64,000 nucleotides of DNA, taken from positions 7,740-71,739 of the forward strand of contig JBKPOR010000004.1 of assembly GCA_046765675.1 (NCBI GenBank), given 5' to 3'. The notes under the pieces are model-generated. The model was not told the origin of the DNA. It searched no databases and was given only the letters and a program-made list of their open reading frames with translations. Below, one piece after another: positions 1-64,000 of this stretch. A program made the translations under genes and the position numbers. Source of the DNA: Pseudomonadota bacterium (lineage in GTDB: Bacteria; Pseudomonadota; Alphaproteobacteria; Sphingomonadales; Sphingomonadaceae). Positions within the stretch are counted from its first letter, which is position 1; each line of letters starts with the position of its first letter.

Positions 1-262
1 CGCCCATTGAGTCCGGAGCGAACGGCCTCGACTCGCTATCACTGGTCCGCTTGCTCCTCAGGCTCGTGCCGAGCGCGTCTTCGAGCCGGACGACCGTCGC
101 CAGAGTGAACGGACGGCTTCCGGCGAGTGCTTTTTCCAGGGTCGAGAGGCTGACCCTGGCCTGGTCGGCGAGCCATTGGCGGGACAGCCTCCGCCGGGCG
201 AGTTCCTCGCGCACGATCAGCGCGACCGCCTGACTTCCCTCGACGCTCAACTCATTGTGCAT
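1..262 (-). CDS. XRE-family helix-turn-helix transcriptional regulator (3' end runs off the window)
   Basis: Hand-translated because the ORF track missed it (no stop in window). ATG at 262 gives MHNELSVEGSQAVALIVREELARRRLSRQWLADQARVSLSTLEKALAGSRPFTLATVVRLEDALGTSL..., a typical Cro/C1-type HTH pattern. Confidence 0.8.
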   Translation of the reverse strand, partial: MHNELSVEGSQAVALIVREELARRRLSRQWLADQARVSLSTLEKALAGSRPFTLATVVRLEDALGTSLRSKRTSDSESRPFAPDSMG

Positions 263-278
263 GGACTCGCCCCTCAGT

Positions 279-345
279 CCGCACATCTCCGCACAATTCC
301 GCACATCTCGTCAATGGAACAGACGCCATGACGCCAGATGTGCGG
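279..345. repeat. Three tandem 10-bp direct repeats (CCGCACATCT / CCGCACAATT / CCGCACATCT) plus one inverted copy; candidate operator array
   Basis: Direct copies at 279-288, 289-298 and 299-308. AGATGTGCGG at 336-345 is the exact reverse complement. A partial inverted GCACAAT lies at 254-260. Confidence 0.75.
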
Positions 346-421
346 GCATTTCCAAGACTTTCCCGTAGCGGCTGAACCCTGTCTCGATCACAGGGCACGT
401 AAGAAATACAGGGGCCCCTCG

Positions 422-526
422 ATGCTCAGCACCAGATTGACGACGGGATTAAGCGGATTGTTCGCGGTCACCACGATTCTGGTCGCCGTTCAGTTCATCA
501 GCGGCGTGCAGGCGTTTCCGCTATGA
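422..526 (+). CDS. Putative 34-aa hydrophobic small protein
   Basis: MLSTRLTTGLSGLFAVTTILVAVQFISGVQAFPL has a single TM-like stretch. AGGGG lies upstream, and the stop overlaps the next ATG (ATGA). Confidence 0.4.
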   Translation: MLSTRLTTGLSGLFAVTTILVAVQFISGVQAFPL

Positions 527-687
527 GCCCGCTCTGGTCAGACAAAGCGCTGGCGCAGGCAGCCTGGACGAAGGCGGTCGCGCGCGGCCTCGTCGACGAG
601 AATGCTGCCGACCATGAGAAGGAATCGACCGGAATCGACCGGATCCGCCGAGTTCCCCGCCCGCGGCTTCACAGCTGGGCGCTCTAG
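523..687 (+). CDS. Putative 54-aa hypothetical protein
   Basis: Hand-translated MSPLWSDKALAQAAWTKAVARGLVDENAADHEKESTGIDRIRRVPRPRLHSWAL. It has an ATGA overlap with the upstream ORF, and its stop overlaps the erpA stop. It is below the ORF-track cut-off. Confidence 0.3.
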   Translation: MSPLWSDKALAQAAWTKAVARGLVDENAADHEKESTGIDRIRRVPRPRLHSWAL

Positions 688-1016
688 ACGCTGAAGCTCG
701 ATCCGCAACCGCAGCCCGACTGGGCGTTGGGATTGGTAACCCGGAACGCAGCGCCGCTCAGATCCTCGACGAAATCAACGGCAGACCCATTCACGAGCTC
801 GAGACTGAGCGGGTCGACAATCAGCTTGACCCCATCCGTTTCGGTTACCGCGTCCTCGGCGTCGGCTCGATCGGCAAGCTCGAACTTATAGCTGAAGCCC
901 GCGCAGCCGCCGCCGTCGACCGCGAGACGAAGGATTGCCGGCTTGTTCTGCCGCTCGGCAATCCACGCGACGCGCCTGGCCGCGCTCTCTGTGAGGCTGA
1001 TCTGGGTGTCGTTCAT
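684..1016 (-). CDS. erpA: Iron-sulfur cluster insertion protein, HesB/IscA/ErpA family
   Basis: LRLAVDGGGCAGFSY and C-terminal CGCGSSF motifs; start taken at MNDTQISLTESAA (ATG 1016). Confidence 0.9.
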   Translation of the reverse strand: MNDTQISLTESAARRVAWIAERQNKPAILRLAVDGGGCAGFSYKFELADRADAEDAVTETDGVKLIVDPLSLELVNGSAVDFVEDLSGAAFRVTNPNAQSGCGCGSSFSV

Positions 1017-1053
1017 GCGACCGAGATAGGAAGTGCGCCGAAGCGCAGCAAGC

Positions 1054-2013
1054 TTACTTGCCCGTGCTCGGTCCGCCGACCCCGACTGCGTCCATCGAAG
1101 CGGCGCCGGCGCGGCGCTGCATCGCAAGCACATAATCGGTCGACTTCATGAACGGGATCGGATTGACGGCGCGGCCGTCGATCCGGACTTCATAATGCAA
1201 ATGGTTGCCCGTCGAACGGCCGGTCGAGCCCATTCGGCCGACCTGCTGGCCGCGCACAACATGCTGGCCGGCGCTGACGAGAACGGCAGACATGTGGCCG
1301 TACCGCGTGGTGATTCCGCGACCATGGTCGACTTCGACCAGGTTGCCGTAGCCGCCGCTGTTCCAGCCTGCGCGAAGCACGGTACCGTCGGCGGTCGCGT
1401 AGATGGGCGTTCCATAAGCGCCAGACAAATCGATGCCCGGGTGCATGGCTGCGTGGTGGTTGAAAGGGTCGGACCGGAATCCGTACGCCGACATAAGGAC
1501 GACGTCGGCCCTGACCGGCTTGTCCGACGGAATTGCGATCACTCCGTCCTGCAGCTTGTCGAGTTTCTTCCAGCTGTCGAACAGGGCCTTGAACGTCGAG
1601 TTGCCGGCGCTCTCGAACGGGCCGCCTTCGCCACCCGCGCGGCCGGCCTTGGCCGGATAGAAGCCGAGGCGGCGGAGCGTGGCCTCGTCGATGTCCTCGC
1701 CCTGCAGCGCCGCGGCGAGCGCGAACTGGCGTTGCTCGATCGCCTGGACTCGACGGTCCGTCTCTGCGGCCAGCCGGGCAACCTGCGCGGAATAATCGTT
1801 GGTAGAAGCGGCTTTAGCGATTGGAGCGGCGGGAACAAAAGCGAAGAAACGTGCCGTTGCGAAGCTCGACCAGGCGACGAGCGCCATCAGCATCAAAAAA
1901 AAGACCGCCTGAACCGGGGCGGAAACTCGAAAGCGGCGAAGCTTGGAACCGTCGTGTACAAACAGGTCGCGATCGCGAAACAGGGCGCCCGTCGCTGCCA
2001 AAACTTGCGTCAT
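1054..2013 (-). CDS. M23 family metallopeptidase with N-terminal TM and coiled coil
   Basis: HPGIDL and HLHYEV zinc motifs, GRSTGNHL; hydrophobic N-terminal segment. Confidence 0.9.
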   Translation of the reverse strand: MTQVLAATGALFRDRDLFVHDGSKLRRFRVSAPVQAVFFLMLMALVAWSSFATARFFAFVPAAPIAKAASTNDYSAQVARLAAETDRRVQAIEQRQFALAAALQGEDIDEATLRRLGFYPAKAGRAGGEGGPFESAGNSTFKALFDSWKKLDKLQDGVIAIPSDKPVRADVVLMSAYGFRSDPFNHHAAMHPGIDLSGAYGTPIYATADGTVLRAGWNSGGYGNLVEVDHGRGITTRYGHMSAVLVSAGQHVVRGQQVGRMGSTGRSTGNHLHYEVRIDGRAVNPIPFMKSTDYVLAMQRRAGAASMDAVGVGGPSTGK

Positions 2014-2350
2014 CTTGTCCCCGCTCCAAAAGCTCTCACGACCGCGCTAAGCGCGCGAGCGCTTCGTTCCACCAAAAGAGGAGCTCCCCAGCCCCCACCA
2101 CGGGCACGCGAATTTGCCCCTCGCGAGCCGTGGAAAGCGGTGTCACCCCGATTGATTAATGATTTCAACCTTCGCGGCGCGTTAGAGGGATGAGTTGCTG
2201 GGTAACTGCGGTGAACGGAAAAAGCGTTCTCGTTACGGACCCGTCCCACAGCAAAATCAAGCGGTTGCGCGGCGCACCGTTTGGGCTGTGGGCGAATCTT
2301 TCGCGGCCGCCTTGCCGCCGCCATATTCTCCCTTACAAGCGGCGGCGGGC

Positions 2351-2390
2351 CACGCCGTCCCAACGCGGCGCGTGCTCTCTGCAAGGAGAG
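2351..2390 (+). ncRNA. serC leader-like cis-regulatory RNA
   Basis: Hairpin CGCCG(2353-2357)/CGGCG(2366-2370), then hairpin CTCTC(2375-2379)/GAGAG(2386-2390) that sequesters the AAGGAG RBS of serC. This matches the described architecture of the alphaproteobacterial serC leader. Confidence 0.65.
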
Positions 2391-2397
2391 TGTTTCG

Positions 2398-3528
2398 ATG
2401 GATCGTCCCAGCGCCAAGCCGGCGCGCCCTCAATTTTCATCTGGACCCTGCCCCAAGCCCCCCGGCTGGACGCTTTCGTCCTTGCTTACCGATTCCCTCG
2501 GCCGATCACATCGAAGTTCGCTCGGCAAGGCTCGGCTGAAGGAAGCGATCGAGCGCACCCATTCGCTGCTCCAGCTTCCGGGCGACTACAGACTCGGGAT
2601 CGTTCCGGCGTCCGACACCGGAGCGATGGAAATGGCGATCTGGTCTCTGCTCGGAACGCACCGTGTCACCATGCTCGCATGGGAGAGCTTCGGCGCGGGT
2701 TGGGTGAGCGACGTCGCAAAGCAGCTCCAACTCGATGCTGACATCCGTACCGCCGATTATGGCGAGATCTCCGACCTCGGGGGCATCGATCCGTCGAACG
2801 ACGTGGTCTTCACCTGGAACGGGACGACGAGCGGAGTCCGGGTATCGAATGGGGACTGGATCGCGGCGGACCGCACCGGCCTCACGATTTGCGACGCGAC
2901 TTCGGGCGCCTTTGCCCAGGACATCGATTGGACGAAGATCGATGTCGGCACCTTCAGTTGGCAGAAAGCGCTTGGCGGAGAGGCCGCTCACGGCATGCTG
3001 GTCCTCAGCCCCCGCGCAATCGAGCGCCTCGAGACGGAGCCCGCGCCGCGCCCGTTGCCGAAGATCTTTCGGCTCACCAAAGGCGGTAAGCTAATCGACG
3101 GGGTGTTCAAGGGCGAGACGATCAACACCCCCTCCATGCTGTGCGTCGAGGATTGGCTCGTCGCACTCGACTGGGCCGAGCGAATCGGCGGCCTGCCGGC
3201 GCTGATTGCCCGAGCCAACGCCAACTCCGCAGCGCTCGACCGCTGGGTTCAAGGGGCAAGCTGGATCGAGCATCTCACGAGCGACCCCGCCATTCGCTCG
3301 AACACGTCGGTGTGCCTGCAGTTCGCTGACCGTTCCGAAGAAGAGGCCAACCGGGCCCGTCAGAAAGCGATCGTCAAGCGTCTCGAGGAGGAAGATGCGG
3401 CCTACGACATCGGTGCTTATCGCGACGCACCGCCGGGCTTGCGAATCTGGTGCGGAGCAACCGTCGAAACGTCAGATATCGAAGCGCTTGGGCCGTGGCT
3501 GGACTGGGCCTGGGAGCAGACAAAATGA
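2398..3528 (+). CDS. serC: Phosphoserine aminotransferase
   Basis: [13 protein letters not shown]-terminus, [13 protein letters not shown]-lysine motif, GLRIWCG; RBS AAGGAG before ATG 2398. Confidence 0.95.
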
Positions 3529-5114
3529 GCGAACAAGTGCGTGTCCTCATCGCCGACAAGATGGATCCCAAGGCCGCCACGATCTTCCACGAGCGCGGGG
3601 TTGCCGTCGACCAGAAACCCGGCCTTTCGCCCGAAGAGCTGGCCGCAGTCATCGGCGAGTATGACGGCCTCGCGGTGCGCAGCTCGACCCGGGTCAACGC
3701 GGCGATCATGGACTCCGCGCTCCCGCGGCTGAAGGTGATCGGCCGTGCCGGGATCGGTGTCGATACGATCGACGTGCCCGCCGCCAGCGCGCGCGGGATC
3801 GTCGTCATGAACACGCCCTTCGGCAATTCGATCACCACCGCCGAGCACGCAATCGCGATGCTGTTCGCGCTCGCCCGCGAAATCCCGCAGGCCGACCAAT
3901 CCACCCAGTCGGGAAAGTGGGAGAAGAACCGCTTCATGGGAGTCGAGCTCGCCGGCAAGACGCTCGGCCTCATCGGGTGCGGGAACATCGGCTCGATCGT
4001 CGCCGACCGCGCCCATGGCCTTAAGATGAAGGTCGTCGCCTACGATCCTTTCCTCTCACCCGAACGGGCCGTTGAGCTGGGGGTCGATAAGGCCGAGCTC
4101 GACGAGCTTCTGACCCGGGCTGATTTCATCACGCTGCACACGCCGCTTACCGACCAGACGCGTGGAATCCTCAGCCGCGAGGCGCTGGCCAGGACCAAGC
4201 CCGGCGTCCGGATCGTCAATTGCGCGCGGGGCGGCCTGATCGACGAGGCGGCTTTGAAGGACGCGCTCGAGAGCGGCCACGTCGCCGGCGCTGCGCTCGA
4301 CGTCTTCCAGCAGGAGCCGGCGAAGGACAATCCGCTGTTTGGAACGCGCGGTCTCATCTGCACGCCGCATCTCGGAGCCTCGACCAGTGAAGCGCAAGTG
4401 AACGTGGCGATCCAGATCGCCGAACAGATGAGCGATTATCTTCTGCTCGGCGGGATCACCAACGCGGTGAACGTCCCCTCGCTGTCCGCCGAGGAGGCGC
4501 CGCGCCTCCGCCCGTACATGGCGCTTGCGGAGAAGCTCGGCCGCCTCGTCGGGCAGGTCGCCGGAACGGAGATCCGCTCGATCGACGTCGAGGTCGAAGG
4601 CGCCGCGGCCGAGCTCAATATCAAGCCGATTACCGGCGCCGTGCTCGCCGGAGTGATGCGGACCTGGTCGGACACGGTCAACATGGTCAACGCGCCATAC
4701 CTAGCGAAGGAGCGCGGAATCGCCGTCCGCGAGATCCGCAATGAGGCCGAGGGCGATTATCATACGCTCGTCGCGGTGACCGTAGGCACGCAACATGGCC
4801 CGAAGCGCGTCGAAGGCACCCTGTTCGGCAACCGCGCTCCGCGGCTGGTCAAGATCTTCGATATCCAGGTCGAGGCCGAGCTCGCCGGACAGATGATCTA
4901 TATCGTGAACGACGACGCGCCGGGCTTCATCGGGGCGCTGGGAACGAAGCTCGGCGATAACCGGATCAACATCGCGACCTTCAATCTCGGCCGCCATGCG
5001 GCGGGCGGGGAAGCCGTGGCTTTGGTCGCGGTCGACGACCCGATCACGCCCGATGTCGCCAAACAACTCCACGCCGTTCCCGGCGTCCGCGAAGTGGTCC
5101 CTTTGAGCTTTTGA
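3525..5114 (+). CDS. serA: D-3-phosphoglycerate dehydrogenase (with ASB and ACT domains)
   Basis: [25 protein letters not shown] motifs; ATGA overlap with serC. Confidence 0.95.
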
Positions 5115-5163
5115 CCCGCCCGCTCGGCTCGCCTAGAGGGCCAGCGCATCCAAGGGGAAAAAC

Positions 5164-6453
5164 GTGGGAAACGTGACCGTCATCGGCGCCCAATGGGGCG
5201 ACGAAGGCAAGGGCAAGATCGTCGATTGGCTGGCGAGCCGCGCCGACATGGTCGTGCGCTTCCAGGGCGGCCACAACGCCGGTCATACGCTCGTCGTCGG
5301 CGACCAGACCTACAAGCTGTCGCTGCTTCCCTCGGGCATCGTCCGCGGTACGCCCTCGGTGATCGGCAACGGAGTGGTGCTGGATCCGTGGCACTTGAAA
5401 TCCGAAATCGAGCGGATGCGCGAACAGGGCGTCGAGATCACTCCCGATGTGCTGATGATCGCCGACAATTGCCCACTCATCCTTCCCTTCCACCGGGACC
5501 TCGACGCGCTTCGCGAAGATGCGTCGGGCGCGGGCAAGATCGGCACGACGCGGCGCGGGATCGGCCCGGCCTATGAAGATAAGGTCGGCCGCCGGGCGAT
5601 CCGCGTCTGCGACCTCGCCAAGCTCGACGATCTGGGGCCGCTCCTCGACCGACTTTGCGCGCACCATGACGCGCTCCGGGCGGGATTCAACGAGCCGCCC
5701 GTCGACCGCGATCGGTTGCTTCGCGACTTGACGGAAATCGCCGGCTTCGTCCTCCCCTTTGCGCGACCCGTGTGGCGCGACCTCGACCAGGCATTGCAGC
5801 GCGGGAGGCGCATCCTGTTCGAGGGCGCGCAGGGCGTGCTGCTCGACGTCGACCACGGTACCTATCCCTTCGTCACATCGTCCAACACCGTCGCTGGAAC
5901 GACGGGGGCGGGCAGCGGCATCGGGCCGCGCGGCGCCGGCTTCGTGCTCGGGATCGTGAAAGCCTATACGACCCGCGTCGGCTCCGGGCCCTTCCCGACC
6001 GAGCAGGACGATGAGATTGGACAGCGGCTCGGTGAGCGCGGCCACGAGTTCGGAACGGTCACGGGTCGGCAACGCCGCTGCGGCTGGTTCGACGCGGTGC
6101 TGGTGCGCCAGGCCGTCGCGGTCAGCGGAGTTACCGGCATAGCGCTGACCAAGCTCGACGTGCTCGACGGCTTCGAGACGGTGAGGATCTGCACCGGCTA
6201 CATGCTGGATGGCGAGAAACTGGATTATCTGCCGGCGCACTCGGCCGACCAGGCTCGTGTCGAGCCCATTTTCGAGGAGATCGAGGGGTGGCCGGGCTCG
6301 ACCCGCGGAGCCCGAAGTTGGGCAGACCTTCCGGCCCGAGCGATCAAATATGTCCGCCGGATCGAGGAGCTGATCCGTTGTCCGGTCGCACTCGTCTCAA
6401 CCTCTCCGGAACGTGACGACACGATCCTGGTCCGCGACCCCTTCACGGGTTAG
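5164..6453 (+). CDS. purA: Adenylosuccinate synthetase
   Basis: [28 protein letters not shown] motifs; GTG start. Confidence 0.97.
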
Positions 6454-6725
6454 GGGCGCACCTCGAAATCGTCGAAGTCGAACAGCTCGACGTCCCAGAC
6501 GTGCACATCCTCTACCTTCGCGGCGGGCGGACCGCGATGCAGCCGCTCAATCAACTGCTGGACGGCTGCCTCGTCCCCCTCGATGTGGGAATCGACGCGT
6601 CCGTCGGGGCAATTGCGCACCCAGCCGGTGACTCCGAGCTCGGTCGCCTGATCGCGCATCCAGGCGCGGAAGAAGACGCCCTGCACGCGGCCGGTCATGC
6701 TGACGTGCCGCGCGACCCCGGCCAT
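6450..6725 (-). CDS. Acylphosphatase
   Basis: GRVQGVFFR and GWVRN motifs. Confidence 0.92.
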
Positions 6726-7528
6726 TACACCGTCGAGATGTCGGGCGCGTCCTCGGCCTTCATTCCGACGACGTTGTAGCCGGCATCGACATGGTGGATC
6801 TCACCGGTAACCCCCGCCGAAAGGTCGGAGAGCAAGTAGAGCCCTGCCCCGCCGACGTCCTCGATCGTCACATTGCGGCGGAGCGGGGCGTTATATTCGT
6901 TCCACTTCATGATGTAGCGAAAATCGCCGATGCCGCTTGCGGCAAGCGTCTTGATCGGGCCGGCGGAGATTGCGTTCACGCGGATGTTTTCCGGCCCAAG
7001 GTCCATCGCCAGATATTTGACGGTCGCCTCGAGACCGGATTTGGCGACGCCCATCACATTGTAATGCGGGATGACCTTCTCCGCGCCGTAATAAGTGAGC
7101 GTCAGCAGCGAGCCTCCATTGGTCATCAAAGCCCGAGCGCGCTGCGCGACGGCGACGAAGCTGTAGACCGAGATGTTCATCGTCATCAGGAAATTGTCCA
7201 TCGACGTATCGACGAACTTTCCGCGGAGCTCGTTCTTGTCGGAATAGCCGATCGCATGGACGACGAAATCGAGGCCACCCCAGCGTTCCTTGAGCTGGCC
7301 GAACGTCTTGTCGAGCGCCTTCATGTCGGAAACGTCGCAGTCGACAAGCATGTCGGAGCCAAGTTCCATCGCCAGCGGTCGAACGCGCTTTTCCAGCGCT
7401 TCCCCCTGGTAGGAGAAAGCGAGTTCCGCGCCCTGCTCCCCGACTGCGCGAGCGATTCCCCAAGCCAGCGAGCGCTCGTTGGCGAGCCCCATAATCAAGC
7501 CGCGCTTGCCCTGCATCAGTCCGGTCAA
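6725..7528 (-). CDS. fabI: Enoyl-ACP reductase FabI
   Basis: GLANERSLAWGIA, YNVMGVAK, NAISAGPIKTLAA motifs; TTG start. Confidence 0.95.
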   Translation of the reverse strand: MTGLMQGKRGLIMGLANERSLAWGIARAVGEQGAELAFSYQGEALEKRVRPLAMELGSDMLVDCDVSDMKALDKTFGQLKERWGGLDFVVHAIGYSDKNELRGKFVDTSMDNFLMTMNISVYSFVAVAQRARALMTNGGSLLTLTYYGAEKVIPHYNVMGVAKSGLEATVKYLAMDLGPENIRVNAISAGPIKTLAASGIGDFRYIMKWNEYNAPLRRNVTIEDVGGAGLYLLSDLSAGVTGEIHHVDAGYNVVGMKAEDAPDISTV

Positions 7529-8559
7529 AGTTGCGGTCCCCCTGTTTCCAGCTCGGCTTCGACATCTTCCCCGGGCTGAGGTTCCTCAACCTCGAGCTCG
7601 TCGGTATAGGGCCCGGTATAGACCTCGCCCTTTAGCGCGGTGGCGCCACCTTCCGCCAGCGCGGCGTTCAATTCGGCGCCGATAACCACGCCGAGCCCCT
7701 CCACGAAGAAGAAAAGGAGGGCGATCATCACCCCGGCGAGGCTGCCGTAGGTGAGGCTGTAGCCGCCGAGCAGGCCGAGGATGTACGGAAGCACTTCGAC
7801 CGTGGCCAGCCACCAAGCCGTGATGAACAGGGCCCCCGGCCACTTGCGGCAACGGTGCTTTCGGTACCGCGCCGGAGTGAGCGCGTAGAACAAGGCGTAA
7901 AAGGTCACGAAGAGCGTTGCCGCCGGAACCAGGCGATAAATTCCGAGCGTGCTCGCGATCCCTTGAGCGAACGGAAGCCATTCAACCAATGCGTGGTGGA
8001 CCAAGGTCAGCGCGGCCGAGGCGGCGAAGGCAATCATGAGCATCAGCACGGCGGCCATGATCAGGAGGATCGAACCCAGCCGATATTCCCAGAAAGGCGC
8101 GCAGAATTTGACCCCATAGGCTCGGCGCAGGATGTCGCGGATCGTTTCGATGAAGCTCGCCGCGGTCCACAGGCCCACGATCCCGCCGAGCCAGAGCAAG
8201 GGACCGGTGCGGACCGTCAGCACCTCGAGGATCGGTTCGCGAAGCGTCGCGGCGACGGTTGGCGGCAGGCGGCGGAGCACGTTCGATACGGTCAGCATCG
8301 CGTCCTGGTTCTGACCGAGGAGGTGCGCGACGGCGGCGGCGAAGATGAAAAACGGGAAGAGCGCGAGGACCGAGAGATAAGCAAGGTTGCCGGCGTGGAT
8401 GAAGCCGTCGTTATAGACTCCGACGGCGACGCGCTTGGTGACTTCCCACGGAGTGATCCTCGGCTTGAGCTTCCTTTCGACGTCCGTGCCGAAGGCCGCC
8501 CGCATGCTTGCGAGCCGCTTGCGCCGTGCTTCGGGCGATTGGGGCGAAAGCTCTCTCAT
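7525..8559 (-). CDS. YihY/virulence factor BrkB family membrane protein
   Basis: AGNLAYLSVLALFP and YGSLAGVMIALLFF...IGAELN patterns; multiple TM segments. Confidence 0.88.
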   Translation of the reverse strand: MRELSPQSPEARRKRLASMRAAFGTDVERKLKPRITPWEVTKRVAVGVYNDGFIHAGNLAYLSVLALFPFFIFAAAVAHLLGQNQDAMLTVSNVLRRLPPTVAATLREPILEVLTVRTGPLLWLGGIVGLWTAASFIETIRDILRRAYGVKFCAPFWEYRLGSILLIMAAVLMLMIAFAASAALTLVHHALVEWLPFAQGIASTLGIYRLVPAATLFVTFYALFYALTPARYRKHRCRKWPGALFITAWWLATVEVLPYILGLLGGYSLTYGSLAGVMIALLFFFVEGLGVVIGAELNAALAEGGATALKGEVYTGPYTDELEVEEPQPGEDVEAELETGGPQL

Positions 8560-8574
8560 CGAACAGTAGTAGCG

Positions 8575-9531
8575 CTAAACTCCAAGATTCGCCCGCGGGT
8601 TGCCGCCGCCGTCCCATTGTTCGGCGAAGCGTTGCAGTGCCGAGTCGTCGACCGGGACGTCGATTTCGATGCTGACCAACTGGTCTCCGCGCTTACCGTC
8701 CTTTGCCGAAAAGCCGCGGCCCTTCAGCCGGAGAACCTTGCCCGAACTCGTGCCCTTGGGAATGGTCAGCATCACCGGCCCTTCCGGCGTCGGGACCCTG
8801 ACCTTGGCCCCCAACACAGCCTCCTTGAGCGTGACCGGGAGTTCCAGGCGAATATCATTGCCTTCGCGCTTGAAGAATGGGTGGCGCGCGATCTCGATCG
8901 TGACGATCGCATCGCCGCGGCCGCCAACGCCCTGGTCGCCCTTGCCGGCGAGCCGGATCTTGGTCCCGTCCTCGACGCCTTTCGGAAGCTTGAGGTCGAT
9001 CGTCTTCCCGTCGGCCAAAGTGATGCGCTGCGGTTTGAGAGTCACCGCGTCAATGAAGGCCACTTTCAACCGATACGCGACGTCGGCGCCCTTTTGGGGA
9101 CCGCGGTTCCGCCGGCCGAAGCTGGAGAAGCCCGTTGGACCGCGGCTGCGGTTCGCGGCCCCGAACAGCCCCTCGAACAGGTCGCTGAGATCGGCCGCAT
9201 CGCCGGTTGAGAAGTTGAAATTCTCAAAGCCGGCGGCGCCCGGCTGAGGGCCAGCGCCACCACCGGCACCATAGCCGCCGAAGCCGGCTCCGAACGGCAT
9301 TTTCGGGTTGCCGTCTTCGTCGATCTCGCCGCGGTCGTAGCGCGCCCTCTTGTTCTTGTCCGACAGCAAATCATAGGCGTGGGTCACCTCGGCGAACCGT
9401 TTCGCCGCATCCGGCTTGTCCTTGTTGCGGTCGGGATGAAGCTGCTTGGCGAGGCTGCGATAGGCCTTCTTGATGTCGGCGTCGCTTGCGCCGCGCTTCA
9501 CCCCCAATCGTTGGTAGAGGTCCAGTGCCAT
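8575..9531 (-). CDS. DnaJ-class co-chaperone (CbpA-like, no zinc finger)
   Basis: J-domain with HPD, G/F-rich linker and C-terminal DnaJ_C repeats. Confidence 0.92.
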   Translation of the reverse strand: MALDLYQRLGVKRGASDADIKKAYRSLAKQLHPDRNKDKPDAAKRFAEVTHAYDLLSDKNKRARYDRGEIDEDGNPKMPFGAGFGGYGAGGGAGPQPGAAGFENFNFSTGDAADLSDLFEGLFGAANRSRGPTGFSSFGRRNRGPQKGADVAYRLKVAFIDAVTLKPQRITLADGKTIDLKLPKGVEDGTKIRLAGKGDQGVGGRGDAIVTIEIARHPFFKREGNDIRLELPVTLKEAVLGAKVRVPTPEGPVMLTIPKGTSSGKVLRLKGRGFSAKDGKRGDQLVSIEIDVPVDDSALQRFAEQWDGGGNPRANLGV

Positions 9532-9608
9532 TTCACTCCCATGCCGGAACGATTCTCAACTGACCAGATGGGTTGCGGCACGCGCGGAGCCAAGCCTAAG
9601 GCCGGGAC

Positions 9609-10187
9609 ATGGCCGAAGATCCCTTCCAGTTGTTCGACGAATGGTTCGCCGAAGCCCAAGCGAGCGAACCCAACGAGCCGGAAGCCATGGCCGTTGCGAC
9701 AACGGGGGCGGATGGGCAGCCGTCGGTGCGAATGGTCCTCTTGAAGGCACGCGGACCAGAGGGGTTCACTTTTTATACGCATGCACAGAGCGCGAAGGGC
9801 GAGGACCTAAACCAAAATCCCAAGGCGGCCCTGCTTTTCCATTGGAAGTCGCTATGCCGCCAAGTCCGCATCGAAGGCACTGTCGAACGGACGTCGGATG
9901 CCGAAGCCGACGCGTATTTCGCCACACGCAGCCGGGATTCGCAGATCGGCGCCTGGGCCTCCGACCAGTCGCGTCCATTGGACAACCGCGCGACGTTCGA
10001 GCGCCGCTTCGAGGAAGCGAAGCGACGGTTCGAGGGCCAGGATGTCCCCCGGCCGGATGGGTGGGGAGGATATCGCGTGGTTCCCGACCGCATTGAGTTC
10101 TGGACGGCGCGCGAGCATCGGCTGCACGAACGGCGGCTATTCACTCGCGCGGGAGACGATTGGGTCGAAGGGTTGCTCTACCCATGA
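9609..10187 (+). CDS. pdxH: Pyridoxamine 5'-phosphate oxidase
   Basis: PSVRMVLLK, RQVRIEG, SQIGAWASDQS, EFW...HRLHER motifs. Confidence 0.95.
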   Translation: MAEDPFQLFDEWFAEAQASEPNEPEAMAVATTGADGQPSVRMVLLKARGPEGFTFYTHAQSAKGEDLNQNPKAALLFHWKSLCRQVRIEGTVERTSDAEADAYFATRSRDSQIGAWASDQSRPLDNRATFERRFEEAKRRFEGQDVPRPDGWGGYRVVPDRIEFWTAREHRLHERRLFTRAGDDWVEGLLYP

Positions 10188-11119
10188 CGACGGCCAAGGT
10201 CGCCGCCGAGCATTCGGCTTATGCGACGCGCGCGGCGATCGCGAGCGTCACACTGGCGCTCGTGCTGCTGCTCGCCAAGTCTTGGGCAGCCTATGCGACC
10301 GATTCAACCGCGCTGCTCGGTTCGCTCGCCGACACGGCGTTGGACGTGATCGCCAGCGTCACGACTCTCGTGGGCGTCCGGATCGCGGCCGTTCCCGCCG
10401 ATACCGACCACCGCTTCGGCCACGGGAAGGCCGAAGCATTGGTCGCGCTGGCGCAAGTCGGGATGATCACCGTATCCGCAATTGGAATTGCGTGGCGTGC
10501 CGTCGATCGGTTGCTGAACGGGCGCGAGACCGAGGCGATGGGCCTGGGTATCGGAGTGTCGCTGCTCGCCATCGCCGCAACTTTTCTCCTGCTTTGGTAC
10601 CAGCGCATCGTGATCGCGCGCACCGGATCGATCGCGATCAAGACCGACAACGTCCATTACAAATCCGATCTGTTCCTCAACGGTTCGGTCATCGTCGCGC
10701 TGATCCTCGACCAGGCCCTGCATGTTCAAGGTGCCGACGCGGCGTTCGGAATCGGGATCGCCTTGTGGTTGTTGTGGGGCGCATGGAGAGCTTCCGGCGA
10801 GGCCGTCAATCAGTTGATGGACAAGGAGTGGCCCGAAGCGGAGCGCGAGCGCTTTCTTTCGGCGGCGGCTGAATATCCCGAACTCGCCGGCCTGCACGAT
10901 TTAAGAACCCGCAGGAGCGGGACCGTGCGCTTTGTCCAGTTCCACGTCTGGGTCCCCGCGAACTGGACGGTGCAAGAGGCTCACGATCGGCTTGATACGG
11001 TCGAAGAGGAATTGCAGCGCCGGTTCCCCGGAACGGAGATCCTGATCCACGTCGATCCGGAGGGCCAGACCGACCGCGAGACTCTGCTTCCCCAGGAGAT
11101 TACGGAGAAGGCGACATGA
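10184..11119 (+). CDS. Cation diffusion facilitator family transporter (FieF-like)
   Basis: SLADTALD, HRFGHGKAE, HYKSD, HDLRTR motifs; ATGA overlap with pdxH. Confidence 0.92.
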   Translation: MTTAKVAAEHSAYATRAAIASVTLALVLLLAKSWAAYATDSTALLGSLADTALDVIASVTTLVGVRIAAVPADTDHRFGHGKAEALVALAQVGMITVSAIGIAWRAVDRLLNGRETEAMGLGIGVSLLAIAATFLLLWYQRIVIARTGSIAIKTDNVHYKSDLFLNGSVIVALILDQALHVQGADAAFGIGIALWLLWGAWRASGEAVNQLMDKEWPEAERERFLSAAAEYPELAGLHDLRTRRSGTVRFVQFHVWVPANWTVQEAHDRLDTVEEELQRRFPGTEILIHVDPEGQTDRETLLPQEITEKAT

Positions 11120-11901
11120 CCAGCCTGCCCTTCTTCCAGGTCGACGCGTTCGCCGACCGGCCACTGACCGGAAACCCGGCCGCGATCATGCCTCTCGAAC
11201 GCTGGCTCGACGATGCGCTGATGCAGGCGATCGCCGCCGAGAATAATCTCAGCGAAACCGCCTTCACGGTCCCGAGCGAAGACGACGATGCCGATTATGA
11301 GCTGCGTTGGTTCACCCCGACGAGCGAAGTCGAGCTGTGCGGTCACGCGACGCTCGCCGCGGGGCATGTGCTCATTCATTCGGAACCGGTGCGCTTCGCG
11401 ACGCTTCGCGCCGGCGTTCTCACCGTCAATCGGCGCAACGACCTGCTGGAACTGGATATTCCGGCGCCTCCGCTTACCGAGGTGGACGAGCCGGAGATCA
11501 CTCGCGCACTTGGACTCGCTAATTCGCCGACGTGGCTGGCCGAAGGCTGCAACGATGCCGCCATAATCGAGGTCGCGGACGAAGCGGCGGTCAGGGCCGT
11601 CCAGCCTAATTTCGACGCGCTCGGGCAAATCCACCGAATGGCGGTGGTGACCGCACGCGGCACGGATTACGACATCGTCAGCCGCATATTCGTCCCGTAC
11701 CTCGGGATCGACGAGGATCCGGTGACCGGGTCGGCCCACGCCGCCCTCGCCGCATATTGGGCAAAACGGCTCGGCAGGAATGAGTTCACTGCGCTGCAGG
11801 CGAGCAAGCGGACGGGCGTCCTCCATTGCCGGCTCGAGGCCGATCGGGTCTTGCTGGGCGGCAAGTGCCACACGGTGATTGCCGGACAATTCCAGCTTTG
11901 A
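11116..11901 (+). CDS. PhzF family epimerase/isomerase
   Basis: QVDAF...GNPA, NLSETAF, LCGHATLA, EDPVTGSAH motifs. Confidence 0.93.
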   Translation: MTSLPFFQVDAFADRPLTGNPAAIMPLERWLDDALMQAIAAENNLSETAFTVPSEDDDADYELRWFTPTSEVELCGHATLAAGHVLIHSEPVRFATLRAGVLTVNRRNDLLELDIPAPPLTEVDEPEITRALGLANSPTWLAEGCNDAAIIEVADEAAVRAVQPNFDALGQIHRMAVVTARGTDYDIVSRIFVPYLGIDEDPVTGSAHAALAAYWAKRLGRNEFTALQASKRTGVLHCRLEADRVLLGGKCHTVIAGQFQL

Positions 11902-13169
11902 CTGACGCGCCGCGTCTAAAGCGGACGATTGGCCTCTCGGGCTCAGCATTGCTTTCATTCAACGGAGCTGTCGGGGCGGCCATCTTCGCTCTTCCGGCAA
12001 CACTTGCGGCCGACTTCGGCACTTTCTCGCCTTGGCTGTTCCCTCTGGTTGCAGTGGGAGCGATGCTCGTAATCTGGCCGTTTACGAGGAGCGTCGCAGC
12101 ATTTCCGCAAAGCGGCGGACCTGCGACTTACGGTCGCGTATTCGGACGGCTCGCAGGGTTCGAGCTCGGCTGGATCTATTATGTCGCCCGGGCGGCCGCA
12201 TTTGCCGCCAACGCGAACGTGCTCGTCGCCTATCTGGGACGCTGGCTGCCACCAATCGAGTCCGGCCTTGCACGGGCTGTGACACTAATCGCGGTCTGTG
12301 GGGCGCTGGCGACCGCCAACATCATCGGGGTGAAGCGGGCGCTGGGGCTCCTTGCCGGATTGACTGCATTGAAGACGATTCCGCTACTGCTCGGCGCCCT
12401 TGCGGCGCTCGTCTTGTTTGGGCCGATCCCTGCTCCGGGCGCGCGCCCACCCCTGTCTGAGTTCGAGACGGGCGCCTTGCTCGTCTTCTACGCATTCGTC
12501 GGCTTCGAGAATCTCGTTGTTCCGGCCGGCGAAACGAAGGAGCCTGGAACCACCCTGCCACGGGCGATCTTCGTTTCGATCGCGACGACTACGCTGCTCT
12601 ACTTTCTCGTCCAGCTCGCGTTCGTCACGATGTTTCCTACCGGCGGCGCCGACAAGAGCGCGCCGCTGGTCGACGTCGGCGCAAGGCTCGCCGGCGCCGC
12701 GGGAGCTTCGATCCTCATTCTTACCGCCATCGCCTCCGTCGGCGGCAACCTCCACGGAATCATGACCTCTGTCCCGCGTCTAACCTATGCAATGGCCGAG
12801 CGCGGCGACCTGCCTCGCTGGTTCGCTTCGGTCAGCCCACGTTATGCGACCCCCGCCAATTCGATTGCCTTTCTGGCGGTAGTGACAGCGATTCTTGCCG
12901 TCAGCGGCAGTTTCGTCTGGCTGGCGGTGGTGAGCACGCTGGCGCGGATGTTCGTCTATGCAGTCACGATCGCCGCTTTGCCGCGCGCTCCCGGCGGGTC
13001 GCGGATGACCCCGATCCACTGGCTCGGTGGAGCGATCGGCATCGCGATTTGCGCCTGGGCGGCCGCACAGGCCGACACAAAGGCTTGGATCATGCTCGGA
13101 GTGCTAGCCGTCGCGGGACTGGTTCTCTACGCGCTCTCATCCGTTCCCAGAATGAAAGATCGGCGATGA
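11898..13169 (+). CDS. APC family amino acid permease
   Basis: GAVGAAIFALP, YAFVGFE motifs and about 12 TM segments; TTG start overlapping the phzF stop. Confidence 0.88.
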   Translation: MTDAPRLKRTIGLSGSALLSFNGAVGAAIFALPATLAADFGTFSPWLFPLVAVGAMLVIWPFTRSVAAFPQSGGPATYGRVFGRLAGFELGWIYYVARAAAFAANANVLVAYLGRWLPPIESGLARAVTLIAVCGALATANIIGVKRALGLLAGLTALKTIPLLLGALAALVLFGPIPAPGARPPLSEFETGALLVFYAFVGFENLVVPAGETKEPGTTLPRAIFVSIATTTLLYFLVQLAFVTMFPTGGADKSAPLVDVGARLAGAAGASILILTAIASVGGNLHGIMTSVPRLTYAMAERGDLPRWFASVSPRYATPANSIAFLAVVTAILAVSGSFVWLAVVSTLARMFVYAVTIAALPRAPGGSRMTPIHWLGGAIGIAICAWAAAQADTKAWIMLGVLAVAGLVLYALSSVPRMKDRR

Positions 13170-13627
13170 AAAGCGCCGTCCTGATTGCCCTCGCGCTGAT
13201 TGCGGCGCCTGCCGAATCAAGCCCGAAATCCGAGCGCGCGGCGATCCTGAACGTCATTCACCGCATGGAAGCCGCATGGAACCGCGGCGACTTCCGCGGC
13301 TATATGGCCGGCTTCAAGAATCCCGATGTCGTCTTCGTTTCCGGCGGCAAGTTCCAGGACGGGTGGCAAGGAACGCTCGAACATTATATCCGCGATTACG
13401 GCGGCTGGCCCGAGCGGCGAGGGAAGCTTCACTTCTACAATATGAAGGTCGACCTGCTCGGGCCCGACGCGGCAATGCTCATCGGTCAGTACCGGCTGGA
13501 GCGGGGCGATCGAGTGACCGAGGGCGTGAATACGCGGCTGTTCCGGAAAGTGCGCTGCCGCTGGCTCATCACGATGAACCACGTTTCGGCTTACGACGTG
13601 GTTCCGACCTCGCCAGCAGCGAAATAA
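13166..13627 (+). CDS. Exported YybH/DUF4440 (NTF2-like) protein
   Basis: Signal peptide, then AAWNRGDFRGYM and HVSA C-terminal motif. Confidence 0.8.
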   Translation: MKSAVLIALALIAAPAESSPKSERAAILNVIHRMEAAWNRGDFRGYMAGFKNPDVVFVSGGKFQDGWQGTLEHYIRDYGGWPERRGKLHFYNMKVDLLGPDAAMLIGQYRLERGDRVTEGVNTRLFRKVRCRWLITMNHVSAYDVVPTSPAAK

Positions 13628-14684
13628 GATCGGCTTTCCAGAATTTCGCCCAGGTGTGGGTGCCGTGCCCGTGTGTGTCCGGAGTTTCCGCAATCAGCCT
13701 GAAGCGAGCGGTCGTCATCCGCTTCAATGCTTTCTGAGGAACGTCCAGGTTGCGCGGATTGATGAAATCGTCGGCCGAATTGATCCACGTCAGCGGCACC
13801 CGAATCCGCTCGAGGTTCGGCCACGGATTGTAGTTTCGCGACGAATCTATCTGATAGATGAGATCGTTGGCGTCGAGGTCCTTGAGCGCGGTCGAGACAC
13901 GTTCCTCGGCGAATGCGCTTGCGGCTTGTCGCGTCGGATATTGGGCCTGGTAGTTGATGGGGGCGGATCCGGCGACGAACAGTAGGTTCTGGGCGGCACG
14001 CAGGCCGACGACCGGCTCGGCCTTATACTCGCCGTTCTTCCAGGCCGGATCGGCTTCGATCCCATTGATTGCGAGTTGACGCCACATGCGATTGAGCCCG
14101 GCGATTTCGATCGGCTCGCAGGCGAGCGGCATCAGCGCGCTGGCGAAGACGGGGTAGGTCTCGGCCCACACGAAACTGTGCATGCACCCCATCGACGTGC
14201 CCATGATGAGGCGCATGCGCTCGATGCCGAGGCCTTCGACGAGCATCCGGTGCTGCGCTTCGACCATGTCGTCGTAGTCGTATTTCGGAAAGCGCATTCG
14301 AAGGCCGTCGGATGGCTTCGACGATTTGCCGTGGCCGATATTGTCCGGAAGGATGATCCAGTAGCGGCGGATGTCGAGCGGCTGGCCCGGGCCATAGAGC
14401 TCATTGGCGAATTGCGGGCGCAGGAATTGCTTGCCGTCGCCCCCGGTGCCGTGAAGTACCATCACCGCATTGTCGATTTGACCCTTCGCGTTGCGGTGCG
14501 GTTTCCCAAGCGTGGTGTAATGAATCCGAAGCTCAGGCAGCGTTTCGCCTGAGCGGAAGCGGAAGTCCTTGAGAACGACGTCAGCCTCGCGTGTCGGCCA
14601 ATTTTTCGCCGAAACGGGTGCCGGAGCGCCCCATCCAGATGGCGGTGCGACCAGGGCGGCAAGCGCGATGAGCAACCCAAACAT
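13569..14684 (-). CDS. Exported alpha/beta hydrolase of the homoserine acetyltransferase (MetX) fold
   Basis: LHGTGG, PDNIGHGKSSKPSDG, GTSMG nucleophile elbow, NSADD, HGHGTH; N-terminal signal peptide MFGLLIALAALVAPP. Confidence 0.85.
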   Translation of the reverse strand: MFGLLIALAALVAPPSGWGAPAPVSAKNWPTREADVVLKDFRFRSGETLPELRIHYTTLGKPHRNAKGQIDNAVMVLHGTGGDGKQFLRPQFANELYGPGQPLDIRRYWIILPDNIGHGKSSKPSDGLRMRFPKYDYDDMVEAQHRMLVEGLGIERMRLIMGTSMGCMHSFVWAETYPVFASALMPLACEPIEIAGLNRMWRQLAINGIEADPAWKNGEYKAEPVVGLRAAQNLLFVAGSAPINYQAQYPTRQAASAFAEERVSTALKDLDANDLIYQIDSSRNYNPWPNLERIRVPLTWINSADDFINPRNLDVPQKALKRMTTARFRLIAETPDTHGHGTHTWAKFWKADLISLLARSEPRRKPKRGSS

Positions 14685-14685
14685 C

Positions 14686-15150
14686 CTACCCCCTCGATCT
14701 GGCTTCCAGTGCGTCGAGCAACGGAAGCTGGCTTGGGAGCATAAACTCCCGAGCTTCGGCAAGGCTCATCCACCGCCCCTCGGCCGCTTCCGGAAAGCGC
14801 TCGATCCGACCGCTTCTCGGGGGCCATTCGAGCTCGAATTCGTTGGAGCGGATGCCGGCAGGATCGAGATCGCCTTCGACCGCGAAAGCCTCGACGACCT
14901 TGCCGCCGGCCTGGCGAATCTTCGCGAGCGGGAACGGAACGGACTGAAGGCGGGTTCCGGTCTCCTCCTCGAATTCGCGGAGCGCGGCTTCCGCGGGCGC
15001 CTCGTCGGGTTCAACCAAGCCCTTGGGAATCATCCAGGCGCCGGCATCCTTGTTCCGCCAGAACGGGCCGCCCGGCTTGATCAGCAGGACTTCCAGCGTG
15101 CCCGCGCGTTCGCGGAAGAGCAGGATGCCGGCGCTGAACGGCGCAGGCAC
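14686..15150 (-). CDS. NUDIX hydrolase
   Basis: Nudix box GLVEPDEAPAEAALREFEEETG; GTG start overlapping the mnmA stop. Confidence 0.88.
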   Translation of the reverse strand: MPAPFSAGILLFRERAGTLEVLLIKPGGPFWRNKDAGAWMIPKGLVEPDEAPAEAALREFEEETGTRLQSVPFPLAKIRQAGGKVVEAFAVEGDLDPAGIRSNEFELEWPPRSGRIERFPEAAEGRWMSLAEAREFMLPSQLPLLDALEARSRG

Positions 15151-16256
15151 TAAGCCGCGACGAGCTCGCGGGCGGCGACGGTCTGGGCGATCCACCCACC
15201 GCCGAGCAGGCGAGTGCCCTCATAAGCGACCGCCGCCTGACCCGGCGCGACTCCATATTCAGGCTGGGCAAAGCGCACCCGATCGCCTTCGCGGGTCGCC
15301 GCCACTGCCGGCGCGAGCGAGCGCACCTTTACGCTGACGTCCCGCTGGTCCTCGCCAAGCCAGTTCCAGCCTTCGACCCGCATCTCTTCGACTGCGAGCG
15401 CTCGGCGTGGGCCAACGACGAGCCGCCGGGTCTCGGGTTCGATCCGGACCACATAGAGCGGCTCGCTCTGCCCGCCGAGCTCAATGCCGCGCCTCTGACC
15501 CACGGTGAAATGAATGACACCGCGATGCCGGCCAAGCACGCGCCCGGCCAGGTCGACGATTTCGCCCTCGGCCTCGGTCTCCGGCCTTATGCGTTTGACC
15601 AGGCCGGCGTAATCGCCGTCCGGGACGAAACAGATGTCCTGGCTGTCCGGCTTGGCGGCGACTTCCAGACCGAGCTCGGCGGCGATCCGGCGAACCTCCG
15701 GCTTGGGCAAATCTCCCAGCGGAAAGCGCAGGAAATCCAGCTGCTCGGCGGTGGTCCCGTAGAGGAAATAGCTCTGGTCGCGCCGCAGATCGGCGCCCTT
15801 GTGCAGCTCCACCCGGTCCCCATTCACGACGCGGCGGACATAATGGCCGGTGGCGAGGCAGTCGGCGCCGAGCTCTCGCGCGAAAGCGATGAGATCCGTG
15901 AACTTCACGCCCTGGTTGCACACAGCGCAGGGGATCGGCGTTCGCCCATGCGCATATTCGTCGACGAACCGGTCGATGACTCCCAGCCGGAAACGGCTTT
16001 CATAGTCGAGTACGTAATGCGCGATCCCGAGCCGGTCGGCGACGCTCTTCGCATCGTAAATGTCCTGCCCCGCGCAACAGGAGCCCGGCCGTCGCGCAGC
16101 CGCTCCATGATCGTAGAGCTGGAGAGTGACCCCGATCACTTCGGCGCCGGTCTTCGCCGCAAGCGCAGCCGTCACCGAGCTGTCGACTCCGCCCGACATG
16201 GCGACGACGATGCGCGCGGCGCTGGAAGGGCGCTTGAGATCGAATTCGCTGGTCAT
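15150..16256 (-). CDS. mnmA: tRNA 2-thiouridine(34) synthase MnmA
   Basis: [41 protein letters not shown] motifs. Confidence 0.96.
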
Positions 16257-16269
16257 GGGAATGGCCGAA

Positions 16270-16284
16270 TTAATATCTCTTTAC
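16270..16284. promoter_or_regulatory. Candidate CtrA box TTAA-N7-TTAC
   Basis: TTAA tatctct TTAC, one mismatch to TTAA-N7-TTAA, in the mnmA/sciP divergent region. Confidence 0.5.
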
Positions 16285-16344
16285 CCGAATTTCACTCCTC
16301 GCGGCTAGAGATACTCCCAACTTGGGTTTCGTAAGGGGTCAATT

Positions 16345-16566
16345 TTGGCGCGTCACGAGCCGGAAATTCGGGCCGCAGATGGGCCGCTGAGTCTCAAGGA
16401 ACTTCGTGCGTTGCTTGGCGAGACCAAGGCCGATGCGGAGCGCGACCGCCAGGAGGCGATCGCTTGTTACCTGTCGGCCGGCGAGGGGTGGAGCGAGGCA
16501 GTTCAAAGGCTCGACGGCGCGTTTGCCGCCGAGTCGAGAGAGTTAAAGGATCGTAAGGCGGACTGA
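16345..16566 (+). CDS. Hypothetical 73-aa protein upstream of sciP
   Basis: TTG start with upstream AAGGGG. It fills an otherwise empty intergenic gap and has a helical, charged composition. Confidence 0.45.
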   Translation: MARHEPEIRAADGPLSLKELRALLGETKADAERDRQEAIACYLSAGEGWSEAVQRLDGAFAAESRELKDRKAD

Positions 16567-16657
16567 CCGTGTCATTAACCAGCGCGCTTCAGAATCTTTT
16601 CAATCGGATGCGCTTAAACCGTACGCATCAACAATGATTAAGCAGGTTTGATCAGGA

Positions 16658-16957
16658 ATGCTCGAGAATCAAAAGTTCCGTCCGGCTCAAGTCATCGGCC
16701 CGCTCGGCGAGCCGCTGACTCTCGACAGCCTGCCGCCTGCCGAAACGACCCGCTGGGTCGTCCGGCGCAAGGCCGAGGTCGTGGCCGCCGTTTCCGGGGG
16801 CCTTTTGACCGTGGACGAAGCCTGTCAGCGCTACTCCCTCAGCCTCGAGGAGTTCACGAGCTGGCAGCGCGCGGTCGACCGCAGCGGCATGCCTGGGCTG
16901 CGCGTCACGCGGATCAAGCAGTACCGCGATCAGTACGAGCGCCAACAGCGTTACTAA
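16658..16957 (+). CDS. sciP: CtrA-inhibitory protein SciP (DUF1153)
   Basis: VIGPLGEPLTLDSLPP..TTRWVVRRKAEVVAAV.GGLLT...C.RY.LS.EEF..W...G..GLRVTR signature. Confidence 0.93.
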   Translation: MLENQKFRPAQVIGPLGEPLTLDSLPPAETTRWVVRRKAEVVAAVSGGLLTVDEACQRYSLSLEEFTSWQRAVDRSGMPGLRVTRIKQYRDQYERQQRY

Positions 16958-17054
16958 GCGGAAAGCTCGTTACGGTTGCGATTTCGTCGAGCTTAGCCGC
17001 GGCTTGAATGCCTCGGCTCGATCAACCTAATTGTGGACAGACCCTCCCAAATCC

Positions 17055-17082
17055 GGAACAACGACCGCGCATCGCGCGTCTA
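17055..17082 (+). promoter_or_regulatory. Candidate ECF sigma (EcfG/SigT-like) promoter
   Basis: GGAAC (17055-17059), 17-nt spacer, CGTCTA (17077-17082), upstream of a stress membrane protein gene. Confidence 0.5.
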
Positions 17083-17137
17083 GATGCCGGAGTGGCCGCC
17101 GAGTGCTGAGGTGGCCGAACAACAGGAGGGAGAGCTC

Positions 17138-17392
17138 ATGGGTATCATTATCTGGCTGATCGTTGGCGGTATCGTCGGCTGGCTTGCGAGCCTCATCATG
17201 CGCACGGACGCCCAGCAAGGCGTCATCTTGAACATCGTCGTGGGTATCGTCGGCGCGGTCATCGCCGGCCTCGTGCTCGGCAAGGGCAACATCAACGCCG
17301 GCCTCACCGTCGAGACATTCCTGTGGTCGCTGCTAGGTGCGGTGATCCTTCTTGCCGTGGTTAACCTCATTCGCAGGGGAAGCGTCCGCTAA
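17138..17392 (+). CDS. GlsB/YeaQ/YmgE family stress-response membrane protein
   Basis: IIWLIVGGIVGWLASLIM...NIVVGIVGAVIAG...SLLGAVILL; RBS GGAGGG. Confidence 0.9.
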   Translation: MGIIIWLIVGGIVGWLASLIMRTDAQQGVILNIVVGIVGAVIAGLVLGKGNINAGLTVETFLWSLLGAVILLAVVNLIRRGSVR

Positions 17393-17412
17393 CCCGGCGA
17401 CGTCTGAATTTC

Positions 17413-17446
17413 GAAGGGCCGCCCGGGCGACTGGGCGGCCCTCTTC
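17413..17446. terminator. GC-rich hairpin between convergent genes (probably bidirectional terminator)
   Basis: GGGCCGCCC/GGGCGGCCC stem with flanking T-rich tracts. Confidence 0.7.
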
Positions 17447-17452
17447 GTTCGC

Positions 17453-18190
17453 TCACCGGAGCTCATAGACCATGCCCAGCGTCACCTGGACCTTTTGTTC
17501 GCCGGGATCGATCTTGGTCGCAACGCCGCCCTGCGCACGAGCCTCCATCATCACCGGCATCGGCGGCGGCACTGGATAGCTCCCGCCGCCTTCGCTGACC
17601 GACACCAGCCGGAGGACGCGCATTCCAAGCGCCCGGGCATAGGTATCGGCGCGAGCCCGGCCGATTCCAAGCGCCTTGATTCGAGCTTCGTCGAGCGCTT
17701 CCTCGGGCTTGTCGATCGTCAGGCTCGGGCCGTTGATCGAGTTTGCTCCTTCGGCGACCAGCGCGTCGAGGATGTCACCGCTCTTGGCAATGTCCCGGAA
17801 GCGAACATTGACCTGATTCGACGCGGTGTAACCGGTCAATCGAGGCGGCTGGTCCTGGACGTAGCGATATTCCGGATTGAGGCTGATGTTGCTGGTCTGG
17901 ATGTCACGATCGGCAATGCCCGCGCGTTTGAGCGAGGAGCGGACACGGTCCATCCGTGCCGCATTCTGCTCGAGAGCGGCGCGCGCCGTCGATGACCGGG
18001 TGATTACACCAGCCGTGATCACCGCAACGTCTGGAACCCGCGTCGCCTCACCGGTCGCGCTGATATCGAGGCGCGTCCCGGCGATCGCCTGGGTGATCGA
18101 AGGCTGCTGCTGAGCCGCCGCCGGAGTTGCGAATGACGCAGCGACGAGGGCCGTCGCAAACCATGCATGTTTCATCACTGGGATCCTCAT
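17453..18190 (-). CDS. SIMPL domain (DUF541) periplasmic protein
   Basis: Signal peptide; ATGEATRVPDVA, IQTSNISLNPEY, GYTASN, PGEQKVQVT patterns. The start could also be at 18175. Confidence 0.88.
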   Translation of the reverse strand: MRIPVMKHAWFATALVAASFATPAAAQQQPSITQAIAGTRLDISATGEATRVPDVAVITAGVITRSSTARAALEQNAARMDRVRSSLKRAGIADRDIQTSNISLNPEYRYVQDQPPRLTGYTASNQVNVRFRDIAKSGDILDALVAEGANSINGPSLTIDKPEEALDEARIKALGIGRARADTYARALGMRVLRLVSVSEGGGSYPVPPPMPVMMEARAQGGVATKIDPGEQKVQVTLGMVYELR

Positions 18191-18252
18191 TGTCGTCGAG
18201 CGATCATACGTCACTCAACGGCAATGGCTGGATGATGAACGCGACCGCAGGC

Positions 18253-18522
18253 TTACAAACCGCGGCGCCGTCCGGCGACTATCCTGTAAATGACGAGAAG
18301 GATGATCGCGCCGACGATCGCGGCGATGAAACCCGCCCCTTCCCCCGTTTTGTACCAGCCGATCGCATGGCCGATCCAGCCGGCCAAAAGCGCTCCGGCG
18401 ATGCCGAGCAGGATGGTGACGATGCAGCCGCCCGGGTCGCGGCCCGGAGTCAGCAGCTTAGCAATGGCCCCGGCGATTCCGCCGAGCACGATCCACGCGA
18501 TAATCCCATAATTTTCCATCAT
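18253..18522 (-). CDS. Second GlsB/YeaQ/YmgE family membrane protein
   Basis: IIAWIVLGGIAGAIAKLLTPGRDPGGCIVTILLGIAGA...AIVGAIILL. Confidence 0.9.
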   Translation of the reverse strand: MMENYGIIAWIVLGGIAGAIAKLLTPGRDPGGCIVTILLGIAGALLAGWIGHAIGWYKTGEGAGFIAAIVGAIILLVIYRIVAGRRRGL

Positions 18523-18725
18523 CCGACTTCCCTTTGCGTCACAGCTAATGCACTACGCCGCGGGGCGGCTGATTGGCCCAACGCTCGCTCGCGGCGCACG
18601 GGCCCCCGTTAGTCGAAATTCGATGGCAATGTCGTTCGCGCGACGGTCTGTTGCGCTAGGTGAGTTATTAGATTAATACAGCTCGCATTGGCCGGGATTG
18701 GCAGATTCGCGAGACTGAGCAGGGA

Positions 18726-19904
18726 ATGATGAACAGGGAAACCTCTTTCCGCACGTCGGACACGTTGGTCGTCAGCGACCGTTCGCGCCAGCGCCGCTGG
18801 GTCATTATCGGCGCCGTTGTCGCGCTTCTCGTGATCATTGGCGCTCTCGTGATGTTCATGAGCGGGGGAAGCTCGAAGAAGGCCGCGGACGCAGCTTCGG
18901 CCGGTGCCGGGCAAGTGCCTGTCGTTACGGTAATCGTCCCTGGCCAAAGCCAGGTCGCCGGAATGATCACGGCCAGTGGGCCGCTGGCCGCCAAGCGCGA
19001 CCAGCCGGTCGGAATCGCCGGATCGGGCGGACGCGTCGTTCGCGTGCTGGTGGACGCCGGCACGTGGGTGCGAGCCGGCGAGACCCTGGCGATCGTGGAT
19101 CGCTCCGTCCAGGCGCAACAGGCAGCGCAGCTCGCCGCCCAGATCCAGGCCGCAAAAGCCAATGCGGCGCTCGCTCAGTCCAATTATGAACGTGCGATCG
19201 CACTCCAGGGCCGCGGCTTCGTTTCGAAAGCCGAAATCGATTCGAAGAGAGCGACCCGCGATGCGGCCTACGCCCAAGTTCGTGTGGCCCAGGCGCAGCT
19301 CGGTGCGACGCGCGCGGAGATCGGCCGGTTGAACGTGACAGCTCCCGCCGCTGGATTGATCCTCGCCCGCAGTGTCGAAGTCGGCCAGATCGTTGGCCCG
19401 GCCTCGGGCGCGTTGTTCCGTCTTGCCGAAGGCGGACAGATGGAAATGCGAGCGCAACTTTCACAGCAGGATCTTGCGCAGGTTCACGTTGGAATGCCGG
19501 TGCAGGTGAGACCTGTGGGTTCGGACCGCACTTATTCCGGCACCGTGTGGCAAGTCGCCCCCACGATCGACGCACAGTCGCGCCTCGGTGATGTCCGCAT
19601 CGCCGTTCCATACGATCCCGCGATGCGGCCTGGCGGTTTCGCCGAGGCACGGATCACCGCTGGCACTACAAGCGCCCCACTGCTGCCGCAGAGCGCGGTG
19701 CTGAGCGACGACGGCGGCAATTACGTCTACATCGTCAACGGCAAGAACCAGGTCGAGCGGCGCAACGTCAAAATCGGCACGGTTGGCGATAATGGCGTGA
19801 CGATCGCCGCGGGAATCTCCGGAAACGAGGCCGTTGTGCTTTCGGCCGGGCCATTCCTCAACCCCGGCCAAAAGGTGAAGCCAAAGCGTCAGTCGGCGTC
19901 GTGA
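18726..19904 (+). CDS. RND efflux periplasmic adaptor (MFP) subunit
   Basis: N-terminal TM anchor, lipoyl halves (GRVVRVLVDAGTWV), coiled hairpin, and RRNVKIG C-terminus. Confidence 0.92.
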   Translation: MMNRETSFRTSDTLVVSDRSRQRRWVIIGAVVALLVIIGALVMFMSGGSSKKAADAASAGAGQVPVVTVIVPGQSQVAGMITASGPLAAKRDQPVGIAGSGGRVVRVLVDAGTWVRAGETLAIVDRSVQAQQAAQLAAQIQAAKANAALAQSNYERAIALQGRGFVSKAEIDSKRATRDAAYAQVRVAQAQLGATRAEIGRLNVTAPAAGLILARSVEVGQIVGPASGALFRLAEGGQMEMRAQLSQQDLAQVHVGMPVQVRPVGSDRTYSGTVWQVAPTIDAQSRLGDVRIAVPYDPAMRPGGFAEARITAGTTSAPLLPQSAVLSDDGGNYVYIVNGKNQVERRNVKIGTVGDNGVTIAAGISGNEAVVLSAGPFLNPGQKVKPKRQSAS

Positions 19905-19940
19905 GCGTCGCCTGAAGCATAAGTCGAGAGTTCGAGCCTT

Positions 19941-22900
19941 ATGAATTTCCGTAACATCTCGTCCTGGTGCATCCGCAACCCGGTCGGACCGATCGTGCTG
20001 TTCGTCGGCCTGATGCTCGCCGGATTGGTCTCCTTCGCCAGGATGCAGGTCAACAACGCGCCGGACATCGACTTTCCAGCGGCGATCGTGTCGGTCTCGC
20101 AGCCGGGGGCCGCCCCGAACGAGATGGAGACCCAGGTCACTCAGCGCGTCGAATCGGCGGTGCGCGGAATCACCGGCGTCGACGAGATCAACAGCAACAT
20201 CAGCGAAGGCAACAGCACGACCTTCGTGAGTTTCCAGCTCGGCACTCCGACCGACCGCGCCGTGAACGACGTTCGCAACGCTATCGCCCAAATCCGAAGC
20301 AACCTGCCCGAAGGAATTCTCGAGCCGCAAATCACGCGCGTCGACGCCGAGGACGAGCCGATCATGGTCATGGCGGCCGGAACGACGGACATGACGCTCG
20401 AGCAGTTGAGCTGGTACATCGACAATAACATTTCGAAGCGGTTGCTGGGCGTCGAGGGCATTGCCGCCGTTTCGCGCGGCGGCGGCGTCGACCGCACGAT
20501 CCGGGTCATCCTCGATCCCGCTGCGTTGCAAGCGCAGGGAATCACTGCGGCGCAGGTCAACCAGCAGCTTCGCCAGAGCAATTTCAACGGTGCCGGGGGA
20601 CGTGCCGAAATCGCCGGATCCGAGCAGTCGGTCCGGGTGCTCGGCAACGCCCGTGACGCCTATCAGCTTTCCGAGACGGAGATTGCACTGCCGGGCGGCC
20701 GGTTCGTCCGGCTCGGAGACTTGGGCGAAGTCAAGGATTCCTCTTCGGAACAGCGCACCCTGACCAAGATGAACGGCCGCCAGGTCGTCACCTTCTATGT
20801 GCAGCGCGCGAAGGGCTCGTCCGAAGTGACGGCCTACAATGCCGGCATGGCCGAGCTCAAGAAGCTCGAAAAGGAAAATCCGCGGGTTCGCTTCTCGGAG
20901 ATTTTCAACCGGGTCGACTATACGAAAGCACAATATAGATCCGCGATGGAGGGCCTCGTCGAAGGCGCCGTCCTCGCGGTTCTGGTCGTCCTCCTCTTCC
21001 TTCGCGATATCCGGGCGACGGCCATCTCGGCGGTCTCGATCCCGCTTTCGGCGATCCCGGCCTTCTGGTTCATGAGCCTCATGGGCATCACCATGAACTT
21101 CATGTCGACGATGGCCATGGGGCTGGTCGCCGGAGTGCTCGTCGACGACGCGATCGTCGAGATCGAAAACATCGTCCGACACATGCGCATGGGCAAATCG
21201 GGATATCAGGCAGCGCTCGACGCGGCCGACGAAATCGGTCTTGCGGTGCTTGCCACGACAATGGCGATCGTCGCGGTCTTCTTCCCAGTCGCGCTCATGC
21301 CGGGAATCGCCGGACAATATTTCAAGGCGTTCGGCTTCACCGTCGTCCTATCGGTGATGATGAGCCTGTTCGTCGCTCGAATGATCACGCCGTTGATCGC
21401 CGCTTATTTCCTGCGCTCCCACGGCATCCAGCCGCACGCGGCCTGGAAGTGGATGGACATCTATCTGAAGGTTCTCAACTGGAGCCTCGATACGACCAAG
21501 GCGCATGCGCTGCTTGCACGCTTGCCGAAACCGGCGCGCAAGTTCGGTTATTACGCTCTCGGATTCTTGCTGCTCATTCCGGTCATCCTGGCATTCCTCG
21601 CCGGAACGGGTCTGGTGATGATGCTGCTCGGCAAGGTTGGAGTGCCCGGAGCGATTTCGTTTGCGATCGCGGTCCTCGTCGGCGCGGCCGCCGGCTACGG
21701 AGCGGCCAAGCTCATTGCCTTTCTCGTCCAGCTGTTCGGACGCGGCCGCTTCGCCGAATGGCACGGTACGGTCGTCGCCCGCTGGAACGCACGCATGCGT
21801 GACCACCGCCTGGCGATGGTCGGCGCGGGCATTTTCACTCTCCTGCTCAGCGTGGTCCTTTTCGGCACTCTGCCGCTGTCCTTCTTCCCGCCGCAGAACG
21901 ACGACTTTGCCAGGGTCAATATCACGCTGGCCCCCGGCACCACGTTGAAGCAGACCGAGCAGGTCGTCGACCGGGTTGCGGCAATGGTTGAGAAGGATCC
22001 CAACGTCGAGCGCGTCTTCGAGCGCGTCAATGTCGGCAACGGCCGAGTCAGCATCGTCCTTAAAAAGGATCGGAAGGTCACCAATACGGAGTTCCAGCGG
22101 AACATGTCGCCGGCGCTCACGCAAATTCCCGACGCGAGAGTCAGCTTCCAGAGTCAAAACGGTGGCGGCCCCGACCCGGATTCTCGCGACATCATGCTAT
22201 ACCTCGGCGGCGACGATCCGGTGCAGCTGACCAACGTCGCCAACCGCATCGCCAAGGAAATGGAAACTGTTCCGGGCCTCCGCGCTCCTCGCGTCGGAAG
22301 CCAGCTCGCCCAGCCGGAAATCACGATCAAGCCGCGGTTCGACCTTGCCGCAGACCTAGGAGTCACGACAGCGTCGCTGAGCCAGACGATCCGCATTGCG
22401 ACCCTCGGGGACATCGAGCAGAACAGCGCGAAATTCTCGCTTTCGGACCGCCAGGTGCCGATCACGGTCTCGCTCTCCGAGAATTCGCGCCGGGATATCG
22501 AAACTCTCAAGAACCTGCCGGTCCCGACCACAGGTGGCGGCTCGGTTCCGCTTAAAGCGGTTGCGGACATCGGCTTCGGTTCGGGTCCGACGACGATCAA
22601 CCGGTCCAACCAGCTTCGCCGGATGACGGTCGGAGCGGACCTGGCGCCCGGGGTCGTTGAAGGTGACGTTTGGGCCAAGGTCTATGAGCTTCCGAGCTTC
22701 AAGAACTTGCCGCAGGGCGTGCAGAAAATGAACCTCGGCAACCAGAAGTGGCAGGCCGAACTGCTGTTCAACTTCGCGGTCGCCCTAATTGCCGGGGTTC
22801 TGCTGGTGTTTGCGGTCCTGGTGCTCCTCTACCGCCGATTCCTGGCTCCGTTCGTCAACATGGGCTCGCTTCTGCTCGCTCCGCTCGGTGCCGCGGCCGC

Positions 22901-23330
22901 GCTGCACGTCGCCGGACAACCGGTTTCGCTGTTCGTCCTGATCGGCATTTTGATGCTCTTCGGGATCGTAGCGAAGAACTCGATCCTGCTGGTCGACTTC
23001 GCGGTCGAAATGATGAACCACGGGATGCCGAAGAACGACGCCATCTGGGAAGCTGGCCACAAGCGTGCCCAGCCGATCGTCATGACGACCGTCGCGATGG
23101 TTGCTGGAATGCTGCCGACGGCAATTTCGATCAGCGGCGACAACAGCTGGCGCGCGCCGATGGGCATTACGGTCATCGGCGGACTGATCTTCTCGACGAT
23201 CCTCACGCTGCTCCTGGTGCCGTCCTATTTCTCGATCGCAATCTCGATCGAATCGAGGATCGGCCGGCTGTTCCATCGGTTCGTCGGTGCCGACGCCCAT
23301 CGCGAGGGCCAGGCCGTTCCGGCGGAGTGA
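19941..23330 (+). CDS. RND efflux permease (AcrB/MdtB-like), 1129 aa with internal hydrophobic insert
   Basis: VLVDDAIVEIENI, GIVAKNSILLV, RAQPIVMTT motifs. Confidence 0.95.
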   Translation: MNFRNISSWCIRNPVGPIVLFVGLMLAGLVSFARMQVNNAPDIDFPAAIVSVSQPGAAPNEMETQVTQRVESAVRGITGVDEINSNISEGNSTTFVSFQLGTPTDRAVNDVRNAIAQIRSNLPEGILEPQITRVDAEDEPIMVMAAGTTDMTLEQLSWYIDNNISKRLLGVEGIAAVSRGGGVDRTIRVILDPAALQAQGITAAQVNQQLRQSNFNGAGGRAEIAGSEQSVRVLGNARDAYQLSETEIALPGGRFVRLGDLGEVKDSSSEQRTLTKMNGRQVVTFYVQRAKGSSEVTAYNAGMAELKKLEKENPRVRFSEIFNRVDYTKAQYRSAMEGLVEGAVLAVLVVLLFLRDIRATAISAVSIPLSAIPAFWFMSLMGITMNFMSTMAMGLVAGVLVDDAIVEIENIVRHMRMGKSGYQAALDAADEIGLAVLATTMAIVAVFFPVALMPGIAGQYFKAFGFTVVLSVMMSLFVARMITPLIAAYFLRSHGIQPHAAWKWMDIYLKVLNWSLDTTKAHALLARLPKPARKFGYYALGFLLLIPVILAFLAGTGLVMMLLGKVGVPGAISFAIAVLVGAAAGYGAAKLIAFLVQLFGRGRFAEWHGTVVARWNARMRDHRLAMVGAGIFTLLLSVVLFGTLPLSFFPPQNDDFARVNITLAPGTTLKQTEQVVDRVAAMVEKDPNVERVFERVNVGNGRVSIVLKKDRKVTNTEFQRNMSPALTQIPDARVSFQSQNGGGPDPDSRDIMLYLGGDDPVQLTNVANRIAKEMETVPGLRAPRVGSQLAQPEITIKPRFDLAADLGVTTASLSQTIRIATLGDIEQNSAKFSLSDRQVPITVSLSENSRRDIETLKNLPVPTTGGGSVPLKAVADIGFGSGPTTINRSNQLRRMTVGADLAPGVVEGDVWAKVYELPSFKNLPQGVQKMNLGNQKWQAELLFNFAVALIAGVLLVFAVLVLLYRRFLAPFVNMGSLLLAPLGAAAALHVAGQPVSLFVLIGILMLFGIVAKNSILLVDFAVEMMNHGMPKNDAIWEAGHKRAQPIVMTTVAMVAGMLPTAISISGDNSWRAPMGITVIGGLIFSTILTLLLVPSYFSIAISIESRIGRLFHRFVGADAHREGQAVPAE

Positions 23331-23376
23331 ATTTGGGTGGAGTGAACCGCCGCCCATGCTCGGCTATTGAAAGCGC

Positions 23377-24645
23377 ATGAACCGAGCACCGTCACAACCG
23401 GTCATGAGCCGTTTCAACCCCGCGCAATCCGGCGCCCAGGGGATGAAAGTCGTCGCGACGGGCCTGCTCGTCGCCATGGCCGGAGTGTTCGTCGCCGCCC
23501 GAGCACTGGAAGCGCAATATCCGTGGCTCGGCTATGTGAAGTCCTTCTCGGAAGCGGCGATGGTCGGCGGGATTGCCGACTGGTTCGCGGTGACTGCGCT
23601 ATTCCGCCACCCGCTCGGAATTCCAATCCCGCACACCGCGATCATCCCTCGCAACAAGGACCGGATCGGCGAGGCGCTCGCGCGCTTCCTGCAGGAGAAT
23701 TTCCTGATCCCGGGGGTGGTCGCCCGGCGGATGCAGAAGCTGGACGTGGCCGGGGTCGCCGGACGTTTCCTCCAGACTCCCGCCGGCGAGGGCACGCGGA
23801 TCCGGGCCGGTGCTTCGCGCCTCATCGCCGATCTCTTCGAAAGCCTCGACGACGAGCGCCTCGGCGGGATCGTCAAGGGCGCGATCTCATCGCGGCTGCG
23901 AAGGACCGAGATTTCGCCGTTGCTCGGCCATGCGCTCGCCTCGGCGATCAACGAGGATCGGCATGTGCCGATGCTCGAAGCGGCGATCCGCTGGACCGCG
24001 CGGGCGCTGGACGCGAACGAGCCCCTGATTCGCGACATGGTCCACAAGAAAGCGAACTGGGTCCTGAAGCTCGCCGGGCTGGACGCGAAGCTCGCCGACG
24101 CGATCATCAACGGTCTGAGGAAACTCACCGTCGAAATGTCGACCGATCCCGGCCATCCCGTCCGGATCAAGGTCGAGGAAGCGCTCGCCCAGCTCGCCAA
24201 CGATCTTCAAACGCGACCGGAAACGCGTGAAAGGGTCGAGACCATCAAGGAGCAATTGCTCGATAACAAGTCCGTCAGCCTGTGGCTCGATACGCTGTGG
24301 CAGAAGGCCCGCGAGGCCGTGATCCGCGCCGCACGCAACCCCGATGCCGTGCTCGCCGGAAAGCTCGGCGAGGTCCTGAAGTCGATGGGAGCGACGCTCG
24401 AAAACGATCCCGGAATCCGGGTCGCAATCAACCGCTTCGCACGCCGTGCTTCCGTCGGGATGGCGGCGAGCTATGGCGGCTCGATCGTCAAGCTCGTGTC
24501 GGAGACGATCCGCAGCTGGGATGCGCGAACGGTCACCGCCCGGCTCGAGGCTGCCGTTGGGCGCGACCTCCAGTATATCCGGATCAACGGCACTTTGGTC
24601 GGCGGCCTCGTTGGGTTGATCCTGCACATGCTGGACAAGCTGTGA
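23377..24645 (+). CDS. DUF445 family protein
   Basis: AAMVGGIADWFAVTALFRHPLGIPIPHTAIIP and VGRDLQYIRINGTLVGG motifs. The start could also be at 23404. Confidence 0.9.
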   Translation: MNRAPSQPVMSRFNPAQSGAQGMKVVATGLLVAMAGVFVAARALEAQYPWLGYVKSFSEAAMVGGIADWFAVTALFRHPLGIPIPHTAIIPRNKDRIGEALARFLQENFLIPGVVARRMQKLDVAGVAGRFLQTPAGEGTRIRAGASRLIADLFESLDDERLGGIVKGAISSRLRRTEISPLLGHALASAINEDRHVPMLEAAIRWTARALDANEPLIRDMVHKKANWVLKLAGLDAKLADAIINGLRKLTVEMSTDPGHPVRIKVEEALAQLANDLQTRPETRERVETIKEQLLDNKSVSLWLDTLWQKAREAVIRAARNPDAVLAGKLGEVLKSMGATLENDPGIRVAINRFARRASVGMAASYGGSIVKLVSETIRSWDARTVTARLEAAVGRDLQYIRINGTLVGGLVGLILHMLDKL

Positions 24646-25415
24646 GCGACGAACGCCTGGACGCACTGGCCGAGACCGCCAGGAATCGAGGGCTGAAACT
24701 CGTGCGCTCGCGAGTTCGAACGCCGAACAAGCGCCGCTTCGGCAAGGTCGGCCTGACTGACAAATCGGGAAAATCCGTCTTTGGGATGGACTCGAAGGGG
24801 CCAACCGCCAAGCCCGAGGAAGTCGAACACTATCTTCGCAACCTCGGCGCACAGGATTGGGGCGCCTCGCTCGACGTCGCGGTGCTTCCGCGCAAGCGCA
24901 AGCCGACCAAGGTCACCCGCGAACCCGCCAACGATGCCGAACCGGAACCCGCGCGCAAGCCGCAAAAGCCGCCCAAGCCAAGACCTGAGCCGAAACTCGC
25001 TATTCGGGCCGCTAAGCCAGCCGATTCGAAGCAACTAAGCGAATTGATCGACTATCTAGGCCATCCCATCACGGAAAAGGCGGTCCGCAAGAATCTGGCG
25101 GCGCTGGCGAAAGTGAAGGAATCGCCGCTAGTCGCAACGCTCGGCAAGGCAGTCGTGGGACTGATCGGAGTTCACAAGACCGTGACCGTGCACCGGGATG
25201 CTCCGGTCGGCCGAATCACGGTGCTCGTGGTTGGCAAGGACGCTCAAGGCCACGGCATTGGCCGAATGCTGGTCGAGGAAGCCGAACGGATTTTGAATAA
25301 AGCGGGCTGCAAGCTGGTCGAAGTGACAAGCAACGATCGCCGGGGCGAGGCCCACGCATTCTACCGCCATATGGGGTACGAGCGGACGAGCATCCGCTTC
25401 ATGAAAAAGTTCTAG
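24642..25415 (+). CDS. GNAT N-acetyltransferase with basic N-terminal domain and Pro/Lys linker
   Basis: GTG start overlapping the DUF445 stop (GTGA); C-terminal [10 protein letters not shown] and [14 protein letters not shown] motifs. Confidence 0.82.
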
Positions 25416-26695
25416 CCGGCGCTCCTGCGTTCGATCGTCGCGCCGACTGCCGACAGCTTTTCCTCCAGCCGTTCGTAGCCGCGGTCGAGATGGTAGACGC
25501 GCAGCACCTCGGTCTCTCCTTCCGCAGCGAGCCCTGCGAGGACGAGGCTCATCGACGCTCGTAGATCCGTCGCCATGACGCTCGCGCCGGTCAAACCCTC
25601 CGTTCCCCTAACGATCGCCGATCGGCCGTGGACCTCGACATTGGCGCCCATCCTGCGAAGCTCGGGGACGTGCATGTAGCGGTTCTCGAAGATGGTCTCC
25701 TCGAGGAAGCTGTCACCCTGGGCGAGCGCGAGCATCGCCATGAACTGCGCCTGCATGTCGGTTGCGAAGCCCGGGAACGGAGCGGTGGAGAGAGCCAGCG
25801 GCTTTAATGCGCCGTTGGAGCTGACTTTGATCCCACGGTTGTGGAATTCGACTAATAATCCAGCCTGGGCGAGCGCGTTTATCGTCGCGCGCATGTCATC
25901 CGGTCGAGCACCGATGAGGTCGATCGAGCCGCCCGTGATGCCCGCCGCGCACGCGTAACTGCCGGCCTCGATCCGGTCCGGCATGACCTCGTAGGTCGTC
26001 CCGCGAAGGCCCTCAACTCCGGTCACGATCAGGTGCGAGGAGCCGATGCCGGCAATCTTCGCACCCATGGCGACAAGGAGGTTGCACAGGTCTACGATCT
26101 CGGGCTCGCGAGCGGCGTTGAACAGCTGGGTTTTGCCCTTCGCAAGCACCGCCGCCATGAGCGCGTTCTCGGTTGCCCCGACGGATACGACTGGGAAGCT
26201 GAAGTCGCCGCCAGGAAGCCGACCCTTGGGCGCGGTCGCCTTTACGTAGCCCGCCGTGAGCTCGATTTCGGCGCCCATGCATTCGAGCGCTTTCAAATGC
26301 AGGTCGATCGGGCGATCGCCGATCGCGCAGCCGCCCGGCAGCGACACCGTCGCTTCGCCGGCGCGGGCCAGCATCGGGCCCAGCACCAGCACGGACGCAC
26401 GCATCTTGCGAACCATGTCATAAGGCGCCACGGTCGAGACAACCTCGTCGGCCTGGAGCGTCATCCGGCGGCCGATTTCGCCCTTCTTCACCCCGGCGAC
26501 ATGGGTCGAAACCCCGAGCTGGTTGAGCAAATGGCTGAATGTGTCGACGTCGGCGAGGCGCGGCAGGTTGGTGAGCGTCAATTTCTCATCGGTGAGAAGG
26601 GCGCAGGGCATCAGGGTCAGAGCGGCATTTTTCGCGCCGCTGATCGGGATTTCGCCTTTGAGGCGCGTACCGCCGCTGATCCAGATGCTGTCCAC
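25412..26695 (-). CDS. murA: UDP-N-acetylglucosamine 1-carboxyvinyltransferase
   Basis: [42 protein letters not shown] motifs. Confidence 0.97.
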
Positions 26696-26717
26696 GGAGC
26701 GGCTTTAGCGACGGAAA

Positions 26718-26750
26718 TTCCTCCCTGCCAGCGCAGTTGGTGGGGAGGAA
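26718..26750. terminator. Hairpin TTCCTCCC...GGGAGGAA between clpS and murA (terminator or single REP-like arm)
   Basis: 8-bp perfect stem extended by G-U pairs; resembles the arms of the 55251 element. Confidence 0.45.
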
Positions 26751-26756
26751 CGGCGC

Positions 26757-27104
26757 TCAGGCCTTTTCGAGCGTACACTGCAGCGGGTGCTGGTTTTCCC
26801 GAGCGAAATCGATCACCTGGGTGACCTTGGTCTCAGCGACTTCGTAGGTGAAGACGCCGCACACCGCGACGCCCTGCTGGTGCACCTGCAGCATCACCCT
26901 CGTCGCATCCTCAATGCCCATTGAGAAGAAGCGTTGAAGGACGAGCACGACGAACTCCATCGGGGTGTAGTCGTCATTGAGCATCAGGACCTTGTAGTTC
27001 GAAGGCTTCTTCGTCTTGGGCCGGGTGCGCGTCGCGACGCCGGTCTCGATCTCGTCGATCCCGTCTTCGTCACCATTGGCCATGATGATCTTGTCGATGC
27101 TCAT
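26757..27104 (-). CDS. clpS: ATP-dependent Clp protease adaptor ClpS
   Basis: [35 protein letters not shown] motifs. The start could also be at 27083. Confidence 0.95.
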
Positions 27105-27164
27105 CACGCTATAAAATATGGCAGGCTCGAAAAGTGCCGCAAGGCGGCTTCGCACGCTTGCCTT

Positions 27165-27200
27165 AAAAAATTGGCGGCCGCCCTTGGGGGAGCGGCCGCC
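27165..27200 (-). terminator. Rho-independent terminator downstream of the phasin gene
   Basis: GGCGGCCGC/GCGGCCGCC stem (27173-27200) followed on the minus strand by a T6 tract (A6 at 27165-27170). Confidence 0.8.
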
Positions 27201-27232
27201 GGGTTCGTCACCTGAACTAGGAGGGGAGAGGG

Positions 27233-27943
27233 TCAGGCAACGAGAGTATTGAAGCGCTCGGCATTCGCCGTGGCGCGATTCGAAAGCGGCTGGAACGCCT
27301 CGCCGGCAAGCTTCACCAGCGATTCGGTCAGCTTCGAGCTCTCGGCGATCGCGCGGTCGAACGACGCACGAGCGAAGTCGCCCTGGAGCTGCAGATATTC
27401 GGTCGGCGACTTGGCCTCGGCGAGCGAACGGATCGCGTCCGCGGCCTGCTCGAAGCTCTCGCGGCCCTTGCTGACGGCGTCCTGACCGATCGCGCGAGCG
27501 CCTTCGCTGGCGACTCGGCCGGCCTCGACCACCGCCTCAACGTTGGCGCGAGTGAGATCGGCGAGCTCTTCAGCAACCTTCTGGCTGCGCTTGACGATCT
27601 CCTGGCTGCGCTCACTGGCATCGCTGAAGATCGACTGGAACGGCGCGAAGGCCGGAACTTCGAAGAAATTGGTGTTGGTCACGGTTTCAATCCTTTGTTT
27701 GGCCGGGCGCGCGTTCTTGCGGGCGGCGGCACGATTCTTGCGGCGGACAGACTTGGCGCGGCGGGAAGCGGTCTTTTTGGCAACCGGCTTGCGCTTGGCC
27801 CGGCGGGTGATGGAAGCACGCTCCACCTTCGCCGCCTTCTTGCTCTCCTTAGCGATCGTCTCGACGGTGTCGGCAATCGCCACGGCGACTTTGGCCGGAG
27901 CCTCGGCGACAGCCTGAGCTTCAACCTTGGTTTCGTCTGTCAT
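27233..27943 (-). CDS. phaP: Phasin family protein with Ala/Lys/Arg-rich N-terminal extension
   Basis: C-terminal phasin domain ([26 protein letters not shown]); RBS GAGGA before ATG 27943; PhaR-like boxes upstream. Confidence 0.85.
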
Positions 27944-27964
27944 TAAGTATTCCTCTGAATTTGC

Positions 27965-28022
27965 TGCAGTGCAACATAAACGTTGCGCCGCACCATTTCA
28001 AGCGTGTTTTTTGTGCAGTGCG
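27965..28022. promoter_or_regulatory. Three candidate PhaR boxes (TGC-N3-GCA)
   Basis: TGCAGTGCA 27965-27973, TGCGCCGCA 27984-27992 and TGCAGTGCG 28014-28022, directly upstream of the phasin gene. Confidence 0.6.
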
Positions 28023-28069
28023 TCAACCCGCCGCTTGACGGCCACGGCCCGACCGAAGCAAGAGCGGCC

Positions 28070-28723
28070 ATGGACGCTTCGACCGACGCTCTCGCTCGCC
28101 GCCGGCGCGGCCTGCTGATCGTGCTTTCATCTCCGTCCGGCGCGGGCAAGACGACGATCTCGCGGATGCTGCTCGAATCGGATCCGGAAATCACGATGTC
28201 GGTCTCGGCGACGACGCGTCCCAAGCGCCCCGGGGAGACAGATGATGTCGATTATCACTTCGTCAGCGACGCAGAATTCGGTCGACTGATCGACGACGGC
28301 GAGTTCGTCGAATGGGCCCCCGTGTTCGGCTTCCGCTACGGCACTCCGAAGGCACCGGTAAAATCCGCGCTCCGCGATGGCCGCGACATCTTGTTCGACA
28401 TCGATTGGCAGGGAACGCAACAGCTCCATTCGGCGATGGGCGAGGACCTCGTTCGGATTTTCATCCTTCCGCCTTCGATGGAAGAACTCGAGCGGCGCCT
28501 TCACTCTCGGGCAACCGATGCCGAGGAGGTGATCGCCGACCGGATGCAGCGCTCGACCGGCGAAATCAGCCACTGGGCCGAATATGACTATGTCCTCATC
28601 AACCGCGACATGGATGCATGCCTGGCCGAGGTTCAGACGATTGTCGCGGCAGAGCGCTTGAAGCGTGCTCGGCAGATCGGCCTGGTGTCCTTCGTACGCG
28701 ACCTGATCGGGCCGCAGCACTAG
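28070..28723 (+). CDS. gmk: Guanylate kinase
   Basis: LSSPSGAGKTT P-loop, SVSATTRPKRPGE, YGTP, DIDWQG, YDYVLIN. Confidence 0.96.
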   Translation: MDASTDALARRRRGLLIVLSSPSGAGKTTISRMLLESDPEITMSVSATTRPKRPGETDDVDYHFVSDAEFGRLIDDGEFVEWAPVFGFRYGTPKAPVKSALRDGRDILFDIDWQGTQQLHSAMGEDLVRIFILPPSMEELERRLHSRATDAEEVIADRMQRSTGEISHWAEYDYVLINRDMDACLAEVQTIVAAERLKRARQIGLVSFVRDLIGPQH

Positions 28724-28729
28724 CAGCCG

Positions 28730-29422
28730 CTATTCGAGCAATTCCAGGAATCGAGCCGCGGCGAGGAAATCGCGCCGGCGATTCTCGAGCGTTTGTTCGG
28801 CGTCGTTGTCGGAACCCCATTTCTCGATCTGCCAACGCTCATCGATGCTGACCGCGGCCCAGGCTTCTTCTGCGGATATCGCCTTTTCGAGCAGTGCCAG
28901 GCCCACGATCAGAGAACCTCCAATGGTGATGAGCGCCGACAGGCCTGCCAGCCGGAACGGATCGATGGCCGTGACCTCATGGACCAGCCGATCGACCGTC
29001 GCAGGGGGCTGCGGAACGGGCATCAGCCCGGAAGTCGTGGCGAAGTCGAGGTCGTAACGCCTTCGCGCCCAGGCCAACAAAGGATCCCAGCATTCCCGCT
29101 GGCGCTCGACCAGCTCAGGGGGCCATTCCGACCGGTAGCAAGCGAGATCGGCTTCAGCGTAGCGCCCGAGCCCCGCCGCGAACGCTGGGCGTTCGGGCAA
29201 GACACGGTCGATCGCCGCGTTCGCGAACCCCGTAAGCGACATTGTTCGGGGATCGACCTCTGCGCCAACCGAGCGCCATTCATCCGCGACGGCATCGGCA
29301 AGCGCGCGGTTGGGAAGACCGAGCGGCCGGCGCGCCGGGGTCAGAACGGGGCGGCCATCGAGCCGGATGGCCCAGCCGCTGTTCTCTTCTTCAACCGTGA
29401 CGTCTCCCCAGAATCGCCTCAC
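28730..29422 (-). CDS. ATP12 family chaperone
   Basis: RLDGRPVLTPARR, ADEW, ADLACYR, GSLIVGLAL, DERWQIEKWG patterns. Confidence 0.9.
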   Translation of the reverse strand: MRRFWGDVTVEEENSGWAIRLDGRPVLTPARRPLGLPNRALADAVADEWRSVGAEVDPRTMSLTGFANAAIDRVLPERPAFAAGLGRYAEADLACYRSEWPPELVERQRECWDPLLAWARRRYDLDFATTSGLMPVPQPPATVDRLVHEVTAIDPFRLAGLSALITIGGSLIVGLALLEKAISAEEAWAAVSIDERWQIEKWGSDNDAEQTLENRRRDFLAAARFLELLE

Positions 29423-29655
29423 TGCGGCGGATTCTGCTGGTCCTGATCGTCCCAGCTCTTCTTCAGGAGCCGCGGCGCGAATACGGCGTCAATCACTCCT
29501 AGAATTGCAACCACGGCTCCAACCTGCGGCCAGCCGCCTTCCCGAAGGAGGTTCGTGTAGCCAATCGCGATACCCAGGAAGAAGACGGCGAGGCCGCCTA
29601 TCCGGACAGCCGTGTAAGCGAGGTAACGCCGCCTCCAGATGTCGTCGTCAGCCAT
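29419..29655 (-). CDS. Small two-TM hypothetical protein
   Basis: 78 aa with two hydrophobic segments; overlaps the ATP12 start and lies 3 nt from the RluA stop. Confidence 0.75.
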   Translation of the reverse strand: MADDDIWRRRYLAYTAVRIGGLAVFFLGIAIGYTNLLREGGWPQVGAVVAILGVIDAVFAPRLLKKSWDDQDQQNPPQ

Positions 29656-29658
29656 GTT

Positions 29659-30723
29659 TCACCGCCTTCGATCCCTCGAGCCGCGCGAGCGCCGTTCGCC
29701 GCGGCGCGTCTCGCGTCGCGGTTTTGACGGGCGTCGTTGAGGTTCCCCTCTGGCTTTTGGAAGTTTGTCGCCCAAGGCTGCATCGAATCCGAGCGTCGCA
29801 AGGCTCTCGGCAATATGGACGGGAAGCTCCGCTGCGACGTCGATCGTCCCGTCGGGCGCGTCGATCTTCAGGCGCCGCGCATGAAGGTGAAGCTTGCGGC
29901 TGATCCCTCCGGTCAGGAACGCTTCGGCTCCGCCATATTTGGCATCCCCCACAACAGGATATCCGATCGCTGCCATATGGGCGCGCAGCTGGTGGGTGCG
30001 GCCGGTCAACGGCTGGAGTTCGACCCAGGCGGCGCGGTTCCCGGCACGGTCGATCACCCGCCACCGAGTCTTTGCCGAAAGGCCATGATCATGGTCGACA
30101 TGCATCTTTTCTCCGCCGGTCCCCGGTTGTTTGGCCAGAGGAGCATCGATGACGCCTTCGTCCACGCTGGGCACACCCACCACCAGCGCCCAATAAATCT
30201 TGCGCGCCGTACGTCCGGAAAAGGCCTTCGCGAAATGGCCCGCGGAACGAGCGGTCCGGGCGACCAAGAGCGCGCCGGACGTATCCTTGTCCAGCCGGTG
30301 GACCAGCTTCGGCCGGCCGCGGTCGTCGCCGAGGCCGTCGAGCAGCCGATCGAGATGTTTGTTGGTCTTCGTCCCGCCCTGCGTTGCAAGTCCCGGCGGC
30401 TTATTAAGGACGAAGGCACTCGGGTCCTCATAGATCACCATCTCGCGCACGAATTCAATTTCATCGTCCGTCAGCCGTTCGCGCTCGGGCTGCGGTCGCG
30501 AGGACCGCTGCGGCACGGCGGCCGCCGGCGGGATTCGGATTTCCTGGCCGGCCTCGACACGGTCACCCGGAACGGCGCGCTTGCCGTTCACCCGCAATTG
30601 CCCGGTTCGCGCCCATCGCGACACGACGTTGAAGCTGACCTCGGCCATATGCCGCTTGAACCAGCGGTCGAGGCGGATCCCGTCATCATCCTCGCTGACG
30701 GTAAAGGTGCGTGGCTCGGCCAT
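29659..30723 (-). CDS. RluA family pseudouridine synthase (RluC-like, S4 domain)
   Basis: RLDRWF, LNKPPGL, VHRLDKDTSG, TGRTHQLRAH, HLHA motifs. Confidence 0.95.
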   Translation of the reverse strand: MAEPRTFTVSEDDDGIRLDRWFKRHMAEVSFNVVSRWARTGQLRVNGKRAVPGDRVEAGQEIRIPPAAAVPQRSSRPQPERERLTDDEIEFVREMVIYEDPSAFVLNKPPGLATQGGTKTNKHLDRLLDGLGDDRGRPKLVHRLDKDTSGALLVARTARSAGHFAKAFSGRTARKIYWALVVGVPSVDEGVIDAPLAKQPGTGGEKMHVDHDHGLSAKTRWRVIDRAGNRAAWVELQPLTGRTHQLRAHMAAIGYPVVGDAKYGGAEAFLTGGISRKLHLHARRLKIDAPDGTIDVAAELPVHIAESLATLGFDAALGDKLPKARGEPQRRPSKPRRETRRGERRSRGSRDRRR

Positions 30724-30744
30724 TTCCGGCGCGATTAGCCGAAG

Positions 30745-31113
30745 CTAGGCGTCTCGTCCCGCCCAATGTTCGAAGGCCTGACGCTGCAGTCTGCGGATCA
30801 GCTTCGTCGCTTTCGGCCCTTCCCACAAACCGGTGTAGTCATGCTTCCTGGCCCCGCCGACCCACCACCCCTGCCCCGGCAGTCCATCCGATTGGCGCAC
30901 GACCAGAACCGCGAGCTCCGGCTCGCCGCGCTCCTCCGCCTCGTCATCGACATAGGCGAGGACCTTGCACAGCGCGCGCATCTTGGGTCGGGTGAAATGG
31001 TGGCCGAGCAATTCCAGCACTTCGGCGTAGCTGATTGGCTCTCCAGCCTTGGCCGTCGCAACCAGGATCGCACGGACCTCGCCCGGGTCCGCAAGCAACC
31101 CGGCTTCGGTCAT
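30745..31113 (-). CDS. Hypothetical 122-aa protein (possible winged-helix/ATL-like)
   Basis: Clean ORF in operon context (overlaps the upstream gene); ISYAEV...AVLVVRQSDGLPGQGWW motif. Confidence 0.75.
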   Translation of the reverse strand: MTEAGLLADPGEVRAILVATAKAGEPISYAEVLELLGHHFTRPKMRALCKVLAYVDDEAEERGEPELAVLVVRQSDGLPGQGWWVGGARKHDYTGLWEGPKATKLIRRLQRQAFEHWAGRDA

Positions 31114-31778
31114 TGAGCTTGTGGCTGCTGCCCGACCGGTGTCAGCTCGAACACGTCGAGCTTCGAGGTGCTGCTCTGCGGCCAGGGGATGACGAGGCGC
31201 CAGCGGAACGGCCCAATGCGTTCGAGCACGCCTGCCATGTCGCGCTTGGGGTCGTCGCCGTAGGCAATCGGCTGCTCCTCATTGCCGAGGGCCAGGCTTC
31301 CGAGGAAGATGAGGCGCGTCGGATCGTCATCCTCCCACAGCCTCCCCGCGGGCCTCTGGCTGCCGGTCTGCTTGACGATCGTCAGCAGGTCGCCTTCGAC
31401 CTCGACGTAGCAGAAGAACGGCCTGAAGCTCTCATATGCCTTACTCTTCGAAGTCGCCTTGCCGAGCTTGATCAGCCGGCAATAATAGCTTCCCGGTGTC
31501 GGAGCGGGACGCGGGAGCGCTGCCCGGGGGCGAAGCAAGGCCCCTTCCCTGCGAACTTCGTCAGCGGAGGTCTTGCGCGCATCCGCCAACGCTTCCTGCC
31601 AGCCAAGGCCGAGGCGCGCGATGCGGTCTTCGTCTGAGGCCGTCGCCACTTGCTTCCAGATATCCGATTTGAGTGGCGCGCCGACCTCCACGGTCGGAGT
31701 AATTCCTGGCGGCGGTTTGGGCTTGGTCACGCAGGCAGCCGCGAGCGCCGCGAGCATCAGGGCCGCAGCCGTGCGCAT
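31110..31778 (-). CDS. DUF4893-like lipoprotein
   Basis: Lipobox LAAAC; G.Y.CRLIKLG, FFCYV, KQTGSQRPAGRL patterns. Confidence 0.75.
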   Translation of the reverse strand: MRTAAALMLAALAAACVTKPKPPPGITPTVEVGAPLKSDIWKQVATASDEDRIARLGLGWQEALADARKTSADEVRREGALLRPRAALPRPAPTPGSYYCRLIKLGKATSKSKAYESFRPFFCYVEVEGDLLTIVKQTGSQRPAGRLWEDDDPTRLIFLGSLALGNEEQPIAYGDDPKRDMAGVLERIGPFRWRLVIPWPQSSTSKLDVFELTPVGQQPQAQ

Positions 31779-31917
31779 CTCGAAGCTGTCGAATCGAGTC
31801 ACTACCCCCACTTCCCGAGACCGCGGCCAACGTGACAGCGACCGTCCGCAGATTCAACTAACACGGCATTCAACATGAGCTTTCACTGAACGCTCAGCGC
31901 CGCTAGGCGCACGGCCG

Positions 31918-32847
31918 ATGAACGCCCGTGCCGGTTCGTCCCAGACCGCGACCCATGCGGCCCAGCGCCACCCGCGCTCAGGCTTCCTTCTTGGCCTTGC
32001 CGCTTACGGGCTGTGGGGCGTTCTCCCGCTCTATTTCAGGGCCCTCCGCCACGTCCCGGCGATCGACATCGTGGCCCACCGAGTGCTTTGGTCCCTGCCC
32101 TTCCTGGCGGCGCTGATCGCGCTGGCGAAGGGGTGGAACAAGGTCCGGGAGGCCATCACTCGACCCAAGACCCTTGCAATCCTGGCGGTTACCGCGTTGC
32201 TGATCGGCGGCAACTGGCTGCTCTACGTTTACGCGGTTACGAGCGGACACATCCTTGCTGCGAGCTTCGGCTATTATCTGAACCCGCTCGCCAATGTGTT
32301 GCTCGGCAGGTTCGTATTGAAGGAGCGGCTCGGCCTTCTTCAATGGACCGCGGTCGCGGTCGCTGCGGCGGGGATCTCGGTCCTGGCCGCCGGTGCATTG
32401 GGCCAGCTTTGGATCAGCCTGACCCTTTGCGTCACTTTCGCGCTCTACGGCTTGCTCCGCAAAGTCGTGCCCGCCGACGCGATTACGGGCTTGGGTGTCG
32501 AGACGGGGCTGCTCTTTCCCTTGGCCCTTCTTTGGCTGGGCTGGCGATTTGGGGCCGGAGCGCCAATTCTTGGCTCGACCGGCGCAGACACCGGCCTGCT
32601 GCTTATCGCGGGGATTGTCTCGACCACGCCGCTGCTTTTGTTCACCGCCGCGGCGAGGCTACTGAAATATTCGACGCTCGGCATGCTCCAGTTCATTGCC
32701 CCGACCTTACAGTTCCTGATCGGCGTATGGTACGGCGAGCCGTTCACGCCGGCGCACGCAGTCGCCTTCGCGGCAATCTGGACCGCCCTGGCCCTGTATG
32801 TAACGGCACTCCTGAGGAGCCCGCGGCTGCCGCAGCCGCCGGAATGA
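31918..32847 (+). CDS. rarD: EamA family transporter RarD
   Basis: AYGLWGVLPLYF, HRVLWS, NWLLYVYAV, SFGYYLNPL, GMLQFIAPTLQF motifs. Confidence 0.93.
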   Translation: MNARAGSSQTATHAAQRHPRSGFLLGLAAYGLWGVLPLYFRALRHVPAIDIVAHRVLWSLPFLAALIALAKGWNKVREAITRPKTLAILAVTALLIGGNWLLYVYAVTSGHILAASFGYYLNPLANVLLGRFVLKERLGLLQWTAVAVAAAGISVLAAGALGQLWISLTLCVTFALYGLLRKVVPADAITGLGVETGLLFPLALLWLGWRFGAGAPILGSTGADTGLLLIAGIVSTTPLLLFTAAARLLKYSTLGMLQFIAPTLQFLIGVWYGEPFTPAHAVAFAAIWTALALYVTALLRSPRLPQPPE

Positions 32848-32863
32848 TGATAGGAGGTCGGCC

Positions 32864-33085
32864 ATGTTCAATGTGGCTTCGCTGATCATCGGCTTCGTCG
32901 CGCTGATCCTCGCGATCGTCGCTTTCATCCCGCTGCTGGGATGGGCCAATTGGCTGATCATCCCGCTGGCGGTCATCGGCGCTGGGGTCGGAATGGTCTC
33001 GCGCGGGACGAGCGGCCGCAATCTCAACCTGCTGGTAATCGTGATAGGAGTGGTTCGACTGATGCTCGGGGGAGGGATCCTGTGA
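32864..33085 (+). CDS. Small membrane hypothetical protein
   Basis: 73 aa with three hydrophobic segments; strong RBS GGAGG. Confidence 0.8.
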   Translation: MFNVASLIIGFVALILAIVAFIPLLGWANWLIIPLAVIGAGVGMVSRGTSGRNLNLLVIVIGVVRLMLGGGIL

Positions 33086-33666
33086 GCCGTGAGCCCCGAA
33101 TCGACACCTATATCGCGAAGGCGCAGCCGTTCGCTCGTCCGATCCTCGAGAAGGTGCGTGAACGGGTCCACGCCGTGATTCCCGGGATCGAGGAAGCGAT
33201 GAAGTGGAGTCATCCGACCTATTGCAAGGACGGCAAGATCCTTCTGGGCACAGCCGCCTTCAAACAGCATGCGGTGGTTAACTTCTGGCGCGGCCAGGAG
33301 CTCGGCTTCGAGACCAGGAGCGGTGCGATGGGCCAGCTCGGAAAGCTGACCCGCGTGGACGACCTGCCGGAGGACCTCGACGCGATGATCCTCAAGGCGG
33401 CCGAGCTATCAGGCGCGCCTGCGCGTCGAAAAACCAAGCATGAGCCGAAGCCGCCGCCCGGCATGCATCCCGAATTTGCGGCAGCCCTCGCGAGAGCGCC
33501 GCAAGCCAAGGCGACGCTGGATGGTTTCCCTCCGTCGGCGCAACGCGAATATCTCGACTGGATCAGCGAGGCGAAACAGGATTCCACCCGGCACAAGCGG
33601 ATCGGGGACGCGATCCAGTGGCTCAGCGAAGGCAAGCGACGCAACTGGAAGTACGAAAATTGCTGA
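33082..33666 (+). CDS. YdeI/OmpD-associated (DUF1801 + OmdA) family protein
   Basis: IDTYIAKAQPFARPILE, EEAMKWSHPTY, REYLDWISEAKQDSTR..RI patterns; GTG start overlapping the upstream stop. Confidence 0.88.
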   Translation: MSREPRIDTYIAKAQPFARPILEKVRERVHAVIPGIEEAMKWSHPTYCKDGKILLGTAAFKQHAVVNFWRGQELGFETRSGAMGQLGKLTRVDDLPEDLDAMILKAAELSGAPARRKTKHEPKPPPGMHPEFAAALARAPQAKATLDGFPPSAQREYLDWISEAKQDSTRHKRIGDAIQWLSEGKRRNWKYENC

Positions 33667-34107
33667 TCAGCGCGACATCCTGAGCCCAGGACCGAACATC
33701 GTGTCGCGTTCGCCCTCGAGGGTGAAGCCGCATTTCTCGTAGAACCCGCGCGCTGTCGGATTCGCCGTCACAGTCAGCGAGACTCCCTGCATCCGCGCTT
33801 TGTGCGCGGCCGCTTCGACCAAGGCGGCGCCGATGCCGCGCTTCCAAAGGCGCGGCTCGACAAACAGCCCGTGGAGCTCCCCGGCAATCAAGGTTGCAAA
33901 GCCCGCAACGCGTTCGTCGAGCTCGGCGACCAGCACCTGGCCCTCGGCGATTTGCTCGGCCGGAACCTCAATGACTTCGGGATGAGCTTCCAGCTGCTGT
34001 CGATATTGGGGAAGCGCCAGCGAAGCTCGTCGCTGGAGTGCTTCGAGGTCGAGGCGCTCTTCCGGCCGGGCCAGGCGGATCGTCAGCGCTTCAACGCGCT
34101 TTGACAT
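33667..34107 (-). CDS. GNAT family N-acetyltransferase
   Basis: LFVEPRLWKRGIGAALV and ARGFYEKCGF motifs. Confidence 0.9.
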   Translation of the reverse strand: MSKRVEALTIRLARPEERLDLEALQRRASLALPQYRQQLEAHPEVIEVPAEQIAEGQVLVAELDERVAGFATLIAGELHGLFVEPRLWKRGIGAALVEAAAHKARMQGVSLTVTANPTARGFYEKCGFTLEGERDTMFGPGLRMSR

Positions 34108-35866
34108 AGGATCCGGGCGCGTCCTCGATGGCTTTCAGCTTGCCCTTGCCGGGGACGCGCGCACCCGCCGCTTTCACTGTGGTTGAATCTTGCTTCGTGA
34201 GCCAGGCGAGCCAATCCGGCCACCAGCTGCCCTTGTGCTCCGTCGCGCCTTCAACGAACGCATCCAGCGTCTTCAGTGGACGATCGTTGACCCAAAATTG
34301 ATATTTGTTCGCTGCCGGCGGGTTCACGACTCCGGCGATGTGCCCGGATCCTGCCAGAACGAACCTTTTCGGTCCGGCGAAATGGGTCATGATCTTCCAC
34401 ACGCTCTGCGGCGGGGAGATATGATCCTCACGCCCGGCCTGGACGTAGGTCGGAGTCTCGACCGTATCGATGTCGACCGGGACTCCGGCGACGGAGATCC
34501 CGCCCTTCACCGCAAGCTTGTTCCCCTTGTAGAAGCTTTCGAGATAATCGCGGTGCCACGGCGCCGGCAGGTTGGTCGTGTCCGAATTCCAATAGAGGAG
34601 GTCGAACGGGGCCGGCTCCTCCCCAAGCAAGTAATTGTTGACCACATAGCTCCAGATGAGGTCGCGGCCGCGCAGCAGGTTGAAGGTCGCCGCCATGTAC
34701 CGGCCATCGAGATAACCTTTCTCCTTGGTCAGCTCGTCCAAAAGTCCCATCGTTTCGGGGCCCGTGAAGAGCTTCAGGTCTCCGGCCTCGGTGAAGTCCA
34801 CCTGAGCGGTCAGGAAGGTCGCGGACTTGACCTTTTTCGCCTGCTTCTTGGCCTGAAGATAGGCCAGCGTCGCCGCCAAGGTGGTCCCGGCAACGCAATA
34901 TCCGATCGTGTGGACACTCTCGACCCCGAGCAGGTCGCGCACCGTGTCGATCGCGTCGATCTGTCCCTCGAGCACATAATCGTCGAGCGTGGCGTCGGCG
35001 ATGCTCTCGTCGGCCGACTTCCAGCTGACCATGAACAAAGTCACCCCGTTGTCGACGCACCATTTGACGAAGCTTTTTTCCGGGTTGAGATCGAGGATGT
35101 AGAAGCGGTTGATCCACGGAGGGAAAATCACGACCGGAGTCTTCAGTACCTCGGGCGTCGTCGGGGTGTACTGGATGACCTGGTAAAGCCTCGTTTGCTT
35201 GATCACCTTGCCCGGGGTGGTTGCGAGGTTCCGGCCGACTTCGAAAACGCCGGGCTTAGTCTGGGTGAGCTGGCCCGCCGCAATGTCCTTCAGCATGTTG
35301 GCGAGGCCCTTCAGCAAATTCTCGCCGCGGCTCTCGATCGTCTTCTTGAGCACCTGGGGGTTGGTGAGCGCGAAATTGGACGGGCTCATCGCGTCGACGA
35401 AGCTGCGGGTCGCGAAGCGCAGCCGCTCGCGCATGGTTGGGTCGAGGTTCTCGATCTCGTCGACCGTCCCCAGAAGCTGGTCCGACATCCGCAAATAGGT
35501 CTGCCGAATCGTGTCGAAGATCGGGTTGTCATGCCATTCGGGCGCGGCGAAGCGCCGATCCTTTCGATCCTTTTCCTGAGGGCTCGGAGCCGCAACCGCT
35601 CCGCCGAGCATCTTGCCCCATGCTTCGAGGCCCTTTGCCCATGCCTGCGCGCCCGCGGTCATCAGCGCCATCGGGTCGGCCGCGCCCGCCTGCTCGCCAA
35701 AGCCGAAGGCGGGCTGAGACCAACCCGGAAACGGCTGGTCTTTCTTGAGGCTCGCCGCCCAGAACTCCATCAGCATCTGCTGGACGCGGCCCATCACCAG
35801 CGTCCAATGCTGCCAGTCTTCGAGCGTCGGGATTGCGCTCTCAGCCCTGTTCGACTCCTCTGCCAT
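34091..35866 (-). CDS. phaC: Class I poly(3-hydroxyalkanoate) synthase
   Basis: PPWINRFYILDL, lipase box GYCVAG, WNSDTT, SGHIAGVVNPP, GSWWPDW motifs; start MAEESN (ATG 35866). Confidence 0.95.
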   Translation of the reverse strand: MAEESNRAESAIPTLEDWQHWTLVMGRVQQMLMEFWAASLKKDQPFPGWSQPAFGFGEQAGAADPMALMTAGAQAWAKGLEAWGKMLGGAVAAPSPQEKDRKDRRFAAPEWHDNPIFDTIRQTYLRMSDQLLGTVDEIENLDPTMRERLRFATRSFVDAMSPSNFALTNPQVLKKTIESRGENLLKGLANMLKDIAAGQLTQTKPGVFEVGRNLATTPGKVIKQTRLYQVIQYTPTTPEVLKTPVVIFPPWINRFYILDLNPEKSFVKWCVDNGVTLFMVSWKSADESIADATLDDYVLEGQIDAIDTVRDLLGVESVHTIGYCVAGTTLAATLAYLQAKKQAKKVKSATFLTAQVDFTEAGDLKLFTGPETMGLLDELTKEKGYLDGRYMAATFNLLRGRDLIWSYVVNNYLLGEEPAPFDLLYWNSDTTNLPAPWHRDYLESFYKGNKLAVKGGISVAGVPVDIDTVETPTYVQAGREDHISPPQSVWKIMTHFAGPKRFVLAGSGHIAGVVNPPAANKYQFWVNDRPLKTLDAFVEGATEHKGSWWPDWLAWLTKQDSTTVKAAGARVPGKGKLKAIEDAPGSYVKAR

Positions 35867-35882
35867 CGCGGCTATGTAGGCA

Positions 35883-37094
35883 ATGATGCGGAGCCTTACA
35901 CTAGCGCTGAGTTTGGCCCTCTCCGCTTGCGCTACGATTCCACCGACGGAGCCGCCGGTCCGAGCGCAGGTCGGTGTTGCGTTCGACCGCAATGGCGAGA
36001 TCGCCACCTTTGCAGAGGGAATCGCCGACCCGCAGTCCGGCCGGCGAGTCACCATCGACGATCCGGTGCGGGTCGCCTCGATCAGCAAACTGGTGACTGC
36101 AATCGGCGTGTTGAGACTTGTCGAGCAGGGCAAGCTCGATCTCAACGCCGATGTGTCGCAAGCCCTCGGCTGGGAATTGCGCAACCCGAAGTTCCCTCAG
36201 CGGGCGATCACGCTGGGGATGCTGCTCGCGCACACAAGCTCGGTACGCGAGCATGACGACAATTACGTCATTCCGTTGGGCAGTTCACTGCGGGACGTCA
36301 TGCGCGACCCGAAGAACTGGGACCCGAAGCACGGTCCAGGGGACAATTATTTCGCCTACGTCAACCTCAACTATCCGATCATCGGCTCGATCATCGAGAA
36401 GACCACGGGCGAACGCTTCGACGTCTGGATGCGCCGCGAGGTCCTCGAGCCGATGAAGCTCGACGCCTGCTACAACTGGCCGACCTGCAGCGACGCCGTG
36501 ATCGCGCGCGCCGTGGAGCTCGACTCGCCCGACGGCAAACCGCAGAAAGACGACCTGCACGGTGTGCGACCCGCCTGCCCAGTGTTCGTCAAGGAAGGTG
36601 AACCGTGCGACCTCGGGCGCTGGAAGCTCGGCGATAACGGCTCGCTCTTCTCGCCCCAGGGCGGGTTGCGCATCTCCGCGCGGGGGCTGGTCCGGATCGG
36701 GCGGATGCTTCTGAATCGCGGAACGCTCGACGGAATTCGAATTCTCTCGCCCCAATCGGTCGATACCTTGCTCGCGCAGGTCTGGCAGTTCGACGGCAGC
36801 AACGGACTGACCGAGGGCGGCTTTTATTGCAGCTCCGGTCACGGAACCCACCAAATTCCGACGCGCGTTCCCGGGTGCCGCGACAACATGGGAACCGGCG
36901 GTGCCGTTCTCGTCGGCCATGCCGGCGATGCCTATGGGATGAAGGCAGGCCTGTGGGTCGACCGCGCCCTCGGGCGCGGCATCGCTTACTTCGTGACAGG
37001 CGTCCCCGACGAAGCGCAGCGTGACGACCGCAGCGCTTTCACCGCGGCGGAAGCGCGGGCATTCCGCCGCACCTATGCCCTCCTCAAACGCTAA
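35883..37094 (+). CDS. Serine hydrolase (beta-lactamase family) lipoprotein
   Basis: Lipobox LSAC; SISK (SxxK), YVNLNY and GHAGDAYG motifs. Confidence 0.88.
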   Translation: MMRSLTLALSLALSACATIPPTEPPVRAQVGVAFDRNGEIATFAEGIADPQSGRRVTIDDPVRVASISKLVTAIGVLRLVEQGKLDLNADVSQALGWELRNPKFPQRAITLGMLLAHTSSVREHDDNYVIPLGSSLRDVMRDPKNWDPKHGPGDNYFAYVNLNYPIIGSIIEKTTGERFDVWMRREVLEPMKLDACYNWPTCSDAVIARAVELDSPDGKPQKDDLHGVRPACPVFVKEGEPCDLGRWKLGDNGSLFSPQGGLRISARGLVRIGRMLLNRGTLDGIRILSPQSVDTLLAQVWQFDGSNGLTEGGFYCSSGHGTHQIPTRVPGCRDNMGTGGAVLVGHAGDAYGMKAGLWVDRALGRGIAYFVTGVPDEAQRDDRSAFTAAEARAFRRTYALLKR

Positions 37095-37105
37095 CGGAGG
37101 ATGAC

Positions 37106-37441
37106 ATGAAACTGAGCTATGCGATCAAACATGTCGCCGACATGGACAAAGCGATCGCCTTCCATCGCGACACGCTCGGCCTGCAGCTGAAGTTCGAGTC
37201 CCCGTTCTGGAGCGAGTTCGCGACCGGCGACACGACCCTGGCCCTGCACCCCACATCGCCCGAGCATCCGGCCGGAAGCGTCCAGCTTGGCTTCGCCGCG
37301 GACGATCTCGGCGAATTCTATTCGCGGCGTGACGAGCTCGGTCTCAGCTTCACCCAGCCGCCGACCGAAATGCACGGGGTTCACATCGCCCGCTTCCGCG
37401 ACATCGACGGCGCAGAAACATCCGTTAGCGGGCCGGTTTAG
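37106..37441 (+). CDS. VOC/glyoxalase family protein
   Basis: VADMDKAIAFHRDTLGL...FRDIDG; RBS GGAGG. Confidence 0.88.
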   Translation: MKLSYAIKHVADMDKAIAFHRDTLGLQLKFESPFWSEFATGDTTLALHPTSPEHPAGSVQLGFAADDLGEFYSRRDELGLSFTQPPTEMHGVHIARFRDIDGAETSVSGPV

Positions 37442-37487
37442 GCGACGGGTTGCCGCGGCGCGCCATTCTCGCGCATTGGCAGCGGAG

Positions 37488-38666
37488 ATGAGCGACGAAT
37501 TCTACCGCATCGAGCGCCTGCCGCCGTACGTCTTCGCCGAAGTCAACGCGATGAAGGCCGCAGCGCGCTCTCGAGGCGAGGACGTCATCGACCTCGGCAT
37601 GGGAAATCCCGACGGATCGCCTCCGCAGCATGTCATCGACAAGCTTGCCGAGGTCGCGGGCAAGCCGCACGCCCATCGCTATTCGGCGAGCCGCGGGATC
37701 CCGGGCCTCAGGAAAGCCCAGGCGGCTTATTACAAGCGGCGTTTCAACGTCGACCTCGACCCCGACAAGGAAGTCATTGTCTGCCTCGGTTCCAAGGAGG
37801 GCCTAGCCAACCTCGCCCAGGCGATAACCGCGCCCGGCGATGTCGTGCTCGCGCCCAACCCATCCTATCCCATTCACAGCTTCGGCTTCATCATCGCGGG
37901 AGCGGCCATCCGGTCGATCCCGGCGGCGCCCGGAGAGGAATTCTTCGATCGATTGAACAGCGCCGTTCGCTACACCGTTCCCCGGCCAAAGGTTCTCGTG
38001 ATCGGCTATCCGTCGAACCCGACAGCATATGTTGCCGACCTCGACTTCTATCGGCGCCTGATCGATTTCGCCCGCGAGCACGAACTGATCGTTATTTCCG
38101 ACCTCGCTTATGCCGAAATCTACTTCGGCGATCAGCCGACCCCGTCGATCCTCGAGGTGGAAGGGGCGAAGGACGTGGCCGTCGAGTTCACATCGATGAG
38201 CAAGACCTATTCGATGGCCGGATGGCGGATCGGCTTCGCGGTCGGCAACGCGCGGCTGATCGACGCACTGGGCCGGGTCAAGTCTTACCTCGATTACGGC
38301 GCCTTCACGCCCATCCAGGCGGCGGCGTGCGCGGCGCTCAATGGGCCCCAGGACATCGTCGATTATAACCGCAATCTCTACAGGAAGCGCCGCGATGTGC
38401 TCGTCGAGAGTTTCGGCCGCGCCGGGTGGGAGATCCCCTCCCCGGAAGCGTCCATGTTCGCCTGGGCGCCCATTCCCGAACGATTCCACAACCTCGGATC
38501 GATGGCATTCGCGAAGAAGCTTCTGACGGACGCGCATGTGGCGGTCGCTCCGGGAGTCGGATTCGGCGAAGAGGGCGAAGGGTTTGTCAGGATTGCTCTG
38601 GTCGAAAACGAACAGCGCCTGCGCCAGGCCGCTCGCGGCGTGAAGAAAATGCTTGGCAGCGGGTAG
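37488..38666 (+). CDS. PLP-dependent class I/II aminotransferase (AlaC / LL-DAP aminotransferase-like)
   Basis: RLPPYVF, DLGMGNPD, YPSNPT, SDLAY, SMSKTYSMAGWRIG motifs. Confidence 0.92.
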   Translation: MSDEFYRIERLPPYVFAEVNAMKAAARSRGEDVIDLGMGNPDGSPPQHVIDKLAEVAGKPHAHRYSASRGIPGLRKAQAAYYKRRFNVDLDPDKEVIVCLGSKEGLANLAQAITAPGDVVLAPNPSYPIHSFGFIIAGAAIRSIPAAPGEEFFDRLNSAVRYTVPRPKVLVIGYPSNPTAYVADLDFYRRLIDFAREHELIVISDLAYAEIYFGDQPTPSILEVEGAKDVAVEFTSMSKTYSMAGWRIGFAVGNARLIDALGRVKSYLDYGAFTPIQAAACAALNGPQDIVDYNRNLYRKRRDVLVESFGRAGWEIPSPEASMFAWAPIPERFHNLGSMAFAKKLLTDAHVAVAPGVGFGEEGEGFVRIALVENEQRLRQAARGVKKMLGSG

Positions 38667-38707
38667 GAACCCTTGGCTGCCCAAAGGATTGGCAGCGACG
38701 GGTACGC

Positions 38708-39295
38708 ATGGCGACACGGACTGACACAACAATTTCGGCGCGCGCTCGCGCTCGGGGAATCCGCGTCGCCGGCCTCGCCATCATCGGTCTCGGAGCGTGC
38801 GCCGCACTACTGCCCGTCGGCAAGACGATCGCATCGGACCTGATCGGCGCACTGATGATCGCCGCCGGCCTTATCGAAACAGTCGCTGGATCGCTTCGCC
38901 GAGACGTTCGCGTCTATGCCATGGCGGCCGGCGGAGTGACCGCGCTCGCCGGACTGCTGTTCGTCCTCAATCCGGAAACCCACTTCTTCCCGACCGTCGT
39001 GCCCATCATCGGCTGGCTGATCGTTCGAAGCCTCATCCTTGCCTATGCGAGCACGCACATTTCGGGTTCCGTCAGGACCTGGATGGCCCTTTCCGCCGGA
39101 ATGGATTTCCTCCTTGCGGTGCTGCTCATCGCGGGCCTTCAAATCGCAACGATCATCGTCAGCCTATTCGGTCCGACAGAGCGGCTTGTCGCAAGCTTCG
39201 CATGGGTCCTCGCGGCGAGCTTTGTCGTCAATGGCTTGCTTCTGCTCGAAGTGGCCAGTTGCGAGCTTGCGAACGGCAACGAAGGGGAAGGCTGA
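38708..39295 (+). CDS. HdeD/DUF308-like membrane protein
   Basis: 187-195 aa with about six hydrophobic segments and a GALMIAAGLIE pattern; the family call is tentative. Confidence 0.65.
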   Translation: MATRTDTTISARARARGIRVAGLAIIGLGACAALLPVGKTIASDLIGALMIAAGLIETVAGSLRRDVRVYAMAAGGVTALAGLLFVLNPETHFFPTVVPIIGWLIVRSLILAYASTHISGSVRTWMALSAGMDFLLAVLLIAGLQIATIIVSLFGPTERLVASFAWVLAASFVVNGLLLLEVASCELANGNEGEG

Positions 39296-39408
39296 ACCCA
39301 GGTACCGGTCAGCACTCTGGTTAGCCTGCCCACTTCTATTTGATGACGGGCGGTTTCGGCCAATCCTGACTCTGGCATTTCTCTGCCGCTGATGCATAGG
39401 GCCGAACG

Positions 39409-39891
39409 ATGATGGTCCTCCCACAATCAGACCTGCCGGTTTCGACCGTGGCGGAAATCGTTCGACTCGCTCTTGCTCCGGTCTTCCTCCTGAGCGGCAT
39501 CGGTGCATTCCTGAACGTCCTCGCGTCTAGGCTGTCCCGGATCGTGGACCGGTCGCGTGAGATCGAGCCGCTCCTGCTCGGCAGCCGAGGCGCCGAGCAC
39601 GACCGTTGGATTGCTGACCTCAAAATCCTCGATCGCCGAATGTCACTGATCAATTGGGCTACCGGATTGTCGGTCACGTCGGCGATATTGACGTGCCTGG
39701 TGGTGGTCATGCTGTTCGCCGCAAACCTCATTCGCACGCGGCTGGGAACGGAGATCGCTTGGCTGTTCATTGCATCGATGCTGACGATCGGGGCGGGCTT
39801 CGGCGTTTTCCTGATCGAGACGTCACTCGCTGCTCGAGCGGTGCGGGTGCGCTCCGACCTGCTGCAGCACAGAGTGGACGAGGGCGAGTAG
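39409..39891 (+). CDS. DUF2721 family membrane protein
   Basis: LALAPVFLLSGIGAFLNVLASRLSRIVDRSR signature. Confidence 0.88.
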   Translation: MMVLPQSDLPVSTVAEIVRLALAPVFLLSGIGAFLNVLASRLSRIVDRSREIEPLLLGSRGAEHDRWIADLKILDRRMSLINWATGLSVTSAILTCLVVVMLFAANLIRTRLGTEIAWLFIASMLTIGAGFGVFLIETSLAARAVRVRSDLLQHRVDEGE

Positions 39892-39910
39892 CGCTTCTAT
39901 CGGCTCGGGC

Positions 39911-40900
39911 ATGAATCGCGCGGCAGCCTCCTCCGTCCTCGACCGGGTCCTCGTCCTCGAAATGGTCCGAGTGACCGAGGCCGCGGCGATTTCTGCCTCA
40001 AAGCTCATCGGCCGCGGCGACGAAAAAGCCGCCGACGCCGCGGCCGTCGAAGCGATGCGTGCCGCGCTGAACGAGCTGCCGCTCGACGGGACGGTCGTGA
40101 TCGGCGAGGGAGAGCGCGACGAAGCGCCGATGCTCTATATCGGGGAAAAGGTCGGCTCCGCGCAGGGCAGCGGGCCGAGCATAGACATTGCGCTCGACCC
40201 ACTCGAGGGGACGACCATCACCGCCAAGGCCGGGCCGAATGCGCTTGCGGTCCTTGCCATCGCCGAGCAGGGCTGCCTGCTGAATGCTCCCGACACCTAC
40301 ATGGAGAAGCTGGCGATCGGTCCCGGCTATCCCGACGGCACGATCGACTTGACGCTCTCGCCCGCCGACAACATCCGATCAATCGCGAAAGCCAAAGGCA
40401 CTGATCCAGGCGAAATCGTCGCCTGCGTCCTCGATCGTCCCCGGCACGAGGAGATCATTCAACAGCTTCGCGACCTCGGTTGCGGGATCAAGCTCATTCC
40501 CGACGGCGATGTCGCGGGGGTCATTGCGACGACCGATCCTACGACGGGGATCGACGTCTACATCGGCACGGGCGGAGCTCCGGAGGGCGTGCTGGCGGCA
40601 GCCGCCCTGCGCTGTGTGGGCGGGCAGATGCAAGGCCGGCTGGTGTTTCGCAATGACGATGAAGTGGCTCGCGCTCGCCGATGGGGTATCGAGGATCTCG
40701 AACGGGTCTATTCGCTGAATGAAATGGCCAAAGGCGACTGCATCTTCGCGGCGACCGGGGTGACCGACGGTTCGCTCCTGCGGGGCGTCCACCGCGGCCG
40801 AAATTGCGTCACCACGGAAAGCATCGTGATGCGTGCCAGCACCGGTACAGTTCGCCGGGTATCCACAGAATATCACGACCTCGTGCATCGCGGCCTCTAG
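39911..40900 (+). CDS. glpX: Class II fructose-1,6-bisphosphatase
   Basis: VRVTEAAA, IGEGERDEAPML, DPLEGT, DGDV, GGAPEGVL, FAATGVTDG motifs. Confidence 0.96.
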   Translation: MNRAAASSVLDRVLVLEMVRVTEAAAISASKLIGRGDEKAADAAAVEAMRAALNELPLDGTVVIGEGERDEAPMLYIGEKVGSAQGSGPSIDIALDPLEGTTITAKAGPNALAVLAIAEQGCLLNAPDTYMEKLAIGPGYPDGTIDLTLSPADNIRSIAKAKGTDPGEIVACVLDRPRHEEIIQQLRDLGCGIKLIPDGDVAGVIATTDPTTGIDVYIGTGGAPEGVLAAAALRCVGGQMQGRLVFRNDDEVARARRWGIEDLERVYSLNEMAKGDCIFAATGVTDGSLLRGVHRGRNCVTTESIVMRASTGTVRRVSTEYHDLVHRGL

Positions 40901-40932
40901 ACCCAGGAATCTGTGGCCCATAACTTGCAGCC

Positions 40933-42687
40933 GTGAGTAGCTTTGCGCTCAACATCGAACGATCGGTGACCGGGCAGCCGTGGCGCTGGCGGCGCCCGCC
41001 CGACGAAACCCTCGGCATGGACGAGCTGGTCGATGAACTCCTTCTGGCTCGCGGCGTCGACCGCGACGACCTTGCCCGCAATCGCGATCCGAAGATCCGA
41101 GATTTCCTGCCGGACCCATCATGCTTCAGCGACATGGACAAGGGCGCCAAGCGGCTCGCCGACGCCGTCCAAGGCGGCGAAACCGTCGCCATCTTCGGCG
41201 ATTATGACGTGGACGGCGCAACCAGCGCGGCGTTGCTCGTGCTTCTCCTTCGCAGGCTAGGCGCGGAGCCGATCGTCTACATTCCCGACCGGCTGATGGA
41301 AGGGTACGGACCTTCGGGCAAGGCGCTGGTCGAGCTCAAGGGCCGCGGGGCAAGCGTCGCCGTGTGCGTGGATTGCGGAGCGCAGGCGTTCGAGGCGCTG
41401 GACGAGGCTCGCTCGGCCGGGCTCGACGTGATCGTGGTCGACCACCATCAGTGCGCCAGCCTCCTCCCCGTCGCTTACGCCATGATCAATCCCAACCGCC
41501 TCGATGAAAGCGCGGACGGCGCCGCGCACGGCCATCTCGCGGCGGTTGGCATGGCTTTCCTGCTGGGGGTCGCTGTGATCCGCGAGCTTCGCGCCCGGAG
41601 CTTTTTCGAAGCGCTTGCCGAGCCCAAAATTCTCGACCTGCTGGATCTCGTCGCGCTTGGGACGGTCGCCGATGTGGCGCGGCTGAAGAGCCTGAACCGG
41701 GCGTTCGTGACCCAGGGACTGAGGATCATGGCCGCGAGACAGAATGTTGGGATGGCGGCGCTGATCGAAGCATCGCGCCTCACCAAAGCCCCGTCATGCC
41801 GCGACCTCGGCTTCGCGCTCGGGCCGCGGATCAACGCCGGCGGCCGGGTCGGCAAGTCGGACCTCGGAGTGCGTCTTCTCACCTCCACCGATCCGGAAGA
41901 AGCGCGCGGCATCGCCGTCGAGCTCGATCGCCTGAACGAGGAGCGCCGCGCGATCGAAATGCTGGTCTGCGAGCAGGCCGAGGAGCAGGCGGCTAAGCTC
42001 ACCGGCGATCCGGTGATCATCGTCATGAGCGCCGGCTGGCACCAGGGCGTGATCGGCATCGTCGCGGGCCGCTTGAAGGAGCGCTTCGGCCGGCCGGCGA
42101 TCGTCATTGCCGAGACCGAGGACGGAACCGGCAAAGGCTCCGGCCGCTCGATTTCGGGCGTAGATCTAGGCGCCGCGGTGCTCGCGGCGAAGGACCACGG
42201 CTTACTGATGGCCGGGGGCGGACATGCGATGGCCGCCGGACTGACGCTCCCCCCCGGCGGTCTAGAACCGTTCCGGGTTTTCATCAACGAGCGGCTCGCC
42301 GCGGACGTTGAGAAGTCGCGCGGAGATCGCGCCATTCTCCTCGACGCTTTGCTCGCACCGGGCGGAGTCGCGGCTTCGCTTTGTGACGCGCTCGACGCTG
42401 CCGGCCCGTACGGCGCGGGTTGGCCGAGCCCGCACGTCGCGGCCGGTCCGGTCCGCCTGCTGCGCACGGGCATCGTCGGCGACGGTCATGTCCGCGGCAT
42501 TGCGGCGGGCGACGACGGCAAAAGCTTCAAATGGATTGCGTTCCGAAGCGCCGGAACCGATCTCGGACAGGCCCTGCTCGAATCGCCGCCGGACGTGCGC
42601 TGGTGGCTCGCCGGAACGATCAAGCGCGATGAGTGGAATGGCGGCAATACTGCCGAGATGCACTTGGATGACGCGGCGCTCGCTTGA
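40933..42687 (+). CDS. recJ: Single-stranded DNA exonuclease RecJ
   Basis: GDYDVDG, VDHH (DHH family), ALGTVADV, PRINAGGR, KGSGRS, GGHAMAAG motifs. Confidence 0.96.
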   Translation: MSSFALNIERSVTGQPWRWRRPPDETLGMDELVDELLLARGVDRDDLARNRDPKIRDFLPDPSCFSDMDKGAKRLADAVQGGETVAIFGDYDVDGATSAALLVLLLRRLGAEPIVYIPDRLMEGYGPSGKALVELKGRGASVAVCVDCGAQAFEALDEARSAGLDVIVVDHHQCASLLPVAYAMINPNRLDESADGAAHGHLAAVGMAFLLGVAVIRELRARSFFEALAEPKILDLLDLVALGTVADVARLKSLNRAFVTQGLRIMAARQNVGMAALIEASRLTKAPSCRDLGFALGPRINAGGRVGKSDLGVRLLTSTDPEEARGIAVELDRLNEERRAIEMLVCEQAEEQAAKLTGDPVIIVMSAGWHQGVIGIVAGRLKERFGRPAIVIAETEDGTGKGSGRSISGVDLGAAVLAAKDHGLLMAGGGHAMAAGLTLPPGGLEPFRVFINERLAADVEKSRGDRAILLDALLAPGGVAASLCDALDAAGPYGAGWPSPHVAAGPVRLLRTGIVGDGHVRGIAAGDDGKSFKWIAFRSAGTDLGQALLESPPDVRWWLAGTIKRDEWNGGNTAEMHLDDAALA

Positions 42688-42712
42688 CGCTGAAAATCGC
42701 GTCGCCTAACCG
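42684..42712 (+). promoter_or_regulatory. Candidate sigma70 promoter of tRNA-Glu overlapping the recJ stop
   Basis: TTGACG (42684-42689), 17-nt spacer, TAACCG. Confidence 0.5.
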
Positions 42713-42728
42713 CGACCCCGCCTTCACC

Positions 42729-42804
42729 GGCCCCATCGTCTAGCGGTCTAGGACGTCGCCCTTTCACGGCGAAAACACGGGTTCGAGTCCCGTTGGGGTC
42801 ACCA
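42729..42804 (+). tRNA. tRNA-Glu (anticodon TTC)
   Basis: GGCCCCA acceptor stem pairing with TGGGGTC, anticodon loop CTTTCAC, GGTTCGAGTCC T-arm, encoded CCA. Confidence 0.97.
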
Positions 42805-42811
42805 ACTACGG

Positions 42812-42928
42812 CTACAAGCCGATCCACATTCTAATCAGCCAGGCGACCGCGCCGACGCTCGCCACGCCAGCGGCCCACAGTCCGACGAACCACGCCAACC
42901 GCTTCGCCAGGCGCGGCTCAGCGCTCAA
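42812..42928 (-). CDS. DUF2474-type small membrane protein (cytochrome bd accessory)
   Basis: 38 aa, KRLAWFVGLWAAGVASVGAVAWLIRMWI; TTG start overlapping the cydB stop. Confidence 0.8.
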   Translation of the reverse strand: MSAEPRLAKRLAWFVGLWAAGVASVGAVAWLIRMWIGL

Positions 42929-43923
42929 TGATAGCCCCCCTCGCCGACCTTGCCTCGGAACACCCAGTAGGAAAACGCAGTGTAAGCGAGAATGATCGGA
43001 ATCAGCACCACAGCGCCGACGAGCATGAACAGCTGGCTGGTGTGCGGCGCGGCGGCTTCCCAGATCGACACGCGCCCCGGCACCACGTCTGGCCAGATCG
43101 ATATGCCCAGCCCGATCATCGTCAACAGGAACAGCATCAGCGTAAGCACGAACGGCATCCAGTCGCGGCCATGGCGGAGGCTCGCCCAAAGGCCGACCGC
43201 AACCCAGCCGACCAGCAACGGCATAGGGATCGTGACCAGGAGCCCGGGATATTCAAACCACCGATCGAAATATTGCCGCTCGACGAAGGGCGTAGCGAGG
43301 CTGACCGCGCCGATCGCCGCGAGCAGTGCTGGTGTCGCAAAGCGCGCGAGGCGCCGCGCGTCTGCTTGCAGCTTGCCTTCGGTTTTCCAGATGAGCCAGC
43401 AGCCGCCGAGCAGCGCATAGCCGACGACCAGGCTCGCACCGGTCAGCACGCTGAATGGCGACAGCCATTCCCACCAGCCGCCGGCGTAAGCGCGGCCGAC
43501 GACCGTTATGCCCTGGATGAGTGCACCAAGGGTCACGCCCTGCATGAACGCGGCGAGCAGCGAGCCGGCGGTGAAGCCTGCGTCCCACCAACGGCGATGG
43601 CTCGCGTCGCGCCAGCGGAATTCGAAGGCGACGCCGCGGAACACCAGGCCGAGCAGCATCGCGACGATCGGCGCGTAGAGCGCCGGCAGGATGATTGCGT
43701 AGGCCAGCGGGAAGGCGGCGAGCAGTCCCCCGCCGCCCAAGACAAGCCAGGTCTCGTTCCCATCCCACACTGGAGCGATCGCATTCATCGCCTGGTCGCG
43801 CTCCTTTCCGACGCGGAAGAAAGGGAACAGGATGCCGATGCCGAGGTCGAAACCGTCCATCACCACATAAGCGGCGATGCCGAAGGCGATGATGAAGGCC
43901 CAGATGATGGTGAGGTCCATCAT
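42925..43923 (-). CDS. cydB: Cytochrome bd ubiquinol oxidase subunit II (CioB-like)
   Basis: YVVMDGFDLGIG, PVWDGNETWLV, FRGVAFEFR motifs. Confidence 0.95.
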   Translation of the reverse strand: MMDLTIIWAFIIAFGIAAYVVMDGFDLGIGILFPFFRVGKERDQAMNAIAPVWDGNETWLVLGGGGLLAAFPLAYAIILPALYAPIVAMLLGLVFRGVAFEFRWRDASHRRWWDAGFTAGSLLAAFMQGVTLGALIQGITVVGRAYAGGWWEWLSPFSVLTGASLVVGYALLGGCWLIWKTEGKLQADARRLARFATPALLAAIGAVSLATPFVERQYFDRWFEYPGLLVTIPMPLLVGWVAVGLWASLRHGRDWMPFVLTLMLFLLTMIGLGISIWPDVVPGRVSIWEAAAPHTSQLFMLVGAVVLIPIILAYTAFSYWVFRGKVGEGGYH

Positions 43924-45329
43924 TGCGGCTCCTCGCGTTGCGCGACCGACGGCGAAGGCGTGATTCCGGCGGCACGGGTCGGCTCCGGTCCGGGTCCGAG
44001 TTCGCCCGCATGCGGCGCCTCAAACATCAGCCTGAGGATGTACCAGATGCCAAACCCGAAGACCGCGCTATAGACGACGACAAAGGCAATCAGCGATCCC
44101 GCGACGCCGGGCGCTCCGATCGGCGCAACCGCGTCCGCGGTGCGCAGCAGTCCGTATACGACATAGGGTTGGCGGCCGACTTCCGTCGTTACCCAGCCGG
44201 CAATGGTCGCGACGAAGCCGGCTGGCCCCATCGCCAGCGCGAACCGGTGCAACAGCGGTGCGCTGTAGAGCAGGCCGCGCCAACGCTCCCACAGGCTGAG
44301 CAGACCGAGCCCGAACATCAGGAACGCAAGGCCGACCATGATCCGGAACGACCAGAATATGATCCCGACCGGCGGCCATTCGCTCTTCGGCACGGTTTTT
44401 AGCCCCTCGACCGGTGCGTTCCACGAATGATGCAGGATAAGCGACCCTAAATGGGGAATGCGGATCGCCTGGTGGACCGTCGCCTGCTGACTATCCGGGA
44501 AACCGACAAGGACCAGGGGCGCCCCATCCGGATAGGAGTCAAAATGGCCCTCCAATGCGAGGATCTTTACAGGCTGATGCTCTTCCGTGTTGAGGCCGTG
44601 CTGGTCGCCGGCGATCATCTGGATCGGCGCAACGACCGCCGCCATCCACATCGCCATCGAGAACATGGTGCGCACCTCGGGCGTGTCGCGCCGGCGCAGC
44701 AAGTGCCACGCACCGACTGCGCCGACCGCGAGCGCGGTCGTTAAGTAGGACGCGATGACAGTGTGGACGAGCCGATAGGGGAAGCTCGCGGTGAAAATGA
44801 TGTCGAGCCAGCTGCCAGCAGGAACGAACTGGCCGTGTGCGTTGATCGCATAGCCCGCCGGCGTATGCATCCAGCTGTTCGCGGCAAGGATCCAGAAAGC
44901 CGACAGCAACGTGCCGAGCGCGACCATCACGGTTGCAACGAAATGCAGCCCCTTGCCGACGCGGGTCAGGCCGAACAGCATCACCCCGAGGAAGCCCGCT
45001 TCCAGGAAGAAGGCGGTGAGCACTTCATAAGCCATCAAGGGACCGATTACGGGCCCGGCCTTGTCCGAAAAGACGGACCAGTTTGTGCCGAACTGGTAGG
45101 ACATGACGATGCCCGATACGACGCCCATCGCGAACACGATGGCGAAGATTTTCAGCCAGTAGCGGAACAGGTTAAGGAACCTCTCCTCACCTGTTCTCAG
45201 CCACAGCCCCTCCAGCACCGCGAGATAGCTCGCGAGCCCGATGGTGAACGACGGGAAGATGAAATGAAACGAGACGGTGAAGGCGAATTGCGCCCTCGCC
45301 AGAAGCAGTGCAGCATCGCCATCCGCCAT
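43920..45329 (-). CDS. cydA: Cytochrome bd ubiquinol oxidase subunit I (short Q-loop, CioA-like)
   Basis: SFHFIFPSFTIG, FFLEAGF, ANSWMHTP, QPVKILALEG, GWVTTEVGRQP motifs. Confidence 0.95.
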   Translation of the reverse strand: MADGDAALLLARAQFAFTVSFHFIFPSFTIGLASYLAVLEGLWLRTGEERFLNLFRYWLKIFAIVFAMGVVSGIVMSYQFGTNWSVFSDKAGPVIGPLMAYEVLTAFFLEAGFLGVMLFGLTRVGKGLHFVATVMVALGTLLSAFWILAANSWMHTPAGYAINAHGQFVPAGSWLDIIFTASFPYRLVHTVIASYLTTALAVGAVGAWHLLRRRDTPEVRTMFSMAMWMAAVVAPIQMIAGDQHGLNTEEHQPVKILALEGHFDSYPDGAPLVLVGFPDSQQATVHQAIRIPHLGSLILHHSWNAPVEGLKTVPKSEWPPVGIIFWSFRIMVGLAFLMFGLGLLSLWERWRGLLYSAPLLHRFALAMGPAGFVATIAGWVTTEVGRQPYVVYGLLRTADAVAPIGAPGVAGSLIAFVVVYSAVFGFGIWYILRLMFEAPHAGELGPGPEPTRAAGITPSPSVAQREEPQ

Positions 45330-45347
45330 CGCCGCCGCCTCTAGGGC

Positions 45348-46601
45348 CTAAAGACGAGTCCAGGCAATCGCGATTGATGCCCCAAGCGCAATCACGCTAA
45401 CCGCCATCGCGAGGGCCGCCGACAGGCCTTTTCGCCGCGCATAGACCAGCGCGATCCCGATCTTGACCGCCATGTTGACGATGATCGTTCCCGCTATCGC
45501 AATTGCCGCGAGCAGCGGGGAAATCGCGACCGGGGGAAGTCCCCCCAAGGTAATGATCGCCGTGTCGACGTCGGTCGATCCGACGATCAGCAGGAGCACT
45601 GCGATTCCCTGCTCGCCGAACCGGCCCGCGGCCCATCGCGCGGCGACAGCAGCGATGGCGACGAAGGCCACAAAACCGAACGCCGGCAGGAGAGCGATGG
45701 GGTTGCCGGGCGGTGACGGTGCGTCGCACTTGGGTGCCCTGCGATAGAGCCAGAAACCGGCGGCCCAGGCGACTAGCAGCGCTGGAAAGATGATCAGCGC
45801 GAACGGCACCCAAACGCGTGTCGCGAGGACGGCGATGAGGAGGAGCACGCGCAGGTACATGACGGCCGTGGCGAGTGCGATTCCGGCCGGCTCGGCGCCG
45901 ATCACCTTCTCGCTTCCGAGCCTTTGGGCGAGCGCCTGAGTGACTGCCGTCGAGCTGTAGGCGCCGCCGATCAGCGCGGTCGCGATCGTTCCGTGGCGCT
46001 CTCCGAAGATTCGATTGGCGACGTAGCCGAGGAAGGAGAAGCCGGTGACCAGGACCACCACCAGCCACAGCTTCTGCGGGTTCCAGGCGCCCAATGGCCC
46101 GTAATGTCCGCTCGGCAGGAATGGCAGAATCGCGCCGGCGATGACGGCGTAACGGGCGAGCGCCTTGACGTCATCCTGGTCGAGCTTCTCGACAAAACCG
46201 TGAAGCTCGGTGCGCATTGCGAGCAACGCGACCGCGACCGCGGCGCTCGCGATCGCAAGCGCCGGGTTGCCGCTTCCAGCGAGGAAGCCGATTGCGATGG
46301 TCGCAAGCGCGGCCACCGAGCTCGTCGAATCATGGTGGCTGCGGAGCTCTCGCGAATAAGCGGTGACCAGGATCGCGACGGCGCCGATCACGATGGCCGA
46401 GGCGACAAGCGGATATCCGATAACACCGATCAGGCCGGCAATGCCGCTGCCCAAACCGAGCATTGAGAAAGTCCGGATGCCGGCTACGCGGGTGCCTGGC
46501 TTTTCGTCCCTCAGCTTCCAGCCGCGCTCGATGCCGATGAGGAGCCCGCTGGCGAGCGCCGTAGCGATCGACAATGCCTGCCAATACCAGCCGGCGTTCA
46601 T
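45348..46601 (-). CDS. MgtC/SapB + DUF4010 family membrane protein
   Basis: LLIGIERG...AGIRTF MgtC motif; GGAYSSTAVT DUF4010-type motif. Confidence 0.88.
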   Translation of the reverse strand: MNAGWYWQALSIATALASGLLIGIERGWKLRDEKPGTRVAGIRTFSMLGLGSGIAGLIGVIGYPLVASAIVIGAVAILVTAYSRELRSHHDSTSSVAALATIAIGFLAGSGNPALAIASAAVAVALLAMRTELHGFVEKLDQDDVKALARYAVIAGAILPFLPSGHYGPLGAWNPQKLWLVVVLVTGFSFLGYVANRIFGERHGTIATALIGGAYSSTAVTQALAQRLGSEKVIGAEPAGIALATAVMYLRVLLLIAVLATRVWVPFALIIFPALLVAWAAGFWLYRRAPKCDAPSPPGNPIALLPAFGFVAFVAIAAVAARWAAGRFGEQGIAVLLLIVGSTDVDTAIITLGGLPPVAISPLLAAIAIAGTIIVNMAVKIGIALVYARRKGLSAALAMAVSVIALGASIAIAWTRL

Positions 46602-46616
46602 CCGGCGGCTCCAGCC

Positions 46617-48677
46617 CTAGATGGCCAGCCCAGGGTCGCCTTCGATGACCTGCTGCTCGAGGCGGGGCCGCTCGCCGGATCGCCAAAGCTTCGCCGAGTG
46701 GAGGACGCGATAGCGGAGGGGTCCACCGTCGGGCCGATCGCTGCGCGTGATCGGACGCGGGATGCAGACGAACTCGGTCCGCATGTCGTCACGGGTGAGG
46801 CGTACCTTCGCATAACCGTGAGCGCCCATATCGACGAAATCGATATGCGGCGAGAGCGTCGGGTTGGTGAGCGCCCGCGCCCGGGCGAGATCGAAGCTCT
46901 TCGCATATTCGAGGCACGAGCGGACGCCGTGCTTCAGCAGCATGTTGAAGGTCCAGTCGGGCTTGGCAGCACCGGGGCGGTCGGCCAGGAATAATGGCCG
47001 CAAGACTGCATCCTTGGGAAGTCGGTGTTCGTATGCCTCCATGGCGCCGGGGCTCGCGAGCGATGCACCGACGAAGCTCAGGCCGACCGGATCGAACTTG
47101 CCGGGGGGTAATTCACTCGTCGCATAGCCGGCCCAGAAGCTATGCCGGTCGCCCGACACGATCGCGAATCCGGTAATTTTCTCGTCCCGCACGAGACCGT
47201 AGATTTCGCCGCGCTCGATGTAAGCGGTTCCGTGATCGCCTCCGCCGAGGCTGGCGTAGGTGCCAGGCCAGGGCTGCTTGGTGAGGCCGACGGGAAGGTT
47301 CTGCGGGTCGGCGCGCCAATCGAGACAGCCGAGGGAATTGGCCCAGAGCTTCCAGGTCGCGGTCGAACTCTTTAGCTTGTCCTTGAACCACGCCTTCTGC
47401 TCCGCACCTAGGATGGCCTGCGGCGGTGCATCCTTCTGCGGATTGGCGATGCGGACGTCGCCGAATGTGAGTTCCGCGGGGGGCTTGCCACCGTTATAGG
47501 CTCGCCCGCCGTCGAGGATCATCATTGCGTCCTCGGGGAACATGCCGAGGAACTCCGGTCCGCCGAGCTTGCCCAGCTCCGGATCGTTCGTTGGATCCGG
47601 GCCGTGGTAGCTGTGCTGGTCCGTGATGATCAGGTCGAGATGGCGGCCGTAGCGCAGCGACCGGTACGCCTTGAGACTATTGATCGCGATGAGGTTATTG
47701 GGCTCGTCGCCAAGGCCGTTGTCGTCCCACTTCGTAATCGGCACATTTTTGACCGCCGGCGGATCGAATCGCTCGAGCGACCCGCTCGGCGCCGCAACGC
47801 GTGCCGGCTGGAATTCGAACCAGGCTTGGTTGGCGGCCACCTTGACGGTCTGCGCGGGCCGCTCGACGTCACCGGCCTTGAGGATGCTCTGCCAGCCCTG
47901 CCACGAGAATTCGTGATTGTCCCACATGCAGACGAACGGCCAGCGCGCCCGCGCATCCTGCAGGTCCGGATCGCGCAAATAGCCCTTATAGACGGCGCGG
48001 TAGCCGTCGACCGTTAGCGGGATGTGGAAATTGCCGACCTTGAGGCCGTCGGGGATGCGCGCGACTTCGTAAATCGTACGGTCGTAACGGGTCTTCACCT
48101 CTTCCGGATATTGGACGACCTCGTAGATGAAATCGCCGAGGTGCAGGACGAAGTCGAGCTGGTCCTCCGGGGCGGCGCGTTCGTCCTCGAAGATCATCCG
48201 GCGGTAACCGTTAAGCGCTCCTTCGTTGACGCTCTGGCAGCTGACGAACGCGAAATTGACGGGCCGCGGGTCGGCGGGCGGAGGCGCGGTAATCGTACGG
48301 CCGATCCGGCTGCCGTTCCCTTCGTCATCGGTGAAGCGATACCAATAGGTTCGCGCGGGCTTGAGCCCGCCCACGAGCACTCGGCTGGTCCAATCGGCCG
48401 CGGCGGAAACGGGAGCGGGGGCGTGAGCGACCACGCGCCGGAAGGCCTCGTCTTCGGCGACCTCGACGGTGAGAATGTGCCGCTCGCCCTGGTCGAACGG
48501 GCGCCGGGTCCAAAGGATTACGCTGGTCGGGTCGGGATCGCCCGACGCAACTCCCTCGGGGTAAAGATCGCGCCGCTCTCGCCAATTCGTTCGGGAGGCG
48601 CTTGCGGGCGCTGTCCACGCGAGCGAAGCGCCCATCGCGGCCGCAAGCCGGATGAAGTCGCGGCGGCTGGTTCTCAT
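46617..48677 (-). CDS. phoD: PhoD-family alkaline phosphatase with Tat signal
   Basis: SRRDFIRL Tat motif; GVASGDP, FVSCQ, HLGDFIYE, WDNHE, SGDRH motifs. Confidence 0.88.
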   Translation of the reverse strand: MRTSRRDFIRLAAAMGASLAWTAPASASRTNWRERRDLYPEGVASGDPDPTSVILWTRRPFDQGERHILTVEVAEDEAFRRVVAHAPAPVSAAADWTSRVLVGGLKPARTYWYRFTDDEGNGSRIGRTITAPPPADPRPVNFAFVSCQSVNEGALNGYRRMIFEDERAAPEDQLDFVLHLGDFIYEVVQYPEEVKTRYDRTIYEVARIPDGLKVGNFHIPLTVDGYRAVYKGYLRDPDLQDARARWPFVCMWDNHEFSWQGWQSILKAGDVERPAQTVKVAANQAWFEFQPARVAAPSGSLERFDPPAVKNVPITKWDDNGLGDEPNNLIAINSLKAYRSLRYGRHLDLIITDQHSYHGPDPTNDPELGKLGGPEFLGMFPEDAMMILDGGRAYNGGKPPAELTFGDVRIANPQKDAPPQAILGAEQKAWFKDKLKSSTATWKLWANSLGCLDWRADPQNLPVGLTKQPWPGTYASLGGGDHGTAYIERGEIYGLVRDEKITGFAIVSGDRHSFWAGYATSELPPGKFDPVGLSFVGASLASPGAMEAYEHRLPKDAVLRPLFLADRPGAAKPDWTFNMLLKHGVRSCLEYAKSFDLARARALTNPTLSPHIDFVDMGAHGYAKVRLTRDDMRTEFVCIPRPITRSDRPDGGPLRYRVLHSAKLWRSGERPRLEQQVIEGDPGLAI

Positions 48678-48680
48678 CGC

Positions 48681-49520
48681 CTATCCCCTTCGAAGGCGCT
48701 CCGAGTGCCAGCGCAAATGCTCATCCATGAAGGTCGAGATGAAATAATAGCTATGGTCGTACCCCGGCTGGATGCGCATGGTCAGCGCGATACCCGCTTC
48801 ACGGCACGCTCGTTCCAGCAGCTCCGGCCGCAACTCCTTTTCGATGAACGGGTCTGCGTCGCCGACGTCGACGAATATTTCCGGCACTCGCGCACCGCGT
48901 TCGATCAACGCGACTGAATCATGCATTTCCCATGTCGAGCGATCTTCGCCCAGATAGCCGGCAAGCGCTTTCTGTCCCCACGGCACCTGCGACGGAGCGA
49001 CGATCGGAGCAAAGGCCGAAACGCTTCGGAAGCGCTCGGGGTGGTTGAGGACGACGGTCAGCGCGCCGTGGCCGCCCATCGAATGACCCATGATCCCCTG
49101 CCGCTCCGTGTCGACCGGAAACTCGGCAGCAACCAGCGCTGGAAGCTCCTCGGTCACATAGCTCCACATGCGATAGTGCGGAGCCCAAGGTTCCTGAGTG
49201 GCGTCGACGTAGAAGCCGGCGCCCTTGCCGAAATCCCATTCCTCGGCGTCGGCGATCCCGTCACCACGCGGGCTGGTATCGGGCGCGACGAAGATCAGGC
49301 CGAGTTCGGCGCATGCGGCGCGATACTCGCCCTTCTCGGTGACGTTGGCGTGCGTGCAGGTGAGGCCCGACAGGTACCAGACGACTGGCAGCTTGCCGCC
49401 TTGCTCGGTCTGCGGCGGAAGGAACACCGAGAAAGTCATCTCGCATCGGCAGGCACTGGATTCGTGCTTCGCGACAAGCTGCCGCCCGCCGTGCGATTTG
49501 TTTTCGGAAACGACTTCCAT
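48681..49520 (-). CDS. fghA: S-formylglutathione hydrolase
   Basis: YLSGLTCTHAN, PDTSPRG, GHSMGGHGAL, YDHSYYFI motifs. Confidence 0.95.
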   Translation of the reverse strand: MEVVSENKSHGGRQLVAKHESSACRCEMTFSVFLPPQTEQGGKLPVVWYLSGLTCTHANVTEKGEYRAACAELGLIFVAPDTSPRGDGIADAEEWDFGKGAGFYVDATQEPWAPHYRMWSYVTEELPALVAAEFPVDTERQGIMGHSMGGHGALTVVLNHPERFRSVSAFAPIVAPSQVPWGQKALAGYLGEDRSTWEMHDSVALIERGARVPEIFVDVGDADPFIEKELRPELLERACREAGIALTMRIQPGYDHSYYFISTFMDEHLRWHSERLRRG

Positions 49521-49522
49521 GC

Positions 49523-49894
49523 TTATTGCGGAGGGCGATGCAGGCCGCAGAGCTTGTTCCCGTCAGGATCGCGCAAATAAGCGAGATAGAGCCGGCCGAA
49601 CTCGCCCTCGCGGTATCCGGGCGGATCCTCGCAGCTCTTGCCGCCCGCCGCGCAGCCCGCGGCGTGCCAGGCATCGACTTCTTCCGGGCTGTCGAAGTTG
49701 AAGCCGATCGTCCCGCCATTCGAATGGCAAGCAGCGTTGCCGTCGATCGGCTTCGACACCATGAACACCGCGCCGTTCCGGCGATAGGCGAGCCGCCCCT
49801 TCTCGTCCCGCTTGGCCTCTTTCCCGAACAGCGCGTCATAGAAACGCTGCGACCGGTCTACGTCGTTCGACCCGACCATCACGTGGCTGAACAT
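49523..49894 (-). CDS. VOC/glyoxalase family protein
   Basis: MFSHVMVGSND, CEDPPG, YLRDPDGNKLC patterns. Confidence 0.9.
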   Translation of the reverse strand: MFSHVMVGSNDVDRSQRFYDALFGKEAKRDEKGRLAYRRNGAVFMVSKPIDGNAACHSNGGTIGFNFDSPEEVDAWHAAGCAAGGKSCEDPPGYREGEFGRLYLAYLRDPDGNKLCGLHRPPQ

Positions 49895-49904
49895 ATTTCG
49901 CTCC

Positions 49905-50261
49905 TCATATCTCGACCGCAATCGTGGCGGTCGCCGGGTCGCCCGTGTTGGGCATGTCCTTGGGATCCATCAGCAGCAGCTTGACCTCGCCGCTGCGAGC
50001 GCACGGGCGGTGCTCGGTACCCTTCGGCACGACAAGCAATTCGCCCGGATTCAGTGTCACGGTGCGGTCTCGCAGTTCCATGTCCAGTGTGCCTTCCAGC
50101 ACCAAGAACAGCTCATCGGTATCCGGATGCTGGTGCCATATGAATTCGCCCTCAACCTTCACCAACCGCACTTCATTGTCGTTGTAGCGGGCTACGATCC
50201 GCGGCGCCCAATGATCGGAGAAACTTCCCAGCTTTTCGGCGATATTGACCTTGTCCGGCAT
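49905..50261 (-). CDS. Cupin domain protein
   Basis: WHQHPDTDELF and VVPKGTEHRP cupin motifs. Confidence 0.9.
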   Translation of the reverse strand: MPDKVNIAEKLGSFSDHWAPRIVARYNDNEVRLVKVEGEFIWHQHPDTDELFLVLEGTLDMELRDRTVTLNPGELLVVPKGTEHRPCARSGEVKLLLMDPKDMPNTGDPATATIAVEI

Positions 50262-51373
50262 CAGTACACCACGACCGAGCGGATGCTTTCGCCCGCGTGC
50301 ATCAGGTCGAAGCCCTTGTTGATGTCCTCGAGCTTCAGCACGTGGGTGATCATTGGGTCGATCGCGATTTTCCCATCCATGTACCAGTCGACGATCTTGG
50401 GAACGTCGGTACGGCCTTTGGCACCGCCGAACGCCGTGCCGCGCCAGTTGCGGCCGGTCACGAGCTGGAACGGCCGGGTCGAGATCTCCTTGCCGGCCTC
50501 GGCTACCCCGATGATGATGCTCGTGCCCCAGCCGCGGTGGCAGCATTCGAGCGCCGTGCGCATCACTTCGGTATTGCCGGTGCAGTCGAAGCTATAGTCG
50601 GCGCCGCCGTCGGTGATTTTCAGCACTTCCTCGATGATCGCGGCGCGGTCCTTGTTCCGGGCGTCGATGAAGTCGGTCATTCCGAATTTGCGGCCCCACT
50701 CCTCCTTGCCCGGATTGACGTCGACCCCGACGATCCTGTTCGCTCCGACGAGCTTCGCGCCCTGGATCACATTGAGGCCGATTCCGCCGAGGCCGAAGAC
50801 CACGACGTTCGCTCCGGATTCGACCTTCGCAGTGTTGATCACTGCGCCGACCCCTGTTGTGACCCCGCACCCGATGTAGCAGCTGGTCTGGAACGGCGCG
50901 TCCTCGCGGATCTTGGCGACGGCGATCTCCGGAAGCACGGTGAAATTCGAAAAGGTCGAGCAGCCCATGTAGTGGAAAATCGTTTCGCCCTTGTAGCTGA
51001 AGCGGCTCGTTCCGTCGGGCATCACGCCCTTGCCCTGGGTCGCGCGGATCGCAGTGCAGAGATTGGTCTTCCCGGAGAGGCACGACTTACACTTGCCGCA
51101 TTCGGGCGTGTACAACGGGATGACGTGGTCACCTGCTTTGACCGACGTGACGCCCGGCCCCACCTCGCGGACGATCCCGGCGCCCTCGTGCCCGAGGATC
51201 GACGGGAAGATCCCTTCGGAATCGAGACCGTCGAGCGTGTAGGCGTCGGTATGGCAGATACCAGTGGCCATGATTTCGACCAGGACTTCGCCGTCCTTCG
51301 GACCGTCGAGATCGACTTCGACGATTTCGAGCGGCTGCTTGGCAGCGAAAGCGACGGCGGCGCGGGTCTTCAT
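50261..51373 (-). CDS. frmA: S-(hydroxymethyl)glutathione dehydrogenase / class III alcohol dehydrogenase
   Basis: GICHTD, GHEGAG, CGKCKSC...[19 protein letters not shown] motifs. Confidence 0.96.
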
Positions 51374-51402
51374 GGCGGCTCCTCCCGGTGTGCGGGCGCG
51401 CC

Positions 51403-52080
51403 TTAGCCTAACAGGAAGCGCCTAATCCACCCGCCCACGCGGCTATTGTCATTCGGCGCATCCAGCGACGCGATCGCGGCTTCCGGATCGGGCACGATGT
51501 CGTAGCGCTTCTCGATAAGAGCCTTGGCGAAGGCCGGATCAAATTCCGGATGGAATTGGAAGGAGATTGCTGGGCGATCGGTCCAGGCGAGCGCGGCGTA
51601 AGGCGTGAAGTCCGAGGCCGCGACGATAGCCGTATTCGGAGGCTGGATCACGACCTGGTCCTGGTGCGATGCCGGGATCGAAATCTCCCGCTCTCCATCA
51701 AGCCATGGTTCGCTTCGCACCACCGAATAGCGATGGAGCCCAGCGCCCAAACCCTTGTCAGACTTCACGACATGCCCGCCGAGCGCCTCGGCCATGATCT
51801 GGTGGCCGAAGCACACACCGACCATCTTTCGATCGCTGGCGGAACGGATAAAGTCGGCTAGCGGTTCGATCCACGCAAGATCGTCGTAAACCCCGACGGG
51901 TGATCCTGTGATGAGGATGGCGTCATGATCGGAATCCGCTGGAAGCTCGGTCGCCTGGACATCGAACGTCTCGACTTCGAAGCCCTCACCGAGCAGCCGT
52001 TCGAACATCGCCGGATAGTCGCCAAACCGGTCGGCGAGATCGCCCGGCGGGCGGCCCGTCTCAAGGATAGCAAGCCTCAT
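51403..52080 (-). CDS. Class I glutamine amidotransferase-like protein
   Basis: ITGSP, GVCFGHQ, SHQDQV, QFHPEF motifs. Confidence 0.9.
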
Positions 52081-52139
52081 GGCGTGCGCCTTGCCACCTC
52101 ATTGCCGTTCGGCCAATGGCGAAGTGAAAGGGGAGAGCC

Positions 52140-52910
52140 GTGGCTGAGATCAACTGGCTCGAGGGCCGGCATGCCCTGATCACCGGCGGAGGCACCGGTA
52201 TCGGCGCGTCCGCCGCCGCGCATCTCCACGCCGCGGGAGCCAAGGTCTCGTTGCTCGGTCGACGGATGGAGCCGTTGCAGCAAACTGCCGAGCGGATCGG
52301 CGGCTATGCCGTTTCGTGCGACGTCACCCAGCCCGACCAGATCGGCAAGGCGTTCGAGGAGGCACGGACCTTGAACGGCCCGATCGAGCTTCTGGTCGTC
52401 AACGCCGGAATCGCCGAGAGCGCGCCCTTCCACAAGATGACCCGCGATAGCTGGGACCGCATCATCGCGACCAACCTGACGGCGGCGTTCGATTGCGCCC
52501 AGGCGGCGCTTCCCGACCTCCTCAAGAGCGAAAACGGCCGCTTGGTCTTCGTGGCTTCGGTCGCGAGCCTTCGTGGAGTCCCTTACGCGGCCCATTACGC
52601 GGCATCGAAGCACGGCCTCCTAGGTCTCGCGCGCTCGCTCGCCGCCGAATATGCCAAGACCAACCTTACCGTGAATGCGATCTGCCCGGGCTATGTCGAC
52701 ACCCCGATGACCGACCAGTCGATCGCTCGGGTGTCGGCGATCACCGGCCGAAGCGAGGACGATTCGCGCTCGGCGATCGTCAACATGAATGCGAGCGGGA
52801 GGCTGGTCGACCCGGACGGAATCGCAACCATGATCCTGACCCTCTGCCTGCCGCAGAGCCGTGACATCAACGGCGCCGCGGTGACGATCGACGGAGGCAC
52901 GTCGGCGTGA
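52140..52910 (+). CDS. SDR family oxidoreductase (3-hydroxyacyl-CoA dehydrogenase-like)
   Basis: [29 protein letters not shown] motifs. Confidence 0.92.
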
Positions 52911-53716
52911 GCCTGGATGCCAAGACGCTCGAGCCTGAGCATTTCCTCTGGGCCTTTCAGGACGGCGTGGCGACCGTCACGCTCAATCGGCCCGAGCGCA
53001 AGAACCCACTGACGTTCGAAAGCTATGCCGAGCTTCGCGATACCTTCCGCGAGCTCTGCCGCACGCCCGACGTGAAGGTAGTCGTGATAACCGGCGCGGG
53101 CGGCAATTTCTGCTCGGGCGGCGACGTGCATGAAATCATCGGGCCGCTGACGAAAATGGACGAAGGCGGCCTCCTCGATTTCACGCGCATGACCGGCGAT
53201 CTGGTCCGCGCCATGCGCGCCTGCCCGCAGCCGATCATAGCCGCTGTCGAAGGCGTCTGCGCCGGCGCGGGGGCGATCCTCGCCATGGCCAGCGACATTC
53301 GTTTGGCCTCACCGAACGCGAAGACGGCCTTCCTCTTTACGCGCGTGGGCCTGTCGGGCGCGGACATGGGGGCCTGCGCGATCCTGCCCCGGATCATCGG
53401 CCACGGCCGCGCCGCGGAGTTGCTCTTCACCGGCCGCAACATAAGCGCCGAAGAAGGGTTGGCCTGGGGGTTCTGGAACCGGGTGAGCGACGACGTGCTC
53501 GCCGATGCGCAAAAACTCGCGCGCGAGCTGGCGAGCGGCCCGACCCTCGCCCACGGCGTCACCAAGCGCCAGCTCGATGCGGAATGGCACGTGTCGATCG
53601 AAACGGCGCTCGACATGGAAGCCGAAGCCCAGGCCGAGTGCATGCAAACGAAGGATTTCCATCGCGCCTACGAGGCGTTCGCGGCGAAACGCACACCGGA
53701 GTTTCATGGTGACTGA
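52907..53716 (+). CDS. Enoyl-CoA hydratase/isomerase family protein
   Basis: [30 protein letters not shown] motifs. Confidence 0.92.
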
Positions 53717-54848
53717 CCTCAGTTGGCCATTCTTTGAAGAGCGCCACCGCGAGCTGGCGAAGGCGATCGAGGATTGGTGCGAGGCGACGATCCACGACGC
53801 CGAGCCGTCCGACGCCGACTATGCCTGCCGCGCAACCGTCGCCGAACTCGGCAAGGCCGGCTTCCTCAAGCTCGCGGTATCCGATGGCAAGAGCCGGCCC
53901 GACGTCCGCAGCCTCGCGCTCTGCCGCGAGACGTTCGCGCGCTATCACGGCCTCGTCGACTTCGCATTTGCGATGCAGGGCCTCGGCTCCGGCGCGATCT
54001 CCTTGTTCGGAACGGTCGAGCAAAAGCGTCAGTGGCTGCCCAAGGTCGCGGCCGGTGAGGCGATCGCCGCCTTCGCCATGACCGAGCCCGATTGCGGATC
54101 GGACGCGGCCAACATGTCGACCTCGGCGATGCGCGACGGCAACGAATGGGTGCTCGTCGGCGAGAAGACCTATATTTCGAATGGCGGGATCGCCGATTTC
54201 TATGTGACTTTCGCCCGCACCGGCGAAGGCGAAGGCGCGAAGGGCCTCAGCGCCTTCATCGTTCCTGCGGACGCCGTCGAAGTCGCCGAGCGCATCCGGG
54301 TCATCGCTCCCCACCCGCTCGGGCGCATCAAGTACGACAATGTCCGTATCCCCGCCGACGCGATCATCGGCGAGCCCGGCGAAGGCTTCCGAATCGGCAT
54401 GGAGACCTTGAACCTGTTCCGGGTGACGGTCGGAGCTGCGGCACTGGGCTTCGCTCGGCGGGCTCTGGACGAGGCTCTGAAGTTTGCAACCAATCGCCGT
54501 CTCGGCAGCGGCATGCTGGCCGACAATGCGGTGACCCAGGAAAAGCTCGCCGACATGGCGCTTCTGATCGACGCGTCGGCGCTGCTGATCTACCGTGCCG
54601 CATGGCAGCAGGACATCGGCGGGACCGACCACCGCCGCGCCGCGGCCATGGCCAAGCTCCACGCCACCGAAGCTGCGCAGCAGGTCATCGACGCCGCGGT
54701 GCAGATGCACGGGGGCGCGGGAGTCACTCGCGGAGTGAAGGTCGAGGAGCTGTACCGCGACATCCGAGCGCTCCGCATCTACGAGGGCGCGAGCGAGGTC
54801 CAGCGCCAGATCATCGCCCGCGACCTCCTGAAGGAGCATCGGGCGTGA
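53706..54848 (+). CDS. Acyl-CoA dehydrogenase
   Basis: [45 protein letters not shown] motifs. Confidence 0.94.
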
Positions 54849-55237
54849 AGCCGCTCTGCCCGCCCGGCTGGCCTCGGCCCAAAGGCTATTCCAATGCCAT
54901 GGCCGCGCGCGGACGGATGATCTTTACCGCCGGGGTCGTCGGCTGGAACGAGGAAGAACGATTCGCCGAGACGACGCTCGCCGGCCAGTTCGCACAGGCC
55001 TTGCGAAACATCGTAGCGATCCTCGCCTGCGACGGAGCGCAGCCCACGAACATCGCGCGATTGACCTGCTATGTGACCTCGATCGAGGAATATCGCGCGA
55101 GCCTGAAGGAGATTGGCGCAGCCTTCCGCGAAATCATGGGCAACCACTATCCGGCCATGGCCCTGGTCGAAGTCGCTCGCCTGGTCGAACCCGAAGCCAA
55201 AGTCGAGATCGAGGCGACGGCGGTGGTGCCGGAGTGA
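54845..55237 (+). CDS. RidA/YjgF family protein
   Basis: PKGYSN, FTAGVVG, HYPAMALVEV..LVE..AKVEIEATA; GTG start overlapping the upstream stop. Confidence 0.9.
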   Translation: MKPLCPPGWPRPKGYSNAMAARGRMIFTAGVVGWNEEERFAETTLAGQFAQALRNIVAILACDGAQPTNIARLTCYVTSIEEYRASLKEIGAAFREIMGNHYPAMALVEVARLVEPEAKVEIEATAVVPE

Positions 55238-55250
55238 TGCCGACTCAATC

Positions 55251-55368
55251 AAATCCTCCCCGGAACGGGGAGGTGGCAGCTCGAAGAGCTGACGGAGGGG
55301 TCGATTCACGTCGGTCGGCCCCTCCACCATCCTGTGGATGGTCCCCCTCCCCGTTCCGGGCAGGATTT
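55251..55368. repeat. 118-bp long inverted-repeat intergenic element (CIR-like / MITE-like)
   Basis: AAATCCTCCCCGGAACGGGGAGG ... CCTCCCCGTTCCGGGCAGGATTT terminal inverted arms with internal hairpins and a central GATTC. Confidence 0.8.
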
Positions 55369-55370
55369 TG

Positions 55371-56966
55371 GTGACCTACGACTCCTTCGTTCGCGACCGC
55401 CTGCCTCCGCCGGAGCTGCTTCCGGAATTCCGCTTCGACCTTCCTGAGCTCCAATATCCCGAAAGGATGAACGCGGCCGCGGAGCTGTTGAAGGGGCGCG
55501 CGCCGGACGCGCTGGCGGTCGTCAACGACCACGGCCGCTGGACCTATGCCGAGCTCGACCATTTCAGCGGCCGAATCGCCCGGCTGGTGGTCGAGGAACA
55601 CGGCCTCGTCCCCGGCAACAGAGTGCTCCTGCGCGGGCCGAACACCTACACAATGTTCGCGGCGTGGCTTGGGGTGCTGAAGGCCGGCGGAGTGGTGGTC
55701 GCGACCATGCCTTTACTGCGTCCGGGAGAGATCGCGACGGTGATCGAACGGGCTGAGATCAGCCACGCCATCGTCGACAGCCGCTTCATCGGCGACTTCC
55801 GCCAGGCGGTCGACCAGACGCATTTCGTAAAGCACATCGTCAAATATGACGGCGACTACGGGAAGGGCGAGCTCGAGACGCGCACGGCTTCGCTGCAGCC
55901 GCTGCAACCCGCCGACACCGGCCGGGACGACCCGTGCATCATCGCCTTCACCAGCGGCACGACCGGCGTGCCCAAGGGCTGCGTCCAGTTCCACCGCGAC
56001 GTGCTCGCGCCCTGCGATTCGTTCGCGAAGCATCTCGTCGGCGCGAAGCCGGGCGATGTCTTTCTCACCAGCGCGCCAATGGCATTCACCTTCGGCCTCG
56101 GCATCACGCCGATGTTTCCGCTGCGTTTTGGCGCGGCGAGCGCGACCATCGAACAAGGGGGTCCGCAGGTGCTTGTCGAAGCGGTCTCGAAGTTCGGAGT
56201 GACGCATCTCGGGACCGCGCCAACCGCCTATAAGGCGATGCTGTCGCAACCTGGGCTGGAGAAAGCGCTCGCGACCCTGCGCTATTGCATCTCCGCTGGG
56301 GAGCATTTGCCCGAGGCGACGTGGCGTGCGTGGAAGGATCGTACCGGGATCGCGATCACCGACGGCATCGGCTCGACCGAGATGATGCACATTTTCGTTT
56401 CCGCCGCGGGCGACGAGGTCCGCCCTGGCTCAACTGGGAAAGCGGTGCCGGGCTACACCGCGACCATCCTCGACGCGGACGGTGGAGAGATCGTCGAAGG
56501 TGTCGGTCGCCTCGCCATCAAGGGCCCGACCGGCTGCCGCTACCTCGATGACCCCCGCCAGCGCGATTATGTCGTAAACGGCTGGAACGTTACCGGTGAC
56601 ACCTACCGCCGCGACGCCGACGGCTATTATTGGTACCTCGCGCGCAGCGACGACATGATCGTCAGCTCGGGCTACAATATCGGCGCTCCGGAAGTGGAGA
56701 ATGCGCTCCTGTCGCACCCCGCGGTCGCCGAATGCGCGGTGATCGGAGTCCCCTGCCCCGAGCGCGGCCAAAAGGTGAAGGCGTTCGTGGTGCTCGCGGC
56801 GGACGCAGAAGGATCGGACGCGCTGGTCGCCGAGCTGCAGGCACACGCGAAGGCCCAGATCGCGCCCTTCAAATATCCGCGCGAGATTGAGTTCGTGGAC
56901 GCGCTGCCGAAGACCGCGACGGGAAAGGTAAGGCGGAGCGAGTTGAGGGGACGTACCCCTGCGTAG
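55371..56966 (+). CDS. AMP-binding aryl-CoA ligase (benzoate / 2-aminobenzoate-CoA ligase-like)
   Basis: AFTSGTTGVPKG, DGIGSTEM, TGD..RRD.DGY, KTATGK motifs; start GTG 55371 or TTG 55368. Confidence 0.9.
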   Translation: MTYDSFVRDRLPPPELLPEFRFDLPELQYPERMNAAAELLKGRAPDALAVVNDHGRWTYAELDHFSGRIARLVVEEHGLVPGNRVLLRGPNTYTMFAAWLGVLKAGGVVVATMPLLRPGEIATVIERAEISHAIVDSRFIGDFRQAVDQTHFVKHIVKYDGDYGKGELETRTASLQPLQPADTGRDDPCIIAFTSGTTGVPKGCVQFHRDVLAPCDSFAKHLVGAKPGDVFLTSAPMAFTFGLGITPMFPLRFGAASATIEQGGPQVLVEAVSKFGVTHLGTAPTAYKAMLSQPGLEKALATLRYCISAGEHLPEATWRAWKDRTGIAITDGIGSTEMMHIFVSAAGDEVRPGSTGKAVPGYTATILDADGGEIVEGVGRLAIKGPTGCRYLDDPRQRDYVVNGWNVTGDTYRRDADGYYWYLARSDDMIVSSGYNIGAPEVENALLSHPAVAECAVIGVPCPERGQKVKAFVVLAADAEGSDALVAELQAHAKAQIAPFKYPREIEFVDALPKTATGKVRRSELRGRTPA

Positions 56967-57034
56967 GCAGGGGTCCAGACGCGCGCAGCGCTAACGGGCT
57001 TCGCCGGACTGGGCTCCCGCCTTCGCGGGAGCAC
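56953..57034. repeat. REP-doublet (REPIN-like) palindromic element
   Basis: GTACCCCTGCGTAGGCAGGGGTCCAG (56953-56978), a spacer, then CTGGGCTCCCGCCTTCGCGGGAGCAC (57009-57034). Each arm is a hairpin and the arms are inverted relative to each other. Confidence 0.75.
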
Positions 57035-57037
57035 AGA

Positions 57038-59149
<2,112 letters not shown>

Positions 59150-59154
59150 TCAGC

Positions 59155-59615
59155 TCACCTCGGCTTTTTGGCGAGGTAGACGCCGACGGCCATGACCAGC
59201 AAGCCGATCGCGCGCTGCAGGGTCAAGGCGGATCGGGCCGCTCCAAACAAAGCGAAATGATCGATGGCGGCAGCGGCGATCAGCTGCCCGAGCAACACAA
59301 AGAAAATGGCATTGCCGACACCGATCCGCGGAGCCGACCAGGTCACCGCGAGAATGTAGAACACGACGCCGAGCGCGGCGAGATAGTACCAGGGCGACAG
59401 CCCGGCGAAGACGCCGCGCGACGGAAGTCCGACGAGCGCCAACACGATCGCCGTCATCACGAAGCCGACGGCGAACAGGATTGCGCTCGCGGCGACGGGA
59501 CTGGCGATGTGCTGACCAATTCCCGCGTTCACTGCTGCGGTAACGGGAATGCCCATGCCGACGACCGTCATCATCAGAGCAATGACGGTGAAGCTCGCGC
59601 CGGCCGAGTGACCGC

Positions 59616-59619
<4 letters not shown>
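59155..59619 (-). CDS. DMT family transporter (YdcZ/DUF606-like)
   Basis: [36 protein letters not shown] patterns. Confidence 0.88.
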
Positions 59620-61754
<2,135 letters not shown>

Positions 61755-61771
61755 TCGCGGCCGTCTTTAGC

Positions 61772-61840
61772 CGTCATTGCGAGCGAAGCGAAGCAATCCA
61801 GACTGGATTGCCGCGTCGCCTTCGGCTCCTCGCAATGACG
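61772..61840. repeat. REP/RPE-like palindromic element, family A (between mce and scpA)
   Basis: CGTCATTGCGAGCGAAGCGAAGCAATCCAG A CTGGATTGC...CTCGCAATGACG, 69 bp. Confidence 0.92.
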
Positions 61841-61842
61841 AA

Positions 61843-62253
61843 TCAGCGGAGGCTTTCCATGATCTCGGTCAGCACGCCGCCCATGTCCTTCGGGTGGACG
61901 AAAAAGACGGGCGTCCCATGCGCTCCGATGCGCGGCTCGCCGAGCACCCGCGCGCCCTTCCCTTCGAACTCGGCCTTGGCTGCGTGGATGTCTGGCACCT
62001 CGAAGCAGACATGGTGCTGGCCGCCGAGCGGATTCTTCTCGAGGAACTTTGCGATCGGTGAGTTCTCGCCGAGCGGTTCGATCAGTTCGATTTGCGAGTT
62101 GGGCGTATCGACGAAGCACACGCGGACGCCCTGGGCCGGGAGGTCGAACGGATCGCCATGCGGCTCCGCGCCGAACATAATCTTGTACAGCGCGAGGCTG
62201 TTCTCGATCGAGGGCGTCGCGACGCCGACATGGTTGAGGCGGCCGAGTTTCAT
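61843..62253 (-). CDS. mce: Methylmalonyl-CoA epimerase
   Basis: LNHVGVATP, QIELIEP, GGQHHVCFEV, FVHPKDMGGVLTE motifs; RBS GGAGG. Confidence 0.96.
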   Translation of the reverse strand: MKLGRLNHVGVATPSIENSLALYKIMFGAEPHGDPFDLPAQGVRVCFVDTPNSQIELIEPLGENSPIAKFLEKNPLGGQHHVCFEVPDIHAAKAEFEGKGARVLGEPRIGAHGTPVFFVHPKDMGGVLTEIMESLR

Positions 62254-62271
62254 CTTCTCCCTCCTTTGCGC

Positions 62272-62353
62272 CGTCATTGCGAGGAGCGAAGCGACGAAGC
62301 AATCCAGCAATTTCACCGTAGCCCTGGATTGCTTCGCTACGCTCGCAATGACG
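62272..62353. repeat. REP/RPE-like palindromic element, family A (between the OsmC gene and mce)
   Basis: CGTCATTGCGAGGAGCGAAGCGACGAAGCAATCCAG...CTGGATTGCTTCGCTACGCTCGCAATGACG, 82 bp. Confidence 0.92.
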
Positions 62354-62356
62354 TGG

Positions 62357-62815
62357 TCAGTGCTCGACTTTCACTTCCGTCGTCACCGAATTGGCGATGA
62401 AGCAGGCCTCGTGCGCGCGGTGGTGCAGGTCGGCGAGGGCGGCTTCGTCGGGCGGGTCGCCGGCCCACGTGACGCGCGGCCGCAGGGTCACGCCGGTCAT
62501 CGCCATCTTCCCGTCGGCGCGCTTGTCGAGCACGCCTTCCGCCTCGTCGACATAGTCGTCGATCACGAACCCCGCGCGGCGCGCGAAGTCGATGAAGAAC
62601 AGCATGTGGCAGGACGACAGCGAGGCGACGAACGCTTCCTCCGGATCGACCCCCACAGGGTCATTCCACGGCGCGGGAACGACGTGCGGGCTCGCGCTCG
62701 CGGGCACCACTGTTCCGCCGTCGAACGCCCATTGGTGCGCGCGGCTGTATTGGCCCTTCGCGAAGTCGCCCTCGCCCGTGCGGCTCCAGCGGATCGTGGC
62801 GGTGTAAGTGCTCAT
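62357..62815 (-). CDS. OsmC/Ohr family protein
   Basis: DPEEAFVASLSSCHMLFF and AHEACFIANSV two-Cys motifs. Confidence 0.9.
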   Translation of the reverse strand: MSTYTATIRWSRTGEGDFAKGQYSRAHQWAFDGGTVVPASASPHVVPAPWNDPVGVDPEEAFVASLSSCHMLFFIDFARRAGFVIDDYVDEAEGVLDKRADGKMAMTGVTLRPRVTWAGDPPDEAALADLHHRAHEACFIANSVTTEVKVEH

Positions 62816-63054
62816 CTGCTTGCTCCGAAACCAACTCCGATCAGCCAAGCTCCGAGCACAAGAGCGAGGACATTAACCGCCATGAGCAGCCAATAAGCGA
62901 CGGGGTGCGTCCTCAGAGCATAACGGTTTGCGCCAAGCTGTTCACCATCACGCGCTACGCCGGTACGGACTTGGCGCCAGGCCCCCGAAAGACCTGCCCA
63001 AACGAAAAAGGCACCAATCGCGAGTGCCCACCAATCAGCGACCATATTCCTCAT
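62812..63054 (-). CDS. Small two-TM hypothetical protein
   Basis: 80 aa with two hydrophobic segments; overlaps both neighbours by 4 nt. Confidence 0.65.
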
Positions 63055-64000
63055 AGCGGGATATTGTCATGCTTCTTCCACGGATTCTCGAGCTGCTTGT
63101 TTCTGAGCTTGCGTAGCCCCATCGCCACGCGGCGCCGAGTCGAATGCGGCATGATCACTTCGTCGATGAAGCCCTTGCTCGCCGCGACGAACGGGTTGGC
63201 GAAGCGCTCTTCATATTCGCGGGTGTGCTCGGCGATCTCCTTCGCGGTCTTGCCGCGGAAAATGATCTCGACCGCGCCCTTGGCGCCCATCACTGCGATC
63301 TCGGCGGTCGGCCAGGCATAGTTCAAGTCGCCCCGGAGGTGCTTGGAGGCCATGACGTCATAGGCACCGCCATAGGCCTTGCGCGTGATCACGGTGATCT
63401 TGGGCACCGTCGCCTCGGCATAAGCGAACAGCAATTTCGCGCCGTGCTTGATGATCCCGTGATGCTCCTGCCCCACTCCTGGAAGGAAACCGGGCACGTC
63501 GACGAAGGTCAGGATCGGGATGTCGAAGGCATCGCAGAAGCGCACGAAGCGCGCGCCTTTTTTGGCCGAATTGATATCCAGGACGCCGGCCAGCACCATC
63601 GGCTGGTTCGCGACGACGCCGACGGTGCGCCCCTCGATCCGACAGAAGCCCGTGATGATGTTCGCCGCGTGCGCCGGCATCGTCTCGAAAAAGTCGCCCT
63701 CGTCGGCGACCTTCCGAATCAGCTCGTGCATGTCGTAGGGCGTCGCCGCTGACGGCGGGACGAGCGTGTCGAGGCTGTCCTCTTGTCTGTCGACGGGATC
63801 CTCACACGGCCGCTCGGGGAGATCGTGTCGGTTCGACAGCGGCAGGAAATCGACGAACTCGCGAGTCGCGAGCAACGCGTCAATGTCATTCTCAAACGCG
63901 ACGTCGGCGACGCCCGACTTGGTCGTATGGGTGACGGCGCCACCCAGCTCCTCCTGAGTCACCACCTCGTTGGTGACGGTCTTCACCACGTCGGGACCGG
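63051..64000 (-). CDS. pccB: Propionyl-CoA carboxylase beta subunit (5' part outside the window)
   Basis: [41 protein letters not shown]-terminal KKHDNIPL; the frame stays open to the window edge. Confidence 0.95.

Follow-up and report, generated by a model that had tools for sequence, protein, structure and literature searches.

The window, the 64-kb stretch of DNA analysed here, begins inside the gene of a helix-turn-helix (HTH) regulator. A short intergenic region containing a phased array of 10-bp repeats separates this gene from two small divergent ORFs. The features, with window coordinates and strand, are the following.

2–262, − strand: regulator gene, 5′ part (first 87 codons), from the ORF and its translation; it runs past the left end of the window.
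254–260, no strand: ATTGTGC, not part of the element.
263–278, − strand: short leader, ACTGAGGGGCGAGTCC, containing a Shine-Dalgarno-like GAGGGGCGAG and lying directly 5′ of the ATG.
279–308, − strand: proximal array of three head-to-tail 10-bp units, from exact repeats and conservation in relatives.
309–314, − strand: TTGACG, a −35-like hexamer 3 nt before the first repeat core.
336–345, + strand: inverted unit copy with its TGTGCGG core at 339–345, exact and semi-conserved.
348–371, + strand: distal block ATTTCC-AAGAC-TTTCCCGTAGCGG (CCGCTACGGGAAAGTCTTGGAAAT on the regulator's strand), from the genus alignment.
422–526, + strand: smORF1, a 34-aa single-pass membrane peptide (MLSTRLTTGLSGLFAVTTILVAVQFISGVQAFPL), from the ORF list; its stop overlaps the next start (ATGA).
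523–687, + strand: smORF2, a 54-aa protein (MSPLWSDKALAQAAW...RRVPRPRLHSWAL), from the ORF list.
684–1022, − strand: erpA-like gene, convergent with smORF2.

The full regulator gene (contig C4:7264–8001 of the assembly) encodes a 246-aa product composed of an XRE helix-turn-helix (residues ~15–68), a ~20-residue low-confidence linker, and a ~160-aa β-barrel domain. The genes next to it are the two small ORFs and a convergent gene that is unrelated. The N-terminal domain is a five-helix HTH of the XRE/Cro-CI family. It matched the Pfam profile HTH_31 (residues 22–67, 27.4 bits vs. a cut-off of 27, E 4.1e-6), HTH_3 remained under its cut-off (20.5 vs. 23 bits), and in the predicted structure (AlphaFold models with pLDDT 82.5 and 84.1) about 60 residues superposed on C.AhdI, ClgR, and HipB at an rmsd of 1.3–3 Å. 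The rest of the regulator beyond the HTH matched no Pfam family, and the C-terminal 162 aa were without a Pfam match in 45 family members. This part is predicted to form an antiparallel barrel of about nine strands plus a terminal helix. All of its top PDB matches were calycins (FABP3, UnaG, L-PGDS, nitrobindin, and OlmO), at the level of weak similarity (E at least 0.016, TM 0.40–0.47, rmsd above 5 Å). The barrel adds a new modular domain, found also in fusion with a TIR domain and with a nucleotide cyclase domain. Other identities for the regulator were rejected: a LexA/λ CI type with an S24 peptidase (the C-terminal part has the barrel fold instead and no Pfam match), a HigA-type antitoxin (TIGR02607, 18.3 bits vs. 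a cut-off of 47.7, and no adjacent toxin-like ORF), and a cupin or a C protein (profile searches and structure comparison).

The + strand carries CCGCACATCT at 279–288, CCGCACAATT at 289–298, and CCGCACATCT again at 299–308, with start-to-start spacings of exactly 10 and 10 bp, followed by AGATGTGCGG, the reverse complement of the repeat, at 336–345. This confirms the arrangement reported in an earlier sequence-only reading, i.e. three copies of CCGCACA(T/A)(C/T)T at 10-bp spacing and one inverted copy. The pattern CCGCACAWYT had four matches in the window, all at the array locus (0.44 expected), and none of 100 shuffles reached four. Scanning the whole 2.48-Mb assembly for clusters of the repeat located the tandem array at this locus only: GCACA-N5-GCACA-N5-GCA had a single site, and no second tandem array, looked for as a sign of a wider regulon, was seen elsewhere in the assembly. 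On the regulator's strand the units are TGTGCGGaat, TGTGCGGaga, and TGTGCGGact (cores 305–299, 295–289, and 285–279), and the region reads TTGACG-aga-TGTGCGGaat-TGTGCGGaga-TGTGCGG, the last unit lying 16 nt from the ATG at 262. We place the start codon at this ATG because relatives carry 14-nt indels between it and the repeats, with CAT invariant. An N-terminal extension from the GTG at 304, in which the repeats would be coding, was ruled out by these non-triplet indels and by DNA-level conservation in relatives. Within the genus GGACTCGCCCC is kept and the 14-nt insertions or deletions fall just beyond it, so the leader is read as non-coding. The earlier reading had also counted a partial inverted copy at the start codon as part of the site. 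ATTGTGC is indeed present there, but it forms the His-Asn codons 2–3 of the regulator and, apart from the window, just the two nearest relatives have it; it is therefore best read as chance.

The hexamer next to the array resembles a promoter element. TTGAC occupies the identical position in 45 of 79 aligned loci, and CGTCAA is invariant across the genus alignment. Because a σ70 promoter scan found no full consensus site, the −10 hexamer of the regulator promoter was not assigned. According to PMC8407463, alphaproteobacterial σ70 promoters keep the TTG of the −35 element and often have a poor −10, a pattern consistent with a clear −35 without a recognisable −10 at this locus.

The array is widely conserved. 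Relatives of the HTH protein had the motif upstream of their genes in the same orientation and position, both within the genus and as far away as Caulobacter, Inquilinus, and Methylobacterium. The same layout precedes regulator relatives in Sphingomicrobium, Allosphingosinicella, and others, and was found within the genus and in 15 other genera of the family. With a match defined as ≤5 mismatches over the 21 core positions, the array was detected upstream of relatives in 80 of 100 distinct regions, compared with a single one of 7,973 control windows. Confirmed loci numbered at least 589 in the Alphaproteobacteria as a whole, and the best 80 of them were read; the architecture, orientation, and position upstream of family genes are kept across several orders. 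The array consensus across relatives is nggTTGACGaaaTGTGCGGAaaTGTGCGGAtaTGTGCGGa, with a unit consensus (in percent) of T82 G94 T91 G84 C91 G90 G84 A72 W W. A literature search for the motif sequence found no paper containing it. Short tandem duplications do arise by replication slippage, and the window has one exact 10-bp tandem elsewhere (621–640), but a recent, functionless duplication of a 10-bp unit is refuted here and has practically no chance of being correct: dozens of genera keep three units in sequence, number, spacing, orientation, and position, with proteins only about 50% identical.

The regulator family normally partners a Gram-negative sortase system, and this genome is without the sortase pair. 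In all 15 Sphingomonadaceae genomes carrying a "marine proteobacterial sortase target" gene (401 genomes surveyed), the regulator is adjacent and divergent (co-occurrence, hypergeometric P = 2.4e-23), and of the 101 loci whose upstream sequence could be read, 44 have the VIT-vWA target (TIGR03788) in divergent orientation. Targets beside regulator relatives matched TIGR03788 with 729–778 bits, the class GN sortase (TIGR03784) reached 202.9 bits in Brucella pecoris, and tblastn located a sortase downstream of the target in 29 loci. The window's own assembly (99.7% complete) yielded no TIGR03788 match, and TIGR03784 is absent from the window's locus. To our knowledge, the PdsS/PdsR pair of Shewanella is the only regulation of Gram-negative sortases described so far. 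This two-component pair controls the sortase system in Gammaproteobacteria, and the Shewanella pds system comprises the histidine kinase and response regulator plus an OmpA-like protein, PdsO (PMC11580497). Relatives of the regulator adjoin the same target and the same sortase class. However, the alphaproteobacterial loci have a one-component XRE regulator, in contrast to the two-component regulators and PdsO of Shewanella (PMC11580497), and the window's own genome differs further in lacking the target gene altogether. Neither a PdsS/PdsR pair nor PdsO was seen in the flanks of two annotated alphaproteobacterial loci, and a literature search found no paper linking XRE regulators to Gram-negative sortases. 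These systems are poorly understood, and the finding puts forward a different, dedicated regulator for the alphaproteobacterial version together with a candidate operator given to the base. The question of how the sortase is switched on thereby becomes directly testable in cultivable Caulobacter, Novosphingobium, and Sphingomonas.

The array stays with the regulator gene across neighbourhoods that contain the sortase pair, CreD, or small ORFs, or that have a co-directional gene order. In Methylobacterium, the vWA, sortase, and regulator genes follow one another on one strand, with the array still directly upstream of the regulator; more TGTGCGG-type units and a TTTCTCGTGG block lie upstream of the vWA gene. 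The array is single-copy per genome. Exact TGTGCGG-AAA-TGTGCGG was confined to the regulator locus in four other whole genomes, where the remaining matches had G+C-rich spacers and a frequency equal to that of a reversed-pattern control, and in eight other genomes no regulon-type sites exceeded this control. Across the regulator family the HTH segment SxSTLEKAL hardly varies, matching the invariant DNA core, which we count in favour of the regulator as the reader of the array. The comparative data strongly support an operator tied to this uncharacterised regulator family. The same proposal in the sequence-only reading, an operator of the HTH protein within an uncharacterised module, thus gains strong support, since the motif follows the HTH gene despite rearrangement of its neighbours.

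Two further explanations are weighed against these data. OmpR/PhoB-type winged-helix response regulators typically recognise direct repeats about 10–11 bp apart, a spacing that is the norm for them and unusual for XRE proteins, and such a protein, encoded elsewhere, could bind the repeats with the XRE gene as one of its targets. The two-component control of the gammaproteobacterial sortase system (PMC11580497) points the same way. We nevertheless consider an unlinked binder improbable: the array occurs once per genome, at this regulator's gene only, and follows it through all the neighbourhoods named above; reading the flanks of a set of loci revealed no second regulator gene that was conserved; and the motif and the HTH segment are both nearly invariant despite widely differing genomes. 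An action at the RNA level seems more improbable still. The repeats would then lie in the leader of a regulator mRNA started at a more distant promoter upstream, their GGA units binding a translational regulator or setting mRNA stability, and the units do present CGGA at 10-nt intervals, 16–46 nt before the start codon. Yet the conserved TTGAC beside the array suggests that transcription starts within or after it, direct repeats give no conserved secondary structure, an Rfam search of positions 1–1200 at a permissive threshold returned no match at the array, and the opposite orientation of the TGTGCGG-type units upstream of the Methylobacterium vWA gene fits DNA recognition rather than a leader RNA. 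An Rfam match to c-di-GMP-II inside the coding region was at chance level (E 0.32, 21 bits vs. a cut-off of 40).

Beyond the array, the inverted copy at 336–345 is exact, as the earlier reading had noted, but it is only semi-conserved, and the conserved element beside the divergent genes is instead the distal block. The copy is conserved in the nearest relatives only; about 5 of 14 members of the genus have a similar GTGCGG at the corresponding position; inverted single units recur 70–130 nt upstream of the ATG in other lineages at ~2–3x background (a rough estimate). It may be an auxiliary site. The distal block is the most conserved intergenic stretch after the array in the genus alignment and also occurs in Sphingomicrobium, Allosphingosinicella, Brevundimonas, Novosphingobium, and Inquilinus; in Methylobacterium it precedes the vWA gene, at a distance of 3 kb from the HTH gene. 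GGAAA recurs within it every 10 bp, in the register that degenerate copies of the unit would have. With the unique TTGAC as the reference point, the block lies at 53–56 (22 loci), 63–66 (23 loci), or 74 bp (2 loci), with no intermediate values. These distance classes of ~54, 64, or 74 bp indicate that the helical phase between block and array is kept; they follow clades, with only about three independent 10-bp changes visible. By eye, the block gave no convincing fit to a σ54, ECF-type, or standard σ70 promoter. In Caulobacter, Inquilinus, and Phenylobacterium no TTGAC adjoins the array, and the relation of array to promoter may differ there.

We think it likely that the array is a promoter-overlapping autoregulatory operator that, jointly with the distal block, putatively governs the divergent genes as well. 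The case for this second role of the protein is weaker than that for autoregulation, because the conserved block closest to the small ORFs is no clear copy of the unit. A mainly activating XRE protein, known from analogues such as λ CI at PRM and class II activators, is an unlikely alternative in which block and array would recruit RNA polymerase to the divergent promoter, with autorepression a side effect or absent. It would account for the phased distance between the array and a block that travels with the target genes, for a face-of-helix dependence typical of activation and looping, and for the lack of a good −10 at either promoter, which is common among activator-dependent promoters. Against it, the array sits directly downstream of TTGAC in the 45 of 79 loci and 16–30 nt from the start codon, the classical position of a repressor, and in Methylobacterium 3 kb separate the full array, which precedes the regulator gene, from the target promoter.

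In the favoured autoregulatory operator, each of the three units would be occupied by one HTH, with the regulator molecules in tandem orientation along a single DNA face. XRE proteins are usually dimers on inverted repeats. The candidate operator is a direct repeat, in contrast to the inverted repeat classical for XRE/Cro-CI dimers, and occupying three tandem sites would therefore call for an oligomer of uncommon geometry, one that the long, flexible linker or the barrel domain would allow. The locus thus adds an XRE protein that apparently reads tandem repeats instead of palindromic sites. The units take up the stretch from the −35 hexamer to the transcript start, and their occupancy is therefore proposed to shut off the regulator's own promoter, i.e. 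negative autoregulation. Array and phased distal block would form one protein-DNA complex that also sets the expression of the divergent unit, which in most lineages is the VIT-vWA sortase target with a class GN sortase and in this Sphingomicrobium genome consists of two small coupled ORFs. Binding may be altered by a signal that the barrel domain receives, probably a small molecule that is hydrophobic or derived from the envelope.

A broader scenario, which we advance tentatively and with less than even confidence, is that the family is an unrecognised one-component regulator of alphaproteobacterial sortases, replacing the PdsS/PdsR pair of Gammaproteobacteria. Bound head-to-tail on the three TGTGCGG units, it would bridge along the same DNA face to the distal block one promoter-length away, and one looped complex would set both divergent promoters until the barrel captured a ligand, hydrophobic or derived from the envelope, and the regulator was released. 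Sphingomicrobium and Allosphingosinicella would have co-opted the same switch to control a new cargo consisting of two small membrane-associated proteins.

Several known systems resemble parts of this arrangement. SinR of Bacillus subtilis combines an XRE-type HTH with a C-terminal multimerisation domain and recognises a 7-bp motif, GTTCTYT, in tandem and inverted orientation at target promoters; the present regulator would share these traits, including repression through promoter occupation. It differs in having a short helical hook at the C-terminus in place of the ~160-aa β-barrel and in its motif, and the present system has three units in strict phase and a distal block that is likewise phased, is alphaproteobacterial, and is sortase-linked. 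The MraZ operator of the Escherichia coli dcw cluster consists of three direct repeats with a short G-rich core at 10-bp periodicity, overlaps its own promoter, and mediates autorepression, as proposed for the array. MraZ itself is a SpoVT/AbrB-type swapped-hairpin protein and not an HTH protein, so the likeness is limited to operator layout; profile and structure searches found no sequence or fold relation of the regulator to MraZ. Structurally, the N-terminal domain comes closest (1y7y, TM 0.81; 2b5a; 4i6u) to C proteins (C.AhdI, C.Esp1396I) and λ-type Cro/CI, autoregulators with multiple adjacent operator sites overlapping their own promoter, again as proposed here. C proteins, however, are about 80 aa long without a sensor domain, bind palindromic C-boxes as dimers, and have restriction-modification neighbours, features absent here, and λ CI has a C-terminal domain different from the regulator's barrel.

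In this genome the translationally coupled smORF1 and smORF2 occupy the place of the sortase pair. Sphingomonas sp. URHD0057 and S. caseinilyticus NSE70-1 share this arrangement of small ORFs. The smORF1 peptide occupies the corresponding position in 19 distinct loci from two genera, and pairwise differences by codon position (1400/885/1861) were most numerous at the third and least at the second. It matched no Pfam or NCBIfam family and formed just three clusters in a large protein collection, because such small ORFs are rarely called. The N- and C-termini of smORF2 are conserved in eight distinct loci (codon-position differences 69/65/198), and family searches with smORF2 found no family. 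The two unannotated small genes can thus be marked as real and are probably regulated. The exact 10-bp tandem at 621–640 is unrelated to the array.

Three head-to-tail copies of CCGCACA(T/A)(C/T)T at an exact 10-bp spacing, together with an exact inverted copy, had been described from the sequence-only reading upstream of an XRE-type helix-turn-helix (HTH) regulator, and both were confirmed in the sequence. The locus comprises the following features.

Leftwards from 262, minus strand: regulator gene (ATG at 262), running off the left end of the window; full protein 246 aa
279-288, plus strand: array unit 1, CCGCACATCT
289-298, plus strand: array unit 2, CCGCACAATT
299-308, plus strand: array unit 3, CCGCACATCT
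309-314, minus strand: TTGACG, a -35-like hexamer directly followed by the three units
336-345: inverted copy, AGATGTGCGG, the reverse complement of a unit
422-526: smORF1, a small divergent ORF encoding MLSTRLTTGLSGLFAVTTILVAVQFISGVQAFPL
523-687: smORF2, starting inside the smORF1 stop codon (ATGA)
684-1022: erpA-like gene, convergent with the small-ORF operon, which it ends (Fe-S_biosyn, 3.2e-19)

CCGCACAWYT matches four times in the 64-kb window against 0.44 expected, all four at the array locus, and none of 100 shuffles attained this number. The genome-wide scan for repeat clusters that had been proposed gave the same picture: in the assembly (2.48 Mb, 244 contigs, 99.7% complete), GCACA occurs three times at 10-bp spacing at a single place, the array. 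Read on the regulator's strand, the sequence is TTGACG aga TGTGCGG aat TGTGCGG aga TGTGCGG ACTGAGGGGCGAGTCC ATG, with 16 nt between the last TGTGCGG core and the start codon and a Shine-Dalgarno-like GAGGGG in this leader. If TTGACG is a -35 element, the units occupy the spacer as well as the -10 region and start site. A sigma-70 promoter scan detected no recognisable -10 consensus after TTGACG; alphaproteobacterial sigma-70 promoters are reported to retain the -35 TTG but frequently to be without the conserved T at -7 (PMC8407463), so that pairing a clear -35 with a poor -10 is not unusual in Alphaproteobacteria.

The names carried by near-identical proteins and loci assign the window to Sphingomicrobium (Sphingomonadaceae). 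The array is conserved with the regulator family far beyond this genus. Within it, 6 of the 36 other genomes searched held seven loci with full-length relatives (72-80% identity), one further genome encoded a homologue at 58% identity, and three units followed by CGTCAA were present in all loci having upstream sequence. One genus locus (L004, genome G028) has no small ORFs, and its regulator gene lies directly against the erpA-like gene; the units there are degraded to GCGACTTTTCC GCACGATGCC GTGCGTTTCG, although the regulator protein is intact (80% identity). Homologues at ~50-56% identity were found in 19 of 400 further Sphingomonadaceae genomes, with upstream regions of the form TTGACG-3 nt-TGTGCGG-3 nt-TGTGCGG-3 nt-TGT(G/C)CGG. 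A scan covering a single genome for each prokaryotic species confirmed at least 589 loci in Alphaproteobacteria; the array was also present among the best 80 of these, which include Allosphingosinicella, Caulobacter, Phenylobacterium, Brevundimonas, Inquilinus, Brucella pecoris, Methylobacterium, Novosphingobium, and Xanthobacteraceae. When the 150 nt upstream of each gene were scored for the best three cores at 10-bp spacing, 80 of 100 distinct upstream regions had ≤5 mismatches in 21 positions, compared with 1 of 7,973 control windows drawn from the same loci, bearing out from genus to Alphaproteobacteria the expectation that the motif precedes the regulator's relatives. The 79 aligned loci give the consensus nggTTGACGaaaTGTGCGGAaaTGTGCGGAtaTGTGCGGa, with unit frequencies (%) of T82 G94 T91 G84 C91 G90 G84 A72 W W and TTGAC at the same position in 45 loci. 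The exact sequence TGTGCGG-AAA-TGTGCGG occurred in four of eight other whole genomes, solely at the regulator locus; other one-mismatch matches in these eight had G+C-rich spacers and the frequency of the reversed-pattern control. The array is a deeply conserved single-copy element that precedes the genes of one regulator family in a fixed orientation and at a fixed position.

The remaining copies are less constant. Within the genus, the inverted copy is kept in the nearest relatives only, and GTGCGG lies near its place in ~5 of 14 members; in the full set of loci, lone inverted units turn up repeatedly 70-130 nt before the start codon, by a rough estimate perhaps two to three times as often as background. 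The inverted copy may be an auxiliary site. The partial copy at 254-260, which the sequence-only reading had counted as part of the operator, encodes the regulator residues His-Asn and is not conserved beyond the two nearest relatives, so it is best read as a chance match. In the genus alignment, the start-codon CAT is invariant and the stretch from it to the repeats carries 14-nt insertions or deletions, so a longer frame from a GTG at 304 was rejected as non-coding. The short leader also holds a GACTC at 264-268, retained in most genus members within GGACTCG; GANTC is the recognition sequence of the alphaproteobacterial CcrM methylase.

After the array, the most conserved intergenic stretch in the genus is a distal block, ATTTCC-N5-TTTCCCGTGGCGG (348-371), separated from CGTCAA by ~35 bp that are not conserved. 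On the regulator's strand it reads CCACGGGAAAGTCTTGGAAAT, with GGAAA at 10-bp spacing, and looks like degenerate units in the orientation of the array; its Allosphingosinicella counterpart, CCACGGGAAGGTGCGGCAAATGTCCGC, contains recognisable units. Distances from the unique TTGAC anchor to the block (≤2 mismatches in CCACGGGAA) fell into discrete classes.

53-56 bp: 22 loci
63-66 bp: 23 loci
74 bp: 2 loci
57-62 or 67-73 bp: 0 loci
79, 80, and 105 bp: 3 loci, likely false matches

The classes largely follow clades (54 in Sphingomicrobium; 63-66 in Allosphingosinicella, Brevundimonas, Novosphingobium, and several other genera), which leaves only about three independent spacing changes of 10 ± 1 bp each; both 64 and 74 occur within one genus. 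Whole-turn changes across freely varying sequence are what would be expected if the two sites must share one side of the DNA, as in looping or where one protein assembly contacts both promoters.

The regulator itself combines an HTH with a predicted beta-barrel domain. Pfam recognised an XRE-type HTH alone (HTH_31, residues 22-67, 27.4 bits), and the AlphaFold model (pLDDT 82.5) comprises a five-helix HTH, a low-confidence linker (residues 71-77 below pLDDT 50), and a beta-rich C-terminal domain. Modelled alone (pLDDT 84, pTM 0.82), the latter is predicted to form an antiparallel barrel of ~9 strands with a terminal helix. Its PDB matches were calycin-type barrels alone (FABP3, UnaG, L-PGDS, nitrobindin, and OlmO), all weak (E ≥ 0.016, TM 0.40-0.47). 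An S24-type repressor was rejected on this fold and on the lack of a Pfam family in the C-terminal domain of all 45 regulator-family members. The N-terminal domain superposes on C.AhdI, ClgR, and HipB; identity as a C protein was rejected, as was identity as a HigA antitoxin, for which the sole NCBIfam match reached 18.3 bits against a cut-off of 47.7. A weak Rfam match to the c-di-GMP-II-GAG riboswitch inside the coding region (136-199) was at chance level (21 bits against a cut-off of 40, E 0.32). Among 1.84 billion proteins, a barrel-domain profile retrieved 597 representative clusters, mostly of ~250 aa with the domain C-terminal. Eight longer proteins were scanned, of which one carried a TIR domain (P0150, 362 aa), one an adenylate/guanylate cyclase domain (P0171, 441 aa), and six no Pfam family; the barrel is also terminal in proteins of ~700-740 aa, two of which were scanned and lacked a Pfam family. 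Its occurrence with TIR, cyclase, and HTH domains marks the barrel as a module that is joined to varying outputs, consistent with a function in sensing or assembly. The HTH segment (SxSTLEKAL, FTLAT) is nearly invariant across the family, in parallel with the invariant DNA core.

In lineages other than the Sphingomicrobium/Allosphingosinicella clade, the gene divergent from the regulator nearly always encodes a 700-800-aa protein matching TIGR03788 (VIT plus vWA; 729 and 778 bits), the "marine proteobacterial sortase target protein", followed by a class GN sortase (TIGR03784, 203 bits). The target gene occurs in 15 of 401 Sphingomonadaceae genomes, in all 15 of which the regulator lies directly beside it and divergent (chance 2.4e-23 given 20 regulator-carrying genomes). 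The five regulator-carrying genomes without it are the window's own, three of CreD type, and one other. In the CreD-type loci (L018, L029, and L030, from other Sphingomonadaceae genera), the divergent neighbour of the regulator is a CreD-like inner-membrane protein (PF06123, 357 bits, 2.4e-106 in L030; from similar N-terminal sequence alone in L018 and L029), and the array is shorter and more degenerate. The regulator family is part of the proteobacterial dedicated sortase (pds) locus in most lineages. The window's locus is not a pds locus, since it lacks target and sortase and the genome contains no target gene. In Methylobacterium, the vWA, sortase, and regulator genes share one strand; the three units still stand immediately upstream of the regulator, and 3 kb away, before the vWA gene, are two TGTGCGG-type units in opposite orientation plus a block GTTTCTCGTGG. 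The proximal array therefore stays with the regulator, while the target genes are accompanied by unit-like sites and the second block. Gammaproteobacteria pair the same sortase system with the kinase PdsS, the response regulator PdsR, and the OmpA-like PdsO (PMC11580497). Our literature search found no publication containing the array motif or linking an XRE regulator to Gram-negative sortase systems; the regulator-operator pair is, as proposed, uncharacterised. The core of the sequence-only interpretation, an operator tied to the HTH regulator, is strongly supported, apart from the detail at 254-260 and a scope that missed the usual sortase neighbour.

The array overlaps the -35-like hexamer and the start region and is phased with the block accompanying the divergent genes. 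The XRE protein may bind one HTH per unit on a single DNA face, in a tandem geometry that the long linker or the barrel would permit; unit occupancy would repress the regulator's own promoter, array occupancy together with the distal block would control the divergent unit, and the barrel may take in the signal. We consider this statement as a whole (functional array, adjacent binder, autorepression) likely, because the array is almost certainly a functional element of the regulator module, the adjacent XRE protein is a strong candidate binder, and autorepression is a fairly probable mode of action. More tentatively, the pair could serve the alphaproteobacterial sortase system as a looped one-component switch that senses a ligand, and this genome would have redeployed it for two small membrane-associated proteins. 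With C proteins and Cro/CI the regulator would share autoregulation by an XRE repressor at several adjacent sites. Among known systems SinR comes closest; it recognises a 7-bp motif that is arrayed in tandem or inverted. The MraZ operator has the same layout, with three direct repeats spaced at 10 bp across the regulator's own promoter, although the MraZ protein is unrelated.

The small ORFs gave no family matches in family searches and are seldom reported by gene callers. The smORF1 peptide is found at the same place in 19 distinct loci (Sphingomicrobium and Allosphingosinicella), and its pairwise differences by codon position (1400/885/1861) have the pattern of coding sequence. smORF2 has conserved ends (MSPLWSDxALARAA... 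and ...RRxPxPRLxSxAL) and codon-position differences of 69/65/198. Many relatives carry a short hairpin with compensating changes, such as GCTTC-loop-GAAGC and CTCCGG-loop-CCGGAG (L006, L007, L036, L041, L043, L047, and L048), in the stretch from the distal block to the smORF1 start, immediately ahead of the ribosome-binding site (columns ~160-195 of the genus alignment); it is missing from the window's own sequence. Inside smORF2, an exact 10-bp tandem, GGAATCGACC GGAATCGACC (621-640), falls in the variable middle and leaves the frame and the conserved C-terminus intact.

Follow-up and report, generated by a model that had tools for sequence, protein, structure and literature searches.

Known systems for granule attachment and internal initiation

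Two granule-associated proteins, PhaM in Cupriavidus necator and PhaH in Caulobacter crescentus, fasten PHB granules to the nucleoid (PMC13052382, PMC3556143). PhaF of Pseudomonas putida is a phasin with a highly positive, histone-like, disordered arm, and this arm has been suggested to connect PHA granules with the nucleoid and to aid their distribution (PMC5658603, PMC13052382). PhaM, PhaF, and PhaH all bind the granule via the N terminus and DNA via the C terminus (PMC13052382). The tail of PhaM is rich in Lys, Pro, and Ala, and PhaM also activates PhaC (PMC13052382, PMC3556143). Caulobacter PhaC has an N-terminal Lys/Pro/Ala disordered region of its own, which makes protein contacts in granule initiation (bioRxiv 10.1101/2023.07.06.548030).

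Internal in-frame initiation is well described for other bacterial proteins. In beta-carboxysomes, an internal in-frame Shine-Dalgarno (SD) sequence and GUG give rise to CcmM58 and CcmM35, full-length and N-terminally truncated isoforms with distinct roles within one compartment (PMC13515050); ClpB, CheA-L/S, IF2, SpaO, and PBP1b also show internal in-frame initiation (PMC13515050; bioRxiv 10.1101/520783). Phasins are not mentioned in a review of alternative initiation (PMC13515050), and our full-text literature searches, which took in few of the subscription journals, found no phasin with an internal or alternative start or with an N-terminal tail.

Here we describe a phasin gene in a 64,000-nt stretch of DNA from a Pseudomonadota bacterium (GCA_046765675.1 JBKPOR010000004.1:7740-71739), which we call the window. 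The finding joins two known kinds, the tailed phasin and internal initiation, and is not a new principle. Like PhaF, the encoded protein consists of a phasin module fused to a strongly positive, histone-like arm. PhaF, however, belongs to the PF05597 family and carries a C-terminal arm of AAKP repeats, its untailed counterpart being encoded by a separate gene, phaI, whereas the protein described here is a Phasin_2 protein with an N-terminal arm of mixed Arg and Lys, located behind an acidic head, and its untailed form would apparently come from the same gene. The N-terminal PF05597 domain and the C-terminal AAKP-repeat histone-like domain of PhaF are both missing from the window protein, the arm in the window species being an Arg/Lys mix free of AAKP repeats, and no PF05597 (PhaF-type) phasin scored above the cut-off anywhere in the window's genome. 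PhaM and PhaH, which we compared by description, differ in being outside Phasin_2, in binding DNA C-terminally (PhaH with a helix-hairpin-helix domain), and in having no known second start. The arm of Caulobacter PhaC is N-terminal, basic, and disordered, as the arm here probably also is, but it belongs to the synthase, which is not known to have an alternative start.

The closest parallel is CcmM58/35, in which an organelle scaffold gene yields two isoforms by means of an internal start; the protein and the organelle are unrelated to those considered here, and the CcmM isoforms were shown experimentally, whereas we infer ours from conservation only. ClpB, CheA, IF2, SpaO, and PBP1b are similar in that an N-terminal domain is present in only one of the forms, but phasins and storage-granule proteins are not among them, and in no case is one product basic (pI 10) and the other acidic (pI 4.9). 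As in established proteoform pairs, the gene described here has an in-frame internal start with its own SD at functional spacing, and these signals are conserved beyond what the protein needs.

The phasin gene and its predicted products

The gene, its domains, and its two predicted initiation regions are as follows.

27233-27943, minus strand: phasin ORF, the coding sequence of the long isoform (236 aa, 25.6 kDa, pI 10.0, net charge +12)
27951-27955, minus strand: primary Shine-Dalgarno sequence GAGGA, with a 7-nt spacer to ATG 27943
27845-27943, minus strand: acidic head, Ala/Val/Glu-rich (residues 1-33, net charge -4)
27692-27844, minus strand: polybasic block (residues 34-84, 11 Lys and 12 Arg, net charge +22, pI 12)
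27691-27696, minus strand: internal Shine-Dalgarno sequence AAAGGA, with an 8-nt spacer to GTG 27682; it includes a rare Arg codon, AGG (Arg84)
27680-27682, minus strand: internal in-frame start GTG, which is Val88 of the long form
27233-27682, minus strand: coding sequence of the predicted short isoform (149 aa, 16.1 kDa, pI 4.9, net charge -5)
27275-27571, minus strand: Phasin_2 domain PF09361 (residues 125-223; 77.6 bits, E 8.9e-22, cut-off 24.9)

The long ORF starts with ATG at 27943-27941 and ends with TGA at 27235-27233. An initial annotation, made from the sequence, had described a phasin with a Lys/Arg-rich block at about residues 30 to 85, a GAGGA motif before the first start, and an AAAGGA motif before an internal GTG that would give a 149-aa product. 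When we reread the sequence, the ORF, its coordinates, and all of these motifs were exact; the block could be placed at residues 34-84, where 23 of 51 residues are Lys or Arg and the net charge is +22, and the phasin call was confirmed by the PF09361 match of 77.6 bits.

Profile searches also matched the protein to TIGR01841 (37.2 bits; cut-off 30.2), but scores for TIGR01985 (43.2 bits; equivalog cut-off 99.7) and for NF045536 (PhaP6; 24.9 bits; equivalog cut-off 100) fell below their thresholds. The protein is a member of the Phasin_2 family, yet no equivalog of the characterized alphaproteobacterial phasins. The polybasic block matched no Pfam family. A Pfam search with the N-terminal 87 residues (E up to 10) returned DUF4141 at a subthreshold 13 bits, which we rejected as noise.

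Structure prediction for the long form, based on an alignment of 23 sequences, gave a low-confidence model (pLDDT 56, pTM 0.23), in which residues 100-235 form two long helices, residues 77-98 form a predicted linker with the lowest pLDDT of the model, and the acidic head is predicted, with low confidence, to be helical. The polybasic arm is probably disordered.

The predicted short product is a phasin of canonical size. Its start would precede the Pfam domain by 37 codons, which falls inside the range of 26 to 68 codons for Phasin_2 proteins that stand alone in other alphaproteobacteria. Predicted short products are 145 to 164 aa long in all orthologues, and long products range from 225 to >300 aa. 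We considered outgroup phasins from other Sphingomonadales families (L026-L030) as a test of the ancestral phasin start and rejected them as distant paralogues (24 to 28% identity).

Genome context

The window's genome, which is 99.7% complete, has one Phasin_2 gene, one PhaC, and one PhaR; PhaC lies 7 kb from the phasin gene and PhaR elsewhere in the genome. Relatives in the databases are labeled Sphingomicrobium, and each of the 61 genomes that we sampled from this genus has exactly one Phasin_2 gene, always with the extended frame. The genes neighboring the phasin gene are clpS, a MurA-type gene, gmk, and an ATP12-family gene. Two neighbors deserve separate description:

34091-36184, minus strand: PhaC gene, with a PhaC_N domain at about 35057-35563
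26757-27155, minus strand: clpS (N-degron adaptor), immediately 3′ of the terminator that ends the phasin gene and in the same orientation

The 697-aa ORF listed for PhaC starts at TTG and is probably overextended; the likely start is at MAEESNRAES, for a protein of some 590 aa. An N-terminal arm rich in Lys, Pro, and Ala, such as Caulobacter PhaC carries, is absent from it. The GTG start listed for clpS is probably also too far upstream.

In two relatives the phasin gene is damaged: of L007 (G010:C56) and L105, one has an in-frame TAG within the phasin domain (..LTE*LVK..) and the other is frameshifted. These are either assembly errors in metagenome-assembled genomes or occasional pseudogenes of the sole phasin gene.

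Transcription signals

The region on either side of the gene contains the following signals.

27973-28001, minus strand: σ70-type promoter (TTGAAA at 28001-27996, 17-nt spacer, TATGTT at 27978-27973)
About 28025-28008, 27994-27981, and 27974-27961, minus strand: three TGCA-N-TGCA(A/G)CA boxes, putative PhaR operator
27165-27200, minus strand: strong intrinsic terminator (11-bp stem with 10 G-C pairs at 27200-27173, then a T-run)

The promoter is the sole promoter-like match in 27100-28150 (shuffled sequences gave a mean of 0.1), and both of its hexamers prove conserved when the upstream regions of 25 orthologues are aligned. The three TGCA boxes, which are conserved in the same 25 regions, lie upstream of the promoter, within it, and just downstream of it. 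The PhaR box of alphaproteobacteria has been described as "TGC-rich," or GC-N3-GC (PMC10888616); the boxes fit this description, and we regard them as a candidate PhaR operator with three sites. From its promoter and terminator, the gene appears to be monocistronic, and its leader would be some 20 nt long.

A separate short transcript from an internal promoter may be an alternative source of a short form. Our promoter search of 27100-28150 found no promoter within the coding region, and the DNA encoding the arm is too variable to hold a conserved one.

At the 3′ end of the gene, Val235, two codons before the stop (27239-27241, minus strand), is encoded by GTT in 17 of the 17 orthologues that have Val at this position, the usual Val codon being GTC; this synonymous freeze adjoins the stop codon and the terminator.

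Coding evidence for the N-terminal extension

High-GC genomes yield long spurious open frames, and the short product alone would be a complete canonical phasin. One might therefore propose that only the short phasin is functional, and that the upstream 87 codons are a noncoding leader, a GC-rich open-frame artifact, or a regulatory upstream ORF. We find this scarcely credible, because the upstream frame behaves as protein-coding sequence by several measures. Its amino acids are conserved among orthologues, beginning with the head motif M(A/T)DETK; dN/dS in the extension (0.25) is close to that in the phasin part (0.23); and GC3 is raised, standing above GC2. The polybasic block varies between species in both length and sequence but is strongly basic in every case, and the many length changes of the extension seen in ∼100 genomes are, every one of them, in frame. 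The extension also has its own initiation signals, an SD and ATG placed just 3′ of the conserved promoter: 24 of 25 orthologues have an SD-like motif ahead of the N-terminal start, and the pairing energies predicted for it run from -5.8 to -10.8 kcal/mol. There is no stop codon between the two parts, so any translation from ATG 27943 must yield the fusion protein. Judged by these comparisons, the N-terminal extension is genuinely coding and under purifying selection.

A conserved internal SD and start codon

We assembled orthologues from 24 genomes of the same genus and from 80 further loci in named genome records; 95 unique sequences were left once duplicates and truncated copies had been dropped, and identity to the window protein falls to ∼40% across the set. 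The internal SD and start are present in 25 of 25 genus orthologues. Of 78 additional loci, 76 have them in precisely the aligned column, and in the other two they lie one codon upstream. The codon at the junction between arm and phasin is ATG in 49 and GTG in 46 of the 95 unique orthologues, and is never anything else. On a tree built without the junction columns, it has switched between ATG and GTG at least 10 times independently and has never changed to a codon that is not a start. GTG makes up only 22 to 30% of Val codons, both in these genes and genome-wide. In eleven other conserved Val columns GTC predominates or codon use is mixed, and one further column is all GTT; the junction is the only Val column that is all GTG, and Met is the sole alternative residue there.

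The SD is conserved in the same manner. A purine-rich GGA core lies 6 to 10 nt 5′ of the junction codon in all 95 sequences, at a distance of 8 nt in 77 of them, and the nucleotide profile at positions -14 to -9 reads A-A-R-G-G-A. This segment is encoded by 31 different tripeptides (ERI, QGI, KRT, EGT, PKE, KKG, RKE, TEE, and others), and the motif shifts its codon register among orthologues; on the tree, we counted 46 tripeptide changes at the SD, and the GG core was kept through all eight changes of the -4 codon. In the loci of the MAYDFN sequence type, GAAGGGA or GAAAGGA stands 8 nt ahead of the internal ATG. Since the AAAGGA motif keeps its nucleotides while register and amino acids change, a constraint at the protein level does not explain it. 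Codon choice gives the same picture: where the -4 column encodes Arg, the codon is AGG in 16 of 16 cases, compared with none in 18 other conserved Arg columns and 5.3% of Arg codons genome-wide. Among 25 genes, 24 of the 35 occurrences of AGG, AGA, GGA, or GGG fall within the four-codon SD segment.

The surroundings of the site are also distinctive. GC content in the 50 nt around it is 0.36 to 0.56, versus 0.57 to 0.70 for the coding sequence, and predicted RNA folding (60-nt segments) is among the weakest at this site in nearly every orthologue (mean z, +2.1). Predicted pairing of the internal SD with the anti-SD is about -5.6 kcal/mol, a value that the primary SD also reaches in close relatives. 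Strings that resemble an SD are not rare in these GC-rich genes, where ∼12% of positions pair equally well with the anti-SD; for this reason the argument rests on the conserved combination rather than on SD strength, and the internal site is the sole alignment column in the gene with a conserved pair of SD and start. The initial annotation had named conservation of the internal SD and GTG as a check on its idea of two isoforms. Conservation turned out to be complete across ∼95 species, and it is one of nucleotides rather than amino acids.

These are signatures of selection, acting at the nucleotide level, that maintains an internal translation-initiation region; on this comparative evidence, the combination of SD and start is far beyond chance. 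A different reading is that only the long protein is made and that the purine motif with its Met or Val codon serves as a programmed ribosome pause that aids folding at the domain boundary, or encodes residues that the linker needs. It has been suggested that rare codons and SD-like stretches within genes delay the ribosome where one domain ends and the next begins, and the internal site does sit in the linker predicted by our model (residues 77-98). We nonetheless consider this reading very unlikely. A pause needs no start codon at SD spacing, yet ATG or GTG is found in 95 of 95 sequences, and the junction is never GTC, GTT, GTA, Ile, or Leu; the SD nucleotides are kept in spite of the changes in register and amino acids; and the site lies in an AT-rich, unfolded pocket, a hallmark of initiation regions.

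Codon usage differs on the two sides of the internal start: the fraction of major codons (TCG and CCG are among the preferred codons here) is 0.73 downstream of it and 0.63 upstream, a difference seen in 22 of 25 genomes. This fits, weakly, with extra translation of the shared part, but it may have no other cause than looser constraint on disordered regions, where bias is often lower, and the sequences share part of their phylogenetic history.

One probable mRNA and two predicted isoforms

Comparisons across the genus and beyond show that the upstream frame and the internal SD with its start are both kept by purifying selection. We consider it very probable that two isoforms are made from the one gene; the two-isoform proposal of the initial annotation has thus passed its comparative test, the products themselves being predicted from conservation. 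Our best explanation as a whole, to which we give a probability of roughly 0.6, is a dual-start mRNA that encodes a coat form and a tether form. A conserved, probably PhaR-controlled promoter would give rise to a single monocistronic mRNA with two in-frame initiation regions. Initiation at ATG 27943 would produce the 236-aa long phasin, with an 87-residue extension made up of the acidic head and the +22 polybasic arm, and initiation at AAAGGA-N8-GTG (27682), in an AT-rich, unstructured stretch located precisely where the arm meets the phasin, would produce a 149-aa acidic phasin. Because the arm is N-terminal here, an internal start can remove it. The short form would be the bulk, abundant granule coat; the long form, probably minor, would join it on the granule by means of the phasin domain that both contain, and its basic arm would anchor the granule to a polyanion, in all likelihood the nucleoid, in a PhaF-like manner with inverted topology.

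The function of the arm is the less secure part of this explanation. Given two isoforms, we lean slightly, by analogy with the tailed proteins described above, toward the basic arm being a nucleoid or DNA tether. The arm might instead act in the manner of PhaM or Caulobacter PhaC, by binding or priming the synthase and nucleating nascent granules through condensation, or, in a variant of this idea, it might bind another polyanion such as polyphosphate or RNA. In PHB systems, disordered regions rich in Lys, Pro, and Ala are responsible for the binding of synthase to phasin and for synthesis that starts with no lag (bioRxiv 10.1101/2023.07.06.548030). Polyphosphate granules are positioned by tails of the AlgP type (PMC13052382), and conservation of the acidic head suggests that the arm contacts a particular protein and does not act by charge alone. 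Moreover, the PhaC of this organism lacks an arm and a PhaF-type phasin is absent, so the phasin arm could supply the function. On the other side, such tails in PhaM and PhaF bind DNA nonspecifically (PMC13052382, PMC5658603). Sequence does not separate a synthase role from DNA binding, and the two are not mutually exclusive, since PhaM does both. We regard a role of the arm other than tethering as a serious though less likely rival, and continue to favor coat and tether forms from one mRNA.

Tailed Phasin_2 proteins in other lineages

When Phasin_2 proteins were sampled across the class, basic arms at the N terminus turned up repeatedly, in several families. Among deep-branching relatives, Stakelama flava and loci L113, L023, and L024 have N-terminal arms of the AKP type, similar to PhaF and histone H1. 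The Ala/Lys/Pro-rich N-terminal arms of the orthologue-like phasins of S. flava CBK3Z-3 (L110) and of L113 (genome G295), the latter from the window's own family, are very long, at 170 to 300 aa, and in both an internal SD and ATG lie ∼38 codons before the domain; arm length thus varies more than 3-fold when these two are included, while the predicted short product stays at ∼145 to 155 aa.

Two loci of a different Phasin_2 lineage, L120 and L129 (genomes G293 and G168), have an AKP-rich N-terminal arm of ∼160 aa and an AAAGGA motif 8 to 9 nt before an ATG that is 9 codons ahead of the phasin domain; their sequences may reflect an independent origin of the dual-start design. L119, L123, and L128 (genomes G073, G333, and G223) encode tailed Phasin_2 proteins with AKP-rich N termini of ∼150 to 170 aa, and no convincing internal SD and start was found in any of these three. 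Their genomes have three Phasin_2 genes each, versus one in Sphingomicrobium, and this pattern hints that an internal start takes the place of a second gene for a phasin that lacks the tail.

More tentatively, dual-start tailed phasins could be an unrecognized, widespread alphaproteobacterial design for PHB, in which a PhaR-controlled gene sets the ratio of coat to tether and ATG/GTG switching is the dial for that ratio; such a single-gene design would replace a separate PhaP plus PhaF, PhaM, or PhaH genes. The idea is, in our estimation, still somewhat doubtful.

Significance

To our knowledge, the number, position, and inheritance of PHB granules are understood in only three model bacteria, each of which has a dedicated tether that binds DNA with its C terminus. 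In the genus studied here, which comprises small-genome sphingomonads of soil and sea, a single phasin gene seems to encode both coat and tether by choice of start. Current annotation pipelines give the long form alone, and the presumably dominant 16-kDa phasin is consequently absent from protein databases. The locus would also offer a very clean genetic handle: two silent mutations would remove the short form and one start-codon mutation would remove the long form, making their functions separable in cultured strains. Cultured relatives with this architecture include Sphingomonas hankyongi SE220 (L106), S. agri LMG 29563 (L054), S. humi JCM 16603 (L103), Sphingomicrobium aquimarinum (L107), and S. 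nitratireducens (L109). If our explanation is true, a tether arm can sit at the N terminus, and phasins would join CcmM in the small group of bacterial organelle proteins for which the choice of start site determines the stoichiometry.
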